A model generated the notes under the pieces. It was not told the origin of the DNA and made no database searches. It saw nothing but the letters and a program-made list of their open reading frames with translations. The position numbers were made by a program, and so were the translations under genes. 64,000 nt of DNA. Origin: Podarcis gaigeae (taxonomy: Eukaryota). Every line of letters begins with the position of its first letter. Position 1 is the stretch's first letter. Below are positions 1-64,000 of the stretch, piece by piece. The DNA lies in assembly GCA_964106915.2 (NCBI GenBank), contig OZ066920.1. One strand, given 5' to 3'.

Positions 1-1208
1 TTGGATTATCAATTGATGTATTTCACCACAAACGTATATGCTACAAAACACTGACGCAAGGACTAAAATCAACGATTCCCAAACAGAAGACACCAGGAAA
101 GATCAACATAAACAGAAAATCTTGACACAATTTTTAGATTCCAAATACAGAACTTATTTGCAACACATTTGCAACAACCAGATTGACATCTATGGTAGAA
201 CAAAGAAGACATTGACCTTGTTCACAAATGACACTGGGCCAAACTAGGTCTCAGTGCAAACCTCTCTGTCTTTTTAGTTTGGTGTAGCATGACAGCTAAG
301 TTAAAAGGTTTTTTGGGCTACAGACCCAAAGGAGAGAGCTTGTATACAATCCTGAGTTTGATGACACAGTAAGTCAAACATTTCTGTGCCGAGCTAAAAG
401 GACTGGGGAGGAGCAATGTGGGTGCAAGCTCCTCTCTGGGAGCCAGCATGTTCACATACGCCTGGTAAGCTACAGTTTGGCTCATTGTAAGGCAGAGGGA
501 TTCAGACAGCTCAATATACTATGTGAGTTTAGATGAAAAATCTGATATATAACTCATGACTATTATTGCTGACGGGTAGTTGCATCATTGTGAAAGAACT
601 TAATAATTGTGACATTGTTTTTCTACGTGTACATGTAGCACTCCGAAGAAAGGAAACCCACAATAATATAACATTAAATCAGATTCACTTCTATTGTCTT
701 AATCCAGAGGAACTAAAGGAACACCAAGATGCTTCACTCTGAATCAGGATATGCATGCATGAATCAAGTTGCCGGATGCAGCTAAATACTTACCTTTCTC
801 TACCTACGATATAAATTTCTTTTGATTACCTCATGACCCCCATTTGACTATAACACTGGAAAAAAAATTACTTGTTGGGACAACATCACTATATATAAAA
901 CACAGTTTTTATTACAAGAAATAGATTGTTGACTTCCAAAACAGACAAGCTTCTAAGCAATATCAAGCAATGCCTGTGGAAAGATGTTTTATTCACTTGT
1001 CTCCAATGCAACATCAGAAAAATAGAGTTCAGGATATGAAGCTTTATTTTTTAAAAAAAAAAACATGCTACAGGTGCAAGTGAATGAAAATCCATCTCCA
1101 GTATCATTCTTACATTGCAGAAATGTGACAACAGTATAAGCAAGCAAGTTCAAATTAGCATGTTATCATACCTTTGTAGGAATGCACAGCATACGCAAAA
1201 CACAGTAC

Positions 1209-1312
1209 CTGGAATGCAGATCTTTTTGGAGCTTCTTCCTCTTCTTCTTTTTCTTCATCTTCCTCTTCTTCACTGTCCGTCTCAAACAAATAATAATCTC
1301 CACTTCTGACCA
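1209..1312 (-). CDS. PIEZO2: PIEZO2 exon 34 (104 nt, latch)
   Basis: cttag|TG GTC..TTC CAG|gtactg; MVRSGDYYLFETDSEEEEDEEKEEEEEAPKRSAFQ; phase 1-0. Confidence 0.95.
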
Positions 1313-4264
1313 CTAAGCAAAATAAAATATTTGGTTTTTTTTTTTATTTCTTGCAGGAGGCCGGGAGATCCCTCATTAGCTCTATCCCGAGCCACCACAA
1401 AAATACATGGAAGCATTCTGTGATTGTGGGACTCAATGAAGGACAGGTAGAAGTGGAGAGAAAGAAAGAGATAAAGAGAATTTGTGGCAGGAAAATCATT
1501 TGGTGTTTGCAGGCATGAAAAAAGAATAAGTGTACGTTTTCACAGGGAAAATATAAAAAAAATAGTAAGAAGAAACCGGACAGATACAATGCAAAAAGAG
1601 TTGGCAAGGTATTACTAAAAATGTGCAGTATTATTCTTAAAAAGAAAAAAATAGTTTCCATTTTGCCAGTTTGAGAAATCCTAATTCTATTGGGTATCCA
1701 GGGAGTAAGCTAAATTTAAAATTGTATCACTGGAGGAAAATCAAAATCAAAATATAATGCTGTTAGAAGTGTTCAGGCATCCCATAGCATTTGCTTTTCT
1801 TTTACTATATTCTTCAAGTTTAAACAGAGAAAATAGAAACAGCACGGATGAATGATCATAACTACACATTGATTTTTCCCTGTGGATTTAAAACAGTTCA
1901 GAGGCCTCCATATGTTCAAGATGTGATGTGAATGAACTGGGCCTTATATCCTTGAACAGAAGCACAGTTTTTAAAAACTTCAAATAAGCTAACAGGCCTA
2001 ACTTGATCAAACAAGAGAAACAAAGGACATGAAAAGAAAAATAATAAGCAAGATAACATAAAAGCCAGCATTACATTTGCCAGAGAAGGCTATTAACATA
2101 ATATCTGTAAATAAATTAAAAGCCCTTAGTATAGTTATAATAATAAACCTACCTAGCAATAGATAGAATTACATTCAGCAATACATTTTACCCTCATTAT
2201 ATAACATTCTTGTTCAATCATACCTGACCCTCTGTTTTATCTCAATTATATACTGAAGCCATTTTCGTATTAGCACTTTATCTTGAGGCAGGAGTAAAGT
2301 AAGAGTTATGAATTCTCCCCTATCTTACCTGCACTGGAGAAAGTTACAGGATGGAAGGTCATATTACTTGCCACTATTTGAGATGACGACTTGCCCCAGT
2401 TCTGAACCTCAGGCACCAACCTTCCCATTAGGGGAAAAGGTGGAGTATAAATGATGATGATAAAAAATAAGCTTTAAAGCTAATAGTGACACTCTTCATT
2501 TGTTCTGGTATAAGCACTAATGGCAAAAAAACCCCATTAAAATACCATCTTCTACTTCTTCTTCTTATTATTGTTATTAGTAGTAAACTGCCCTTCATCT
2601 GTAGATCTCAGGACAGTTCACAACATACAAATTTATTATTTAATATAATCTCTCACAGAATAGTGTCTCCCAGGACAGAGTTACTTTATACTGGGGGAAA
2701 GCAATGCAGATCAATGTTTTTTCTTGGGTGTTTTCAAAACAACAGGCCCTGGCATTACCACTAGTGAACCCTATATAACATTTAATTGTTGAGATATGAA
2801 GGGCATGTGGCATGATTAAACTGCAATAATGCACCCTTGCAGGTATGAATTAGGATGGTGGTGAATGAACCAATTGAAAACAGTAGCCATTTTTTCAAGA
2901 GGATCAGACCTCTCCACCCACAGCCCACACTTCCTCCAGAAGAAAGTTAACAATTCTTCACATCAGTTTAATAGATTAATCAGAATGGTGGAAGCACAAT
3001 GAGGAGGAAAGCACAATATTATTTTCTTCTCACCACACTGATTTTTGCTGTTATTTTAGAAACTATCAGGTAGAGACAACTGTGTGAGAAAGCATGTTTC
3101 TAGCCCCATGCCTTCCTTGGAGGAAGTGAAGCCCTGAGGTACAGAAGTAAAAGATAGTGATGCAGATAAAACACATTTTAGAAGTCAATGTGATGCTACA
3201 GGACACTTTGAATACTATATTACAACATTAAGCTATAAAAAGTACATGGCTCATTCAACTACACAAGCTACTGTCCTGAAACTGAACTATTGTTTTAGAA
3301 AGACAGAGCTAGTGAGTAGGAATCATTTTCAGGGCTTGGCTGTATGGTGCTGTTCACAACACGTGCGTGCATTATTGCAATAGGTACTGTGCATCTATTT
3401 CCTAAAACATATAATGAGAGTAAAATGAGTAGGCAATACTGAATTAGAATTGGAATAATTTAACAAAAGTTGCATGGCTACAGGTCTGTCTCACACAGTG
3501 GATTATTGCAGAAAACAGTGGAATTGTGCTATTCTCTGTTTTCTGCCTCAACTGATCCACTGCAAAAGATAACCTGGGAGCCTGCTAGTCTCCGAGTCAT
3601 TCTCACCATGTTAATTTCAACAATTATTCTGTAGCATCAAAACTAATTAGAATTAACAGAGACCATATCCAGGTCCATTCTGAACAGCTATACCCTCAAA
3701 ACACATTATTTGCAATGATTTCTCTGAAAACAAAGTAATTTGTCTTCAGTAATAATTAATTTCCTTTCAGCAACTTTGAAAAAAGGATAGGTCTCTACAT
3801 TATCATCCTGCCCTTTGTAAACAGAAATATTTAACTGTATATCTATAGGCACAGTTTACTTGTGACTTGACAGAAATCAACATTCAAAATCTGGATAGCT
3901 AGATAGATACACATATGCATAGATACACAAATAGATACTACAGTTACACGGATGCATAGATATGCATGCATAGAAACTACATATATGGCTGGAAGGGCAA
4001 AATGTATTTTAAAGCTGGGTTGAAAAACAGAAAACCATATGTACGTTTTGGACATTTTAACTTTGCACTTCAACCAATTCCATTAAGATATATAGCATTT
4101 AGCAACACTTAAACTACTTATCTTGTGTGCCATTGCATTCATATAACTATCAAGTCACAATTATAAAACCATGCATAAAACAAACAGGTCTTGGGAATGC
4201 CTTCATTCTGGTCAAGGATATAAGGGTTAAATTCATGTATTTTAAAAATTATTGAAAAACCTAC

Positions 4265-4336
4265 TAGAAGCATGATCAACCCAAGGCCGCCACCACTGCT
4301 TTTTTTTGCCCTTGGCTTTCTCTTTGTCTGCTTCTC
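4265..4336 (-). CDS. PIEZO2: PIEZO2 exon 33 (72-nt cassette exon, lateral plug)
   Basis: tttag|GA GAA..TCT A|gtaggt; GEADKEKAKGKKKQWWRPWVDHAS; phase 1-1, 24 codons. Confidence 0.94.
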
Positions 4337-5578
4337 CTAAAATGAAATATGTCCAAAAATTAATTTTAGAAAGTGAGAAACACATTACTACTTATATTTT
4401 CTCTTTCTAGTAGCTCCACACTTTGTAAGAATTGATCCAATTCTAATAAACTCAAGAAAAACACCACCACAAATCAGGCATTTATTTATTGTTGTTAATT
4501 AGCTGATCAATAGCACATGGTCATTTTTATATGCTGTTAAACTTGAATTTTACTTCAAATTAGAAGAAATTCAGGGAATACTAACTCCCCCCCCCCCCCC
4601 ACAGAGGCTTTTCACATTTCACATTCAGAAACATGGCTGCCTTTTTTGTTTTTAAAATAAGAGACACAGTACTTTGTTGTGCAGTAAACCCCCCACTAAA
4701 AAAAATGCTGATACAAGATATTTGAATAGATTTCACAGATTTAAGACTTTTGGCAGGGTGTGTGTGTGTGTATATATCCCATAAAGGCTTTGAGGAGACA
4801 CTGTGCAGTATCACTGTGTAAACTCTGGGCAAAGAGAAAAACACACACACTAACAATGGATTGTATCTAAGTAAGTTCTATTCAGAGTAGAGCCGTTTAT
4901 AAATTAATGGACCTAAATTAGTCAGGCCCATTGATGTCATTGGTTGGACAATGAGTACAACTAAATTGGATGTAACCCAATTTATGGGAGGGAAATTGGA
5001 GGGAAATTGTGTCATCAGTGCGAGTGGGGAGTAAATTTAGTTTTTTTAAAAAACAATCAGTATTTGATAGCTACTTAATATGAAATATGAATTCAAATAT
5101 AAATCTGCAATGAATTAAATTTTATTACATATAAACTGAAATATAAGGGCGATTGAAAACAGTAACAACCATTTTTTTCTGAATTCCAAAAATATAATTC
5201 ATTCATTTTGAATTTGTTTGTCTACTGTACTTTAGTACTCTAATCCAAAATCCTGGATTGTCTCACATTTATTTCAGTGAAAGGGACAATCATGTGACTA
5301 CAGATCTCAGGTTGTTTTTCCACTAAAGTAAATGGGAAGGGTTAGTGAGCTGCATTTGTGCCCTAAGACATCAATCCTATGCATAGATATTTTTGGAATA
5401 AGTCCCATTGAACACAGTGAGATTTACTTCTGTGTAAATATGCATAAGATCAGGCTGTGATCAGGCCCTTTCTTTGAATGGCTGGATTGCATATAATAGT
5501 TCCCTACACACATTCTTGCTGATATTGCCAAGGTCCAAGCAATTAATACCAACACTGGATATATTGAAGGAATAGTAC

Positions 5579-5700
5579 CATCATCATCTTCTTCAGGAGC
5601 CTTTTCAATTGCTTGCCCATCTGAGGTTTCTTGGTTCATGCTCAACACCCTTTCTTTACCCTTTTTATATTTTTGTTGCCTGGCCTTGATACGATCCATT
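5579..5700 (-). CDS. PIEZO2: PIEZO2 exon 32 (122 nt, beam end)
   Basis: ttcag|A ATG..GAT G|gtacta; MDRIKARQQKYKKGKERVLSMNQETSDGQAIEKAPEEDDD; phase 2-1. Confidence 0.95.
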
Positions 5701-7157
5701 CTGAAAAAGCAAATTTTACATTGTCAGAGTCACAGAACAATCTTTGTGCATATGCAGTGCAAATGCTTTCAAAACCATCACAATGTATTCTTACTGCATT
5801 ATTCCCCACCCCAATCCTTGTCACAAAGGCTAGTTATATAGAGAGGCCATGTATCATTGTATACAATGGGGTTGTGTATGCCGGGACTGTTCTTTAAACC
5901 ATGCCACCTCCTAGTTCTTTATACTGATAATCTGCATATCAACACTAAATTTTATTATGAAAAGAAGAGTGGGGTTGGTCTCCCTAAACAATAAGCAGAA
6001 CAAAAATACCTTATGCCCATACATTCTCTAGAGACTGTATATTCATTGCAACAATACACAATTAATTTTTCATTAACTAACTTGTTTGTTCTTGTTATTT
6101 ATCTTAAACAATCCCCTTACACACTGTTTTCCTCTTCTGATCCATTTCTTTTTTCTCCTGTGCCACCCACATTTCCAGAGCAAGAGCAAAACCAAAACTA
6201 ATCTTCCAAAACTCTTATCTTGTATAATTTTGTCAGCTTGTGTAATTTACTCTGGACAACAAAACGGATTTTTAATTGCAGCAAACACACAAATTTGCAT
6301 CACATACGCAAAAGCCATAGTGCCTCTTATTTATGCTCCTGAGAGATGGATGATCTAGTTGCCCAGGCCCTTTGTCTTGTCATGGGGAGCAAAGTGGAAT
6401 CAATCCTGGAGAAGAGACCAATTCCATGGATCATGCAAGGCCTTCCCCTTGGAAGGGGTGAAGTGTTGTGCATTAGTTGGGGTAAGTAAACTAATGAGCA
6501 CATAAAGACTTCTTTAAGGGCTAAACTATTCAGGCTTTGGATACCAGTAAATGCTGAATCCATGAAGGGGTTAGCAAGATGAAGTGGGTTAGTTATGCCC
6601 CCCCTAGACATGGGTATGTGCACTGACCACACCCAACACAACTTGTGCAATGTAAAATCCAGTAGTTTCTTTCCTGAAGTCAATAGCAGTTTTAAGGGAA
6701 GGGGAAATCTTATCAGGACCAGGACATAAAGACCTACTGTGATCTGAATTGGGCTTCCCCCATTATTCCTACTTTTAAGAAAAAGAAAAGAGATGAAGTA
6801 TGTTCTAACCATGCATTTACACAACATAATTTGGCCCTAAAATGTTAAAGATACTGTCCCAAGTCAGATGCAACGTTCCCAGTTTCCAAATCATAGTTTA
6901 GCAAGCCAGGAATGAGCACTGAGCTTATCAACTTCCTTCCTTGCATTCTTCCTTTGTCTACCACCTAAATGTGCTTAGTTTCTTGAAATGGGGAGCTGTG
7001 AGTTAGTTTACTAACTAGCAGTTTAAACCACATTCTAAGGACATAAATGCCTACGGTGTAAATTTTATAAGGTTAGTGAAGTGGTACTATATTCTAACCA
7101 ACTAATCTAGTAGCAAATTCACTAGAGTTAATAGTTAATCCCTCATAAAAGCGAAAT

Positions 7158-7217
7158 GGCATTGCAGGGGGTTGGACTAGATGACCCCTGGGTCCTTTCC
7201 AACTCTAAGATTCTAAG
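7158..7217 (+). mobile_element. CR1-type 3'-end fragment
   Basis: GGGTTGGACTAGATGACCCCTGGGTCCTTTCCAACTCTAAGATTCT; ends about 17 nt from the exon 31 donor. Confidence 0.75.
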
Positions 7218-7234
7218 AAGAAAGAAAGGCATAC

Positions 7235-7324
7235 TGTCTTTTCAGCTGATCCATTGATTTTTTCTCTTCCTCAATTCTTGCCTTTACAGCTTTCACAATT
7301 GTGGCCTGGAAAAGTTCAGCACCT
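7235..7324 (-). CDS. PIEZO2: PIEZO2 exon 31 (90 nt, beam)
   Basis: tacag|A GGT..AGA CA|gtatgc; GAELFQATIVKAVKARIEEEKKSMDQLKRQ; phase 2-2. Confidence 0.95.
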
Positions 7325-7811
7325 CTGTAAAAAAGAAAACAATTCACCAGTTCCCCAAATGTGGGTCAAAGCAATGCAACACAAAACTAAACATGTATAT
7401 AGCATCTGTGTTCACATGTCATAGTTCAGCATGTCGTGCATGAGCTGTAGGGAGCCTCACAGCCCTCCCTTCCCCTATCTTCTTTCTTGCACGCAGCTGA
7501 GAGGAAGCATTCAGAAGTTTTTTTTGCTTTTGGCTAACTTCAGTTTATCATGTGTCTGAAGTAGCAATCAGAGGTTAACTAACTACAGTATAGTTAACTT
7601 TTTTAAAAAAGCCAACTTCTTATAGCCAAATGAACCCCATGGTTTCTGAAAGTGTTTTTTAAAATAAAACAAAAAAAAACCCTAATCATAGTTATTGTTA
7701 ACCACAATTCTGGATCCAGACAAGTTGACTTAAAATAGAAGCAAAAGCTTCTGAACTCCTTCTCTTGGCTACAAGGGAGAAGAGCAAGGGGGGGTGGGGA
7801 GCACTCAAGTA

Positions 7812-8035
7812 CAGCCATACCTTGGAAATCAAACAGAATCCGTTCCAGCAGTCCATTAGACTTCCAAGACGTTCGAAAACCAAATTGCAGCTTCTGGTTG
7901 GCTGCAGGAAGATCCTGCAGCCAACCAGAAGTCATGGAAGCCCTCTCGGATGTTTGGGTTCCAAAAGAATGTTCGCAAACCGGAACAATCACTTCTGGGT
8001 TTCTGGCATTTGGGAGCCAAAAAGTCCGAGTTCCA
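7812..8035. mobile_element. Tc1/mariner-type MITE remnant with internal palindrome
   Basis: Starts TA|CAGCCATACCTTGG; perfect 19-bp inverted repeat at 7891-7931; second TIR not clear. Confidence 0.6.
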
Positions 8036-8165
8036 TTTATGCATGCACAGTTATTTTTACTGCTTTCTAGTAAGATGCAGGCCAGACAGCTTGCCCCAGA
8101 ATGTAGCTAGAGTTGCTATAGTATATGGATCTATATAAAGATTTAAACAAAATGCTTCAGTTTAC

Positions 8166-8328
8166 CTTGATGCCAGAATCTGTGAAGCTTTAATATCTGC
8201 AACCACATGAAGGAAGTAGTAACTCATGAAGACTCTTCTTTGCAGCAGGAGAAAGGCAAAACAAATGCTATCCCAAATGATTCCTGCCTCCCCACTGGGT
8301 AGTTTGCAGTCTGGATTTTTATCTAAAG
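8166..8328 (-). CDS. PIEZO2: PIEZO2 exon 30 (163 nt)
   Basis: atcag|CT TTA..TCA AG|gtaaac; PLDKNPDCKLPSGEAGIIWDSICFAFLLLQRRVFMSYYFLHVVADIKASQILASR; phase 1-2. Confidence 0.95.
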
Positions 8329-8598
8329 CTGATGAGAGTAAACAAAATTCCTGAATAGTAAGCAGTATTGTATTATATTCTGCAATATTTGTTTTTAAAA
8401 GGTTAAAGGGTGCAAAATGGTCAAAGAAAACTTGGGCTCGATTTCTTCCCTTCTCCAGGTTTCCCCAAGTGAGGTGTAGCAGATGGTTATTGGGTAAAAA
8501 GTCTTTGGGGCTATAGAGAGGCTAGCCTGGCACCCACTCAGTTTTCAGAACTAAGTAATCACTTTAAAAAAAAATGTCCCATGCCTTTTAAACTCTTA

Positions 8599-8722
8599 GG
8601 GCTGCATCCAGTGATAGTCCTAATCAGAGTAGACCCATTGAAGTTAATGAATATGACTAACTTAGCTTCATTAATTTCAATGTGTCTACTACTCTGAGTA
8701 GAACTTAGTCGGATATACAACA
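8599..8722. repeat. Palindromic MITE-like repeat; second copy at about 4858-4978
   Basis: CAGAGTAGACCCATTGAA..TTCAATGTGTCTACT..CTCTG fold-back. Confidence 0.6.
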
Positions 8723-9672
8723 CTTAATCTTTTCATTCTAAAATTTGTGGAATTTATTACTTGGAGTCACTGACTAGTATTTATTATAGTGATGTTACCT
8801 GTATAATATTTTATTGTTTTATTAATATTGTAAACCACCTAGAAAACTTTATAATTTATGATGTGTTGTAAAATTTATATGCTACCCAATAAGAATACTT
8901 CACAGAGGTGTGTAGGAAGAAGGAAATTTTCTTCTTAATGTGCCCCTACATTTTAAACCCTTTAGGTTTCAAGGCATTTGTGGCTAAAACACTTATTTTT
9001 CTGCTTTATTCCTCACCGGTTCATGTACACACTGATATTTATGCGGCCAGAAGCCATCTATGGTGGCTGTAAGACTAGCAACTCTAGTTATACTGAATTG
9101 ATCAGTATTTTGTGAAAGGAACAATAGCATGCAAAACTAAAAGTGTTATGCAGCAATCAAAACAAGATGCAGAAAAAAAGAATGCAATGTAGAATGCCAC
9201 CTAAGATGCCACAGGAATAATGGGGAGTACAGACAGTTGGTAAAACAAGTAGGGAATCTAGAGATCTGACCCTAGCAAACATCACCACCACATATTGGCT
9301 TTGGTACAATCTTTTGCTTCATAAGTACTACTATCAAAAAATACAATGAACTATAGCCATCTTATTGTAAGTGGAGAAGATCACTATTGTGATATATACT
9401 ACCATCGTGCTATCTTTTAAGAAAAAAGGCATTTCCCATCAAATGTTTCTCATTATAGTTTTCAAAAAAACTCCAATTCTATCCATTTTAATTTAAGAAG
9501 TTGAATTATATCTATGCTTAATGTATTCAGATATTCATTTCTCAGCATCAAAGCAACAAAGGAAAAACAAAATAAATGGCAACAGCTTTTGAAATAATAG
9601 CTACTTAAAAGCTATTTAAGTTTCACTAAGACTTTAAGATTATTGCAAAGGAATTTTGATGTCTATACTTAC

Positions 9673-9769
9673 GAATTTTGTAACCCTTAACTGTACAGGC
9701 CAGGCTAAATGTCTGAATCACCCAACAACTGTTCTGAATTAATGACTCGATGTAGCCACATGCGCCTAT
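9673..9769 (-). CDS. PIEZO2: PIEZO2 exon 29 (97 nt)
   Basis: tgcag|ATA GGC..ATT C|gtaagt; IGACGYIESLIQNSCWVIQTFSLACTVKGYKI; phase 0-1. Confidence 0.95.
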
Positions 9770-9962
9770 CTGCAATACATAGATGGATATATTAAATCTC
9801 AGGATGACAAAACAAAAACAATGTTGCAATTAAAGTGAAAGTCCATTAGTCTAGCCCACTGCTAGATTGCTCAATGTAAAGCTAAAGAAAGCGCCTCCCC
9901 CCCCCACCCCACTGAAAAGAAGATTGAATGGTATTTCTCCAGGGATAGTCTTCCTTGAAAAG

Positions 9963-10221
9963 CAGCTCCTGCCCACCTAGCAGTTCAAAAGCATGTCAAT
10001 AGATAAATAGATAAATAGGTACCGCTCTGGCGGGAAGGTAAACGGTCTTTCTGTGCACTGCTCTGGTTTGCTAGAAGCAGCTTAGTCATGCTGGCCACAT
10101 GACCTGGAAGCTGTCTGCGGACAAACGCTGGCTCCCTTAGCCTATAGAGCAAGATGAGCGCCGCAACCCTAGAGTTGTCCGCGACTGGACCTAATGGTCA
10201 GGGGTGCCTTTACCTTTACCT
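9963..10221 (+). mobile_element. Sauria SINE, 5'-truncated
   Basis: Same core as the 24532 copy; (ACCTTT)n tail. Confidence 0.85.
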
Positions 10222-10703
10222 ATAACTGTTTTACTAGGGTTTTCCACTGCAATAGTTTACCACTTATTTTTTCTCTGATATAAAAGTAAGATAAAACTAA
10301 GATTTTTTAAAAATTAATCAAACCTCACTCCATGGTCCATTCTACAAGCTTTCCCTTCTCTCCTTTGCATGAAATAGTGCCCATCGAAGGCACATACAGT
10401 GCATAGCTGACCTCTACTATCTTGTATGGTAAATATCTGGGAGCAAGTGGGATCCTTGCAACAAAATGCTGCAGTGCATCAACAGCCCCTAATAAGAGCT
10501 CTTCTGTTCTGGCTGTGGCAAATAAGAACAGTGTTTATAGCGGTATTTAAAACAATATCTAAATACTGAATACATTTCTTTGATTTGATTTTTTATTTAC
10601 CGGTATATATTTCTCCTGCTGAAACCACAAAGGGCTAGAAAAACAGTGCCTCCAATCCAGAGGTAAATATTAATAGGGTTTGGACTTATAATGAGACACT
10701 TAC

Positions 10704-10947
10704 CGACAATATGTTTTTCATTGTAATCACAAAGACATTATATGCTATCAGCCAATCCCAATAGCGAAGAATGCTTCTGATAGGCTTGAGTAGCAAATCT
10801 CCTCCAAAGAGCAGGAAATAGAAACAAGCTACCAAGTAGCCCATACAAAATATACTGATCCGAGTGGTTCCTGTTATGAAGATGATGGTTAGGACAAACC
10901 AGAAGAGGTAACTGAATGTTATCACTTTACCCATATCTAGGTAAGAT
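10704..10947 (-). CDS. PIEZO2: PIEZO2 exon 28 (244 nt)
   Basis: tgcag|A TCT..TTG TCG|gtaagt; SYLDMGKVITFSYLFWFVLTIIFITGTTRIS..MKNILS; phase 2-0. Confidence 0.95.
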
Positions 10948-11008
10948 CTGCAACAAGAGAATACAGGAGTGGAAAATGTTAAGCATCTATTTGTTCCATT
11001 CATAGGGT

Positions 11009-11020
11009 TTGTGTGTGTCT

Positions 11021-11056
<36 letters not shown>

Positions 11057-11068
11057 GAGAGAGAGAGA
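11009..11068. repeat. (GT)n(GA)n microsatellite
   Basis: Direct reading. Confidence 0.9.
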
Positions 11069-11538
11069 ACAAACAAGCTACTTGCTCTTGTTAACTGTTT
11101 GGGGTGCCTTTCATTTTGCTGAAATGACTACCTGTGTGGGTAAAGAAATTTGGCATCATACTATGGTGGCAAATCTTGACTGGCTTGGATCCTAACTGCC
11201 CATTGCCCAAAGTCTGCTCACAGGATGCTCCTACTGGAGGAAGGTGTGGGGGCAGGGAGAGTAGATTTTTTTGCCACTTCAGCCCCTGTCCTCCCTAAAA
11301 ATCAGGAACAGCATGGGAGGTGGTGCTAGGCTGCAGAAGGAAGGGAAATCATTGAAAATTGCCTGCCTGACTTTCACCAGCTGAAGCCTCCCCTAGATCA
11401 GAGTCCTTTCTCCAAGCAAAAGGAGCCTTCTTATTTGTGGAAGGAAAACTAAGTATTTATTTCACAAGATCTATATACTGCTTGACTGCAATAAAACCTC
11501 AAAGCAGTTAAAAGTACTCAAGTCACTGTCTTCTTTAC

Positions 11539-11731
11539 GGAAACACAGGAAGCTGCCTTATACTGAGTCAGATGAATTGCTTCACTTAACTCAGTATCGT
11601 CTACATTGACAGGCTGAAGCTCTCTAGGGTTGCAACTGGACGGTATTCCCAGCCCTACTTAGAGATGCTTGGGAACAGAATCTGAAACCTTCTGCATACA
11701 AGCAAATACTCTACTACTGAGCTACAGCCCT
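11539..11731 (-). mobile_element. tRNA-derived SINE, Squam3-like
   Basis: Minus strand GGGCTGTAGCTCAGTAGTAGAG head and GACTCAGTATAAGGCAGCTTCC tail. Confidence 0.75.
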
Positions 11732-12486
11732 TTTAAAACTTTCCATGGATAACACAACTCTTTTCCTTTATCATAACTCATTAAAGCTTATTAGTAAAAA
11801 ATGGTAAGTCTTTCCATGAGCATCATTATAATCAATGTGTTTCTGCACAGCTTTTATTTTGGAGCCAAGTGGCAAAAGAACAGACGTATACCTTATATGA
11901 GTTCCCAAATGGCACAGTATAATTTATCAATAAATTGATGATTCAGTGACACTAATGCAGGAACTCTGGCTCTTGTCATTTCCTGTGGTTTCTTCCTCTA
12001 TGAGAATATCATGTGTACTATACACTATCTAGTTTTGTTTAGAAAGCAACAAAATCAAAATGCAACAAATCCCATACAATAGGCTTGTCATTCATATGAA
12101 ATGTGTTAGTGTGTGCTTCTCTCCAAAGACCTATATACTTAATATATTCATTTTTCCTTCAAGATATAATGCAACACTGTGTGACTGGCTTCTATTCCTT
12201 GATTGTTTCAGCACCAGCTAATGTACAGTGCAAATTTTCCAGGGCTTATGCTGATCTACATGGCTGTTGCAATGTACACCAACTTTTTATCTTGGGTAAT
12301 AATGATATGAGAAAGCATATTACGTGTCTGATTCCATCAGTGTTGCTCTGCAATTTTGAACAGCATAATTTAGTAGCCATAAAAAGAAAAGAGCACCCTT
12401 TTTCTGAATGTCTGGGAAGAGGACAAATGAACCAGATCTTTAGAAAGATGTATGACCTTTAGAAATATTCAAGATCCAGTTCTTAC

Positions 12487-12652
12487 CGACAATGGATGAA
12501 ATCAGGGACAGGGTTGTGTTGGCTAAATGAAGCTGCCTCAAGATTCATGCAAATCTCCACATTGTCTCCAGCCATGATACGTACAGCAGCCTTGTTCTCA
12601 TCTTCAAATGTTTGCCTTTGTAAGGATGCACATAGCAGCAACATGAAATCAT
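12487..12652 (-). CDS. PIEZO2: PIEZO2 exon 27 (166 nt)
   Basis: gccag|AT GAT..TGT CG|gtaaga; YDFMLLLCASLQRQTFEDENKAAVRIMAGDN..NPVPDFIHCR; phase 1-2. Confidence 0.95.
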
Positions 12653-13285
12653 CTGGCAGGAATCAGACACTCAAATTAAAATGCAAGCCAATAACTTTGG
12701 TTAGACATACCCTTATTAATTAAAAAAACTTAAAACTATGATAAGAAAGATAAGGACTACAAACAACTAATTAAATAGGGCAGAAGCACACACATGCACA
12801 TAAACACACACACAAGTAGGAAAACCATTAAAATACAAGCCATGTAGACCTATGTGGGGTGCATGCTCTCCAACTTTGACTACTGAATTCAGGTTCCACA
12901 CAGGTGTTGTTAACTCAACTTATCCTCTTTAGCAGGGTTCCCAGGAAAGGCTTTATCCTATCTAAGGGTTTAGGAGGTGGTGAGTGGTTGTGGGAGAGAC
13001 CAGGCTATACTTGAGGGGGCAATAAATATGCAGTGCCTGAATATTAGAGGTGGGTGAATACCATAAGCCATGGACTGATCTGGAAATGAGTAGGTGTGCT
13101 TCTCAAAGACTCAAAACTGGTTCAGATTTAAAGCCAATCTGAGAGACTTGGAAAATGCAGAATGACCAAGTTTAGCAATAAGATACTGTTATCCATTTGT
13201 ATGCACCAATGCGCTTCAGAACATTAATTTCAACATGTGCTACAAGAAATGAGACAAGAGGACAAGCTACTATTAGAGTACTTAC

Positions 13286-13387
13286 AGACAAGAAAGACTG
13301 GATTGGGTTCCTTAATAAAATCTGGAAAGTATAGCCATTTGATGATATTAGAGTTGAAGTTGGCATTAGGATGTCTCCATGGATAAT
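13286..13387 (-). CDS. PIEZO2: PIEZO2 exon 26 (102 nt)
   Basis: catag|AT TAT..GTC T|gtaagt; DYPWRHPNANFNSNIIKWLYFPDFIKEPNPVFLV; phase 1-1. Confidence 0.95.
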
Positions 13388-13530
13388 CTATGAAGGTAGA
13401 AGGAAGAACAATTACAGGAAGTAATTCATATCACTCATTGCAGCTCTAATCGGAGCCATGGCTATTTTTCAGTGGTTACTGTGAAAATAAAAGATAATCG
13501 CAATCAGCGGAAAGCAAGAAGTACCCTTAC

Positions 13531-13735
13531 CTATACAAGGAGAAGGTGGGATGCCAATACAAATAAAGTACTGGAATGTAATGATGCATGATAGAAAACA
13601 GCAGTACTTTGGCCAGATCTCTGCAATGGCTTTTCTTCTGCGTCGATATAACACCGCAATTAACGCAAAGGCATGAACCATAGCATAGAAATCCATTCGT
13701 TGACCAATTACATTTACTGACAAGAGGAAACAGCT
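13531..13735 (-). CDS. PIEZO2: PIEZO2 exon 25 (205 nt)
   Basis: cacag|AGC TGT..ATA G|gtaagg; SCFLLSVNVIGQRMDFYA..RRRRKAIAEIWPKY..GIPPSPCI; phase 0-1. Confidence 0.95.
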
Positions 13736-13892
13736 CTGTGACAAGGAAAAGAAAATCAGAATTTACATCCTCTTGGCTAGCCCATGACTGACAGATATAT
13801 TGCATTACTCTTAGAAAATTGAAGTCTCTTACTTTGTGAGCTTCTGTTCACTAGGGATCCTGGAGGACAGGGCAGAGTATTTGGTTGATACC

Positions 13893-14068
13893 TACATAAA
13901 CAGTCAGAGCCCCATGAACATTCAACAGCAGGAGGAGCTGCTCCCTGACTCCCAGACCAGTCCAGTAGGAATATAAATCTGGATGGAAAAACAAGCCTCA
14001 ACTCTGTGAGTCAGGGGACAGCTGCTCCTTCAGTTGAAAGTTCTAGGCTCTGCCTCAAGGTTTGTGTA
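13893..14068. repeat. Imperfect palindromic MITE-like repeat
   Basis: TTCAAC..GAGCTGCTCCCTGACTC / GAGTCAGGGGACAGCTGCTCC..GTTGAA. Confidence 0.55.
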
Positions 14069-14198
14069 AAAGGCGCCAACCCAGCTGTCTGCAACGTCCT
14101 CCATGGTTGAAAATCAATGCAACACTTTGCTTACTGGCATATAACAGGTTCTCTCTCAATCAATATTTCATACTTAGCTTACCAATAGTGAGTACTTC

Positions 14199-14331
14199 GG
14201 TGTAGCCAACGTGGTGCCATTCGGATGTCGCTGAACTATAACTCATCATGCCTGACCATTGGCCAGGCTGGTTAGAACTAATGGGAGATGCAATCCAACA
14301 ACATCAGAGGGCACCACGTTGACCATCTCTG
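14199..14331. mobile_element. Degenerate hAT-type MITE; a related partial copy lies at about 14572-14669
   Basis: CAACGTGGTGCC..GGCACCACGTTG inverted ends; internal motifs resemble the 40836 family. Confidence 0.6.
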
Positions 14332-14488
14332 GATTACTTTGATAGCTCAGTTGGTTAGAGTGTGGTGCTGATGATGCCACAGTCGCAGTTTTGATCCCTG
14401 TAACGGACAGCTGCATATTCTTGCATTGAAAGGAGTTGGAGTAGATGATCCTCAGGGTCCCTTCTAACTCTATGATTCTACGATTCTA
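14331..14488 (+). mobile_element. tRNA-head SINE with CR1-type 3' tail
   Basis: TAGCTCAGTTGGTTAGAG A-box; GTTGGAGTAGATGATCCTCAGGGTCCCTTCTAACTCTATGATTCTACGATTCTA tail. Confidence 0.75.
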
Positions 14489-14869
14489 ATATATAATTGG
14501 ATAAAAGTTCCTCTTTTTGCAAAAAGAAGTAATAGTGTCACTGATAAATGTTTGGAGTCTACGCTCTGTATCAGCCTTTCTCAGCCTTGGGTCCTCAGAT
14601 GTTGTTGAACTACAGCTACCATCATTCCCAGCAACCAGGACCAGTGGTCAAGGATGATGGGGGTTGTAGAATTGTATAGGCCTTTAATTGCATAGACCTT
14701 TAAAATACAAAGACAATTATTTTGTAGAGTAGGGCATTAATCCCTCAAATACAGAAACAAGTAATCCTTAAATACATAATTCCCTAAAACAGATAAATAA
14801 GTAATAAATAATATCAAGTTGGAGTCACCATAGGAAATCTTGTTTTAAACATGCTGGCACTAAATTTAC

Positions 14870-15070
14870 CTCTAAACCAAACTTATAGAAGAAGTAGTTG
14901 ACAAAGTACTTAAGACAACTAAGTACTCCATCATCTAAATGTAATCTGGTAACATCATGAAAAATTGTTTTCGTCTCAGGAGCTGTGAGATTGTTTCGAC
15001 ATCTGTAGTATTCCTGATGCCGGTAAATGGTTACTTCAAAGGCCAGAATTGCCAACATCAGCAGGTTATT
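14870..15070 (-). CDS. PIEZO2: PIEZO2 exon 24 (201 nt)
   Basis: tgcag|AAT AAC..TTA GAG|gtaaat; NNLLMLAILAFEVTIYRHQEYYR..YFFYKFGLE. Confidence 0.95.
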
Positions 15071-15249
15071 CTGCAAGAGAAGGAAACCATATGAGCTACA
15101 AAGAATCAGCCAATATTCTTTTGAAAGCAAGCATACTGCAACTTGCAATATGCTCCCTAAAAACATTGACAACTCAGCGGCTGTACTGTCTGAAAATAAT
15201 TTATTGAGACTGAAAATAAATTCAACAGGGAACAAGTAATAATAATTAC

Positions 15250-15366
15250 CCTCAAATATACAAGAAGTGGATAAGACTTTCTCAATCCAACCCACTCAGT
15301 TGGATCAATGGGCTTTCTGTAAAGTAGTGATTCATTTATGTCTTCTAGAGGCTTAGTTGTATTAGG
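15250..15366 (-). CDS. PIEZO2: PIEZO2 exon 23 (117 nt)
   Basis: tttag|CCT AAT..TTG AGG|gtaatt; PNTTKPLEDINESLLYRKPIDPTEWVGLRKSYPLLVYLR. Confidence 0.93.
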
Positions 15367-16260
15367 CTAAAATGAAAAAAGAGAGATAAATTTTAGTTTG
15401 ACTTCTTCAAGGAGGATGCTTTGATTGAACAGAGCCAGGGACAGATCTTCTATGAAACTACCATGAAGCTTTAGCTTCAGGGCCCCTAATCCCAGAGGGG
15501 TGCCAGAAGCAACTTTAGTCCACATTGCTGAAAAAGTTAAGGTCCAGTAGACCCAACTTGAGTCACATGGCACAAATCATTCTACAATGCATCATGCATG
15601 TATATAACATTCCCATAATTTTCATCTCCCCCTCAGTAACTTGAAAACTATAAGACATAGGAAATTTTTATTCAAACCAGTGATAATCCAGTGCAGCAAT
15701 TTTATTCAAAATCTGAGATGTAGTAGTTAATTTTTAAAAAATAAAAAGGTAGTGATATGTCATGGAACGACTCCACTGAGGAAGGTAACAGTGGTTATCC
15801 AGACCTCTTTGCTGGTTGTGAAGGGCCCCCAAAATGTAAGTTTGCCACTGAACAGAGCTGAGCAACCCAGGCACCTGAAAAAGGTTTCATCGTCAACTTT
15901 ATAAAGCAACAGTAAGGCATCTGCCACTAATAGCTGAGACTGAAAAGAAGCAGACAAGAAGTAGCTCCATCAGTGCTAGGAGAGGTTTAACTGGGGCCTC
16001 TCCATGCTACAGGAAGCATCGGTGTCATCAAATATACATACAGCGAACAAATTGAATACTTGGCATGTGTCAATCAATGTGTGATTGATTCAGAAATTCA
16101 CTGAGATATATCCTGATTTGGGGGGAATAACTTGACTAACTTCTCACGTGAGAAAGGGCCTGTCTCCATTCTTGTTGATCCACAATATCCACAAATTGCT
16201 AAATTATTTATTTTAAACAACTCTGTTTTACTTTTTAAATATTAGATAGCTACTACTTGC

Positions 16261-16437
16261 CATTGTACAGGTGACAGAAAACATTTCAGGGTTAATAGTT
16301 CCAAGCTGATACAACATTTTGCAGATGATAATTACACAGGTCCAAACAGTGCAGACACTGGATGCCAGTGGGCGGAACTGAGAATATGGCAAAGCAAAAG
16401 CCCAGGCAATCACAAACACATAGTTAAGGAGGGAAAC
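16261..16437 (-). CDS. PIEZO2: PIEZO2 exon 22 (177 nt; GC donor)
   Basis: tacag|GTT TCC..ACA ATG|gcaagt; VSLLNYVFVIAWAFALPY..FSVTCTM; phase 0-0. Confidence 0.93.
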
Positions 16438-17219
16438 CTGTAAGCACAAAATGAGAAAATATATTAATTACTTGACAACATTTTGAGAAGTTTTATTATG
16501 CTACCTTGTGCTAAAATATTCTGAAAAGGAATTCAAAGCATAAGGAAGCAGCAAAAGAGAGAGCATTGAAATGTTTAAGATAGCAGGAGAGTTAATTGGC
16601 TAAGAGTGGTAGTCTTGGAAGAATCAATAATTATAGGCAGGGGTTTAATGTGAAACAGTAGCATAAAGATAAAGATGAGAAAGGTGCGGAGAGCTTTCCA
16701 AAGTAAGGGCAAGCTACTTGTGCTGGATGTTGAAGGGAATGTTCCATGTGATCAGTGGTGTTTTGGGGTAAAAGCACAGCATTGCTAAGATGCAAGAAAG
16801 GAAAGCATTGGGAAAGGTGCAGTAGTCAAAGGGTGGCCATGGCAAGAGCACAAGACCAAGTTTGGGCTAAGATGATTAGGGGAAGGGGTGGATTTTTGCA
16901 ATAGTATATTACAGTAGTTAAGCAATTTGGGTAGCTTGGTTTACTGAATCAGATAGAGCTGGGACAAACTGAATTTCAATTTGCATGCAAAACTTCAAAA
17001 TATCAAATATAGTTTTGAAGTTTACATTTTGAAGTTTGAATGATGTTTCATGCGCACCTCTTAGGGACAAGCCTAGTGTTTTACATCATTTAGTGGACAG
17101 GAGGAATACACGTCTAATAAACCAACCAAACCAACATTTCAGAAATTCAAAAACATCATTGTTTTTGAATTCAGTTGCTACTGAAAGAGAAACTGATGAC
17201 ACATCCATTATTTACTTGC

Positions 17220-17380
17220 CTCTTTGACTGTGACCCAGATAATATATGATGAGACAATTTTGATAATGTGCAGTTCCAAAAGCCACCACACAAAAACTTG
17301 CAGTTTATGAAAGCATTCGAGAAATTTCAAGAAAAGTACGGTGAGGCGATCAATTACCAAATGCCATTTGTTTCTTAAAT
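17220..17380 (-). CDS. PIEZO2: PIEZO2 exon 21 (161 nt; GC donor)
   Basis: tgcag|AT TTA..AAA GAG|gcaagt; DLRNKWHLVIDRLTVLFLKF..SSYIIWVTVKE; phase 1-0. Confidence 0.93.
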
Positions 17381-18048
17381 CTGCAAAGACAAGTCAAACA
17401 TAATGAAACTTATTTTTGGCTTTGTGAACAGGGCTACTTTTATCTTCTGTTGGAAATATAAAGGGGGAGGCAATTTTTTCCTCTGAATGTAACTTTTCTT
17501 CCTCAGAATAAAACACTATTAAAACCAGCTATAATTCTTAATTAAGGGATAATGTGATTGAGATTCATTTGAAGTCATTCATAGATCCCCAAAGTGTCAA
17601 TTTTTCCTGCCAAATATGTTTATTCCTAATTTTATGACAGAATGCAGTTGACATTCCTCAGAAACAGAATTCCAGAGCATAAGACAAGAAGAAGGTTTGA
17701 AGAGTTGCCATTCACTCCTGCAATGAAAAAGGCACTAGGAACCAAAGTATATTGAGCCAAGTTTTAACACAACTTAATCATGTTGGGATAACCTTTGGAT
17801 CCTTACGGGTTGCTAATGTTGTTTTGTCTCCCTCTCAAGGTTTTTTTTTAAAAGACTTCTTGAGCACCTGCAAACGTCAGGGTGAACCCAAGTCTGCTTA
17901 TTCCCCCCTATCCCCATTTGTATAGTCTGTGAGCATTGGAACACTTAAATAAGAAATAGAGGGAATGAATTACATGTATCCCAGATGAATCACCTTCAAT
18001 CAATAGTAAAACAAAATAGACCAAGTTGAGACTCTCTCCACAGACTAC

Positions 18049-18389
18049 CTGATATATCTTCTGTCTCCGATTCATCATCATCATCTTCTTCTTCCTCCTC
18101 CTCCACTTCCTCCTCTTCTTTTTCATGCCCTTCTTCCTTATCTCTTTTCTCCCTCCTTTCCATTATGCGTTGTTCTGGTTCTTGGAACATGTTTTCCTGC
18201 TCTTGGTACATTTTTTCTGGCCCTTGTAAAATGTTTTCTTGGTCTTGTAAAACGTTTTCCTGCTCATTTTTTTCCTGCTCTTGTAACACATTTTCCTGTT
18301 CTCGTAAAATGTTCTCCTGTTCCTTTCCAAAACTGGCATTTAAATTCATCATTGTGATATCAGGCAGGCTTCCATCTTGATGAACCAGC
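18049..18389 (-). CDS. PIEZO2: PIEZO2 exon 20 (341 nt, contains heptad-repeat expansion)
   Basis: aatag|G CTG..TCA G|gtagtc; LVHQDGSLPDITMMNLNAS..EQEN repeats..acidic tract; phase 2-1. Confidence 0.92.
18161..18322 (-). repeat. Coding 21-nt minisatellite (heptad EQEN[IVM]LQ-like, 8 units)
   Basis: EQENILR EQENVLQ EQEKN EQENVLQ DQENILQ GPEKMYQ EQENMFQ EPEQRIM; approximate DNA unit GARCAGGAAAAYRTKTTACAA. Confidence 0.9.
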
Positions 18390-18711
18390 CTATTGGTAGA
18401 TAAAGTAGGCATGTCAACAAACCAAGCAGTTGCAAGACAAGAAACAATCTTCTGATTTCATACAGCAAAACAAACAAGGAGCACATGAATAAATGGGTCA
18501 AACACTGTTTAGGAAACTCCACATGGTATCATACCATAGAAGCAATTATCTGTCACTTTGACGCTAATTATTTGCTTTAGTAATTAGTGATATTGCCACC
18601 TAAACTTGACATTTCCCCCGCAGAGGAAAAAATGGTCAAAGTTTAAGATGTAGAAGCATGAAATGACATGTTTTAACAGCAAGCATTTCATGACTTCACA
18701 TGGGGACTTAC

Positions 18712-18744
18712 TCATTTTGGCGGATTGGTAATTTTTTCTTGATG
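18712..18744 (-). CDS. PIEZO2: PIEZO2 exon 19 (33-nt cassette exon)
   Basis: gagcag|C ATC..AAT GA|gtaagt; (S)IKKKLPIRQN(E), mammalian SIKKKLPIHQNE; phase 2-2. Confidence 0.92.
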   Translation of the reverse strand, partial: HQEKITNPPK

Positions 18745-19934
18745 CTGCTCAAAGTAATTGAAACAGAAAGAAAAAAAGGAAATGAGAACAGAGGAGTTAC
18801 AGAAGAAGGTCAGAGATAAAGATATCATGCCATATAACTCACTAGCATTCTCTTAATCCATCTGTGTCAGCCTTCAGATGCCAGGAGCATGCCATCCTGG
18901 CATTAAAAGAGTGCTTCTAACAAGATGGAAAGTGCTTACTACATTTTCAAAGAAACTTTTCATTCACCATTCTTACATTAGGCAAGCAAATTCTTTCAGA
19001 TAAGTTACACTAGTCCGACTCTGAATATATTTACATATTTGTAAAAAACAAAAGCTGATGTAAAAAACAAAAGATTCAAATGGCAAGATTTTCCATTTGC
19101 AAGTAAGCAAGTCTGTTTATTCAGTTCAAAATTCAGGTAGCATACAATCTTGAACCAGCTCTTCACAACATCTCAGCTACACTTTCAAGAATTCTATGGT
19201 TAAAAATCAATATAAAGAGTTGAAAACAGGAAACACCAATTGAAGGTGTTTCTACTGATGTGGAAAATGGAAATGTTACTAGTAAGCTATAAAGTATTTT
19301 GGAGGTGCATTCTGGTAAACACTACTTATGATCAAATTTACCTTCTTCCCTAAGAAAATGGGATTGGCTGTCTAGTTTCACCATTACATAAAGGTAAGGA
19401 AAACATTTAAATTTTTTGTTAGTAATTATAGTAAACTTGCCATACAGATGACAGCCAATCGGTCCCTGATCCAAACCTCAGTTTGAAGCTATTTCAGTCA
19501 GGAAGGTGATGTTGTACTATTAGTTTCTCTTTCTAAAAGAAAGCTTGGGTGTCCTTTCAGCTCTAATACAGAGTCCTTTAGAGTTAAAGATATCCCTTGA
19601 TATTTTACTCTGTTCCCTACATACCTTATGAAAGACTCAGGACAACTCAATGCCACAAATAAGTAAATGGGCTTAGGCAGCCAGGATCAGACAAATCCTT
19701 GGATATGATATATATTGGGGCGTCCAACTTCCAAGAGTCTGTGATCTACTCACAGTACTAAAAAACTGGCAGTGATCTACCCATTGTCAGAGTTGTTGAG
19801 ATTTATTTAGGAAGCCAAAGTTGTCTTTCATTTTTGCAAAATTAGCATGTTGTTGAATATTTTCTTACTTATTTCAAAAATACCTAATCATTTAACCATT
19901 ATATTTAAATGCTAATAGTAAAACATGAACAGTA

Positions 19935-20288
19935 CAGTGGTACCTTGCAAGACGAATGCCTCGTAAGACGAAAAACTCGCAAGACAAAAGAGTTTTTATT
20001 TTTTTGAGTTGCTTCGCAAGACGAATTTCCCTATGGGCTTGCTTCGCAAGACGAAAACGTCTTGCAAGTTTGTTTCCTTTTTTGAGCCTTTTTTGAGGTT
20101 TTTGAAGACTTTGGTGATTTTTGAAGCTTTTCCAAAACTTCTTTTGCAGCCATTTGGTAAGTTAAACTTTTAAAACTTTTTTGGGGGTTTTTGGATTTTG
20201 GGTTGGAATCCGTGCTTCGCAAGACGAAAAATTCGCAAGATGAAAAAACTCGCAGAACGAATTAATTTCGTCTTGCGAGGTACCACTG
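19935..20288. mobile_element. Tc1/mariner MITE (family B)
   Basis: TIR CAGTGGTACCT, TA TSD, many CGCAAGACGA subterminal repeats. Confidence 0.88.
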
Positions 20289-23200
20289 TATACTTTAAAT
20301 TTGCAACATAGCTATAAATGAACGCAAGATGCCTTTCAAATAATGAACTAGTGTAAGACTTGAATCAAGACATTAAATTTATCTCTATTTATGAATTTTA
20401 TTCAGCTTGTCCACGTACATAAGATCATACAATGTATTCAGAATTTTAGTAATCATTCTCATAAAAGTCATTTTCTATGACAATTATTTTCAAGAGAGAT
20501 AAATAATACCTGCTAAATATTATTCAGTGTGCCCCAGAGACTTTGGGAAGGATTCCCAAGGGTTCCTAGCTCAAAGGATGGGCCAGAAAGGTACTAAAAA
20601 CGCCATTGCTCAGGTTTTCCATAGGCAAAACTGTGCATGAGTCTTCAGTTCTTAATGTTGAGCTGCTGCCTGCCTTTCTCCAACTGGACCTCCCTTCTCT
20701 GTAAGAATGGGTAGGGCCAGTAATGAAAAGACTGTCTGAAGGCAGAGAATGGGGTGCCATAGAAAGCCTATTATGAGCTGGGCCAGAATGTCATGAGTAG
20801 CTCATAATGGCTTGGTGACTTCTTTTCCCAATTCTAATTCCAAAAATTGGCATTGTCAATATTCTAAAGGTCACACTTTGATGTTACACAAAAGCAGTTG
20901 ACTGATTTCTGTGCCACTTACTATCACATGTGCTCAGGATCCTAGAGAACAGCATGCTAACCACACTGCCTACTTAAGTAAATATTATGTAAATATCTTA
21001 ATTTCAGAGGAACACCAACACACACACACACACACACACCAGAAAGCAGTGTAATTACTGAGCAAAAGCTGTTGCACTGATCTAGCAAGATGTAAAATAC
21101 AAGTGCTAATGACCTGGATTTATCAAGAGCACTGTTGTCCAGACCACCAACAGTGGCTTGGACACTGACCCAGCAGGATAAGGGGTCTGCTGACTCAGTA
21201 GGACCACTCACAGAATCGCCAGATCTGGGCTGCGACACTGAGCTAGAGCCCAGCAACCAAGAAGCAATAGAATCAAAGACACACCAAATCTCCTGAGCTA
21301 GGAACTTCAGAGATAGCAGCACACTGATGAAGCAACATCCGTGTCTCTAAAGACCTCATATGTCCCATCTACCACCACCACCGGCAGTTTGCTTTGTATG
21401 AAATGATTGAGAAACAACAGAGTGCTAGGCTCCAAGGCAAAATCTTCGTCACATTAACAGTATCCAACAAGGAGGTAGACCTAAGTAAATTTAGTGAATA
21501 CAAATTTAGTGAATACAAATAATTTAAGGGACTGTTTTACGTAGCTTGCTTACTGTCTGAAGTGTGGAATGCACTATTTTCTGTTGGAGCTAGTTAGGAG
21601 AGACTAGACTATCCTCCACCTTCTCAAAACCTTTCTTACCCTGTCTCATTTTCAGAGTCCTTTAAAATGTCTTTATAATTTTGTTGGCTGTGGGATTGAG
21701 CTTACCTTATCCTTGTGAGGTATCCGAGAGTGGTGTGTGTAATTTCCTTTCCATTAAACACTTCTCCAGTGCTCTGGAGCATCCCTGGCTGCCTGCATTT
21801 CCTGATCTGAAAAAGCACCATGGGAGGAGTTACCTTACAACACCTTCCCCTGAGCTTTAATTAAAGTGCGGGAAGCCGGGAAGGTTGGCTACCAAGTGCC
21901 CCTGGATTGGTGCGCTCACTGCCTTTGTTTTTAAGAGATGTCGTTTTGACCATTAAAACAAAAAACTACACCAAGCAAACACACATGCCATTTAAAAATT
22001 AACAATAAACAACTGTTAGGAGCACTGTCAGCAGCCCGCTCAGCTTCCCACACTTACAGGAAAGCCCAGTTGAGGACATCATGGTGTTTTTGAAGGAAAC
22101 ACAGGCACTTGGAAAAGCTGCAACCTGCCAGGGAGATGAATTGTAGAAAGAAAGGACACTCACATAATCCAGTGGCCATCTCAAAATTAAGGTAAGCAAA
22201 AACCCAGACCCAACCCATGAGCATTTCACCGAACCTCTCTCCTCTCTTGCTACATAATTTTTAAATGCAATTTATTTTCTCATTAATTGATGGTGGACAG
22301 TTTTTTTTTTAAAAAAAAAAAAAACCCTAGAGAAATTTTCAGCACTGAATCAGGTGAAGTCCACCTGTCTCAATTCAAAATGAACCAGGTCTTTCCAAAC
22401 CTTTCTCAAGAATTCTCAATAAAATTCTGGATTTCCCCCTCCAAATCCCCCCAAAGTTTGGAAAACCCAACCTGGGAGATCTCCTTCACTGTCACTCATT
22501 TACTAGTTTCCCTCCTACCCCTTTTCCTAAAGTCAAAAGTTGTGGGGTGGGCTGGTAGAGAAGAGACAGCAGCTGCGTTTCCAAAAACCAAACCAAAACA
22601 GGGAATCTTCCCTCCTACAATAAATGATTCTGGAAATCCTTGACCCCTCCACTGTCGACAGGAAGTCTGTCAACTGCAGTTTCTTAATCACAGAAACTAA
22701 GGCAGGAGGCTTATAAAGTATTACATTTCCCAGAGTCAGCAAAGCAGACTCAAGCAATGCTTAGAAGTACTCACCATGCAGAGTGAGGAACTGCTTAGAA
22801 GATGCTGCCTTTGGTTCAGTTTGTGTGTGTTTATATATGTGTGTGTGAACATACACTTCCAAGATCTGACATCTGCAGGAACGACTAACAGACAGCCTAA
22901 ACCCTTATCATCCTTTTTTCTTCAGCAACTTAGTGAGCATGTGAAAGTGTAGGAATGGAGGAGAGAAACTGGCATATGAAAATGCTGGTACCAAGTACAA
23001 ATTCAAAGGAAGTCAGGTTCAGTTCATTAGAGATTTTACACTTCATATTTCATGATAACTGTCCCCTTCCTGCCTTCCACAATTCTTCAGTATTGCTAGG
23101 GTAAGCTTATCATAATGGTGTTGCTTTGATGCACTCTTGTAGCCAAGATATAACATCATTTTCTCTTGAATGCAACACATAAAATATTTGATGGAGTAAA

Positions 23201-24531
23201 GATGGTTTAAGAAAGCAGATGTTTAAAGAACTCCTCTTTGAATGGTTTTCTATCCTTGCATTTGCAATTTTATATATATGAGTTGTAACAGAGTTCTGAA
23301 GTATTAATAACTCATAATTATATGTCTTTCCCTTAGAAGTACAAGCTTCTCTTTCTTTTATCTCTGACCAATTATCATGATGAGAGATATTAAGAATACA
23401 GGCTGATATCCAAAGAGTAAAAAATGCCCCCAAAACGCTTCTCCTCTAAAGGGGAGGGGGTTTGCTAATTTTCCTTTTCAACAACAGTCTTTTCAGACAC
23501 GTTGAATTCCACTTTGGAGGGTCCCTAACATTCAGGGCAGTGGGAGGGGGCCATGGGTTAGAGGTATTGCAATGGGAAGGAGGCATATAACTAAGCAAGG
23601 TAATTGGCAGGCAAAGAAGTTCCACCAAATCTGTACAATTACTATGCAAATTATAGAAGGGGGAAAACCTCCATCTGTTCTATATATGAGCCAAAACCAT
23701 TAGCAATAAAAATGCTGTCCTAAAGTAGCTGTCAACATATGTTCAACTATTTTCAAGTTTTTAAATTCATGTCTGATTATGACATGGATATTAAAAGTAT
23801 TTTATTCAAATATGAGCATCAGCCCACCATATTTTGCTCTATTGTTATACTGATATACATGCCAACATCAGAATCAATGTCACTTTTATTTAGAAGAGAC
23901 TTGCGTCCATAACCAACAGGTTTTTTCCAGGTTCCTGAGATGCCATTGTATACAAAGGAACACCACTTCCTAACTCTCATACCCACACACGCCTGCTGCA
24001 ACAAATTTACAAGGAACTTTGAAGATAAAGTCACTCGCTTTTGCTCCAATCTTTACACCTCAGTTGTTTGATGAGGTGTCTAGCACACCATCATGTCATA
24101 TTGTTTGGGATTCATTATTATCATTGGGGTTTCAATGTGTGGACTAGACACATGCAGGAGTGCAACCAACTATCTGTTTTCTAGAACCTTGCCTACTGTT
24201 GCTTCCAAATGCTAGCTAGAGGGGGATGATTGGAGATTACAGCTAGTGCATAATGCACCTGCTGGATCACTGGCCAATAGACATGGGCAGTCATACAACA
24301 CCTCAAGGTCCATTTCCCGAATTACCCCAAACAGGAACCATTCAGCATTAAACAAATTCCTAGAATCCCATACCAAACGTGATACTTCTCATTGCTTCTT
24401 TACATTGTATTAGGACAACTTAAAGCACTATGCTATTACTTTAAATAGTTATGGATTCCCCCAAAGAATTCTAAGAGCTGTAGTTTGTAAAGGGTGCTGA
24501 GAGTTATTAGGCTGCCTCTATTCTTTTCCTA

Positions 24532-24887
24532 GGGACGCGGGTGGCACTGAGGGTTAAACCACAGAGCCTAGGACTTGCCGATCAGTAGGTCAGCAGTTTG
24601 AATCCCTGCGACGGGGTGAGCTCCCATTGCTCGGTTCCTGCTCCTGCCAACCAAGCAGTTTGAAAGCACGTCAAAGTGCAAGTAGATAAATAGGTACCGC
24701 TCCGGCGGAAAGGTAAATGGCGTTTCCGTGGGCTGCTCTGGTTCGCCAGAAGCAGCTTAGTCATGCTGGCCACATGATCCAGAAGCTGTACACCGGCTCC
24801 CTCGGCCAATAAAGCGAGATGAGTGCCGCAACCCCAGAGTCGGTCACAACTGGACCTAATGGTCAGGGGTCCCTTTACTTTATTCTT
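24532..24887 (+). mobile_element. Sauria SINE, full length
   Basis: GGGACGCGGGTGGC tRNA-like head, AGATAAATAGGTACCGC core, GGACCTAATGGTCAGGGGTCCCTTTAC tail; about 14-bp TSD TATTCTTYTCCTAG. Confidence 0.88.
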
Positions 24888-25576
24888 TATTCTTCTCCTA
24901 GAGCTACAATTTCCAGAGCTGTCTGGGAAGAAGGATTGTTAAACTACTCTGGAAATTGTAGTCTTTGATAAAAGAGGAGTGTCTCATTTAATGTCTTGCT
25001 ATCATTTACTGCTGCTGTAGTTTTCAAATCTACTTGTCCACCTCTCTCGTGTGTGGACAACTGGAGGAGAATGGTGGTTGGCAGTAGCACCTGCTGCAAC
25101 AATGCTGGGGGTGGGGGATGCAGGGATAGAAACATGGGGAGCCAGGTTTACATTGGCCAGGAGCCCATCAACAGCACTTCTTCTAAGGGCTCACTGAAGT
25201 CTGGTGCCAACTGAGATGAGCAAAAGTGTGTACAAACACTACTGGGTGCTGATGAACTAGTTTACTCAGACAATTGTGTTTTACATGTCTAGATGCAAAT
25301 AAAATTGATTGAATTTTTTTCCAACTTGGATAACATTTAAAGTGAATCATTGTATTCACAGCTTTTAAAAATGGGAGAACTCTCAGAGTTAGAACTCCAC
25401 TGTGTTGACCAATAAGCTCTTTGTTCATTGGAAAAATTGAGCACTAGGATTGTTTTATTTGAGGTTAATATATAGCCTGATATTCCTCTCCGCCCCCGCC
25501 CTCGCTTCCGAGTGAAAATGTAAGCAAGCAAGTAAAAGAAACATTTTGTTAGGAAAGGAAAGATTGGAATACCCAC

Positions 25577-25618
25577 CTATTTATTATTAGATAAACACGA
25601 CCATTGACTTTGGCATGG
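25577..25618 (-). CDS. PIEZO2: PIEZO2 exon 18 (42-nt cassette exon)
   Basis: ccaaag|C CAT..AAT AG|gtgggt; (S)HAKVNGRVYLIIN, matching the mammalian alternative exon as recalled; phase 2-2. Confidence 0.92.
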   Translation of the reverse strand, partial: PCQSQWSCLSNNK

Positions 25619-26186
25619 CTTTGGTGAGAAAGATGAAAGCACAAGAATGCATGGGACGGCAGCAGGAAAATTAGTTAAGAGAAAGAAAGAGAAAAGAATA
25701 GTGTTAAACAGGAAAGAAGGAACATTGCTGTCTTACCAGAGGAAGAATATATTGCCAACAGTCCCAATGAAATAGTAAGATTATTGAAGGATTATTACAA
25801 AACATTCAGTAACAAACACTTGTCAGCATATAGGTTCCCATTGTACCACTAGACTTCCAGCTACTTGGATTAAAAGAGCCAACTTCCTTAACAATCCTGT
25901 TTGATGTCTCCCCACTCAATACCAAACGATAAAACATTATCTGAGTAGCATAACCAAACAGAAAAGATCTATAAAAAAGTATGTGAGTTGTGCTAACAGA
26001 AGTCTATAGAACACAAGATTTCTAAGCAGTCTATTACCCAATTTCTTGGTGACTGCAAGCCAGCTTAGCTTTCAAAATAAAGTTCATGCTTAGACATCAG
26101 AGCTATATAACCATATGGTGGTTGAGGAAGTAGAAGCTAAGAACCTGGTGACACTGAAAGAAATAACATTTCTCTGCTTGCTTTAC

Positions 26187-26360
26187 CTGTAAATGGCACT
26201 ATCCTGTTTGCTGATTATGGCTTTCAAATCCGTGAGTTCAAGGAAACGGTCATGGAAATAATGTAGGTGTAAGATGCACACTAACAAAAAGGAGGTTGGA
26301 ATAAAGATGCGGGTAAACAACTCTGCTACAGAAAACTGCTTTAAGCCAAGATCTTCTAGT
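26187..26360 (-). CDS. PIEZO2: PIEZO2 exon 17 (174 nt)
   Basis: ttcag|A CTA..TAC AG|gtaaag; LEDLGLKQFSVAELFTRIFIPTSFLLVCILHLHYFHDRF..AIY; phase 2-2. Confidence 0.95.
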
Positions 26361-26569
26361 CTGAAATATAAAGCAATACAAGATACAGCTAAGTTAATGG
26401 TCAGGATGAATTTGACAATGTTTAACATTTGGCAGAAAGCACATTCTTAGCTGGTTGTAAAACAGAGCAGCTATAAAGACTATTTGGTGCAGTTTTGGGA
26501 ATCATATAGTTCCACATACAACAGAAAACTAATAATATACATATCCACTGTATTGGTCTATGGCCAGAA

Positions 26570-26628
26570 TAATTCATTCATTCATTCATTCATTCATTCA
26601 TGCATGCATGCATGCATGCATTCATTCA
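26570..26628. repeat. Compound (TTCA)n(TGCA)5 microsatellite
   Basis: Direct reading. Confidence 0.9.
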
Positions 26629-26695
26629 TATCTATTATAGAGACAAGAGGCTTGCAAAAAGAACTTTACTGTCTGGTTCTTAAAATGCATTATGC

Positions 26696-27515
26696 CAGTC
26701 GTTTTCAACCAGTGTGCCGTGGCACTCTGGGGCGCCTTGAATGATGGTCAGGGTGCTGCAGGCAACATTGGCCTCTGTCCCTCTTTCCTTCCCTCCCTCC
26801 TCTGATGCCCTCTCGCATCTTTGCCTCCCCTTTAGAGGCTTGCACAGCTGTTTATTGCAGCAGCCCTAGCTATGAGCTCTGCAGGTGAATTATGCCTCTG
26901 GGGCTGGCCAGGAGGTGCTGGGTGCCAGGAGCTGAGGTGGCCTTGGAGTAAGCAGGCAAGAGCATGAGAGGGCCCAGCCAGCCAGCCCACCAGCCCTTGC
27001 TGTTTGGAACAGACAAGTGGGAGGCTGGGCAGGCAGGCAGGTACCACGTTGGCCTTTCCTGTGCTTACTGTGTGCAAGGCCTGCCTGGGAGCTGAGTGCC
27101 CAGCACTGAAGGGGAGCCTTTCCACCATGCAGTTCTGGCAGTGCCTGTTGCTGCCACCCAAGGTAAGATGCTGGCCTCATGTTCACCTTCAGCTAGCCTC
27201 CTTTGGGCCACTAACACTGGGGGCACCCTCTTCCCAGGCCCCTGTGGGGCAGTGTGAGGAGGCACCTCTCTTTGGGCCAGAGGGGTAGTTCAGAGACCAG
27301 GAGCAGTGGCGGTGGCTGCCCAGAGGACTCCCACGGAGTGGGGAGAGGAGGCTGAGGAAACACTCCACAAGGGAGTATGTTCAAAAAGGGGTGAGGGGCT
27401 GCCGGCTCTGCAGGCAAGGGGTGACATAACTGGGCTCCTGCGCCCCACAGGGGTACCGCAGAAAGAATGTAGTTGGTCAAGGGAGCCGTGGACTCAAAAA
27501 GGTTGCAAACCTCTG
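26696..27515. mobile_element. Non-autonomous hAT DNA transposon (820 bp, GC-rich)
   Basis: Imperfect TIR CAGTCGTTTTCAACC/GGTTGCAAACCTCTG; exact 8-bp TSD CATTATGC; accounts for the cluster of GC-rich ORFs here. Confidence 0.88.
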
Positions 27516-28547
27516 CATTATGCAATCATGCATTCTAGCATTTTATTTTATTTTAAAAAAGAGTAAGTTGTAATACTGGAAAATCTAACTAATTTATCCA
27601 GACAATATGTATCTGCTAGAGCAGCCAGGTAAGTTTAAATAAAGTCATCTGGGTAGCTTACAACATCAAACATGGCATTTGGAATCACAGTGGCTACCTT
27701 TGAAGATCATGATAAGATTAAAACCATGGCTTACTGTGTCTGAGTGAAGTGCACCCACCCAGCCAGAATGTGAGGTTTGCTTAAAGAAACCATAAGCTAA
27801 TAACTAACCTTGGCTTATCACTATCCCTATATTAAGCCAGGGATCATGGTTTGTTTCCTCCCAGTGCCGGCACATATGAAGTCTATTGTGCATGGTAATC
27901 TATTGTTTGTGTGTTACCATCATGTGGAAAGAAAGCTTGTCTTGAAATACAATACAGTGTAATGAATAAAATACAATCAGCCAGGAAGTTTAGCCCCACA
28001 ACTGCAGCACTTTTAAAACGATCATCCATGAGCTACTCAAAATTAGGTAACAGTGATACAGCATTTTTTTTATGATGCAGAAAAATGAACAAAACTGTAG
28101 CCAATGGATGGTGAGAAAAAGAAAAGGGAGATAAAGCTAAGGAAAAATTAAATAAATATGGCTGAGAGGAAAACAAGCAGCCAACTTCACAAAGGAAACA
28201 CTGTTCTTCCCAACTTTGACTCACGTGCATAACATGGGACTTCCCCACTTTTGGGCTAGGAATAGAATGATAGCCATATTTTTGTTTCCACATTGTACAT
28301 AGTGGACACTGCTTAAGAGATCTTTAAAATATTAAGCAGTTAAGAAATGCTTTAAATTAAAATAAAATATAAAGCAAATATTGGTCTGCAGACATCTCAT
28401 ATGTGTGGTTGAACAGATAGCATGAATAAGAAAAATCCATCACCATCCAGTTTAACCCGCACTCATGGGACTTCTGGGCAGGACTGGCAACAATCCATAA
28501 TGTATTTGTTAATAGAAGGTGAGACTACGTTAACAGAAAATACTCAC

Positions 28548-28696
28548 TGTTTCTCATTCATCCCTGTCATGTTTTTCCACAACCCAGGAAATGATTTAAA
28601 CTGATATGTGTAGATAAAAACAAGTACTAGCATCGTGTAAACCACCACTGACATCCAAAAATATTTCAAAATTCGCCGCCACCATTCATAGTGCAC
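28548..28696 (-). CDS. PIEZO2: PIEZO2 exon 16 (149 nt)
   Basis: cccag|GTG CAC..AAA CA|gtgagt; VHYEWWRRILKYFWMSVVVYTMLVL..NMTGMNEK; phase 0-2. Confidence 0.95.
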
Positions 28697-30491
28697 CTGG
28701 GAACCAGAAATTCATGTTGTAAAACAAATTGTTAGCTTTTTATAAATATAATTGCTTATATTCAACTCAATTTGGACATGGCGATTTCAATGGATTGTGG
28801 TTGGATTTCTTGTTTACTGAGGAGGTCGATAATACTGTTTGAAGGGCTGTGGTCTGCCTCTTGTTTGCCAGGCATATGAAGGCCTGTTAAGGCAATTGTG
28901 AACTGCAGCGATAAATATGACACTAAACTAGGGATAGGGAATACACTACAAATCTCATCAGCCCTAGTCAACATGGCCAGTGCTCAAAGGTAATGGAAGC
29001 TGTAGCCCAAATTCTGAAGGGTCATAATTAACTTTTCCTGCACTAAATGAAAACTGCCAAGACTGTGAAACAAGTTGCAATTTGTCTGGTCTTTAAAGTG
29101 GCATAGTTAATGCTCCCTGCATGCAGTAACCCTCCTGAACTCCACTATGCACCATTTTAATTGCTGTATAGGTGAGTAGAAAGGGGGGGGGGGGAGAGAA
29201 GCAAAACTTATTGATTAGAGTTCCCTTTTGCTTGACATGAAATTGGTTAGCATTTGGAGAAGATTATTTCCATGGGGGCATTCAGAATTATCTGCCCAGG
29301 AAGGCCCATCAAACCACTCCCTGTTCTTTCTAACCAAGAGGGGAAGAGCTTCTCTTGGCTATGGTTGGTGTTGCAGTCATCAATTTTATTTTATATATAT
29401 ATTCACAGAATTTTAATTTTTTATCTTTTAAGTTACTCTGATCTATTACCTTCTTTTAGTAGATAAGGAACTAGCAAGTTTATTAATTTTTTATATCCAG
29501 AAAAAAGAGATCTGAAGAACCATGACTATTTTTCAGTTACAACACTATGAGGTAGGGAAAAACTACAGCAGTAATCTAAGAAATCTGTCTCTATCCCATT
29601 GAAGGCTAAGCCTATACTAGAATATGTGAATGAGTGCATAGCTACAGTCTACCAAAAGTTCTTTATACAGAGTTTGTTAACAAACTTCATTGACTTTGTC
29701 AATAGGCTAGTTCTTCAGACATCACCTTCAGTAGGTGATGTCCCCCAGTTTATGTTAACAGCCGAGGACACTGTAAAGTAGACCCGATCTAGGCAATAAG
29801 GGGCATGGAGAACATCGTTCATAAAAGAGGAACTGGAGCTAAGCATTGCTAATAGGGGAGATTTGGCATAAGATATTGTCTGAGAGCTAAACAGATTGTA
29901 TGCAAAGGGCTTGTTGCTGAACAACAATAAACCCCCTTGATTAGGACTCACATGTTTTTCTACTGAATTCTGTATTGTTTTGCTGACATTGCTACATAAC
30001 CTCACTATTGCAGGAAAGCACGGAGAGTGGCATCACTCTGTAAAAACTGACTTTGATGTAAAATGATTAAGAGGGGCAGCTAATAAAGGGTCACATCTGT
30101 GCGGGGGGAGGGGGAGTATAAGAAGAAGTCTCTCATTGCCATCATGCCCAGGGAAATGTACAGGGGTCAGGAGAATGTATGAGGCAGCTTTCACTCAAAT
30201 GGCCAGCAAACTGCAGAGCTGAAAGACTCTTGGTGGTTAGGAAATGTGTGCTTGCCATTGTCTTGTGCTGTACCCTTACTCTTAGAATCACAAAAACACT
30301 GAACAGATGGGTTAAATCCACAATAAAGAGTAATCCACACTATAGGACTTAAATTATTTCTAATCCAACCCTATTGCTTAGGACAAACAATTGCTGTTTT
30401 AAAAATATAGTAAGGGTAATTAAACATATACCCTGGTTACATTAATTAAAAAGTAACAAGCTGAAGAAAACCTACATTTTGTTTAACTTAC

Positions 30492-30763
30492 CTGATATAG
30501 GACTACACAGAACAAGAAGAGCATCATGTAGATGATTTTGTACATGACAATTTTCCCTTCAAAGCTGACAAAAAAGAACATTCCTCCACAGACATAAATC
30601 CAGTATTTAATGAACATAGCCATCACCAGGTTTCCCAGGACCTTCATTACATCTTCTTCCTCCTCCTCTTCCTCCTCCACCTCCTCCTCCCCTCTTTCCT
30701 CCTCTCCCTCCAATTGCTCCACTTCCTCCTTTTGGGATTCTTCATCTTTTTGGGATTCCTCCT
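30492..30763 (-). CDS. PIEZO2: PIEZO2 exon 15 (272 nt)
   Basis: tacag|AG GAG..TAT CAG|gtaagt; acidic loop then MKVLGNLVMAMFIKYWIYVCGG..VLYQ; phase 1-0. Confidence 0.95.
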
Positions 30764-30912
30764 CTGTAAATACAAATACTTTTGCTTAGTTCATATTACA
30801 TGGTCTTGCATTGTTGGTAAAAACAAGACTACTGTGGGCAGAGTGCAACTACACTGGGCAGGACATACAACACAGGAAAAGCTAAAGCAGGCAAGGGAGC
30901 AGAGAGAAACTA

Positions 30913-31138
30913 CAGTGGTACCTCGGGTTACATACGCTTCAGGTTACAGACTCCACTAACCCAGAAATATTACCTCGGGTTAAGAACTTTGCTTCAGGTT
31001 GAGAACAGAAATCAGGCTCTGGCGGCGCAGTGGCAGCAGGAGGCCCCATTAGCTAAAGTGATGCTTCAGGTTAAGAACAGTTTCAGGTTAAGAACGGACC
31101 TCTGGAACGAATTAAGTACTTAACCTGAGGTACCACTG
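30913..31138. mobile_element. Tc1/mariner-superfamily MITE (family A, orientation 1)
   Basis: TIR CAGTGGTACCTC..GAGGTACCACTG, TA TSD, internal CAGGTTAAGAAC repeats. Confidence 0.9.
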
Positions 31139-32367
31139 TACTCATATGAGGTGAGCTAATGTTAGGCTAGTACCTGCCAGCCTCCTTCTCATCCCATGGT
31201 AAAGGAGAGGATGAGTAGCAGCTTGGAAGTTACCAGGGGTAGTTTAGGGGAGCGCAACTGGTTCGCCCAGACTGAGCACTGCAGGGGGCTCCGCAACAAT
31301 GATATAGAATGGAAGGCTTGTATTACTGGGATCTGATTCACATGATGTTTGAATTCCCTATATTTGCATTTTATGCCATGGAACCATTCACTGACCTTGT
31401 CTTAGCTTCAGTGCTAATCAACTGAAATTGAGTCACTGTTTTCTGGATACTGATGACTTTTAGTATAAGATGCATGTATATGGGATTTGACCTCTGTATG
31501 TGTGGCCTCACTTGAATCATCTGATCTACATATGAGTTGTGTAATTCAATGAAAACATGAACCCGTAGACTCATTTTTCATTTTCATATATAGCTAATAT
31601 CTTCCATATCATTTGGTAAAATTTCATTATCTGGCAAAAGTTCTTCAAAATGGCATTTTACATACACTTGAGAAAAGGAACAGAAGCGCGACATGCAAAA
31701 TGACCCAGAATTTCCCTAACTCTCACTGCTAAATTTCAGTTAAATTCCTCACTTAGTAAGGCAATGACCGTTTTATGCTTGTCCAATATGTGCACGACCA
31801 CACACATGTGCATCACCACAACCTGGAAGTGGCCAGGAAAGGGGTAGGAGGAAGAGACATAACAGGGCAGAGCAGACTCATTTTCATAGTCCAGTCCTTC
31901 CCCTGCCCACACCCCAAATATTCTTAAGAGGGTCTCTTCTCCAGTCTTCAGAGAGTAGCTGGAAGTGGGGAGCCAGAAAAAGCTCCTCCTTTCCTTCTAC
32001 TCTGCAGTTTTAATCTGAAATCTTAGGCGCAGTACTGCACCCAGAACTTAGAAACTGTTCACACTAATGAAATTCCATCACAAAATGTGCCTAGAATAAT
32101 GGGAGTTTCGAACACTAAACGTAACCCCCGCGCAAAACAGTTGTTGCCTGCGTGTCCCATCTCGTTACTTCACACTGTCTTTTCCTCATTTGCCCTGTTT
32201 CACTTTTCTATCAGCCGAACTCCCCACACAATGTCATTTCCATCAAAGTCACTTTCTTTGGCCTTTGCTCCTTCTACTACTGCTTCACTTTCCTCTTTGT
32301 CACACTTTCTCACGTTGGTCCCTTTTGGGCTCACAGATTGCGTTCAGAATTTGCGTTCAGTATTTAC

Positions 32368-32491
32368 CTTTTTCTTCACTCTCTTCTTCTTCAACTTTTA
32401 CCTCTGATAAAACAGCTTCTTTTAACTGGAAAGCTTTCCGCTCAGTGAGATGTTGTCTGAGCAGTAGCCAAAATGTAATTGCAAAAAGAAT
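32368..32491 (-). CDS. PIEZO2: PIEZO2 exon 14 (124 nt)
   Basis: ttgcag|ATT CTT..AAA G|gtaaat; ILFAITFWLLLRQHLTERKAFQLKEAVLSEVKVEEEESEEK; phase 0-1. Confidence 0.95.
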
Positions 32492-33639
32492 CTGCAAGGA
32501 GAAATGGGGAGGAGGAGGAGAACAGAGGGGGAAAGTTAGAACACCTAATATGTTGTTTAATATTCATTATCTAATAGAATTACCTACGACATTGTACTTA
32601 CGAGATGGACACACTCTGGTTGACATTGTAATTCAAGGATGGGGCAACAGTGCCTCTATAGATGTTTGATTACCGCTTCCATCATGCTATTCTATGCTGC
32701 TTGGGGATGATGGCACTTAAGAGTTTATGAATATATGGAGAGCCACAGGTTTCCATTCCCGCTGTTAATAATTTGTGAGAACTGGATGATATTGCTGAAC
32801 ATCTCCCAGACATTTGCCAACATAATCTGGCCCCCAAATGTCTCTAGAGCCATCTTGATGCTAAGACTGTGCTTTTATTTGGGGATGAATGGTAAAATGA
32901 GACAACTATATACCTTTCATTCCATTTTTAATCTGTCACAAATATAACTGTACACAAATTCCCTCCAAGAACTCTCCACCTGATTTGTGGGCAAAGAATT
33001 TGCGAGAACCATTAGCTTCTTTGTCATTTTATAAGGATTTGCTTTGTTGTTGTTTTGATGTTGCAACAACTATGTTGGTGGCCTGGCCACCATTGCGCAC
33101 AAAGCTCTAGATCTAGTTTCATTTTACAGAATTTTCTCTAAGTATTCCCCACCATTTTTTGTACAATGGTCACTACATTTAGAGAAAATTTTGCAAAATT
33201 ACCCCTTTTTCCATAAGAAATTTCAGCTCTACTCCAGTGACAAGACATGACCCATGGACACAAATGACTTTCAGTGAACAACTCCTTATTCAGTGCTGTT
33301 TGTGCCTTTTGGTTTCAGTTTGCCAGTCAACTGGGCATGGCTGCCTCTGGTGGAAGAAGAGAAACGTAGATAACTCTCCAGTCCTCTATTTTGCTTCTAA
33401 TTTAGTTTCCTTTTCTTTATGAGAGGCAGAGGGGCAGAGAGACAGAGACAAAGAGGGCAGGATTGTGCTTGCTGATGGGTGCAAAACAGGTCCTCAACTT
33501 CTTCCAGTTATGTTGAGATACTTTTATATCCTTGATGTACTTCATATGATAACACAATCTTTATTTTCAGTGATTTGCAGGTTCTACTTATGGTTTTGAT
33601 AACAAACTACACATCTATCCAGTGCCTGCACTCTCCCTC

Positions 33640-33783
33640 ATGTTGTTGTTTTGTTGTTGTTATATGTTATGTTATGTTGTTACGTTGTGTTGTGTTGTTT
33701 GTTGTGTTGTGTTGTGTTGTGTTGTGTTGTGATGTGTTGTGATGTGATGATGTGATGTGATGTGATGTGATGTGATGATGTGG
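33640..33783. repeat. (TGTGT/TGTGA)n pentamer microsatellite running into the gap
   Basis: Direct reading. Confidence 0.9.
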
Positions 33784-33978
33784 NNNNNNNNNNNNNNNNN
33801 NNNNNNNNNNNNNNNNNNNNNNNNNNNNNNNNNNNNNNNNNNNNNNNNNNNNNNNNNNNNNNNNNNNNNNNNNNNNNNNNNNNNNNNNNNNNNNNNNNNN
33901 NNNNNNNNNNNNNNNNNNNNNNNNNNNNNNNNNNNNNNNNNNNNNNNNNNNNNNNNNNNNNNNNNNNNNNNNNNNNNN
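33784..33978. other. Assembly gap (195 N) in intron 13
   Basis: Run of N; exons 13 and 14 join in phase across it. Confidence 0.99.
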
Positions 33979-35841
33979 GAATTGATTTGTAGTCAGTTTC
34001 CCTTAATCCCCTGTATTGTTGAGCCAGCAGCACTCTCATCTACTTAGGGAAAAGGTAGTGTTTTTAAAAAATTGTCGTTCCCTGAGTGTTTTGTGCCTTG
34101 CATAGTCAGTGAGAACCATACCACCCATGCCAAATTCCTACCCAACTTTGCCTTTAGAATGCTTTATCTTAATTCTTCACTGATTGTCAACAGTTTTTTT
34201 TTAAACATGTAGGATTATGTACTTGTAAGGTGGTTACAACGTTCACAGATTAATGTAGTTAAGCAGTATATAAACGTTAATAAAATAAAATAAAAATAGA
34301 ATAGAATAGAGCATTGTGCAACCTCATCTTCAGAGGCTTGGGTGGTGCCTTCATGTATAAAGAGTAAGTGAAACAGCACTTTATTCTCCCTTCCCAAAGG
34401 CAGCGATAAGCACATTTACTCTGTGACTGACTAGGTTCTGTATCTCATGGTTCTTCCTTTTTCTCTTTTGCATTTTCTAGCACATACAAATGCCCACACA
34501 GAATATTCACTGTGCTTCCATTTTCAAAATCTCTCTGGAGAGCAGTCTCTTCTACAAAGCAACTCATTTTCTATTTAAGAGCACATACTTTGAAAAATGA
34601 AAGAGAGAGCATTATGGTCTATTTATCTGTCATTTTCTATTGAAAGCAAAATTAAATTTATGTCTAAACCCACAGAGTGTCTTTTATTCAGTGAAATATA
34701 TCTAGGGTATGTCACTCACTTACTATGGTGTATACATTTATCTTTTTTGCTGATACCATAATTTCATTTTTCTGATAGCCACTACTTTTAGATAAGACAT
34801 TTTACAAAGCAGCCAATCAAAGTTTATGGCAAAGTTGCTGGCAACATATTAAAGCAGTTAAATCTCTTGAGAGAAATTTATAGCATCAATGAGAGAAAGT
34901 GTACAACATATCCAACAGAACCTCTGGACCATTTAATCTGTTTTAAGAGCACTAATGCTGCCTTTGAGAGAAGATAATATAGTGTTTGCTCATTTTCACA
35001 TTCATTATAAATTAAGGAGTAGCCAGCAGGGAATAAGTAGTACAGAATTCACTTTGAGAGAGAATCTAGTGCATCATAATGAAGGTGCTTGGGCTAGTGA
35101 GACAAAGGAATAATGAAATGCAATAGTGGGATTCATGAAACATTTTGTACCTACTTTGCTTCAGAAAAAAAAGACTACTAAATGTGATAGTATATTTGAG
35201 CTTTCACACAACATAAAAGCCACTTCTTGAAATCTAGTATAATATAGTGAAAGTTTAGCATTTGTTCCCATGTTAATTAGTGGCAGAAATAAACTGTTTG
35301 CAACCCTGGTTAAGCCAAAAAATTGTAGGGGTAAAGTTATGAAACTTGGGCAGTATACTAGTATAAATTTATTTCCTGCTGTTTTCATAGATCAATAATG
35401 GGAGAACAAAAGCATGTACGTGTGGAAAGAGTGGGGCTATAGTGACATTGTCCAAGGATGGTGCCATTGTTCTGCCATTCCACTCCCATTAGTGTAAATG
35501 AAATTTAGTGTGACATGCCGTTATATCAGTCAAGAAGTCACAGTTCCATAATTCAACAGGTACTATAATGTGAAAGGAATTTTAGAAGATGGGACAGAAA
35601 CAGCAGCATTAAAATCAAGGAAACTAATGCAATATTCACCACATCTGAATGCACCCCAGGTATACCCATATACAGGGTGTACATATACAGGGCTTTTTAG
35701 ATCCTGCTCATAGCTTGCACACATTGTATTTTTTCAACAACAACAAAAATCCTTTCACTTCTTTTACTTCTAATGTAAAATCCTGTATGAACTGAGGATC
35801 TCATTGGCTTCAGATTGATTCCATTTTAAAACATTATTTAC

Positions 35842-36078
35842 CTTTGATGCTAATTCTGTAGGAGCTTTCCGTTCTAGAAATCCTGAAACCGTTGGAAGTT
35901 CGTTCTCATTCAGATCAATACTCCAAATGTACTGAAATGTTAATAACAAGTTTCCATATACCACCATAAAAGGTGAACTGATCATAGCATATTTCCTTCG
36001 GTCACGCAGCATCCAAAGTATGCAGGACCATATCAGCATCACAAATGTCAACCAGCTATGGTAAGTAATACTCCAGGC
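35842..36078 (-). CDS. PIEZO2: PIEZO2 exon 13 (237 nt)
   Basis: cttaag|GCC TGG..TCA AAG|gtaaat; AWSITYHSWLTFVMLIWSC..PTELASK; phase 0-0. Confidence 0.95.
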
Positions 36079-37197
36079 CTTAAGAGAAAAGAAATGGAAG
36101 TATTATGTCCATTAAAAGGAAAACATGTAAGCATATGGTTTTCTTAACAGTGCTAAGTTTCTAAGTCAGAGGTGTATCCTATTCCCATTAGTTATTGAGA
36201 ACTGGGAAGCTACTGTTTGTAAAGCTGACATAAACTTTCACAACCGAGAAGTTTTTCTAGGAGAATTACAGTTAACACTGAGGCACTTTTCTCCTTTATT
36301 TTATGTCTTTATATTGCTACAGCAGAAACACTCCAGTCATCTGAAAATCCAGCAAAGATTAGCAATGTAAATGTGTTTTCATATTAATATAGACAATGGC
36401 ATAAATAGCTAATAACTGGAATTTAATATGGGTTTTTTTAAAACCACCATGATTTACTGTTAGCTTAAAATTGATCGATTGTTAAAAAAAGATGACCTAG
36501 TTTGAGTTCTGAGTTTTACATAATCGGGAAGCCTCAGGTTCACGAACTCCCCACCATCCTTCTTCCACATGGCCAGGAGAACTTCTGCATCATTTAGTTT
36601 CATTTTTATAAGAAAAGCCCTATTTGATTAAAGGCCAGCAACCTGTTACTTCAGCATCCTATTCTTACAGAATCACAGCTTGCTGTGCCATACTATCTAG
36701 AGATCAAGGTTTAACAATTTCAAAATAAGCTAACTTAAATCCATGAATTATAAAGCTGGCTTATTTAATCAGTGTTTCCTTTAAACCATGTTTCTTGGTT
36801 TGTACAAAGACATAATTGAGCACAACACTAAGCATGAATCAGGGTAACTTTTATTTGGATCGTTTAGGACTACAACATATTTAACAACAAATTTAAACTC
36901 CTGCTCTTTACTACCTCAGGACCAAATGGAAGTTGTAATGAAAGTAATATGTCTACATTACAGCAGATAAAGGATTGCAAGGGACAATACACAAATGGTT
37001 GAAGAATAAGAGCATTAACATGAGGGAAATATTTCATTAGATTAAGCATGTTTGTTTCTAATGCTGAGTGAAAAATTACAAATTTAAAAGGAGTAACAAT
37101 TATAATGATCAACTGTAGGACTTCGACCACAAAATAGTCTTGTTACCAAAATGGACATTTGTTATCAGAGCTATAACAAAGATGTTATATAACCTAC

Positions 37198-37340
37198 CAT
37201 CATGGCAATCAGAGCACAAACATAACTTTGCTTCATGATAAAATGGAAAACTGTGACCATTGCATGAACTTTGGGATTCACTTCTTCCTCAACATTTTCT
37301 TCCTCATCCTCTTCTTCCTCTTCTTCTTCCTCTTTCTTTT
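37198..37340 (-). CDS. PIEZO2: PIEZO2 exon 12 (143 nt)
   Basis: ctcag|AA AAG..ATG ATG|gtaggt; poly-E then KVHAMVTVFHFIMKQSYVCALIAMM; phase 1-0. Confidence 0.95.
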
Positions 37341-38649
37341 CTGAGGGGACAAAAATAACTGCATGAGTTGCAAAACTCAACATGAATTGTATTCAAAGGC
37401 TCCCTTTTGGGGATTGTCTCGTTCATGGAAGATTTCTATTTATGTTAGATTTCTGTTAACTGAAACCCATTGAAGAGAACTTTTGGATCTATTCATGGTA
37501 TGACCATGAGGCTCCAAATCCTCTTTTTCTCATAAGGATAATAGTAGAAGTGGCCATCATAGTATAGAATATTCAGATGCTTGGTAATTAAAATTGGATG
37601 TGTAAATTTGTAGTACTGTCTATATCTATATCTGTGCACAATGGGAATCCCTCTCTTTAACAAGACTCAGGAAGTGGTGGGCTGGCCAATAAGGTGGCAT
37701 CTCAGCCAAAGTCACTAAATCGTTCAAAAATAGAAAAACCTTGTCCTTTAGAAAGTTACTAGCTGCTGTCTCTCTGCAAAGGGTTCCTGACTAGTCTTGA
37801 AACAAAATAAAGAACATGGCTTAGAGTCAGGAAAGCACAGGGAGAGGTGAGAAAGGAAGTTCTACTAAAGGCTTAGCTGAGGAAAGAAAGACTCATGCTC
37901 TTATGGTCTGTATTTCGGGTGGTATGATTTGAGAAAGTGTGTTGTGTATCAGTCTCCTGGAAGCATCTCAAAAATCTCCTGTGCAGAGGACTGAACTACA
38001 GAGAAGTGTGGAGCACTTTGAGTGGGGAAGATTAAGCCAGAATACCACAAAATATATTTCTTCACAGGTTGAAGAAAGTGGGGGTGCCTTCTGCTCCCAC
38101 TCATGGGAAAAACTTATCTTACTGTCTCACTCTAAATGTGAAAGAGGCTTTTTCACAAGGGCATGAGGGACAATTCATAACAAAAGACATGGGTGGGGAG
38201 TTCCTAGGACATCCTGAGTTAATGAACTGTCATGCCAATCCTAAAGTGAGTGAGCTTGGAAGTTCTCAGGAAATGCCCAAAAGGAACATTTTTGATATAC
38301 ATAATCTATTAGCAAGGTGATCTTCCCCTTGCTGAAAAGGGGAGGGGCTTGAACTTCTCAGGAAATGCAGAAAGGGCACTTTAGTGTAAGCGGGGTATGC
38401 TTGCTGGTGGGTACTCATTTATTTCCATATCCCAGAATTAATTCAAGCAGGTGCTAATTGGCATGTGTTTGGATCATCACTTTGTCACACAACAGGACCT
38501 TTTTCTGCCCACCACAATCATGTATTCATTGCTCATAGCCAAGCTAAGCACACTTCTTAATAACAATGTATTCCTATCAGGAATGTGGGACAGAACAAAA
38601 TGGACATAAAAAGAACAAGTGTTTATTCCCAAACAATTTTCACTACTAC

Positions 38650-38788
38650 CTAAGTCATCAACTGTTGGGTCCCATTTGTAGTGCGGTCTTGAATACATAT
38701 CTACCCTCGCAGGCCCATTCTCCATGGGACACAATGGGTGTATGCTCTGATAGTCTACAGGTGTACCATTCACTGTCACTAGAAGAAC
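38650..38788 (-). CDS. PIEZO2: PIEZO2 exon 11 (139 nt)
   Basis: aacag|GTT CTT..TTA G|gtagta; VLLVTVNGTPVDYQSIHPLCPMENGP..PTVDDL; phase 0-1. Confidence 0.92.
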
Positions 38789-39979
38789 CTGTTGAATTAA
38801 AGTTACAGAAAATGAATCCTTTTAAAATAAACACAATACATTTTTATCACTTTTGTTGTCAAAAATATCAATGATGCACAGTAATCTATCCATAGTTGCC
38901 CTACACATTAAATATCAATTATTACATGATTAACAGGCAATCAGAAGTCCAAACAATTCTCACACATGACAAAATGCAACATCCAAATTGGTGTAACACT
39001 ACTGTCCTAAAGGTAAAGGTAAATGACCCCCTCTTGTCCCCTATATCTTCTCCACAGGGTTGCAGTAACCCCCAGAATAAATTTAGGGGGTATACAGGGA
39101 GAGGCAGTTCCGCTGCATAGTCAAAAGCCTTTGCACTTGCAGAACTGTTTATTTGGTTGCTGCCCATGATCTGTAAATAATAGAAAGAGTGGTTGTGGGC
39201 ACCCAGCTATTTCAAAATATCTCAAAGTCTGGCAGGAAGTCACACATCTACTTCTGCTTCTAAGCTGTTTGCAGACAGATAACTTGAAAGGCTAGGATCT
39301 TCTATTGAGCCAGATGGTGCTGTTGTTGTGTCTGTTATTATTCATTATGGGCTGTATCCAACACTGCAGCTCTGCTAGTACAACATATTTCAATGTACAC
39401 AATGGAGCTTCCTGTTTCCTCTAACCCCTGTACTGTTGGGAGACCATTAGGACCAGATTTGGGGATGTGCAGGGGGAGGAAAGGAAACTGAACTTCTGTT
39501 ATGCTAGTGAAACTCTGCTGAAGAAGGATTGGATACAACTCAGAACTTGTAGGCTTCCCATTAACAAAACGTCTCACGTAAGCAAACAACTGTTAATAAA
39601 ATACAAAATAAAAATCAGTAATATAATCACAATATTGTAAGAATAACTGAGTAGTACAATACATAGTGATACAACAGCAAACCATGTTATTAAGCCTCAT
39701 AAGCCAAATGGAAGATATATTTTTCAGCAGGTGTTTAGAAGATGAGCTGGGGGGCTAAAAGGATATAAAAGTCTTCTCGCTTTAGATGTTGCTGCTCAAC
39801 ACATGAGGGCTGGGAGGAGCATAGCCTTGGGGATGGGGTGAACCACATGTCCCCACAGTCCCTTTGGACTGTACCTCTGTCCCTTTGTGTGAGTAATGTG
39901 TGAGCAAGGCTTATCTCTAAACAATATAATAAAAATTCACAGTGCAAATTAACTCCAAAAATGAGACAATGGTACTAAC

Positions 39980-40018
39980 ATCAGATGGCTTGTGATCATC
40001 TTGAGTCATTGACAGAAG
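39980..40018 (-). CDS. PIEZO2: PIEZO2 exon 10 (39-nt cassette exon)
   Basis: ttttgcag|CTT..GAT|gttagt; LLSMTQDDHKPSD (mammalian LLSMTQDDYKPSD); phase 0-0. Confidence 0.92.
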
Positions 40019-40187
40019 CTGCAAAAGCAAGGCAAGAATAGCTTATTAGTTAAGAATTATAGCTGAAGCGTAAAATATTCTTAATAGCTTTAGGCTTTGG
40101 TTCCGAATGGACCATTTGCTTTGAGGAATGTGTTAATCACTGCATGCATATCTTCTACTACTATTCTGCTGCCGCCGCCACTGCCAC

Positions 40188-40188
<1 letters not shown>

Positions 40189-40221
<33 letters not shown>
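40189..40221. repeat. (ATT)n microsatellite
   Basis: Direct reading. Confidence 0.9.
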
Positions 40222-40225
<4 letters not shown>

Positions 40226-40256
40226 ATATATTTTCCAGGCTACAACATTGTTTCTA

Positions 40257-40333
40257 GTCAAAGGTTCCCACTAGATGCACACAAGCCCACCTAAAGTCAA
40301 AATTCCCACTAGATGCACACAAGCCCACCTAAA
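40257..40333. repeat. Tandem duplication of about 38 bp
   Basis: TTCCCACTAGATGCACACAAGCCCACCTAAA at 40265 and 40303. Confidence 0.9.
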
Positions 40334-40571
40334 ACAACTCTCATGCAGCTTTTATGTCAAATGTTTGAAAACCAAAAGACTAGGTAAAATAAGGAGATGT
40401 TAAGTGGTACGTTTATACTGCAATATTTGTATTTTTAAAGTGCTTGTAGCAACATTCGCTCCTATGTTGTGCTTAAAACTGTATCATCATACAAAGTCAG
40501 AAACATGAAACATAGCACTCCTGATCATTAACTGGATAATTACAATCCAACTACTTTATATTTGACCTTAC

Positions 40572-40700
40572 TTTTCTTTCATCAGTTGTGTAGCGGCTTG
40601 TATACCACAAACTGCGCCTTCTTTCTGCAGTCATTTGGACATGAGTGCAGTCTGTTTCCTCTTCCCTGTTACCAGATTTATCATCATCATCAGGTATATG
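40572..40700 (-). CDS. PIEZO2: PIEZO2 exon 9 (129 nt)
   Basis: tttag|CAT..AGA AAA|gtaagg; HIPDDDDKSGNREEETDCTHVQMTAERRRSLWYTSRYTTDERK; not in ORF track. Confidence 0.9.
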
Positions 40701-40835
40701 CTAAAGAACAAATGGCTATGTTAGCTCCAGAATAACCAGTTATTTAGTTGCTAAGTTTCGCTTTAAAAATGGGGGAGGGGGATTTTCTTGCCAAGATAAA
40801 TAGGATTAAATTTATATACCATCTTTCATCCAAGG

Positions 40836-40971
40836 CAGGCTTCCTCAACCTCGGCCCTCCATATGTTTTTTTTCTACAACTCCCATGATCCCTAGTTAGC
40901 AGGACCAGTGGTCAGGGATGATGGGAACTGTAGTCTCATAACATCTGGAAGGCCAAGGTTGAGGAAGCCTG
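40836..40971. mobile_element. hAT-type MITE
   Basis: TIR CAGGCTTCCTCAACCT/AGGTTGAGGAAGCCTG; exact 8-bp TSD ATCCAAGG. Confidence 0.92.
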
Positions 40972-41602
40972 ATCCAAGGATTTACAATCTAGGCAGTGTT
41001 TAGCTTAATATATTTCTTTCCCAGGCAAGCCCATATGAACTTTTCAGACAAGTATGAAGACTAATCAATCTCAACACATTTTTGGCTAGACAGGTTTAAA
41101 CAACACTGCAAACATCAACAGATAATGGTAACTTCATCTTGACAACATTAATCATGAGCAACATGGCAATTCTTCTTACTCTCCTGCCCCTTGCAGCTCC
41201 CCATCTCCTCCAGGGTTTTCCCCCAACCCTCTAAAGCAGAATTTGGATGTTTGCAGGAGGCTACAGGGAGAAGGGGAATCTGTTCCACCAATGGATATAT
41301 ACACACAGTATCAGGGCCGGCAGTGGTGCACAATGAGTTCCTTGGAGTCTGGACCTGCCACCCCTGTGGATCCTGCTGCCTGAGGCTGTTGTTTCACCTT
41401 GCCTCATGGGCAGACCAGCTCAGCACAATATACTACATGTTTACTTCCCCTTCACCCCTGAGCATGGAGAAGATAGGGAGGTTACAAGGGTCAGGCAAAT
41501 GACACATGAGCGTGTAAGAGTATTCATCCAGAGCACACATCACCACAATGAATAAGTAGAGCATGCACTCATAAAGGCCATGTTATGTCACACCACATAT
41601 AA

Positions 41603-41695
41603 GGTATGTGAAGAAGTGTGCATGCACACGAAAGCTTAGACCCAAAACAAACTTAGTTGGTCTCTAAGGTGCTACTGGACAATTTTTTTATTTTT
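41603..41695 (+). mobile_element. Penelope-like element 3' fragment
   Basis: TGAAGAAGTGTGCATGCACACGAAAGCT..TTAGTTGGTCTCTAAGGTGCTACTGGA; flanked by 10-bp direct repeat CCACATATAA. Confidence 0.65.
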
Positions 41696-42014
41696 CCACA
41701 TATAACCTATTCCTGAGCTAGTGAGCATCTGAACAAACCCTCTATTGTGCAAAGCGCTCTCCCTAGCTTACTCTGTCTTCCCTGAAGCACCCACCCCTGG
41801 CATTTACATGATGAGGAAATTACTGGGTTAATAACTTTTCTACTAACATGTAGCTCTGCCCTGAATTACATACAACAAGTCATCTCTTTTTCGTAATTCA
41901 CAATGCACATTTGTTAAATTTTATGCACAAATATTGCCACATCCTGAAATGATGTCTACACTCTTTTCCTGAAGATTTTCTCATTACTATATAGGAAGAA
42001 GAGAGTTGTTTTAC

Positions 42015-42183
42015 CTGTACAATAGGTTCATGGAGCCAAAGTCGAATGAGAGTTGCTAGCGTATAGTATAACAGGAGCACCAAGATGGGGCTAGTATGGT
42101 GATACCAAAACAACTTTTGATTAGTTATAATTTTCCAAGTGCTTGAACAGTTGGTCTGAATAACTGAAGTGACACCAAATAAT
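42015..42183 (-). CDS. PIEZO2: PIEZO2 exon 8 (169 nt)
   Basis: aacag|A TTA..GTA CAG|gtaaaa; LFGVTSVIQTNCSSTWKII..LRLWLHEPIVQ-like end (TLIRLWLHEPIVQ); phase 2-0. Confidence 0.95.
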
Positions 42184-42710
42184 CTGTTGAAATGATAAAA
42201 CAGGAGATATTACATAAACAATACAGATTATCATTATCATGACATTCTGACTGTCTGAATTCATGGCTTCTTATTCAGTCAGCACAAAGTCCCTACAATT
42301 TTATCAGGAATTCGGATTAGCAAATCATTCTGGCTATTGCCTTTGGTAACTGAGACCTCATCCAACTTCTACATTTTTTTGTGTGAATATAATTAAGCAT
42401 GAAGATATTACCTGCTTTGTCTTCTTTTCTTGGGAAACATTTATCTTTAGTTTCATTGTTTAAAACTTTGTTTTATTTGGTGTACTAAAGAATCTATAGA
42501 GTTTGCCAACCTACTAAGAGATGCCTCTGAGTAATTTTACCAATTCTAGTGTCAATTAGATTTAAATCACTGGTCCCTATGTGCAAATTGTTTTGATGGG
42601 TATGTAGTGATGCAAAGCTGTTGCATATAATAGTTCGTCCATACCTTACATTTAAAGCACATCCAATGCAGATTTAAAACCCATGACTTCCTACAACGAA
42701 CCCTCTAAAC

Positions 42711-42846
42711 CAGGCTTCCTCAGCCTTGGCCCTCCAGATGTTTTTGGCCTACAACTCCCATGATCCCTAGCTAGCAGGGCCAATGGTCAGGGATGATGGG
42801 AATTGTAGTCTCAAAATATCTGGAGGGCCGAGGTTGAGGAAGCCTG
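42711..42846. mobile_element. hAT-type MITE (same family), nested in an older palindromic element at about 42639-42973
   Basis: TIR CAGGCTTCCTCA; exact 8-bp TSD CTCTAAAC. Confidence 0.92.
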
Positions 42847-45146
42847 CTCTAAACAGTAGTCTTGCCTCTCACAGAGCCACAATTCCCAGTACTATTAACA
42901 AGCTGTAATTGCCAGGATTCTTTGGAGAAGTCATGTGCTTTAAACGTGTGTTGGATATGCTTTAACTGTATGGTGAGCCTCTGCCCTCAGTCGTGGGCAT
43001 AAGTTCTTACCAGCTGCACTCTGATCCAGTAGGCTCATGCCTATGAGAGATTCAATGACAATGCAAAGCCACCATGTAACCAGCTGGCTTCTGCAGCCAC
43101 TTCAGTGTTGGCGTGCCCTATGTATGTTCATGCAGCTGCATTAAACTTTTGAACGAGTTTCTCAATAAGATGGCTGCTTGCAGGACCCAATTAAGGGAGC
43201 TGGATGAGTAAAGACCTCCTGCTCTTCCCCAATTAGTTTGTGTGTGCGATTATCTCTGTAAGTTTGCAGAAAAGGAAATGTTTTGTGTTTTCCAAAGGTA
43301 AAATGAATATTCATAACCAATCTACAGAGCGGCCATAACATGAGCAGGATTTCAGGTTATACAAGCCACGAATAATGTTATTACTGTTCTGAGGAACATT
43401 AAACAAACATCAAACTGGAAAATAGTAAAAATGAAACAAAAAAACAGGTGGCTGACACATTGTTGCTCTGTCAATTCATTTCCCCAGCAAAAGCTTACTG
43501 AATTAATGCAATCATGTCTCTGGTGTATATGTGCTGTGATCTGCTCTTCCTGACACATTCACAGCCTATGACCTTGATAAATGCAAGATACTGATTTAGT
43601 ATTAAAGCGCATAGTGATGTAAGAGTGGAAATATTGTTGTTCTCTAAAAAAACAGGAAAACGTTTTTCTTCTACTTCCACCTACGGCAGAGTAGCCAACT
43701 GTGGATATAGCTATCATCGCAAAGACCAGACTACCTTAAGATGGGTTCATCTGAAAATGGAGGCATGTGCCCTACTTTTGCTAATATTCATGTCTCCTTG
43801 CAGGTTCCATCCCCAATAAAGTCTTAAACTGGGGAGAGAAGAGGTGGCGGGGGATAACAGGCAGAAAAGAAGGCTTACTCCCACACATGATATGCATTTG
43901 TGGGTCTCACCTTAGCTGTGGCTTATTGGCAGAGGGCCCTCTACAGGAATGCGGATTTCAGCAGGTGCCCACCTGTACCAACCCCCCACACCAATTTTTA
44001 TTTTTTATTTTTTTTATTGCTGCTTCTACTGTCTTATTATTGTAGTGTATAATTACTGTTTGATTGTACAGCCTAGAATTTAAATTTTAATTAAAGGTTC
44101 ACATAGAAATCTTTTTTAAAAGCTACAGACAACAACTATCACTTGCAGATTGGGGGGAAACAGCTTTGGGATCACATGTATCAATGCTACCATACTTTCT
44201 ATCTTAACCAAGAGGTTGAAGATTTGCAAATCCTGGTCAAGAATAATCTAGTTAGTACTGCCACATTTCTTCCCATATAACACCTGCTATGTATCCTCTA
44301 TGTCAAATACTCAAATGCAATAATTATAAACATTTTAATAAGAAATGGTGACACTGAAGAAATTATTAACAGTTCTAATACATGAAAAGCAGCACAGCTT
44401 TACTTCAAGAAGATGCATTCAATTTTCAGTTTTCTAAATTTGTGCAAGCACTTCTGACACCTGGATTGTATGCTTTCTAAATGACATCGTATGTTTCAGG
44501 TACTATATATAAATATATCTGTAATGTAAGTATGCAAAAGATTTCACACACATACATAGGTTATTATGTCAATATGTACGGAACAATCCTGTAAGGCAAT
44601 GTCAGTATAATTCTCTTATTAACTATTGATACATTTCTTTCATCAGAATTTATCTTCACAAAACAGAATGACTGTCTCCATACGCAAACATCCATCACAC
44701 GTCACTTGAGTACGTTATTACTTAATGAGTGAGGTCATCCAATTGTTGTTAACCATTATGCTCTGACAAGTAGCACCACTTTCCACTAACAAAAAGCCAC
44801 AAACTCTAAATCCCAATGACATTGTATGGATACAATATTTATCTATGATAAAAAATGCATTTTGTTATAAAACATATGCAACGTCATGACTGCATTTGTC
44901 CAGAAAAGCTGGAATCCAGTTAACCATAATTAAACAGCAGCAATCTGGAAACATCTACCGACTTTCTTCTATATTACATACTAAGCAACGCATGCCCACA
45001 GGTTACAAAAACACCTATGTTAGGGTGTGTACAAGGTTTTCTTCAATCACTTGTGAAATCACTGCCGTAACTAAAGAGTTCTTGCTCACTGTGACAGTGC
45101 TTTTACTTTAAAAATCAAAAGTGCTATCCCTCTTGTAACTATAGTG

Positions 45147-45279
45147 CAGGCATCCCAAAACTTGGCCCTCCAGATGTTTTGGGGCTATAATTCCCATCAT
45201 CCCTGACCACTGGTCCTGTTAGCTAGGGATGATGGGAGTTGTAGTCCCAAATCTGTAGGGCCGAGTTTGGGGATGCCTG
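45147..45279. mobile_element. hAT-type MITE (related family)
   Basis: TIR CAGGCATCCC/GGGATGCCTG; exact 8-bp TSD CTATAGTG. Confidence 0.92.
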
Positions 45280-45672
45280 CTATAGTGTATATACACTATA
45301 CAAATACACTGTTACAGTCAAGAAAATACTGCACGCACACGCACACGCACACTGTTACTTTTGTTTTAATATCATGTTTTTTATTGCTCATTCCCAGATT
45401 CCTCTATACCTCTTTTCTACTGAGTCCTAGTTTCCATTGCTTTAACCGAATCAAAGCTTTTCTGGCAATGGCAAAACCAGCACTATTATAACATTCCTTC
45501 TGGCAACACTTTTTCTATTAAACAGAACTAATCTGAAATGCAGAGGGGCTGAACATAAAACTCTGAATAAGTTTAAGCCTGTGGGTAAATGTCAACCATG
45601 TAATCAGGGCAAATGCTATCATTAGGACAACTAGGCAGCAGCCTAGGCCACAGACTCCGGAGGGGCACAGCA

Positions 45673-45943
45673 GTAAGGGTAAAGGAGCCCTGGACGGTTA
45701 AGACCCATAAAAGGCGATTATGGGGTGCAGCGCTCATCTCGCTTTCAGGCCGAGGGAGCCTGCGTTTGTCCACAGGCAGCTTTCTGGGTCATGTGGCCAG
45801 TATGACTAAACTGCTACTGGCATACAGAGGACCATGACGAGTGTCAGAGCGCATGGAAACATTGTTTACCTTCCTGCCACAGTGGTATCTATTTATCTAC
45901 TCGCACTGCCATGCTTTCAAACTGCTAAGTTGGCAGAAGCTGG
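45673..45943 (-). mobile_element. Sauria SINE, older and 5'-truncated
   Basis: Reverse complement of the SINE core (TCATGTGGCCAG.ATGACTAA, CTATTTATCTACT) with GTAAAGG tail. Confidence 0.8.
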
Positions 45944-47733
45944 TGTAGCTTTATGCATTTATTCATTGTTAACTTTTTATGACTCTTGTTTTTAACAAAC
46001 CTGGTGGCAGGCAACAATAACACACAAGACTTATTTATTTAATATGAACTAGAATCAACCATCAACTTTTATTTGCCATCAAACCTGCTATGCTTAGAAC
46101 AAGATTTCAATATTCAACTTTTAAAAAAGATAATAGAGTGTTTTGGCTGTGTCCAGAATATCAAGACAGCATATTTCTTGAATTAAATTTCTGGCTGTTG
46201 CATTTCATTCAAGCAGTATTAATCTGCCAAAAACACAAAAAAAATCCTCTTCTTAGATTCTGACACCTGCAAAAGATCTATACTGTCAAATAATTCTAAG
46301 TAGTTTTGTTGCGATATAAGCACATTGCATAGCCTATTTCCTTCCTGCTTAGCCAAACCAGGTTGTGTCACCACCTTCTTCTGACCCAGAAGCACAGCAA
46401 GTGATCTCCTGCAGTTATGCACACTGACCTCCAGGTCTGGCTCTGAGTAGACATTGTGATGGGAGGTGCTCCCACTATTGCTATACCCTGCAGGAAATAT
46501 TAAGCACAAGGAACAATATTCCCTGCTATCATCTAAAGAGAAGACCACCCAGATTAAAACATGCAAGCACAGGGATCCATACAGATTGCAAAGGGCTATC
46601 TTAAGTCATTACTAGCATTTTATTGCTACCTAGATGTATAGGCACTAACAACACAAAATATATTTTATATCAAATCATGCAATTAGGGAAGTGCCATCTT
46701 ATGTTCCCTGAGGCTCTTAAGTAAAGCTCTGAAGAGTGGTAATAAGAACCAATCCAGATTTTTTTATACTTTGAAAATTTGTTCTACAAAGCTATTTTAA
46801 CTTAGTGAGGAAGTGATAAATAAAGTGATCTACAAGGGGCTACACCATTACAATGACTTGAGAGCACCTTCCAGATGTTCTATAAAAATAATAACAATGG
46901 AAATCTGGCTATTGAGCTTCAACAGATTTTAGGATAATGGGTATATGTTTTCATCCACTTTCTTTTTGATCAAAAATGTGTTGGTGATTTTTGTAGGCAG
47001 TGGGCTCCACATTTTTTTTTTTTAAGCCTACACAAAGAGAAAGAAAAAGAAAGAGAGTGCATCTTGCTAACAGAACTATGTCCAAGCTGGTCCTAATCTT
47101 TCAGCTTCTATAAATATACTCATCAGAATGGGTTGGATGAGATATGATTTTTACAATTAAAAGGAAAGTCAGCAAGAGATGTCACCTGAGGAGGAGATGT
47201 CGCTTGGCCTCAGGTCTCAGGTGCCAGATAGAGAAAACCAGAGGGCTGTATTGAGTTTCTCACTCCTGGTTTAGAAGCACCCAACACACGTCAGAAAAAA
47301 ATCTTGCTTAACAAGACTTCAAGGGTACTGCTGCAGGAGATATGGTTTAACTATACAGTGCTAGCCCAATTTGGAGCTATTTGCTTTTCCAAATTAATTG
47401 ACAGGCAGCAGTCTTAGGTGTCTTATACATGCCTCATGCCAGCCTAATTTATGCTATGTAAGTGTTGTATATAGACATTGTGGTTGGGATGCCTTTTCCT
47501 CCCTCCTCCTCCCTGCTGTTGCCTCACTACTGCTACACCCCTTTGTCACCACCTCCAATGCAGTACCATTCTCACCCATCAATGTTGCATACTGAGGAAG
47601 GAAGGCAATGTGGCTCAGCTGGCTGTGTCTGCACCATTTTGTTGCAATTGTAGCAAACAAACAGTCTAGCAAGAAGAGGTGAGAGGAAAAGGCAGTGGAG
47701 GGGCAGAGGTGGCAACTGTGAGCTACCTCAGTA

Positions 47734-47980
47734 CAGTGGTACCTCGGGTTAAGTACTTACTGTAATTCGTTCCGGAGGTCCGTTCTTAACCTAAAACTGT
47801 TCTTAACCTGAAGCACCACTTTAGCTAATGGGGCCTCCTGCTGCCGCCGCGCCGCCGGAGCATGATTTCTGTTCTCATCCTGAAGCAAAGTTCTTAACCT
47901 GAAGCACTATTTCTGGGTTAGCGGAGTCTGTAACCTGAAGCGTATGTAACCTGAAGCGTATGTAACCTGAGGTACCACTG
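47734..47980. mobile_element. Tc1/mariner MITE (family A, orientation 2)
   Basis: Same TIR and TA TSD; reverse complement of the 30913 copy; internal 16-bp duplication TGTAACCTGAAGCGTA. Confidence 0.9.
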
Positions 47981-48122
47981 TATAATGGCTGCTTCAATAC
48001 CGCTTAACATTCAGGACAATCTTTTAAAAAACAGATTAGATCTGGTTCAGGTTCATGGAAAATATACCTCCCATCAGCAATTATGCCACAGCATTCTGTA
48101 CTAACTGCAGTTCATGGATCAA

Positions 48123-48260
48123 TTACAAGAAAAGCCCCAGATACAATGCACTGCCGTAATCCAGTCTTGAAGTTACCAATGCATGGACTATTGTGAGCAA
48201 GCTATCCCCACTTGGTAATGGCTGCTGCTGTACCAGCAGAAGCTGATTAAAGGCACATAT
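48123..48260 (-). mobile_element. L2-clade LINE reverse-transcriptase fragment
   Basis: Translates to LTIVHALVTSRLDYGSALYLGL, resembling the L2 ORF2 motif HALVTSRLDYCN. Confidence 0.75.
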
Positions 48261-51200
48261 TCTTTTAAGAACCAAAAGGCTGCTACAAAAAAAGTAGAGC
48301 TTTTTTATCTTCTTTGAATTGCTTCCAAGTATGACCCGATAAATTTCTAGAAACCTGTCTGAGACATCAGGTTGTGGGCAAATTAAAAAACGGTGCAAAT
48401 TATGTGCCTTTAGGAAACGTAGTTCAGAGCCTTACATGGTTAACTCAAAAAGTTCACCAAGCTGGTGTAAAATGCTACTTTGAGATGTTTGAGAAGTGTC
48501 AAAGAGCATTATTTCTGCTCTACAAAATGATGAACAAGCAGTTCCTACAATAAACCTCAAACACAGGAGAGACTGTGAGAAAGAACACAAATGAAGCGTG
48601 CAGGGAAGCTATATTAGGAGGTGTATTTTGGAATTAAGAGGTACATCCTGGAGTGTCCTAGCATAATGAATCAAAATCAACTGAAGAGCCTAGCAACTGT
48701 CATCCAAAAGAAACTGGAGGCATCAAATTTCAAAGCTGCATAACAAATTAAACTCTTCAGCTACAGACATTAATCTCATTGGGTCAGTGTTCTTTGAACA
48801 TTGCAAAATAATGCCCGTGATCTATAGCCAATTTGTTTTAGAAGAAAAGGTACACCAGTACATGGCACATGGGAGGGTTTGTCTGCTTTGCTATTAATTG
48901 TACAAACACGTCAAATAGGTTGAAGCTCTGAAGCATCTGCAAATGTGAGTGGTATTTTTCCTTTATTAGGGCAGGTGGCTACATACCACAGAACATTTAT
49001 CTAATTCCAATCTATTTCAGAGCAAAATATCCCTATTTCTGGTACATCTCAGGGAAGTGCCTTAAAATGTTTCTACAATGGTTAAGAGAAATATGTGTTT
49101 AGTTCGAATACTTTAGCATCACAAATTGATGTTCAGCTAGATAGGGTCAACTTTGGATCTTCAGAATGTAGTAATAGTCTGAGACTGTGTGGGACTATTC
49201 TAGTTCTGAAATAGTCCTGGGAAACATGAGCAAGAGACTGGGGGTGAGGAAAGCCTTTCCGCCATTAGCTGGTATTACCCAATCTGGCTTTTACTGATTC
49301 CACACCTATTGCATCATTTATAATTAATTTCCAGTTTTGTTAAAATAAGAATTCCCACTTGCTTTCTTTACTTTTGCTCATTGCCTTCAACAAGTGCCAG
49401 AGATAAACAACTGAACAAGGTTCTTTTTTTCTCATCTACAATGCTCAGTTTAAGTGCTGAGGATTTTGGGACTGGTCAGATGAGGATAGAGCCATCAAAA
49501 AAGGTGAAGAAATACTCCAACTCCAAGTTGCAGTTATTGAGCGGTTGCTAGGGAGATGAGTGCTGATAACCTATTGAAGGCATCCTCAGTCTCTTTCCAA
49601 ACCTGCAGTTTTCAGCTAATTCTGAAGTACTTTTCGAATGAAAAAACCTATAACAGCTAGACTGATCCTCCCTCCTCTGGCAGTAGCTACTGATCTGAGT
49701 AACTGTGGTGACTTTTGTTCCTCACCTTATATTTTCAACATTTTAATATAGTAATATATTTTTATATTATTCTAATTTAATGTTTATATTGCTGTTGGCA
49801 GATTTGAGAGGAACCTATCTGCAAAAGCAGCTTATTTTTATTTTTTTTAAAAAAAATAAATAAAATTGTGGGTATGATTGTCAATAGCCTATAATATTCT
49901 GTTTCTGATTTGATTTCATTCTGATGTAAAATCATCTCTCTGTGTTTATTTCTTAATATTGAAGATGATGTAAAGAACCTCTGTACTTCACTCACAGGTT
50001 TTTTATTTTATCTTCATTTATTTGTACATCTTTCTGATCTATATTCTCAAAAATCAATAAACATTTTTTTTTTAAAGTTAGTATAGGTGAACAAGATCAT
50101 CCTACTCTTGCAATCACATTTTTAAAATGAAATTTCATTCAGTGCTTCAGCCAAAGAAGTGTTGGTCTTCATACAAGACATCTAGTTATACAAATAATTA
50201 AATGCATATTGTTTTCCTCTCTTTTCATTATAGTTTGACAAAATGAAGAGGATTGCTTTCCATCAGTCAAGTTTAAATGTTTCAGCATCAGTTCCAAATT
50301 TCCAACAACCTTTCTTTCCTTGCATACTTTCCACTAGCTTCTCATTAGGTTGGCAGTGCTGCTTCTGCTCTGTCAATAGTTAAACAAATATTCCATAACA
50401 CCGAAAGCCAAATTCTGCAAGTTCATCAAATATAAAATAAATTATGCAAATATAATTTGGTCCAATAACTTAAGTAATTTGTATTAAATTCAGACACTAG
50501 TATTTAAAGTACAAGTCAGAACAGTAGAAAATCTTGCAGGCATAATGATGGAAACCTATTCTGCAGCTTGTGGAATATGTATTCAGAGCCAAGCAGTAAA
50601 ATACTGTGTCTTCTCAGAAGTGTGCCAGTCATTTGCTGGATTTAATGGCAGTATATTTCATGTTTGCTGAACTAATCTGTAAGAATACTAGGATTTTGAA
50701 AATCTGCTTGAAACTCACTTAAATCATTATATTAAAAAATGGTGACCAGCATTTCTAAATATATGTTAAGGGTGCCTAGGCTATTTGTAGCAGCTAAATT
50801 TTTAGAAACTGGTTAGGACAGTGTAGTTGGAAATGTAAGTTTATCCCTTTGTTAACAAAAGAAAGCAATTATCCTCACTATTATGTTAATCTCTTGCCTT
50901 TACGTTTTGCTTTTATTTTCAAAAAAATATTCAATAGCCTCAGGCATGTGCTGTTCTGAAAGGTAGGATTCTTTCAAGATGTTTTGTTACAGGTTTTCAG
51001 TAGCTGAGCCAATTAAAAAGACAGCAGTCTTACTCTACACAGCAAACTAGGATTATTGTAAGTAGTTTCATACTCTGGAGTGCATTATTTTTTAAAAAAC
51101 TATTTTTTTCAGCAACTCCACAAAGTACAGGGATTGACAAATTTCTTCAGGTAGGAAAGGTAAACTAATTTCACTTTGTACAGATTCAAAGCTTTATTAT

Positions 51201-52784
51201 TTATTCCAAACATAATTTCAAAAGTCATGTCCCAGATGGATTACACTATTTAAAAAAAAGATGGAAAAGTCACCAACAACTTATTAGGGAATTACAGTAT
51301 CTTGTTGACTTTAAGGGAGACTAAGCCATTTGCAGTCACAAAGCAGAATCCTAATCCCATGGTTTTGGCATATTCAGATAGATTAAACCAGTGGTGAACT
51401 CACAAGCTACATACATCTTGCCTGTGACACCACTTGGAGCAGCTGGCCTGCCCTCTGCCAAAATCAGGGACTTCTAATCTTCTTTGAGCCATCAGCTCAC
51501 CTTGCAAAGGTGCCTCTTCTCCCTCTTGTGAGACACCATTGCTGGTGCCTTCATGCTTCCTGGATACTATGACCTTCTAGCAACACAGTTGCACAATTTT
51601 TCATCAAATGTTAAATGAAATACATTTTGTTAAATAAAATATATAAATTTCAATAGTACTATCAGAGCAAAAATGACTTCTATATTTTCATTATACTATA
51701 ATGTAGTTATGACATTGGTTTGTGGATTGAAGTTGGCAAATCTCTTTATCTTTACCTTGTCATTAAAGTAAAACTTAAGAAAATTATTTGGGAAAACCTA
51801 CCAAAGAAGACAGAAGATATGTGTGGCGTTTATCCAATGTTGATCACTTTCCCTGGTTGAAATGCTTTATGAAATTGGGTCCCAATTTTAAATGTGTACT
51901 TTTCGATACAACGTTTGGGTATTACAAAATAGATATTATCCTTGGAGCATGGCTAGTTATAATTACCTTACTTTTTCCTACTAAATACTAGCTAAAGCAC
52001 ACACATAGGCAGACTATCAGCATTACTGTTGCTTTAAATGACATTTATGCTAGATGTAGAAGATTATTGAAAAACTGCACCATGCATTCTTATATAAACA
52101 AATTAAGTACTTTTTAAAAACCTCATTGAAAGAGTAAAAAAATAATAATTTGTGGCCTGTAGATGGCAGAAAAGCACTTATATAGTCACACACCTTCTCA
52201 AATTCACAGATGAAAACACTTTCTTGCTGCTGAGAATGCCAACTTCCACAGTACAGAAACAGCAAATAAGTGTCAACAAATGTAAAACATGAAAAATAAA
52301 AGAAAGCAAGGAAGAATTTAACAGTAGTTGAACACAGAGAAACTGCCCAGGTGACACCATCCTTTCCTATGAGAGACACATTTTCTAATTCCTGTAAGGA
52401 ATTTACTTAGGCCCCACCTTGCTCCTCACTTTCAGGCAATTTCCCCCTCCCACTGCAGTCCTGTAAAGCACAGCCCACAATGCTTCATAGGCAGCCCCGA
52501 CCCTCTGAAGATGCTTTTCAGGAGGGTCCAGGCAGCTGCAGGGAAAGAAGCGGAAGATGAGTTGCAGGAGCTGCCTCCCGTTCCCACAACCACTGGATAC
52601 AACCAAGTATGTCTCTTTAACCCAGCATTTCACATATAAATTTCAAATACTTCACTGCATACTACTTCATTTATACATTTTGCATATCTCACACAACGTG
52701 ACTCAATCTTTCTGCTGGTTTTTTTTTGTCACAGTCCCATTTACCGAAAAATGCAAATGAAGAATAAGAATAAGAATATCCTAC

Positions 52785-52998
52785 CTGGCATAAAAGTCAT
52801 CGGGTGGAATAATTTCCTGGAAAAACTGTAACTGGTACAGGTAAAGCCCAATTAGGTGGCCTGCACTGAATATAGCCATTAACACACAGAGACAGCTGAA
52901 TATCAGCGGATCAAACACTCGGCAACAGGACCACCATGTACACAAACCCAAGAATAAAAAGAAATACACAGCTGAAGTCAGCGATGGCAACATCATTC
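52785..52998 (-). CDS. PIEZO2: PIEZO2 exon 7 (214 nt)
   Basis: tgtag|GA ATG..GCC AG|gtagga; GMMLPSLTSAVYFF..PPDDFYAR; phase 1-2. Confidence 0.95.
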
Positions 52999-53268
52999 CT
53001 ACAGAAAAAAATGAATGGAGGGCAATTATTCTCTTTTGTACTCATGATATGTCTACAATGTGAAAGCTAAACAAGATGACTAAAAATCAACTTCTTTGAA
53101 AATTCAGTTGTTTAAAAAAATCCCTAAAGTCACTTTAATTAAAATCAAATACATTTTTTCTACTTTTATTGAAGTTTATGGGAGACCTGCAAGTAGCTGG
53201 ATAAAATTATTCATGGTAAGTACATTTCATTCTATCTCAAAATTTGAACTGATTATCTAATTAAAATA

Positions 53269-53493
53269 CAGTGGTACCTCGGGTTAAGTACTTTATTCAT
53301 TCTGGAGGTCCGTTCTTAACCTGAAACTGTTCTTAACCTGAAGCATCACTTTAGCTAATGGAGCCTCCTGCTGCTGCCGCGCCGCCACTGCATGATTTTG
53401 TTCTCATTCTGAAGCAAAGTTCTTAACCTGAGGTACTATTTCTGGGTTAGTGGAGTCTGTAACCTGAAGCGTATGTAACCCGAGGTACCACTG
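53269..53493. mobile_element. Tc1/mariner MITE (family A, orientation 2)
   Basis: Same TIR and TA TSD; reverse complement of the 30913 copy. Confidence 0.9.
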
Positions 53494-54021
53494 TAGGTGA
53501 GAACATGATTGTGGACTGATATCAATAGGTTCACCACAAAATCCCCAAGGCATTTATATGAATGATTTATATGTGTCAACTGAAAAGGTTACCAGAGATA
53601 ATTTTAGTTAACCTTACCTATATTGCATTTCTGGGGAGTTTTCAGAAAGGAAAATGGGGGGGGGGGTTGAATATCTGCACATATGCATTCATTTCTGTCA
53701 CTACCACTTGAGTTTAAATTTTAAAAATTCTATTGGGTATCCTTCGCTTTTAAAGACATACACTCTATGAGGTGAACACCAAGGTAAATTAAAAAAAACA
53801 CAGCATCTAATGACATTTCACTTCTTAAATAGACTTAATTTGTCTATAATAGGTTCTAAAAAAATGCTAGAAGTAATGGCTCTACAACTGTATCTAATGT
53901 AACAAATTAAGCAACAAAAACTATTTTTCATGTAAATAAAATCAGCAATATATTTACCTTAACTATGGAAGGCTAAAATCCCTATGAGATTTGAGGAATT
54001 GTTCAAAAGAGGAGAACCCAC

Positions 54022-54229
54022 CTGTTGTACCAAGTAAAATCGTAACAACAACTTTTCCAGCTGTGGTTATAATATTGCCAATAATCTCCTTCACTTTTGA
54101 AGCTATTGAGGCAATTCTACGCAGCAGTTTTAATTTTGTGGTTTCTTCAGATTCTTCTTCCCCATGTTCTGCATCATCTAAGTCTTCATATATTAATGCA
54201 TCATCTGCCTCTAGTCTCTCCCCTTCATT
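54022..54229 (-). CDS. PIEZO2: PIEZO2 exon 6 (208 nt)
   Basis: ttcag|AAT GAA..ACA G|gtgggt; NEGERLEADDALIYED..TTAGKVVVTILLGTT; phase 0-1. Confidence 0.95.
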
Positions 54230-57200
54230 CTGAAAATAAGAGAAAATTACAAATGAGGAATGATGTTCTTTTGGTATACTTCCTGCTTTCAAATCTCGGC
54301 ACTGGCTTGCAGCTTTAGTCCTTTCTATGTGCAACTCAGACAGCTAAAGTCACCAACCTGCCAGGAGCACTCCAGTGGTGCAAGGTAATTTTAGACCCTG
54401 GACTTAATGGTTTAATGCTACACACATAGAGAGAGATATCAGACAGATATATATTATTATTTCAGCACAAAATAAAGTTGTTTTGTTTCCTTGTTCCCAT
54501 CCTGTAACTGCCACACGATGTTTCATAAATGCTTCTACATTTGATATGTTAGAGGAAAAGACAAACAAAATACAGTTTACCAACCCAGATTAAAAAATGA
54601 AAGCTCTGAGCATGTGCAAGATTGTATTTTAAAGTCACTTAAATCATAGCAACCTAAAGACCTAAACAACCTAAACACTACTGCTGTCAGACTCCAAGGA
54701 CTGAAGTTTCAGCAGGTTTGTATAAGGATTCAGTTCAAATTCAACTGAATCCAGGAGATATCCTCACTCCTAAAAATCCATTCTGTTTCATTTCACCATT
54801 CTGCCTCATTCTCCTAGTCTGCTGCTGGGGTTCCCGGCTAGCCACCCAAATTTCAAGTCTGTCAAAAACCCCAAGTTTGTTGCAATTCCACCATCCAAGT
54901 ATCGTGACATCATCACTATTGGTACTTGATAGTATGTTCTGCTACTGAGATGCCCTGATAGTTTAGTTGGTTTGTTTTTTCCTTGAGGTGCCTCTGGCAC
55001 ACAACAGCCTTCCTCTGTCTATGCTTTGACCCCTGCAACACCCAGGGCTGCAGAAACCTCTCTCATTAGTGCTGCCCCAAATCGCTACTCAGGGTTTGCC
55101 CAGCAGGGAAACATGTAATTAATCATTCTCCATATGACTCCTCAAACTTGTACAAAGGCATGTTAATGGGAAATGTATACCTGCAAAAACACAAAATATA
55201 AATGTGAAATTGATTCAGTGTGCATGTATGCATATGTGTGTGTAACAGGCATCTATTTCCCACTTCTGTTTGGGGCACTTTCCAAACCCATCTTACATGT
55301 CTGTCTCCTACCCAAATCCTTCCTCTCTTTGCCTCTCCTTTCACCTCTTAGATGTCCCACACTTTCTTTTACAGTAGGAAGAGCCTCTCAATTCTGAGCC
55401 TAATATACTGAGCTGTTATTTAGTCCATGCCATATGGATACTACTACCTTAGGCCACATTATCTAGAGATCATACAAATAAAAAAGAGGGGCAAAAGGCA
55501 AGTGCATCTGGCTGAGAACAATGCCCCAAAGAAGGATCTTTTTGGGTGACTCCAAATTCTATTGTGCAGCTAAGTCCCAAGCCTCCCATGAAGTAGACCA
55601 GAAACATTGTTTGATATAAACAAAACCCTTCCCTTTATTTATAGAGTTATTAAGTGATATTATAACATGGATTCATTTCACCTATATGTAGAAGTGTTGC
55701 TCTTTGAATTAAAATGGCCAAAATATGTTTTTCTACACAGCACTGGAGTACAAGATGGCCAAAAGAACATTAAATGTATTATTTGGTTCTTCAATCACTG
55801 GGGTAAGCCTGGAAGCTCAACATTAAAAAAATAAATAAAAAACCTGTCAAATGCAGATAAAGTACAGACAGGAAGCATCACTACTTCTATAGCAGCTGTG
55901 ACTGCTACTACTGTGCTCAGAGCCAGAATGTCCATTAGTTATGTTTGAGGCTGCTTTATTAACATCCAGCTTTTAATGTTTCCTCTGATACAGTATAAAC
56001 ATTGATGTGCTGAGATAGCCTCTCAGATCTCATTGACACATGCACCAGCAAGCTGCCCTGGTGAGAATTGAAACCCATTCATGCAATCCATTCTTGTGTT
56101 GTACTGAGTGCTTTGAGTAGGGCATCCATAAACATACCATACAATAAAATTTGGATTGCCTGGAAGAAATAGAAATATGTTGTTATCATAATTAACATTT
56201 TAACGAGTCAACAATGTTATTGTTGGAATCAGTTGAACCACTACAGTCTGCAATGAATCAATCAAACAAAAAAGTCTAGCATGGTATACTAATTGTTTTA
56301 ACTCCATGAGCTTCCACAGCTGGACTGGTAAGCTTACACAACAGGCTCTCTCAGGGATACAGGTGCTTCCTTAAGATATCTGCTTTATTCATGTTAGACA
56401 AATTGCCTTCTTTGAAGATATTGCACTTCCTTCCAGATACAAGTTGAGCATTGAATCTTTGCAAATTATTCTCGACCCTTGATAATGGGTTTTAGGTTTC
56501 TGTTTTTCTGTTTATAAATTTTTAAAAAATAGCCACAAGACCAAAGAATAATTCAGGCACAGCTTGTACTTACTGTCCACCTATTTACAGTTTACACAGT
56601 GTTGACAGCTGAACTGGCAATTTTAAAATGCATTTAAGAATTATATGTAAAAATGCCTTTGAAACAAATGGCTTTAAACAAATCACCAGATTGATACACT
56701 GTTTTAATAGAAAGCAATGTTTTCTATTAAATTGTTTAACAACGTTTTACAAAGCGGCAGAATTCAACAGAAAATTGTATGCATGGCGTAGAATTCTGCA
56801 GGACGGTGATGACTGACATGCAAGTGTTTCAACAGAATGCCCGGTGCCTTGAACAGCAGACAGTTTAACAGCTCTGGGCATCAAGATGAATGGTTCACAT
56901 TTTCAGAAAAGTCAGTAAATGAAAATGCTTTAAAAAGCAGTGTGCTATTGTCTTTGGTTAACCATCCATTTAAATAAAAAGAGATTAAGATTGCTCTTTT
57001 TCCATCCACAGCATTTTTTTAAAAAATTCTAAACTGTCAGACTCAGACGAGCACTGCCCTTCGGGTGCAGGAGAATAATCAGCTCCCTCTTGAAAGAGGA
57101 AGAATATTTAAAGAATCTTTGGCTCTCTCCAAATAACTCCCAAAGAAGCTTGACACAAGTATGGCAGTGTTTCCCCCCACATCACTTTTTGACTTTACTG

Positions 57201-60166
57201 AAATAATAAGGAATGGAAGTGAATATGATATTTCTAAACCAGCATAAAGGCCCTTTTATACTAGCTCCATGTGCAGCTTTGTTTGCTGATTCCCGCCTCT
57301 CCTCCCAAATTTAGCAGCAATGTTGTAAATCACAAATGAAGGAGCAGTCTCCCAAACAGCATGCTGCATTAGGAGCCTCTAATGCATGTTCATTTCAGAA
57401 CCCAAATCAATTAAGGGCAACCATAGGATGCTGGGCATACATCAATGCCAAACCTAAATGCAATATTTATCAGTTCCACATCCTTACTCAGTGGAACAGC
57501 TTCTGAAGGGCAAAGTGAAAACAAAAAACAAAACAAAAAACTACACTCTTTTGAAACTCATTAATATGTTGGGGGGTGGGAATAGAATTTCAATATTAAA
57601 CCATTTCAGTATTTTACTTCTTTCCTTGCAGCAAAGCTTGATTGGTGCCTATCTGCAATTTTTAAATCTTTGTTTTTTGAAATATTATTGACCTAAATTA
57701 TTGTGCATGGTGAAGAGCATTCTATGAACTTCCTCACCGTCTTCTCTGCACAAGAGTATGTATAGCTGAGTTGAAACTTCTTGGAATATTATTTTGGGAG
57801 GAAATTTCTGAGGTTTTTCAGTTAGTCAGCTTCCTGGGAGAAGGCAGCCACTTTGTAGAATCTTAACACATTTTTGTGTGTGTGAGGCCTTTGTTATCCC
57901 CTTCCCAACCAGCCACCACGCTGCAATTACACCACAGCCCAGGCATTGTGGAGGATGCAAAATGGCAGCTGGTCTGCCAGCACGGTTGCTGCTGTTGCCA
58001 CTTGCAGCAACAGGAGAAAACACCTTAGGGGGAAAAAGAAACTGCTGATGGTGAATTCCTTTCCCAACCAACCATTAGGAGAAATTCTTTTCCCTCTGAT
58101 GAAATTCAGGACATGGCTCCTCCATAAATAAGGGGGAGAAACTAGAGCATCAGTGCACAGCCCTAGACACACATATACTGGTAAAATGTAATGGATCATT
58201 CCCTGTGCATATTTTGGAATGTTACCTGCAATAAAATAGGAGTAATTTCAAAAAGCCTCATAATCTTATATGGTAATATGGAATCAACTTTCACACTTAC
58301 TTGTGAACACAAACACATTTACTGGAGAACATGATGATTTGATCCAGACTACTTGGGTTAAACAGAAAGCAGTATGTGTTGTGTTGTTGTTGTTGTTGTT
58401 GCTGCTACTATTATTATTCATGTAATCATCAACTGTTGCCATTTTTATAGGAAAACTGGTCACAACACACTTCTATCATATGCTGATAAAAAACCCAACA
58501 ACCTTGAGATGGCTAATTCAGCATCTACAAACACGATCCAATCAATGGATTTGGAATATTGTATGTGACAATTATACCAAGATGTGAAACTGAGATGACA
58601 TCTGGACCTGTTCACAGACTGCTCTCTTTCTAAGAAGCAGTCTAGACATGATGAGGACACAACTGTGTCTTTCAGAATTGGGTAACTGCCCACTCTACTG
58701 CATTCAAGTTGTAATGGTATGTATGGAATTCAGTGGAGCTATATTGATGGTTTCAATACCAAAGAGGAGTATGTAGCCCTCTCCCAAATGAAATAAACAG
58801 TATACAAAACAAGAGAGAACCAGGAACCTGTGAGGCCGCTATGCTAATCACAATGAGAACAGCAAGGATTCAGGAAGGCAGCCCAAATTAGGTGCAGAAT
58901 AAAAAAATCTAGGAGCATAAGGAAAGAACACACCTATATACATGACCTGCTGTAGTCCAGGGTCACTTTACAGTTCATAGTAAGACCAGCTGAGATGGAA
59001 ATAGTTTGGACTGCTTGATAGATTTGCTGCTGCTAGGGGACTGTTGAGGAAGAGTTGAAGATGTTTCTCTCAGCACAGCTAATGAATAAGTCTGCTCCCC
59101 TAGTCTCCCTTGACAAGAATTAAACTCTCAGCAGAAAAAGAAGTAATTTTGGGATGAAGCATGCAATAAAAGGAAAGATTCACTGCCTTCTCCCACCTAT
59201 CTATGCTGTGCTTTAACTTTATAGAAAATATGTAACTCATATCCTGACAATGTGTTGTGCTGCCAAAATATCTACTTTGCCCTGAGCAGAACTTTTAAGG
59301 AATAGGCTTAAAAAGTAAGACTAAACAATAATGGACAAAACTGCAATACAAAACAAAGCACATATTACTGGTTAAGATCAACAGAAAGTTAAAGATATGA
59401 AATCTTATCCGATTAATTGTCGTCATTTCAAGGTCCTTACTGATTTGGGCTATTTATCCATATGGCTGTAAAAGAAAGCTAATTTTGTTCCAAAACCCCT
59501 TCAACAGTTAATACTACATCTGCACCAAATCAGTATCTTAATTCTTGCTTGCAGCTGTGAAGTTAAATGTTCTCTCTCTTGCTTTTTTCACCTTTTACAC
59601 CTTTTGAATCGCATTGTACTTCACAGAGCCTGCAGTCTGGGCATTTCTCCAGCTGAATTCACCTGCTTTAAATTGTCTAAGCCCTAATAAAAAGGGCCTG
59701 CAGACAAGCTTGCTCTAAATGTGCAACCATTTAAGAGTGGTAATGAACTGGATAGCAGCCTAGGATCATGTAGAATTTTTAAACTTTATAATTCAATACT
59801 AATTAAAAACACACCCTTGGCTCGTTGCAGGACTGCATTTCTCCTGTCCACTAATTTCCCCGCTCCCTCTAGTCCAGCTCATATGTGTTCTTGATAAATG
59901 TATGCTTTCCTTGTGGTTACAATGAAGCCCTAGGGATGAGAATCTACATATTCCCACTGAACATTCACCAGAGAGCTTGAGACTAGCACCGTTATGTCTT
60001 GTCAGCTATGTTATGAGATCTACTAAGGGGTTATTGATAGCTGTCTATAAGGGAATGGCCTTTTCACCCAAAGCCTTGCCAAAATCCAAATCTCTTTCTT
60101 GAAGAATCCAATGATGGACAATAGCTCTTCGACAATAGAGACGCAGTGCCTTCCTTTGGCACCACC

Positions 60167-60674
60167 CTGGGGCGCCGACTTATAAAAAATATTGGGGGGC
60201 GGGGGCCCATACCGACTTATAAAAAATATTGGGGGGGCCCAAGACCTCCAAACCGCTGCTGCTGGGGGAACGAAAGGGGCGAGCAACGGGCTGCCCTGAC
60301 CTTAAGTGAACCTGTGAGGGCCCGCCCTTTGCGGCAGCCGATTGGCTGCCGCCGTGGGCGGTGAATATTAATGAGCTAGGGGGAATCCCCGCTTCTCGCG
60401 ACGCCAGCCCCGCGAGATTGTTGATGGGTCGAGAGCCCGCAACCCCACCCCCTCTCTAGATCGGGAGTGGCTTTGTTTTAACTCATTACTGAATGTATTT
60501 TAAAAGGTAAATATCGTCAAACAAGGAAAATAAAAAATACCAACATAATTTTGTGATTTTACAAAGCATAATATAACTAATAATTTTCTTAAATTATTGG
60601 GGGGGCGGAGCCCCCCCAAACGAATTTTTGAGGGGGCTCGGGCCCCCTCAGGCCCCATGGAGTCAGCGCCTATG
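60167..60674. mobile_element. Non-autonomous hAT DNA transposon (CpG-rich)
   Basis: Ends CTGGGGCGCCGACT / AGTCAGCGCCTATG; 8-bp TSD GCACYACC; internal duplication of CCGACTTATAAAAAATATTGGGGGG. Confidence 0.82.
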
Positions 60675-62299
60675 GCACTACCCCTCACCCCTTTAACAAC
60701 ACACCTCTTTGCTTCCTTCCCACCACTCCAGTCTCACTCTTTCCTCTTATCCATACTCTCTTCCCTCCTTAAAGCTAAAACAAATATTATAATGAGGGAA
60801 TTATAGTGATATTCTATGTATACTGGACAGTTGCTTTAAAACAAAGTGTAAATGTGCCTAATTACTTCACTGATTATACTGTGTTTGTGTTGATAGTTTT
60901 ATACCTTTCAAGCTGTGCTAAATCAGTCACGGGGGCTGCAATTCCAAACATACACAAAAGTAAAAACGCTGGGATTTTTAAAATTAAATTTTTAATATAG
61001 CATACATAGGTTTTCATAAAATTGAATGAAAGGGCTTTGCTAAAGTAGGCTTGGTGGACACAAAGCACTAGGCCTACTTTAGCACCATGCTTCCTCTTCC
61101 TTCTTGACCTCCCTATTGTCTTCTCCCAGCTCTCCTTTCTGCTACCTGTGACAATCTTGTGGGCCCTTTCTTCCCTGTCCCCCTGTCCCCCTTCACCTAT
61201 GTCGATTCTCCTTCCTATAATACTCTCTTCCCACAGAGATATAAAGAGTTAAGCATACTACATTGCACCTTAAATTCAGCTTGTGGGGCAGGTGGCTGTT
61301 GTGGAGAAAAACACAGACCTCTAGCAGGGCTAATTGGGCCATGGCTGGAAGGTTTTCTGTTCCTGCATTATAACTGCATATGTTTTAAGAGTCCAGCTGA
61401 GTTTCTGCCATGAGATAACAGGTTGTTGGACCAGGCATAAGGCAGCTAACCTGCATGCCACATGACCAGCTCATGCCATTTCCTCAACTGCGTAAGAGCT
61501 TCTCATAGCGAGCACAGCTGCAGCACACACAGAAGGGATGAGGCTAGCGACTGCCCCCTTAAGCTCCATTTTATGGGCTATTTGTTTGCACAGGAGCCAG
61601 GAAACATGCTTATGTAATCCCGTTTAAAAATACTTACAGTGAGTTTTATGGAAGAATGTGAAGATCTTTTTATTTACACAACTGCTTTCCCCACATTCAC
61701 TGAAATGCCACACTATAGTAGAACAGAGTTCCATAAATTGAAATACTGCCTAAATTACCTATTAAAAATGGACATGTGAAACTGAATTAAACTCCACTGT
61801 GACACAAAAACGTAATTTAAAGGTAAACTTTATTCTAAGTCAAAATGCAATGATTCCATTAAACAATATCCTGCCATTTTAGTAAATGCTTAAGGCATTT
61901 ATATATGAACAATCTCATGTAAAACCACATGAATCCTGGTACAGCCAGCTGCACTGCAGATTTCTTTGAGCTACTTTAGAAATAAAAGATCCTACTTAAA
62001 ACCACAATCTCTCCTATTTTAGGCAGTATTTTCCAATTAATTATACTTAACGCACATTGCCACACCACAACTTATGCTTCCTATAACGTAATTTTTGACC
62101 TTTTCAGACTTTAAAGGCTCCCAATGATTAGGTTGCAAGCTGGTCTCATCATCCATCTCTCAAAAACCTTAGGGATAAAAGTTATGTCCTCAACTAAGAG
62201 TGTCATTGACTACATAGCATACTCTTCTGTTCTTCATATGTTCCTTCTCCACCCTTGCACCAGGTGAAGAAGTATGAATGCCAGGCAATGTGGACCACG

Positions 62300-62420
62300 G
62301 GAATATGAGAAGCTGCCTGATACAGAGTCAGATCACTGGACTATCTAGCTGAGTAAGTCTAAATTGACCAAAGCAACTCTTTAGGTTAGATATTTCACAC
62401 CATGGCAACCTGATCCTTTG
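62300..62420 (-). mobile_element. Degenerate Squam3-like SINE fragment
   Basis: GAAGCTGCCTGATACAGAGTCAGA resembles the 11550 tail. Confidence 0.55.
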
Positions 62421-62579
62421 GTGGTGCTAGGAAGTCCTCTACCAATACACTATATACTTTGTCCCTTGGGTTTTCTTGGGGAATCAGTGTTTTGAAAAAC
62501 TTTTATTTAATTGTAATTTAATTGCACTCCAAGAAAAAGAGGTTTCTTAAAATATAAGATAGAGAATATACAAACATAC

Positions 62580-62742
62580 CATGTCTTCATTTTCAAACTG
62601 TGTGTTATACTGTCCTGCATCCTCTTGCGCTGCTTTTTGAACAATGTTTCTGCAGACAAGCCATATGGTAAGGCTGGCAATGAACATACCAATATCAGGA
62701 ACAAAAATTCGGATCCCATTGCCAGCATCTGCCCCTTTGACA
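62580..62742 (-). CDS. PIEZO2: PIEZO2 exon 5 (163 nt)
   Basis: tacag|T GTC AAA..GAC ATG|gtatgt; VKGADAGNGIRIFVPDIGMFIASLTIWLVCRNIVQK..ENEDM; phase 2-0. Confidence 0.95.
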
Positions 62743-64000
62743 CTGTATAGAATTAAAAGAGGGAGGAAATGCATGTTAGTTCTTATTCCATTACTCAAAC
62801 CTAGCTTAACATTTCAATATAAGGAAAATCTTGATACGTTTTTGCATTATTCTTCATGATTTTGTACCTGAACTAGCAGGCTTTGTTTCTTCCCGTGGAA
62901 TATGTAGTGGAGAAGGCTGTGGTGCAGATACTACCTTGCTTATTCTCACAGGCACGCCCCACCACTTCTGAGTTCACAGTAATGTAATCAAAGTGTAACA
63001 CAAGTGATATTGGCTTGCAGCAATGTCTAACTTCAGAGATAATTTCCAGCCTTTGAGGTCCTACAAATGCTGTCACAATACCTATGGACACCTGGTTCAC
63101 TAGTGCAGATGTCACATTTCATTTTTCCAAACTATAATTGAAACCACAGTTTGAAGAGAGTCTGAAAACCATGATTTGGCCATTAGTCCTAACCATGATT
63201 TCCCAATTTAGAAGTCACATAAAAAAGAAACCAGAAATGGTACCAAGAATCCCAAGAATCTAAAATGAGCCACCATTGTTTGCACTAATCTTCACTTAGA
63301 GATGAAATAAAATGTGTTCCAAACCAACTTGCAAACCATTGTCCACTCTCCTCACCCCTCCCTCCACGAATCCTGGATAATATTCCCAAACCATTTTGCC
63401 ATGCTTTTATTTGATCAGGCACAGAACCGGTATATGTAGGGCAAATATAAAGTTCCAAATACCTGAGACAGCCAACCATAGCTGACCCTGGTATTTCTTC
63501 AATTTATTTATTTTTAACGTGCCACACTGAAGGAAATAAGAGGAGTCACCATCATCTTAATTCCCCCAGAATGCCTCTGGCTGGGCACTGACATGGCATT
63601 GTAGGGTGATTCTATGTCAGGCTCAGGCAGTATTGTTGGGAAATTTATATGGTGGCAACTCTGGTCACCTGGTTTACCCTCTCATCGCTGGGTAAAGCTG
63701 AGAAAAGAGCCAGGTGGTTGGAGCCAACACTATTTTCAGTGCCGCCACTGATGCCTGATGCTACCTGCCCTCACTACCTCATAAGGGGGCAGCAGAGTTC
63801 TTAACAATCACCTTGATCCTTTCTTTCAAAAAGTTTTTTTGCTGCTGTGAAATGGCAGCAACGGCAGAAGCAAAACTTTCATTATACAGGTTTCCAACTG
63901 CCCACCTTGTTTTCCTCTCCACAGAGACTGGCACATTGTGAAGAAACCAGCATGGCAGCCAGAAACCAGTGGAATTAGAGGTGTGCTGCTGATGCTACAA

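Follow-up and report, generated by a model that had tools for sequence, protein, structure and literature searches.

An exon-like segment with its own ATG in PIEZO2 intron 18 of Podarcis gaigeae lies in an old hAT-like transposon and is probably an occasionally spliced cryptic exon

Does the PIEZO2 gene of the lizard Podarcis gaigeae contain, deep within one of its introns, a second promoter and a first exon of its own? The question arises from the analysis of a stretch of 64,000 nucleotides (contig OZ066920.1, hereafter the window), for which an initial annotation made from the sequence alone had proposed an internal transcription start in intron 18, followed by an exon which starts with ATG and is joined to the downstream exons, so that a PIEZO2 protein lacking THU1-4 with their 16 transmembrane helices would be formed. 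Inspection of the sequence confirmed that all motifs on which this proposal was built are present on the minus strand of PIEZO2 intron 18.

21910-21906, minus strand: CCAAT, seen in the sequence.
21868-21883, plus strand: two CGGGAAG motifs, seen in the sequence.
21855-21866, minus strand: 12-bp AT palindrome holding an in-frame stop, seen in the sequence.
21855-21914, minus strand: putative promoter motifs taken together (CCAAT, two CGGGAAG, palindrome), all within a transposon.
21833, minus strand: GT of a donor-like AAG/gtaact, seen in the sequence.
21821-21819, minus strand: ATG in the context cccATGg, opening a 38-codon frame; a feature of the transposon consensus, intronic in the spliced form observed.
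21708-21700, minus strand: strong donor AAG/GTAAGC, a feature of the consensus; the exon would end at 21706.

PIEZO2 is encoded on the minus strand of the window, and the order of its exons was confirmed by tblastn, with five PIEZO2 homologues mapped exon by exon.

26360-26187, minus strand: PIEZO2 exon 17, from homologue mapping; the junction observed starts from its 3' end.
25618-25577, minus strand: alternative exon 18 of 42 nt, matched by macaque homologue P0027; skipped in the junction observed.
18744-18712, minus strand: alternative exon 19 of 33 nt, matched by homologues P0027 and P0060.
18389-18049, minus strand: exon 20, from homologue mapping and in silico joining.

The short exons 18 and 19 correspond to the two peptides found in the macaque homologue, are in frame and are conserved from Podarcis gaigeae to mammals according to the homologue mapping. 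The splice junctions after exons 17, 18 and 19 are all of phase 2. The frame arithmetic of the initial annotation into exons 19 and 20 was right, as the donor at 21706 is also of phase 2, and joining 21821-21706 in silico to exon 19 or to exon 20 keeps the reading frame. We take the loop which receives exons 18 and 19 to be located after THU4; a crude hydropathy count yielded 11-12 transmembrane-like segments before this loop in three homologues, a measure too blunt for a statement on 16 helices. The available texts on human PIEZO2 describe exons 18 and 19 as alternative and as partly encoding IDR4 (10.64898/2026.02.16.706133; PMC8924262), the deletion of which leads to higher stretch sensitivity (PMC8924262). 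A separate observation was made in exon 20, where a tandem 21-nt coding repeat (18168-18326) encodes QEN-type heptads in the disordered loop, with 4.1 copies and a further 2.4 at 76-79% match. This repeat is longer than in snake homologues and not present in the mammalian ones; judged from these homologues it is a lineage-specific expansion of IDR4.

How much of the motif assembly could be expected by chance was examined for each part. CCAAT has an expectation of 0.27 per 150 nt on either strand, and 40 perfect 12-bp palindromes are present in the window outside the run of N (224 minus 184 consisting of N only). The putative promoter segment has four CpG dinucleotides in 231 nt, as many as are found in 11.5% of windows of the same size, and its CpG observed/expected ratio of 0.28 is not that of a CpG island, a composition which leaves non-CpG promoters possible. 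The upstream motifs (CCAAT, palindrome and CpGs) are no more than chance. The combination of ATG, open frame and donor is rarer: six donors of the type MAG/GTRAG occur in 58,920 intronic nucleotides, and the one at 21706 is the only one preceded by an ATG with 38 open codons; with the looser pattern G/GTRAG this holds for 3 of 19 donors. This rarity has an explanation in the origin of the segment, because the combination is inherited from a transposon consensus.

21600-22352, ends approximate, strand not assigned: non-autonomous hAT-like DNA transposon, present as a decayed copy, from the repeat search and terminal inverted repeats (TIRs).

When the segment 21640-22000 was used for a search of the lizard's own genome, 385 first-look candidates were obtained, and all 39 other places that were scored had 70-81% identity with E<=6.7e-21. 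The neighbouring stretch yielded 171 candidates. The matches are distributed over many contigs. Fifty other copies jointly cover 21625-22350 and none of them extends outside. Other copies carry TIRs at both ends; in the copy of the window a remnant is left near 22350, the other TIR is lost and a target site duplication (TSD) is not recognisable. The TIR pattern had 23 exact matches in the genome versus none for a reversed control. Among the 23 copies selected in this way a candidate far TIR was found in nine, and in these an 8-bp TSD matched at 7/8 positions in two (L063, L066), at 5/8 in two and at 4/8 or less in five; in three further copies with two TIRs no 8-bp TSD was found. Given the age of the family, this TSD pattern fits hAT best. 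The consensus of about 655 bp has long imperfect inverted arms and no transposase reading frame, the longest stop-free stretch being 94 codons. The family therefore likely belongs to the hAT superfamily as a non-autonomous member. In its length of about 500-690 bp, TIRs of 11-16 bp, a putative 8-bp TSD and the absence of an open reading frame of transposase size it is like the lizard non-autonomous hAT elements of Novick et al. (PMC3014272). In two respects it differs from what the available part of that report gives for Anolis: its TIRs start with TAG instead of the CA of the Anolis TIRs given there, and it is much older, with median identities of the other copies to the consensus of 62-77% versus a divergence of a few percent (PMC3014272). 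An origin from an LTR element was rejected on account of the TIR-type ends and the foldback arms. An Rfam scan of 21450-22500 returned snoR14 (E 0.048) and U7 (E 0.16), both far below the gathering score and attributable to chance. About 110 nt of the window copy (21950-22060) are not part of the family consensus and show weak inverted similarity to 21850-21887.

From the ATG to the donor the window matches the consensus of the 50 copies at 101 of 116 positions, and this consensus itself encodes the open frame of 38 codons. Among the 50 copies the ATG is kept in 28, the first AG (21808-21807) in 36, the second AG in 39 and the GT of the donor in 31; the whole donor 9-mer is kept in 8 of 49. 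ATG, open frame, phase 2 and GT are found together in six of the 50 other copies, and acceptor AG plus donor GT are both kept in 23 of the 49 spanning copies (L002-L052). The same ATG, frame and donor were seen in two sets picked without the window as query, one of 28 copies found with another copy and one of 14 out of the 23 found by TIR. CCAAT is specific to few copies (3/41), and the CpGs at 21914, 21878 and 21870 are sites at which the ancestral element had a CpG and most copies no longer do. The ATG, its frame, the two AGs and the two GT sites are shown to derive from the transposon consensus. An ATG with an open frame and a strong donor inside a repeat is no evidence of a gene feature.

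Whether the segment is ever spliced was looked at in sequencing runs of relatives, of which 14 of 20 were guessed to be RNA and none is recorded as such. The stretch 21060-23460, outside of which exons 18-20 lie, was examined in two of the 14 probable-RNA runs (X1, X7) and in two of the six others (X17, X20). One of the two probable-RNA runs, X1 from relative A, contained a contig of 115 nt with depth 3.8 which aligns to 21722-21813 with three other letters, too close for a paralogue. The 23 loose letters of this contig are exactly those of window positions 26194-26216 and the next seven fit the end of exon 17; because the loose letters match there, the junction is one from exon 17 (26187) to 21806. 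It skips exon 18 and uses the acceptor ttttcag/21806. Exactly 30 nt precede the junction, which would fit a contig that branched off the main isoform when the reads were assembled with 31-mers, and the contig ends blind at 21722. The support for this junction is this one contig, which may stem from a single fragment present a few times; the run is guessed to be RNA and comes from a relative, not from Podarcis gaigeae itself. Over 21814-21930, where the putative 5' UTR and the ATG lie, neither X1 nor X7 has an orthologous contig, and X7 has none over the exon; as contigs show presence and not absence, this does not weigh against the promoter. Two further X1 records with matches of 35-44 nt (records 3 and 4, one at depth 153) were rejected as paralogous since their loose ends resemble other transposon copies, and the same applies to most short pieces from X17 and X20 and to the other joints found. 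In relatives E and F (X17, X20) the whole stretch was recovered in one contig each, differing at 37 and 85 letters over some 2.4 kb. Both carry the element unbroken at that position, so the insertion is shared; the donor is unchanged among the differences listed, which are in part masked within the repeat core by stacked paralogues.

21706-21806, minus strand: cryptic exon, which with the 21706 donor would be 101 nt long and frameshifting; 5' end from one contig, 3' end predicted.
21807-21832, minus strand: 3' splice site with AG 21808-21807, pyrimidine tract and TAAC as putative branch point.
21802-21803, minus strand: second AG, atcag/21801, which would give a 96-nt in-frame cassette; kept in 39 of 50 copies, the junction seen enters at 21806.
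21709-21707, minus strand: TAA, a stop reached prematurely when the segment is entered at 21806 from exon 17 or 18, computed in this genome.

The part of the initial proposal which stands is that the segment is exon-like, as a spliced contig enters it from exon 17; the internal promoter and ATG-bearing first exon find no support here, their features being transposon-derived and the transcript observed coming from upstream. The acceptor used lies 15 nt downstream of the ATG, so that the ATG is located in the polypyrimidine tract and spliced out instead of serving as an exonic start. Likewise the motif gtaact, which had been described as donor-like, is present but sits where a branch point would be: the pyrimidine tract has C or T at 16 of 20 positions, and the branch-point-like TAAC in this motif places its A at 21830, at -24.

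One reading accounts best for these data. The old hAT-like transposon in intron 18 would occasionally have its built-in splice signals used, with a branch point at 21830 and exit through the donor at 21706. Entry via 21806 yields 32 new codons and then TAA, whichever donor follows; this TAA lies beyond the end of the relative's contig, and an exon of 101 nt causes a frameshift regardless. According to the exon-junction rule, a stop with many junctions downstream makes a message a target of nonsense-mediated decay (NMD), and because many junctions follow the TAA the message is predicted to be such a target. The exon would thus be rare, out of frame and included at a low level, it would send the message to NMD, and it would presumably have no selected function. 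To this combination of transposon origin and occasional cryptic splicing into a rare NMD-targeted 101-nt exon we assign a probability of roughly 0.72. If the message were translated, the product would stop after some 830 residues of the host protein followed by 32 new ones, a blade fragment without pore and the opposite of a short-bladed channel. The candidate shares with exons 18 and 19 the intron region, the loop and phase 2, these exons being included alternatively in the sources available to us (10.64898/2026.02.16.706133; PMC8924262). They are, however, in frame and conserved, whereas the candidate is repeat-derived, frameshifting as observed and without match in 99 homologues: the 38-codon peptide found no real counterpart among these (best E 1.5), and a weak search of proteins of 92-2000 residues left 0 of 4 candidates at E<=10.

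The best of the other explanations, in itself unlikely, is a regulated poison exon, that is a 101-nt exon kept by selection which would tune the dose of PIEZO2 by splicing-coupled NMD in some tissues. It would account for the real-looking junction from exon 17 to 21806, for the copy being found in one piece at the corresponding position of relatives E and F with no donor change among the differences listed, and for the window copy being among the least diverged, second-ranked when another copy was used as query. The identity of the exon part is 0.83 compared to a median of 0.77 (1 of 28 copies as high) and, in the second set, 0.82 compared to 0.62 (0 of 14 as high), the latter median being lowered by incomplete copies. 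Sites of CpG decay are kept at 5/31 in the window copy versus 36/1027 in other copies (naive binomial p=0.004), three of the five lying in the putative promoter. In the ATG frame, one of three frames tested, the window copy has a pN/pS of 0.32, the median being 0.66, and 3 of 40 copies reach a value this low; the 0.32 is based on 15 changes from the consensus, seven synonymous and eight non-synonymous. Low divergence, CpG retention and pN/pS speak weakly for the initial proposal and could mean some constraint, but a slow or lightly methylated region would explain them as well as selection does. Against a poison exon speaks that the exon part is not significantly better kept than the flanks of the same copy (101/116 versus 157/195, Fisher p=0.16), that the contig depth is low and that splice signals found family-wide need no copy-specific gain. 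Regulated poison exons are typically deeply conserved; this candidate lies in a repeat. The likeness to the SCN1A 20N-type poison exons, as far as these are described in the accessible text, is that inclusion of an intronic exon adds a premature stop (PMC11981616, PMC11632617).

Less probable again is the alternative, already considered in the initial annotation, that the segment is an in-frame cassette of 96 nt (21801-21706), by which 32 residues would be added to the IDR4 loop and stretch sensitivity could be tuned. The open frame and the pN/pS of 0.32 in that frame would agree with it, as would the partial origin of IDR4 from exons 18-19 and the effect of its deletion in the available text (PMC8924262). 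The only junction seen, however, uses the first AG directly after the pyrimidine tract, so the cassette takes the wrong AG, and entry at 21806 shifts the frame into the stop. The open frame is moreover ancestral to the transposon, pN/pS is as low in 3 of 40 other copies, the sole exon difference listed for relative E (21733) alters a residue in this frame and the peptide is without match in the homologues.

That the contig is an artefact of reverse transcription or of the library, and the segment a silent intronic repeat, is quite improbable. The contig is a single dead-end one of low depth, and template switching is possible as six of the seven letters that end exon 17, CAG among them, recur at the acceptor; but the joint lies exactly at the true exon 17 donor and at an AG which follows a pyrimidine tract with a branch-like motif.

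A promoter and ATG first exon supplied by the transposon, leading to PIEZO2 without THU1-4, is hardly to be expected and finds no support here. In its favour are the cccATGg context, the 38 open codons, the strong donor whose phase 2 fits the frame of exons 19 and 20, the three retained CpGs within the proposed promoter and the precedent of C. elegans PEZO-1K, described in the available text as a mechanically active form without THU1-4 (PMC12951647). PEZO-1K has the architecture which the initial annotation had predicted, but the worm channel differs in architecture from PIEZO2 (PMC12951647). All elements of this promoter are transposon-derived, however; there is no CpG island, CCAAT is copy-specific and common by chance, relative F differs at the CpG 21913-21914, and the transcript observed enters from upstream and removes the ATG. 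In addition, engineered PIEZO2 tolerates loss of THU1-3 while further medial-blade deletions abolish activity, a THU1-4 deletion not being separately named in the part of the report available (10.1101/2024.04.06.588398). Equally remote is a double role in which the transposon was co-opted as promoter and start exon of a natural THU1-4-less PIEZO2 and at the same time acts as a poison exon in full-length transcripts.

Some further features of the window were noted. At 19934-20288 there is a young-looking MITE which has TA on both sides and near-perfect TIRs starting with CAG, and which we take to be Tc1/mariner-like; it provides the only 500-nt bin with a CpG observed/expected ratio above 1. 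A GC-richer insertion of about 350 nt in intron 18 (24530-24880) presumably resembles a Sauria-type SINE. A GC-box-like run (25490-25502) stands alone in AT-rich sequence, some 80 nt beyond exon 18 in the downstream direction of the minus strand. Pseudo-exon-like AG...GT pairs are seen on the minus strand at 22775-22872 in intron 18 and at 25737-25940 in intron 17; both are among 13 donors in the introns of the window which have a pyrimidine-rich acceptor upstream, and for 22775-22872 no contig was found in the two probable-RNA runs, from contigs which show presence and not absence.

With cryptic splicing of a transposon as the preferred reading, the case resembles what was described by Sela et al. 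2007 for exonization: an intronic transposon gives acceptor and donor, and the resulting exon breaks the frame, carries a stop and is of apparently low level (PMC2394776). Transposon exons are, according to the accessible text of that study, usually of low inclusion and stop-bearing, and of 77 human exons from DNA transposons in coding regions 53 had a stop, 20 a frameshift and four were intact, with none as alternative CDS start (PMC2394776). That study concerns human and mouse (PMC2394776); here it is a hAT-like family of squamates, with an inclusion level that is presumably low. In the open text of PMC and bioRxiv, no report of a PIEZO2 internal promoter, poison exon or transposon exon was found among the matches listed, which did include a paper on PIEZO2 splicing; isoform tables in supplements could bear on novelty.

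Exonization of a transposon is an ordinary, known phenomenon, and what is seen here is most likely low-level cryptic splicing, apparently a small and unreported splice addition to lizard PIEZO2. It is typical of intronic transposons that carry cryptic splice sites and matters little as it stands. Were the promoter model true, it would be the first natural blade-truncated vertebrate PIEZO, a counterpart of worm PEZO-1K, and would allow a direct test of the distal blade's function. For the transposon family itself the wider implication lies in the ready-made acceptor-donor pair which is carried by about half of the spanning copies compared, so that insertions in this orientation may give rise to cryptic exons in other genes as well.
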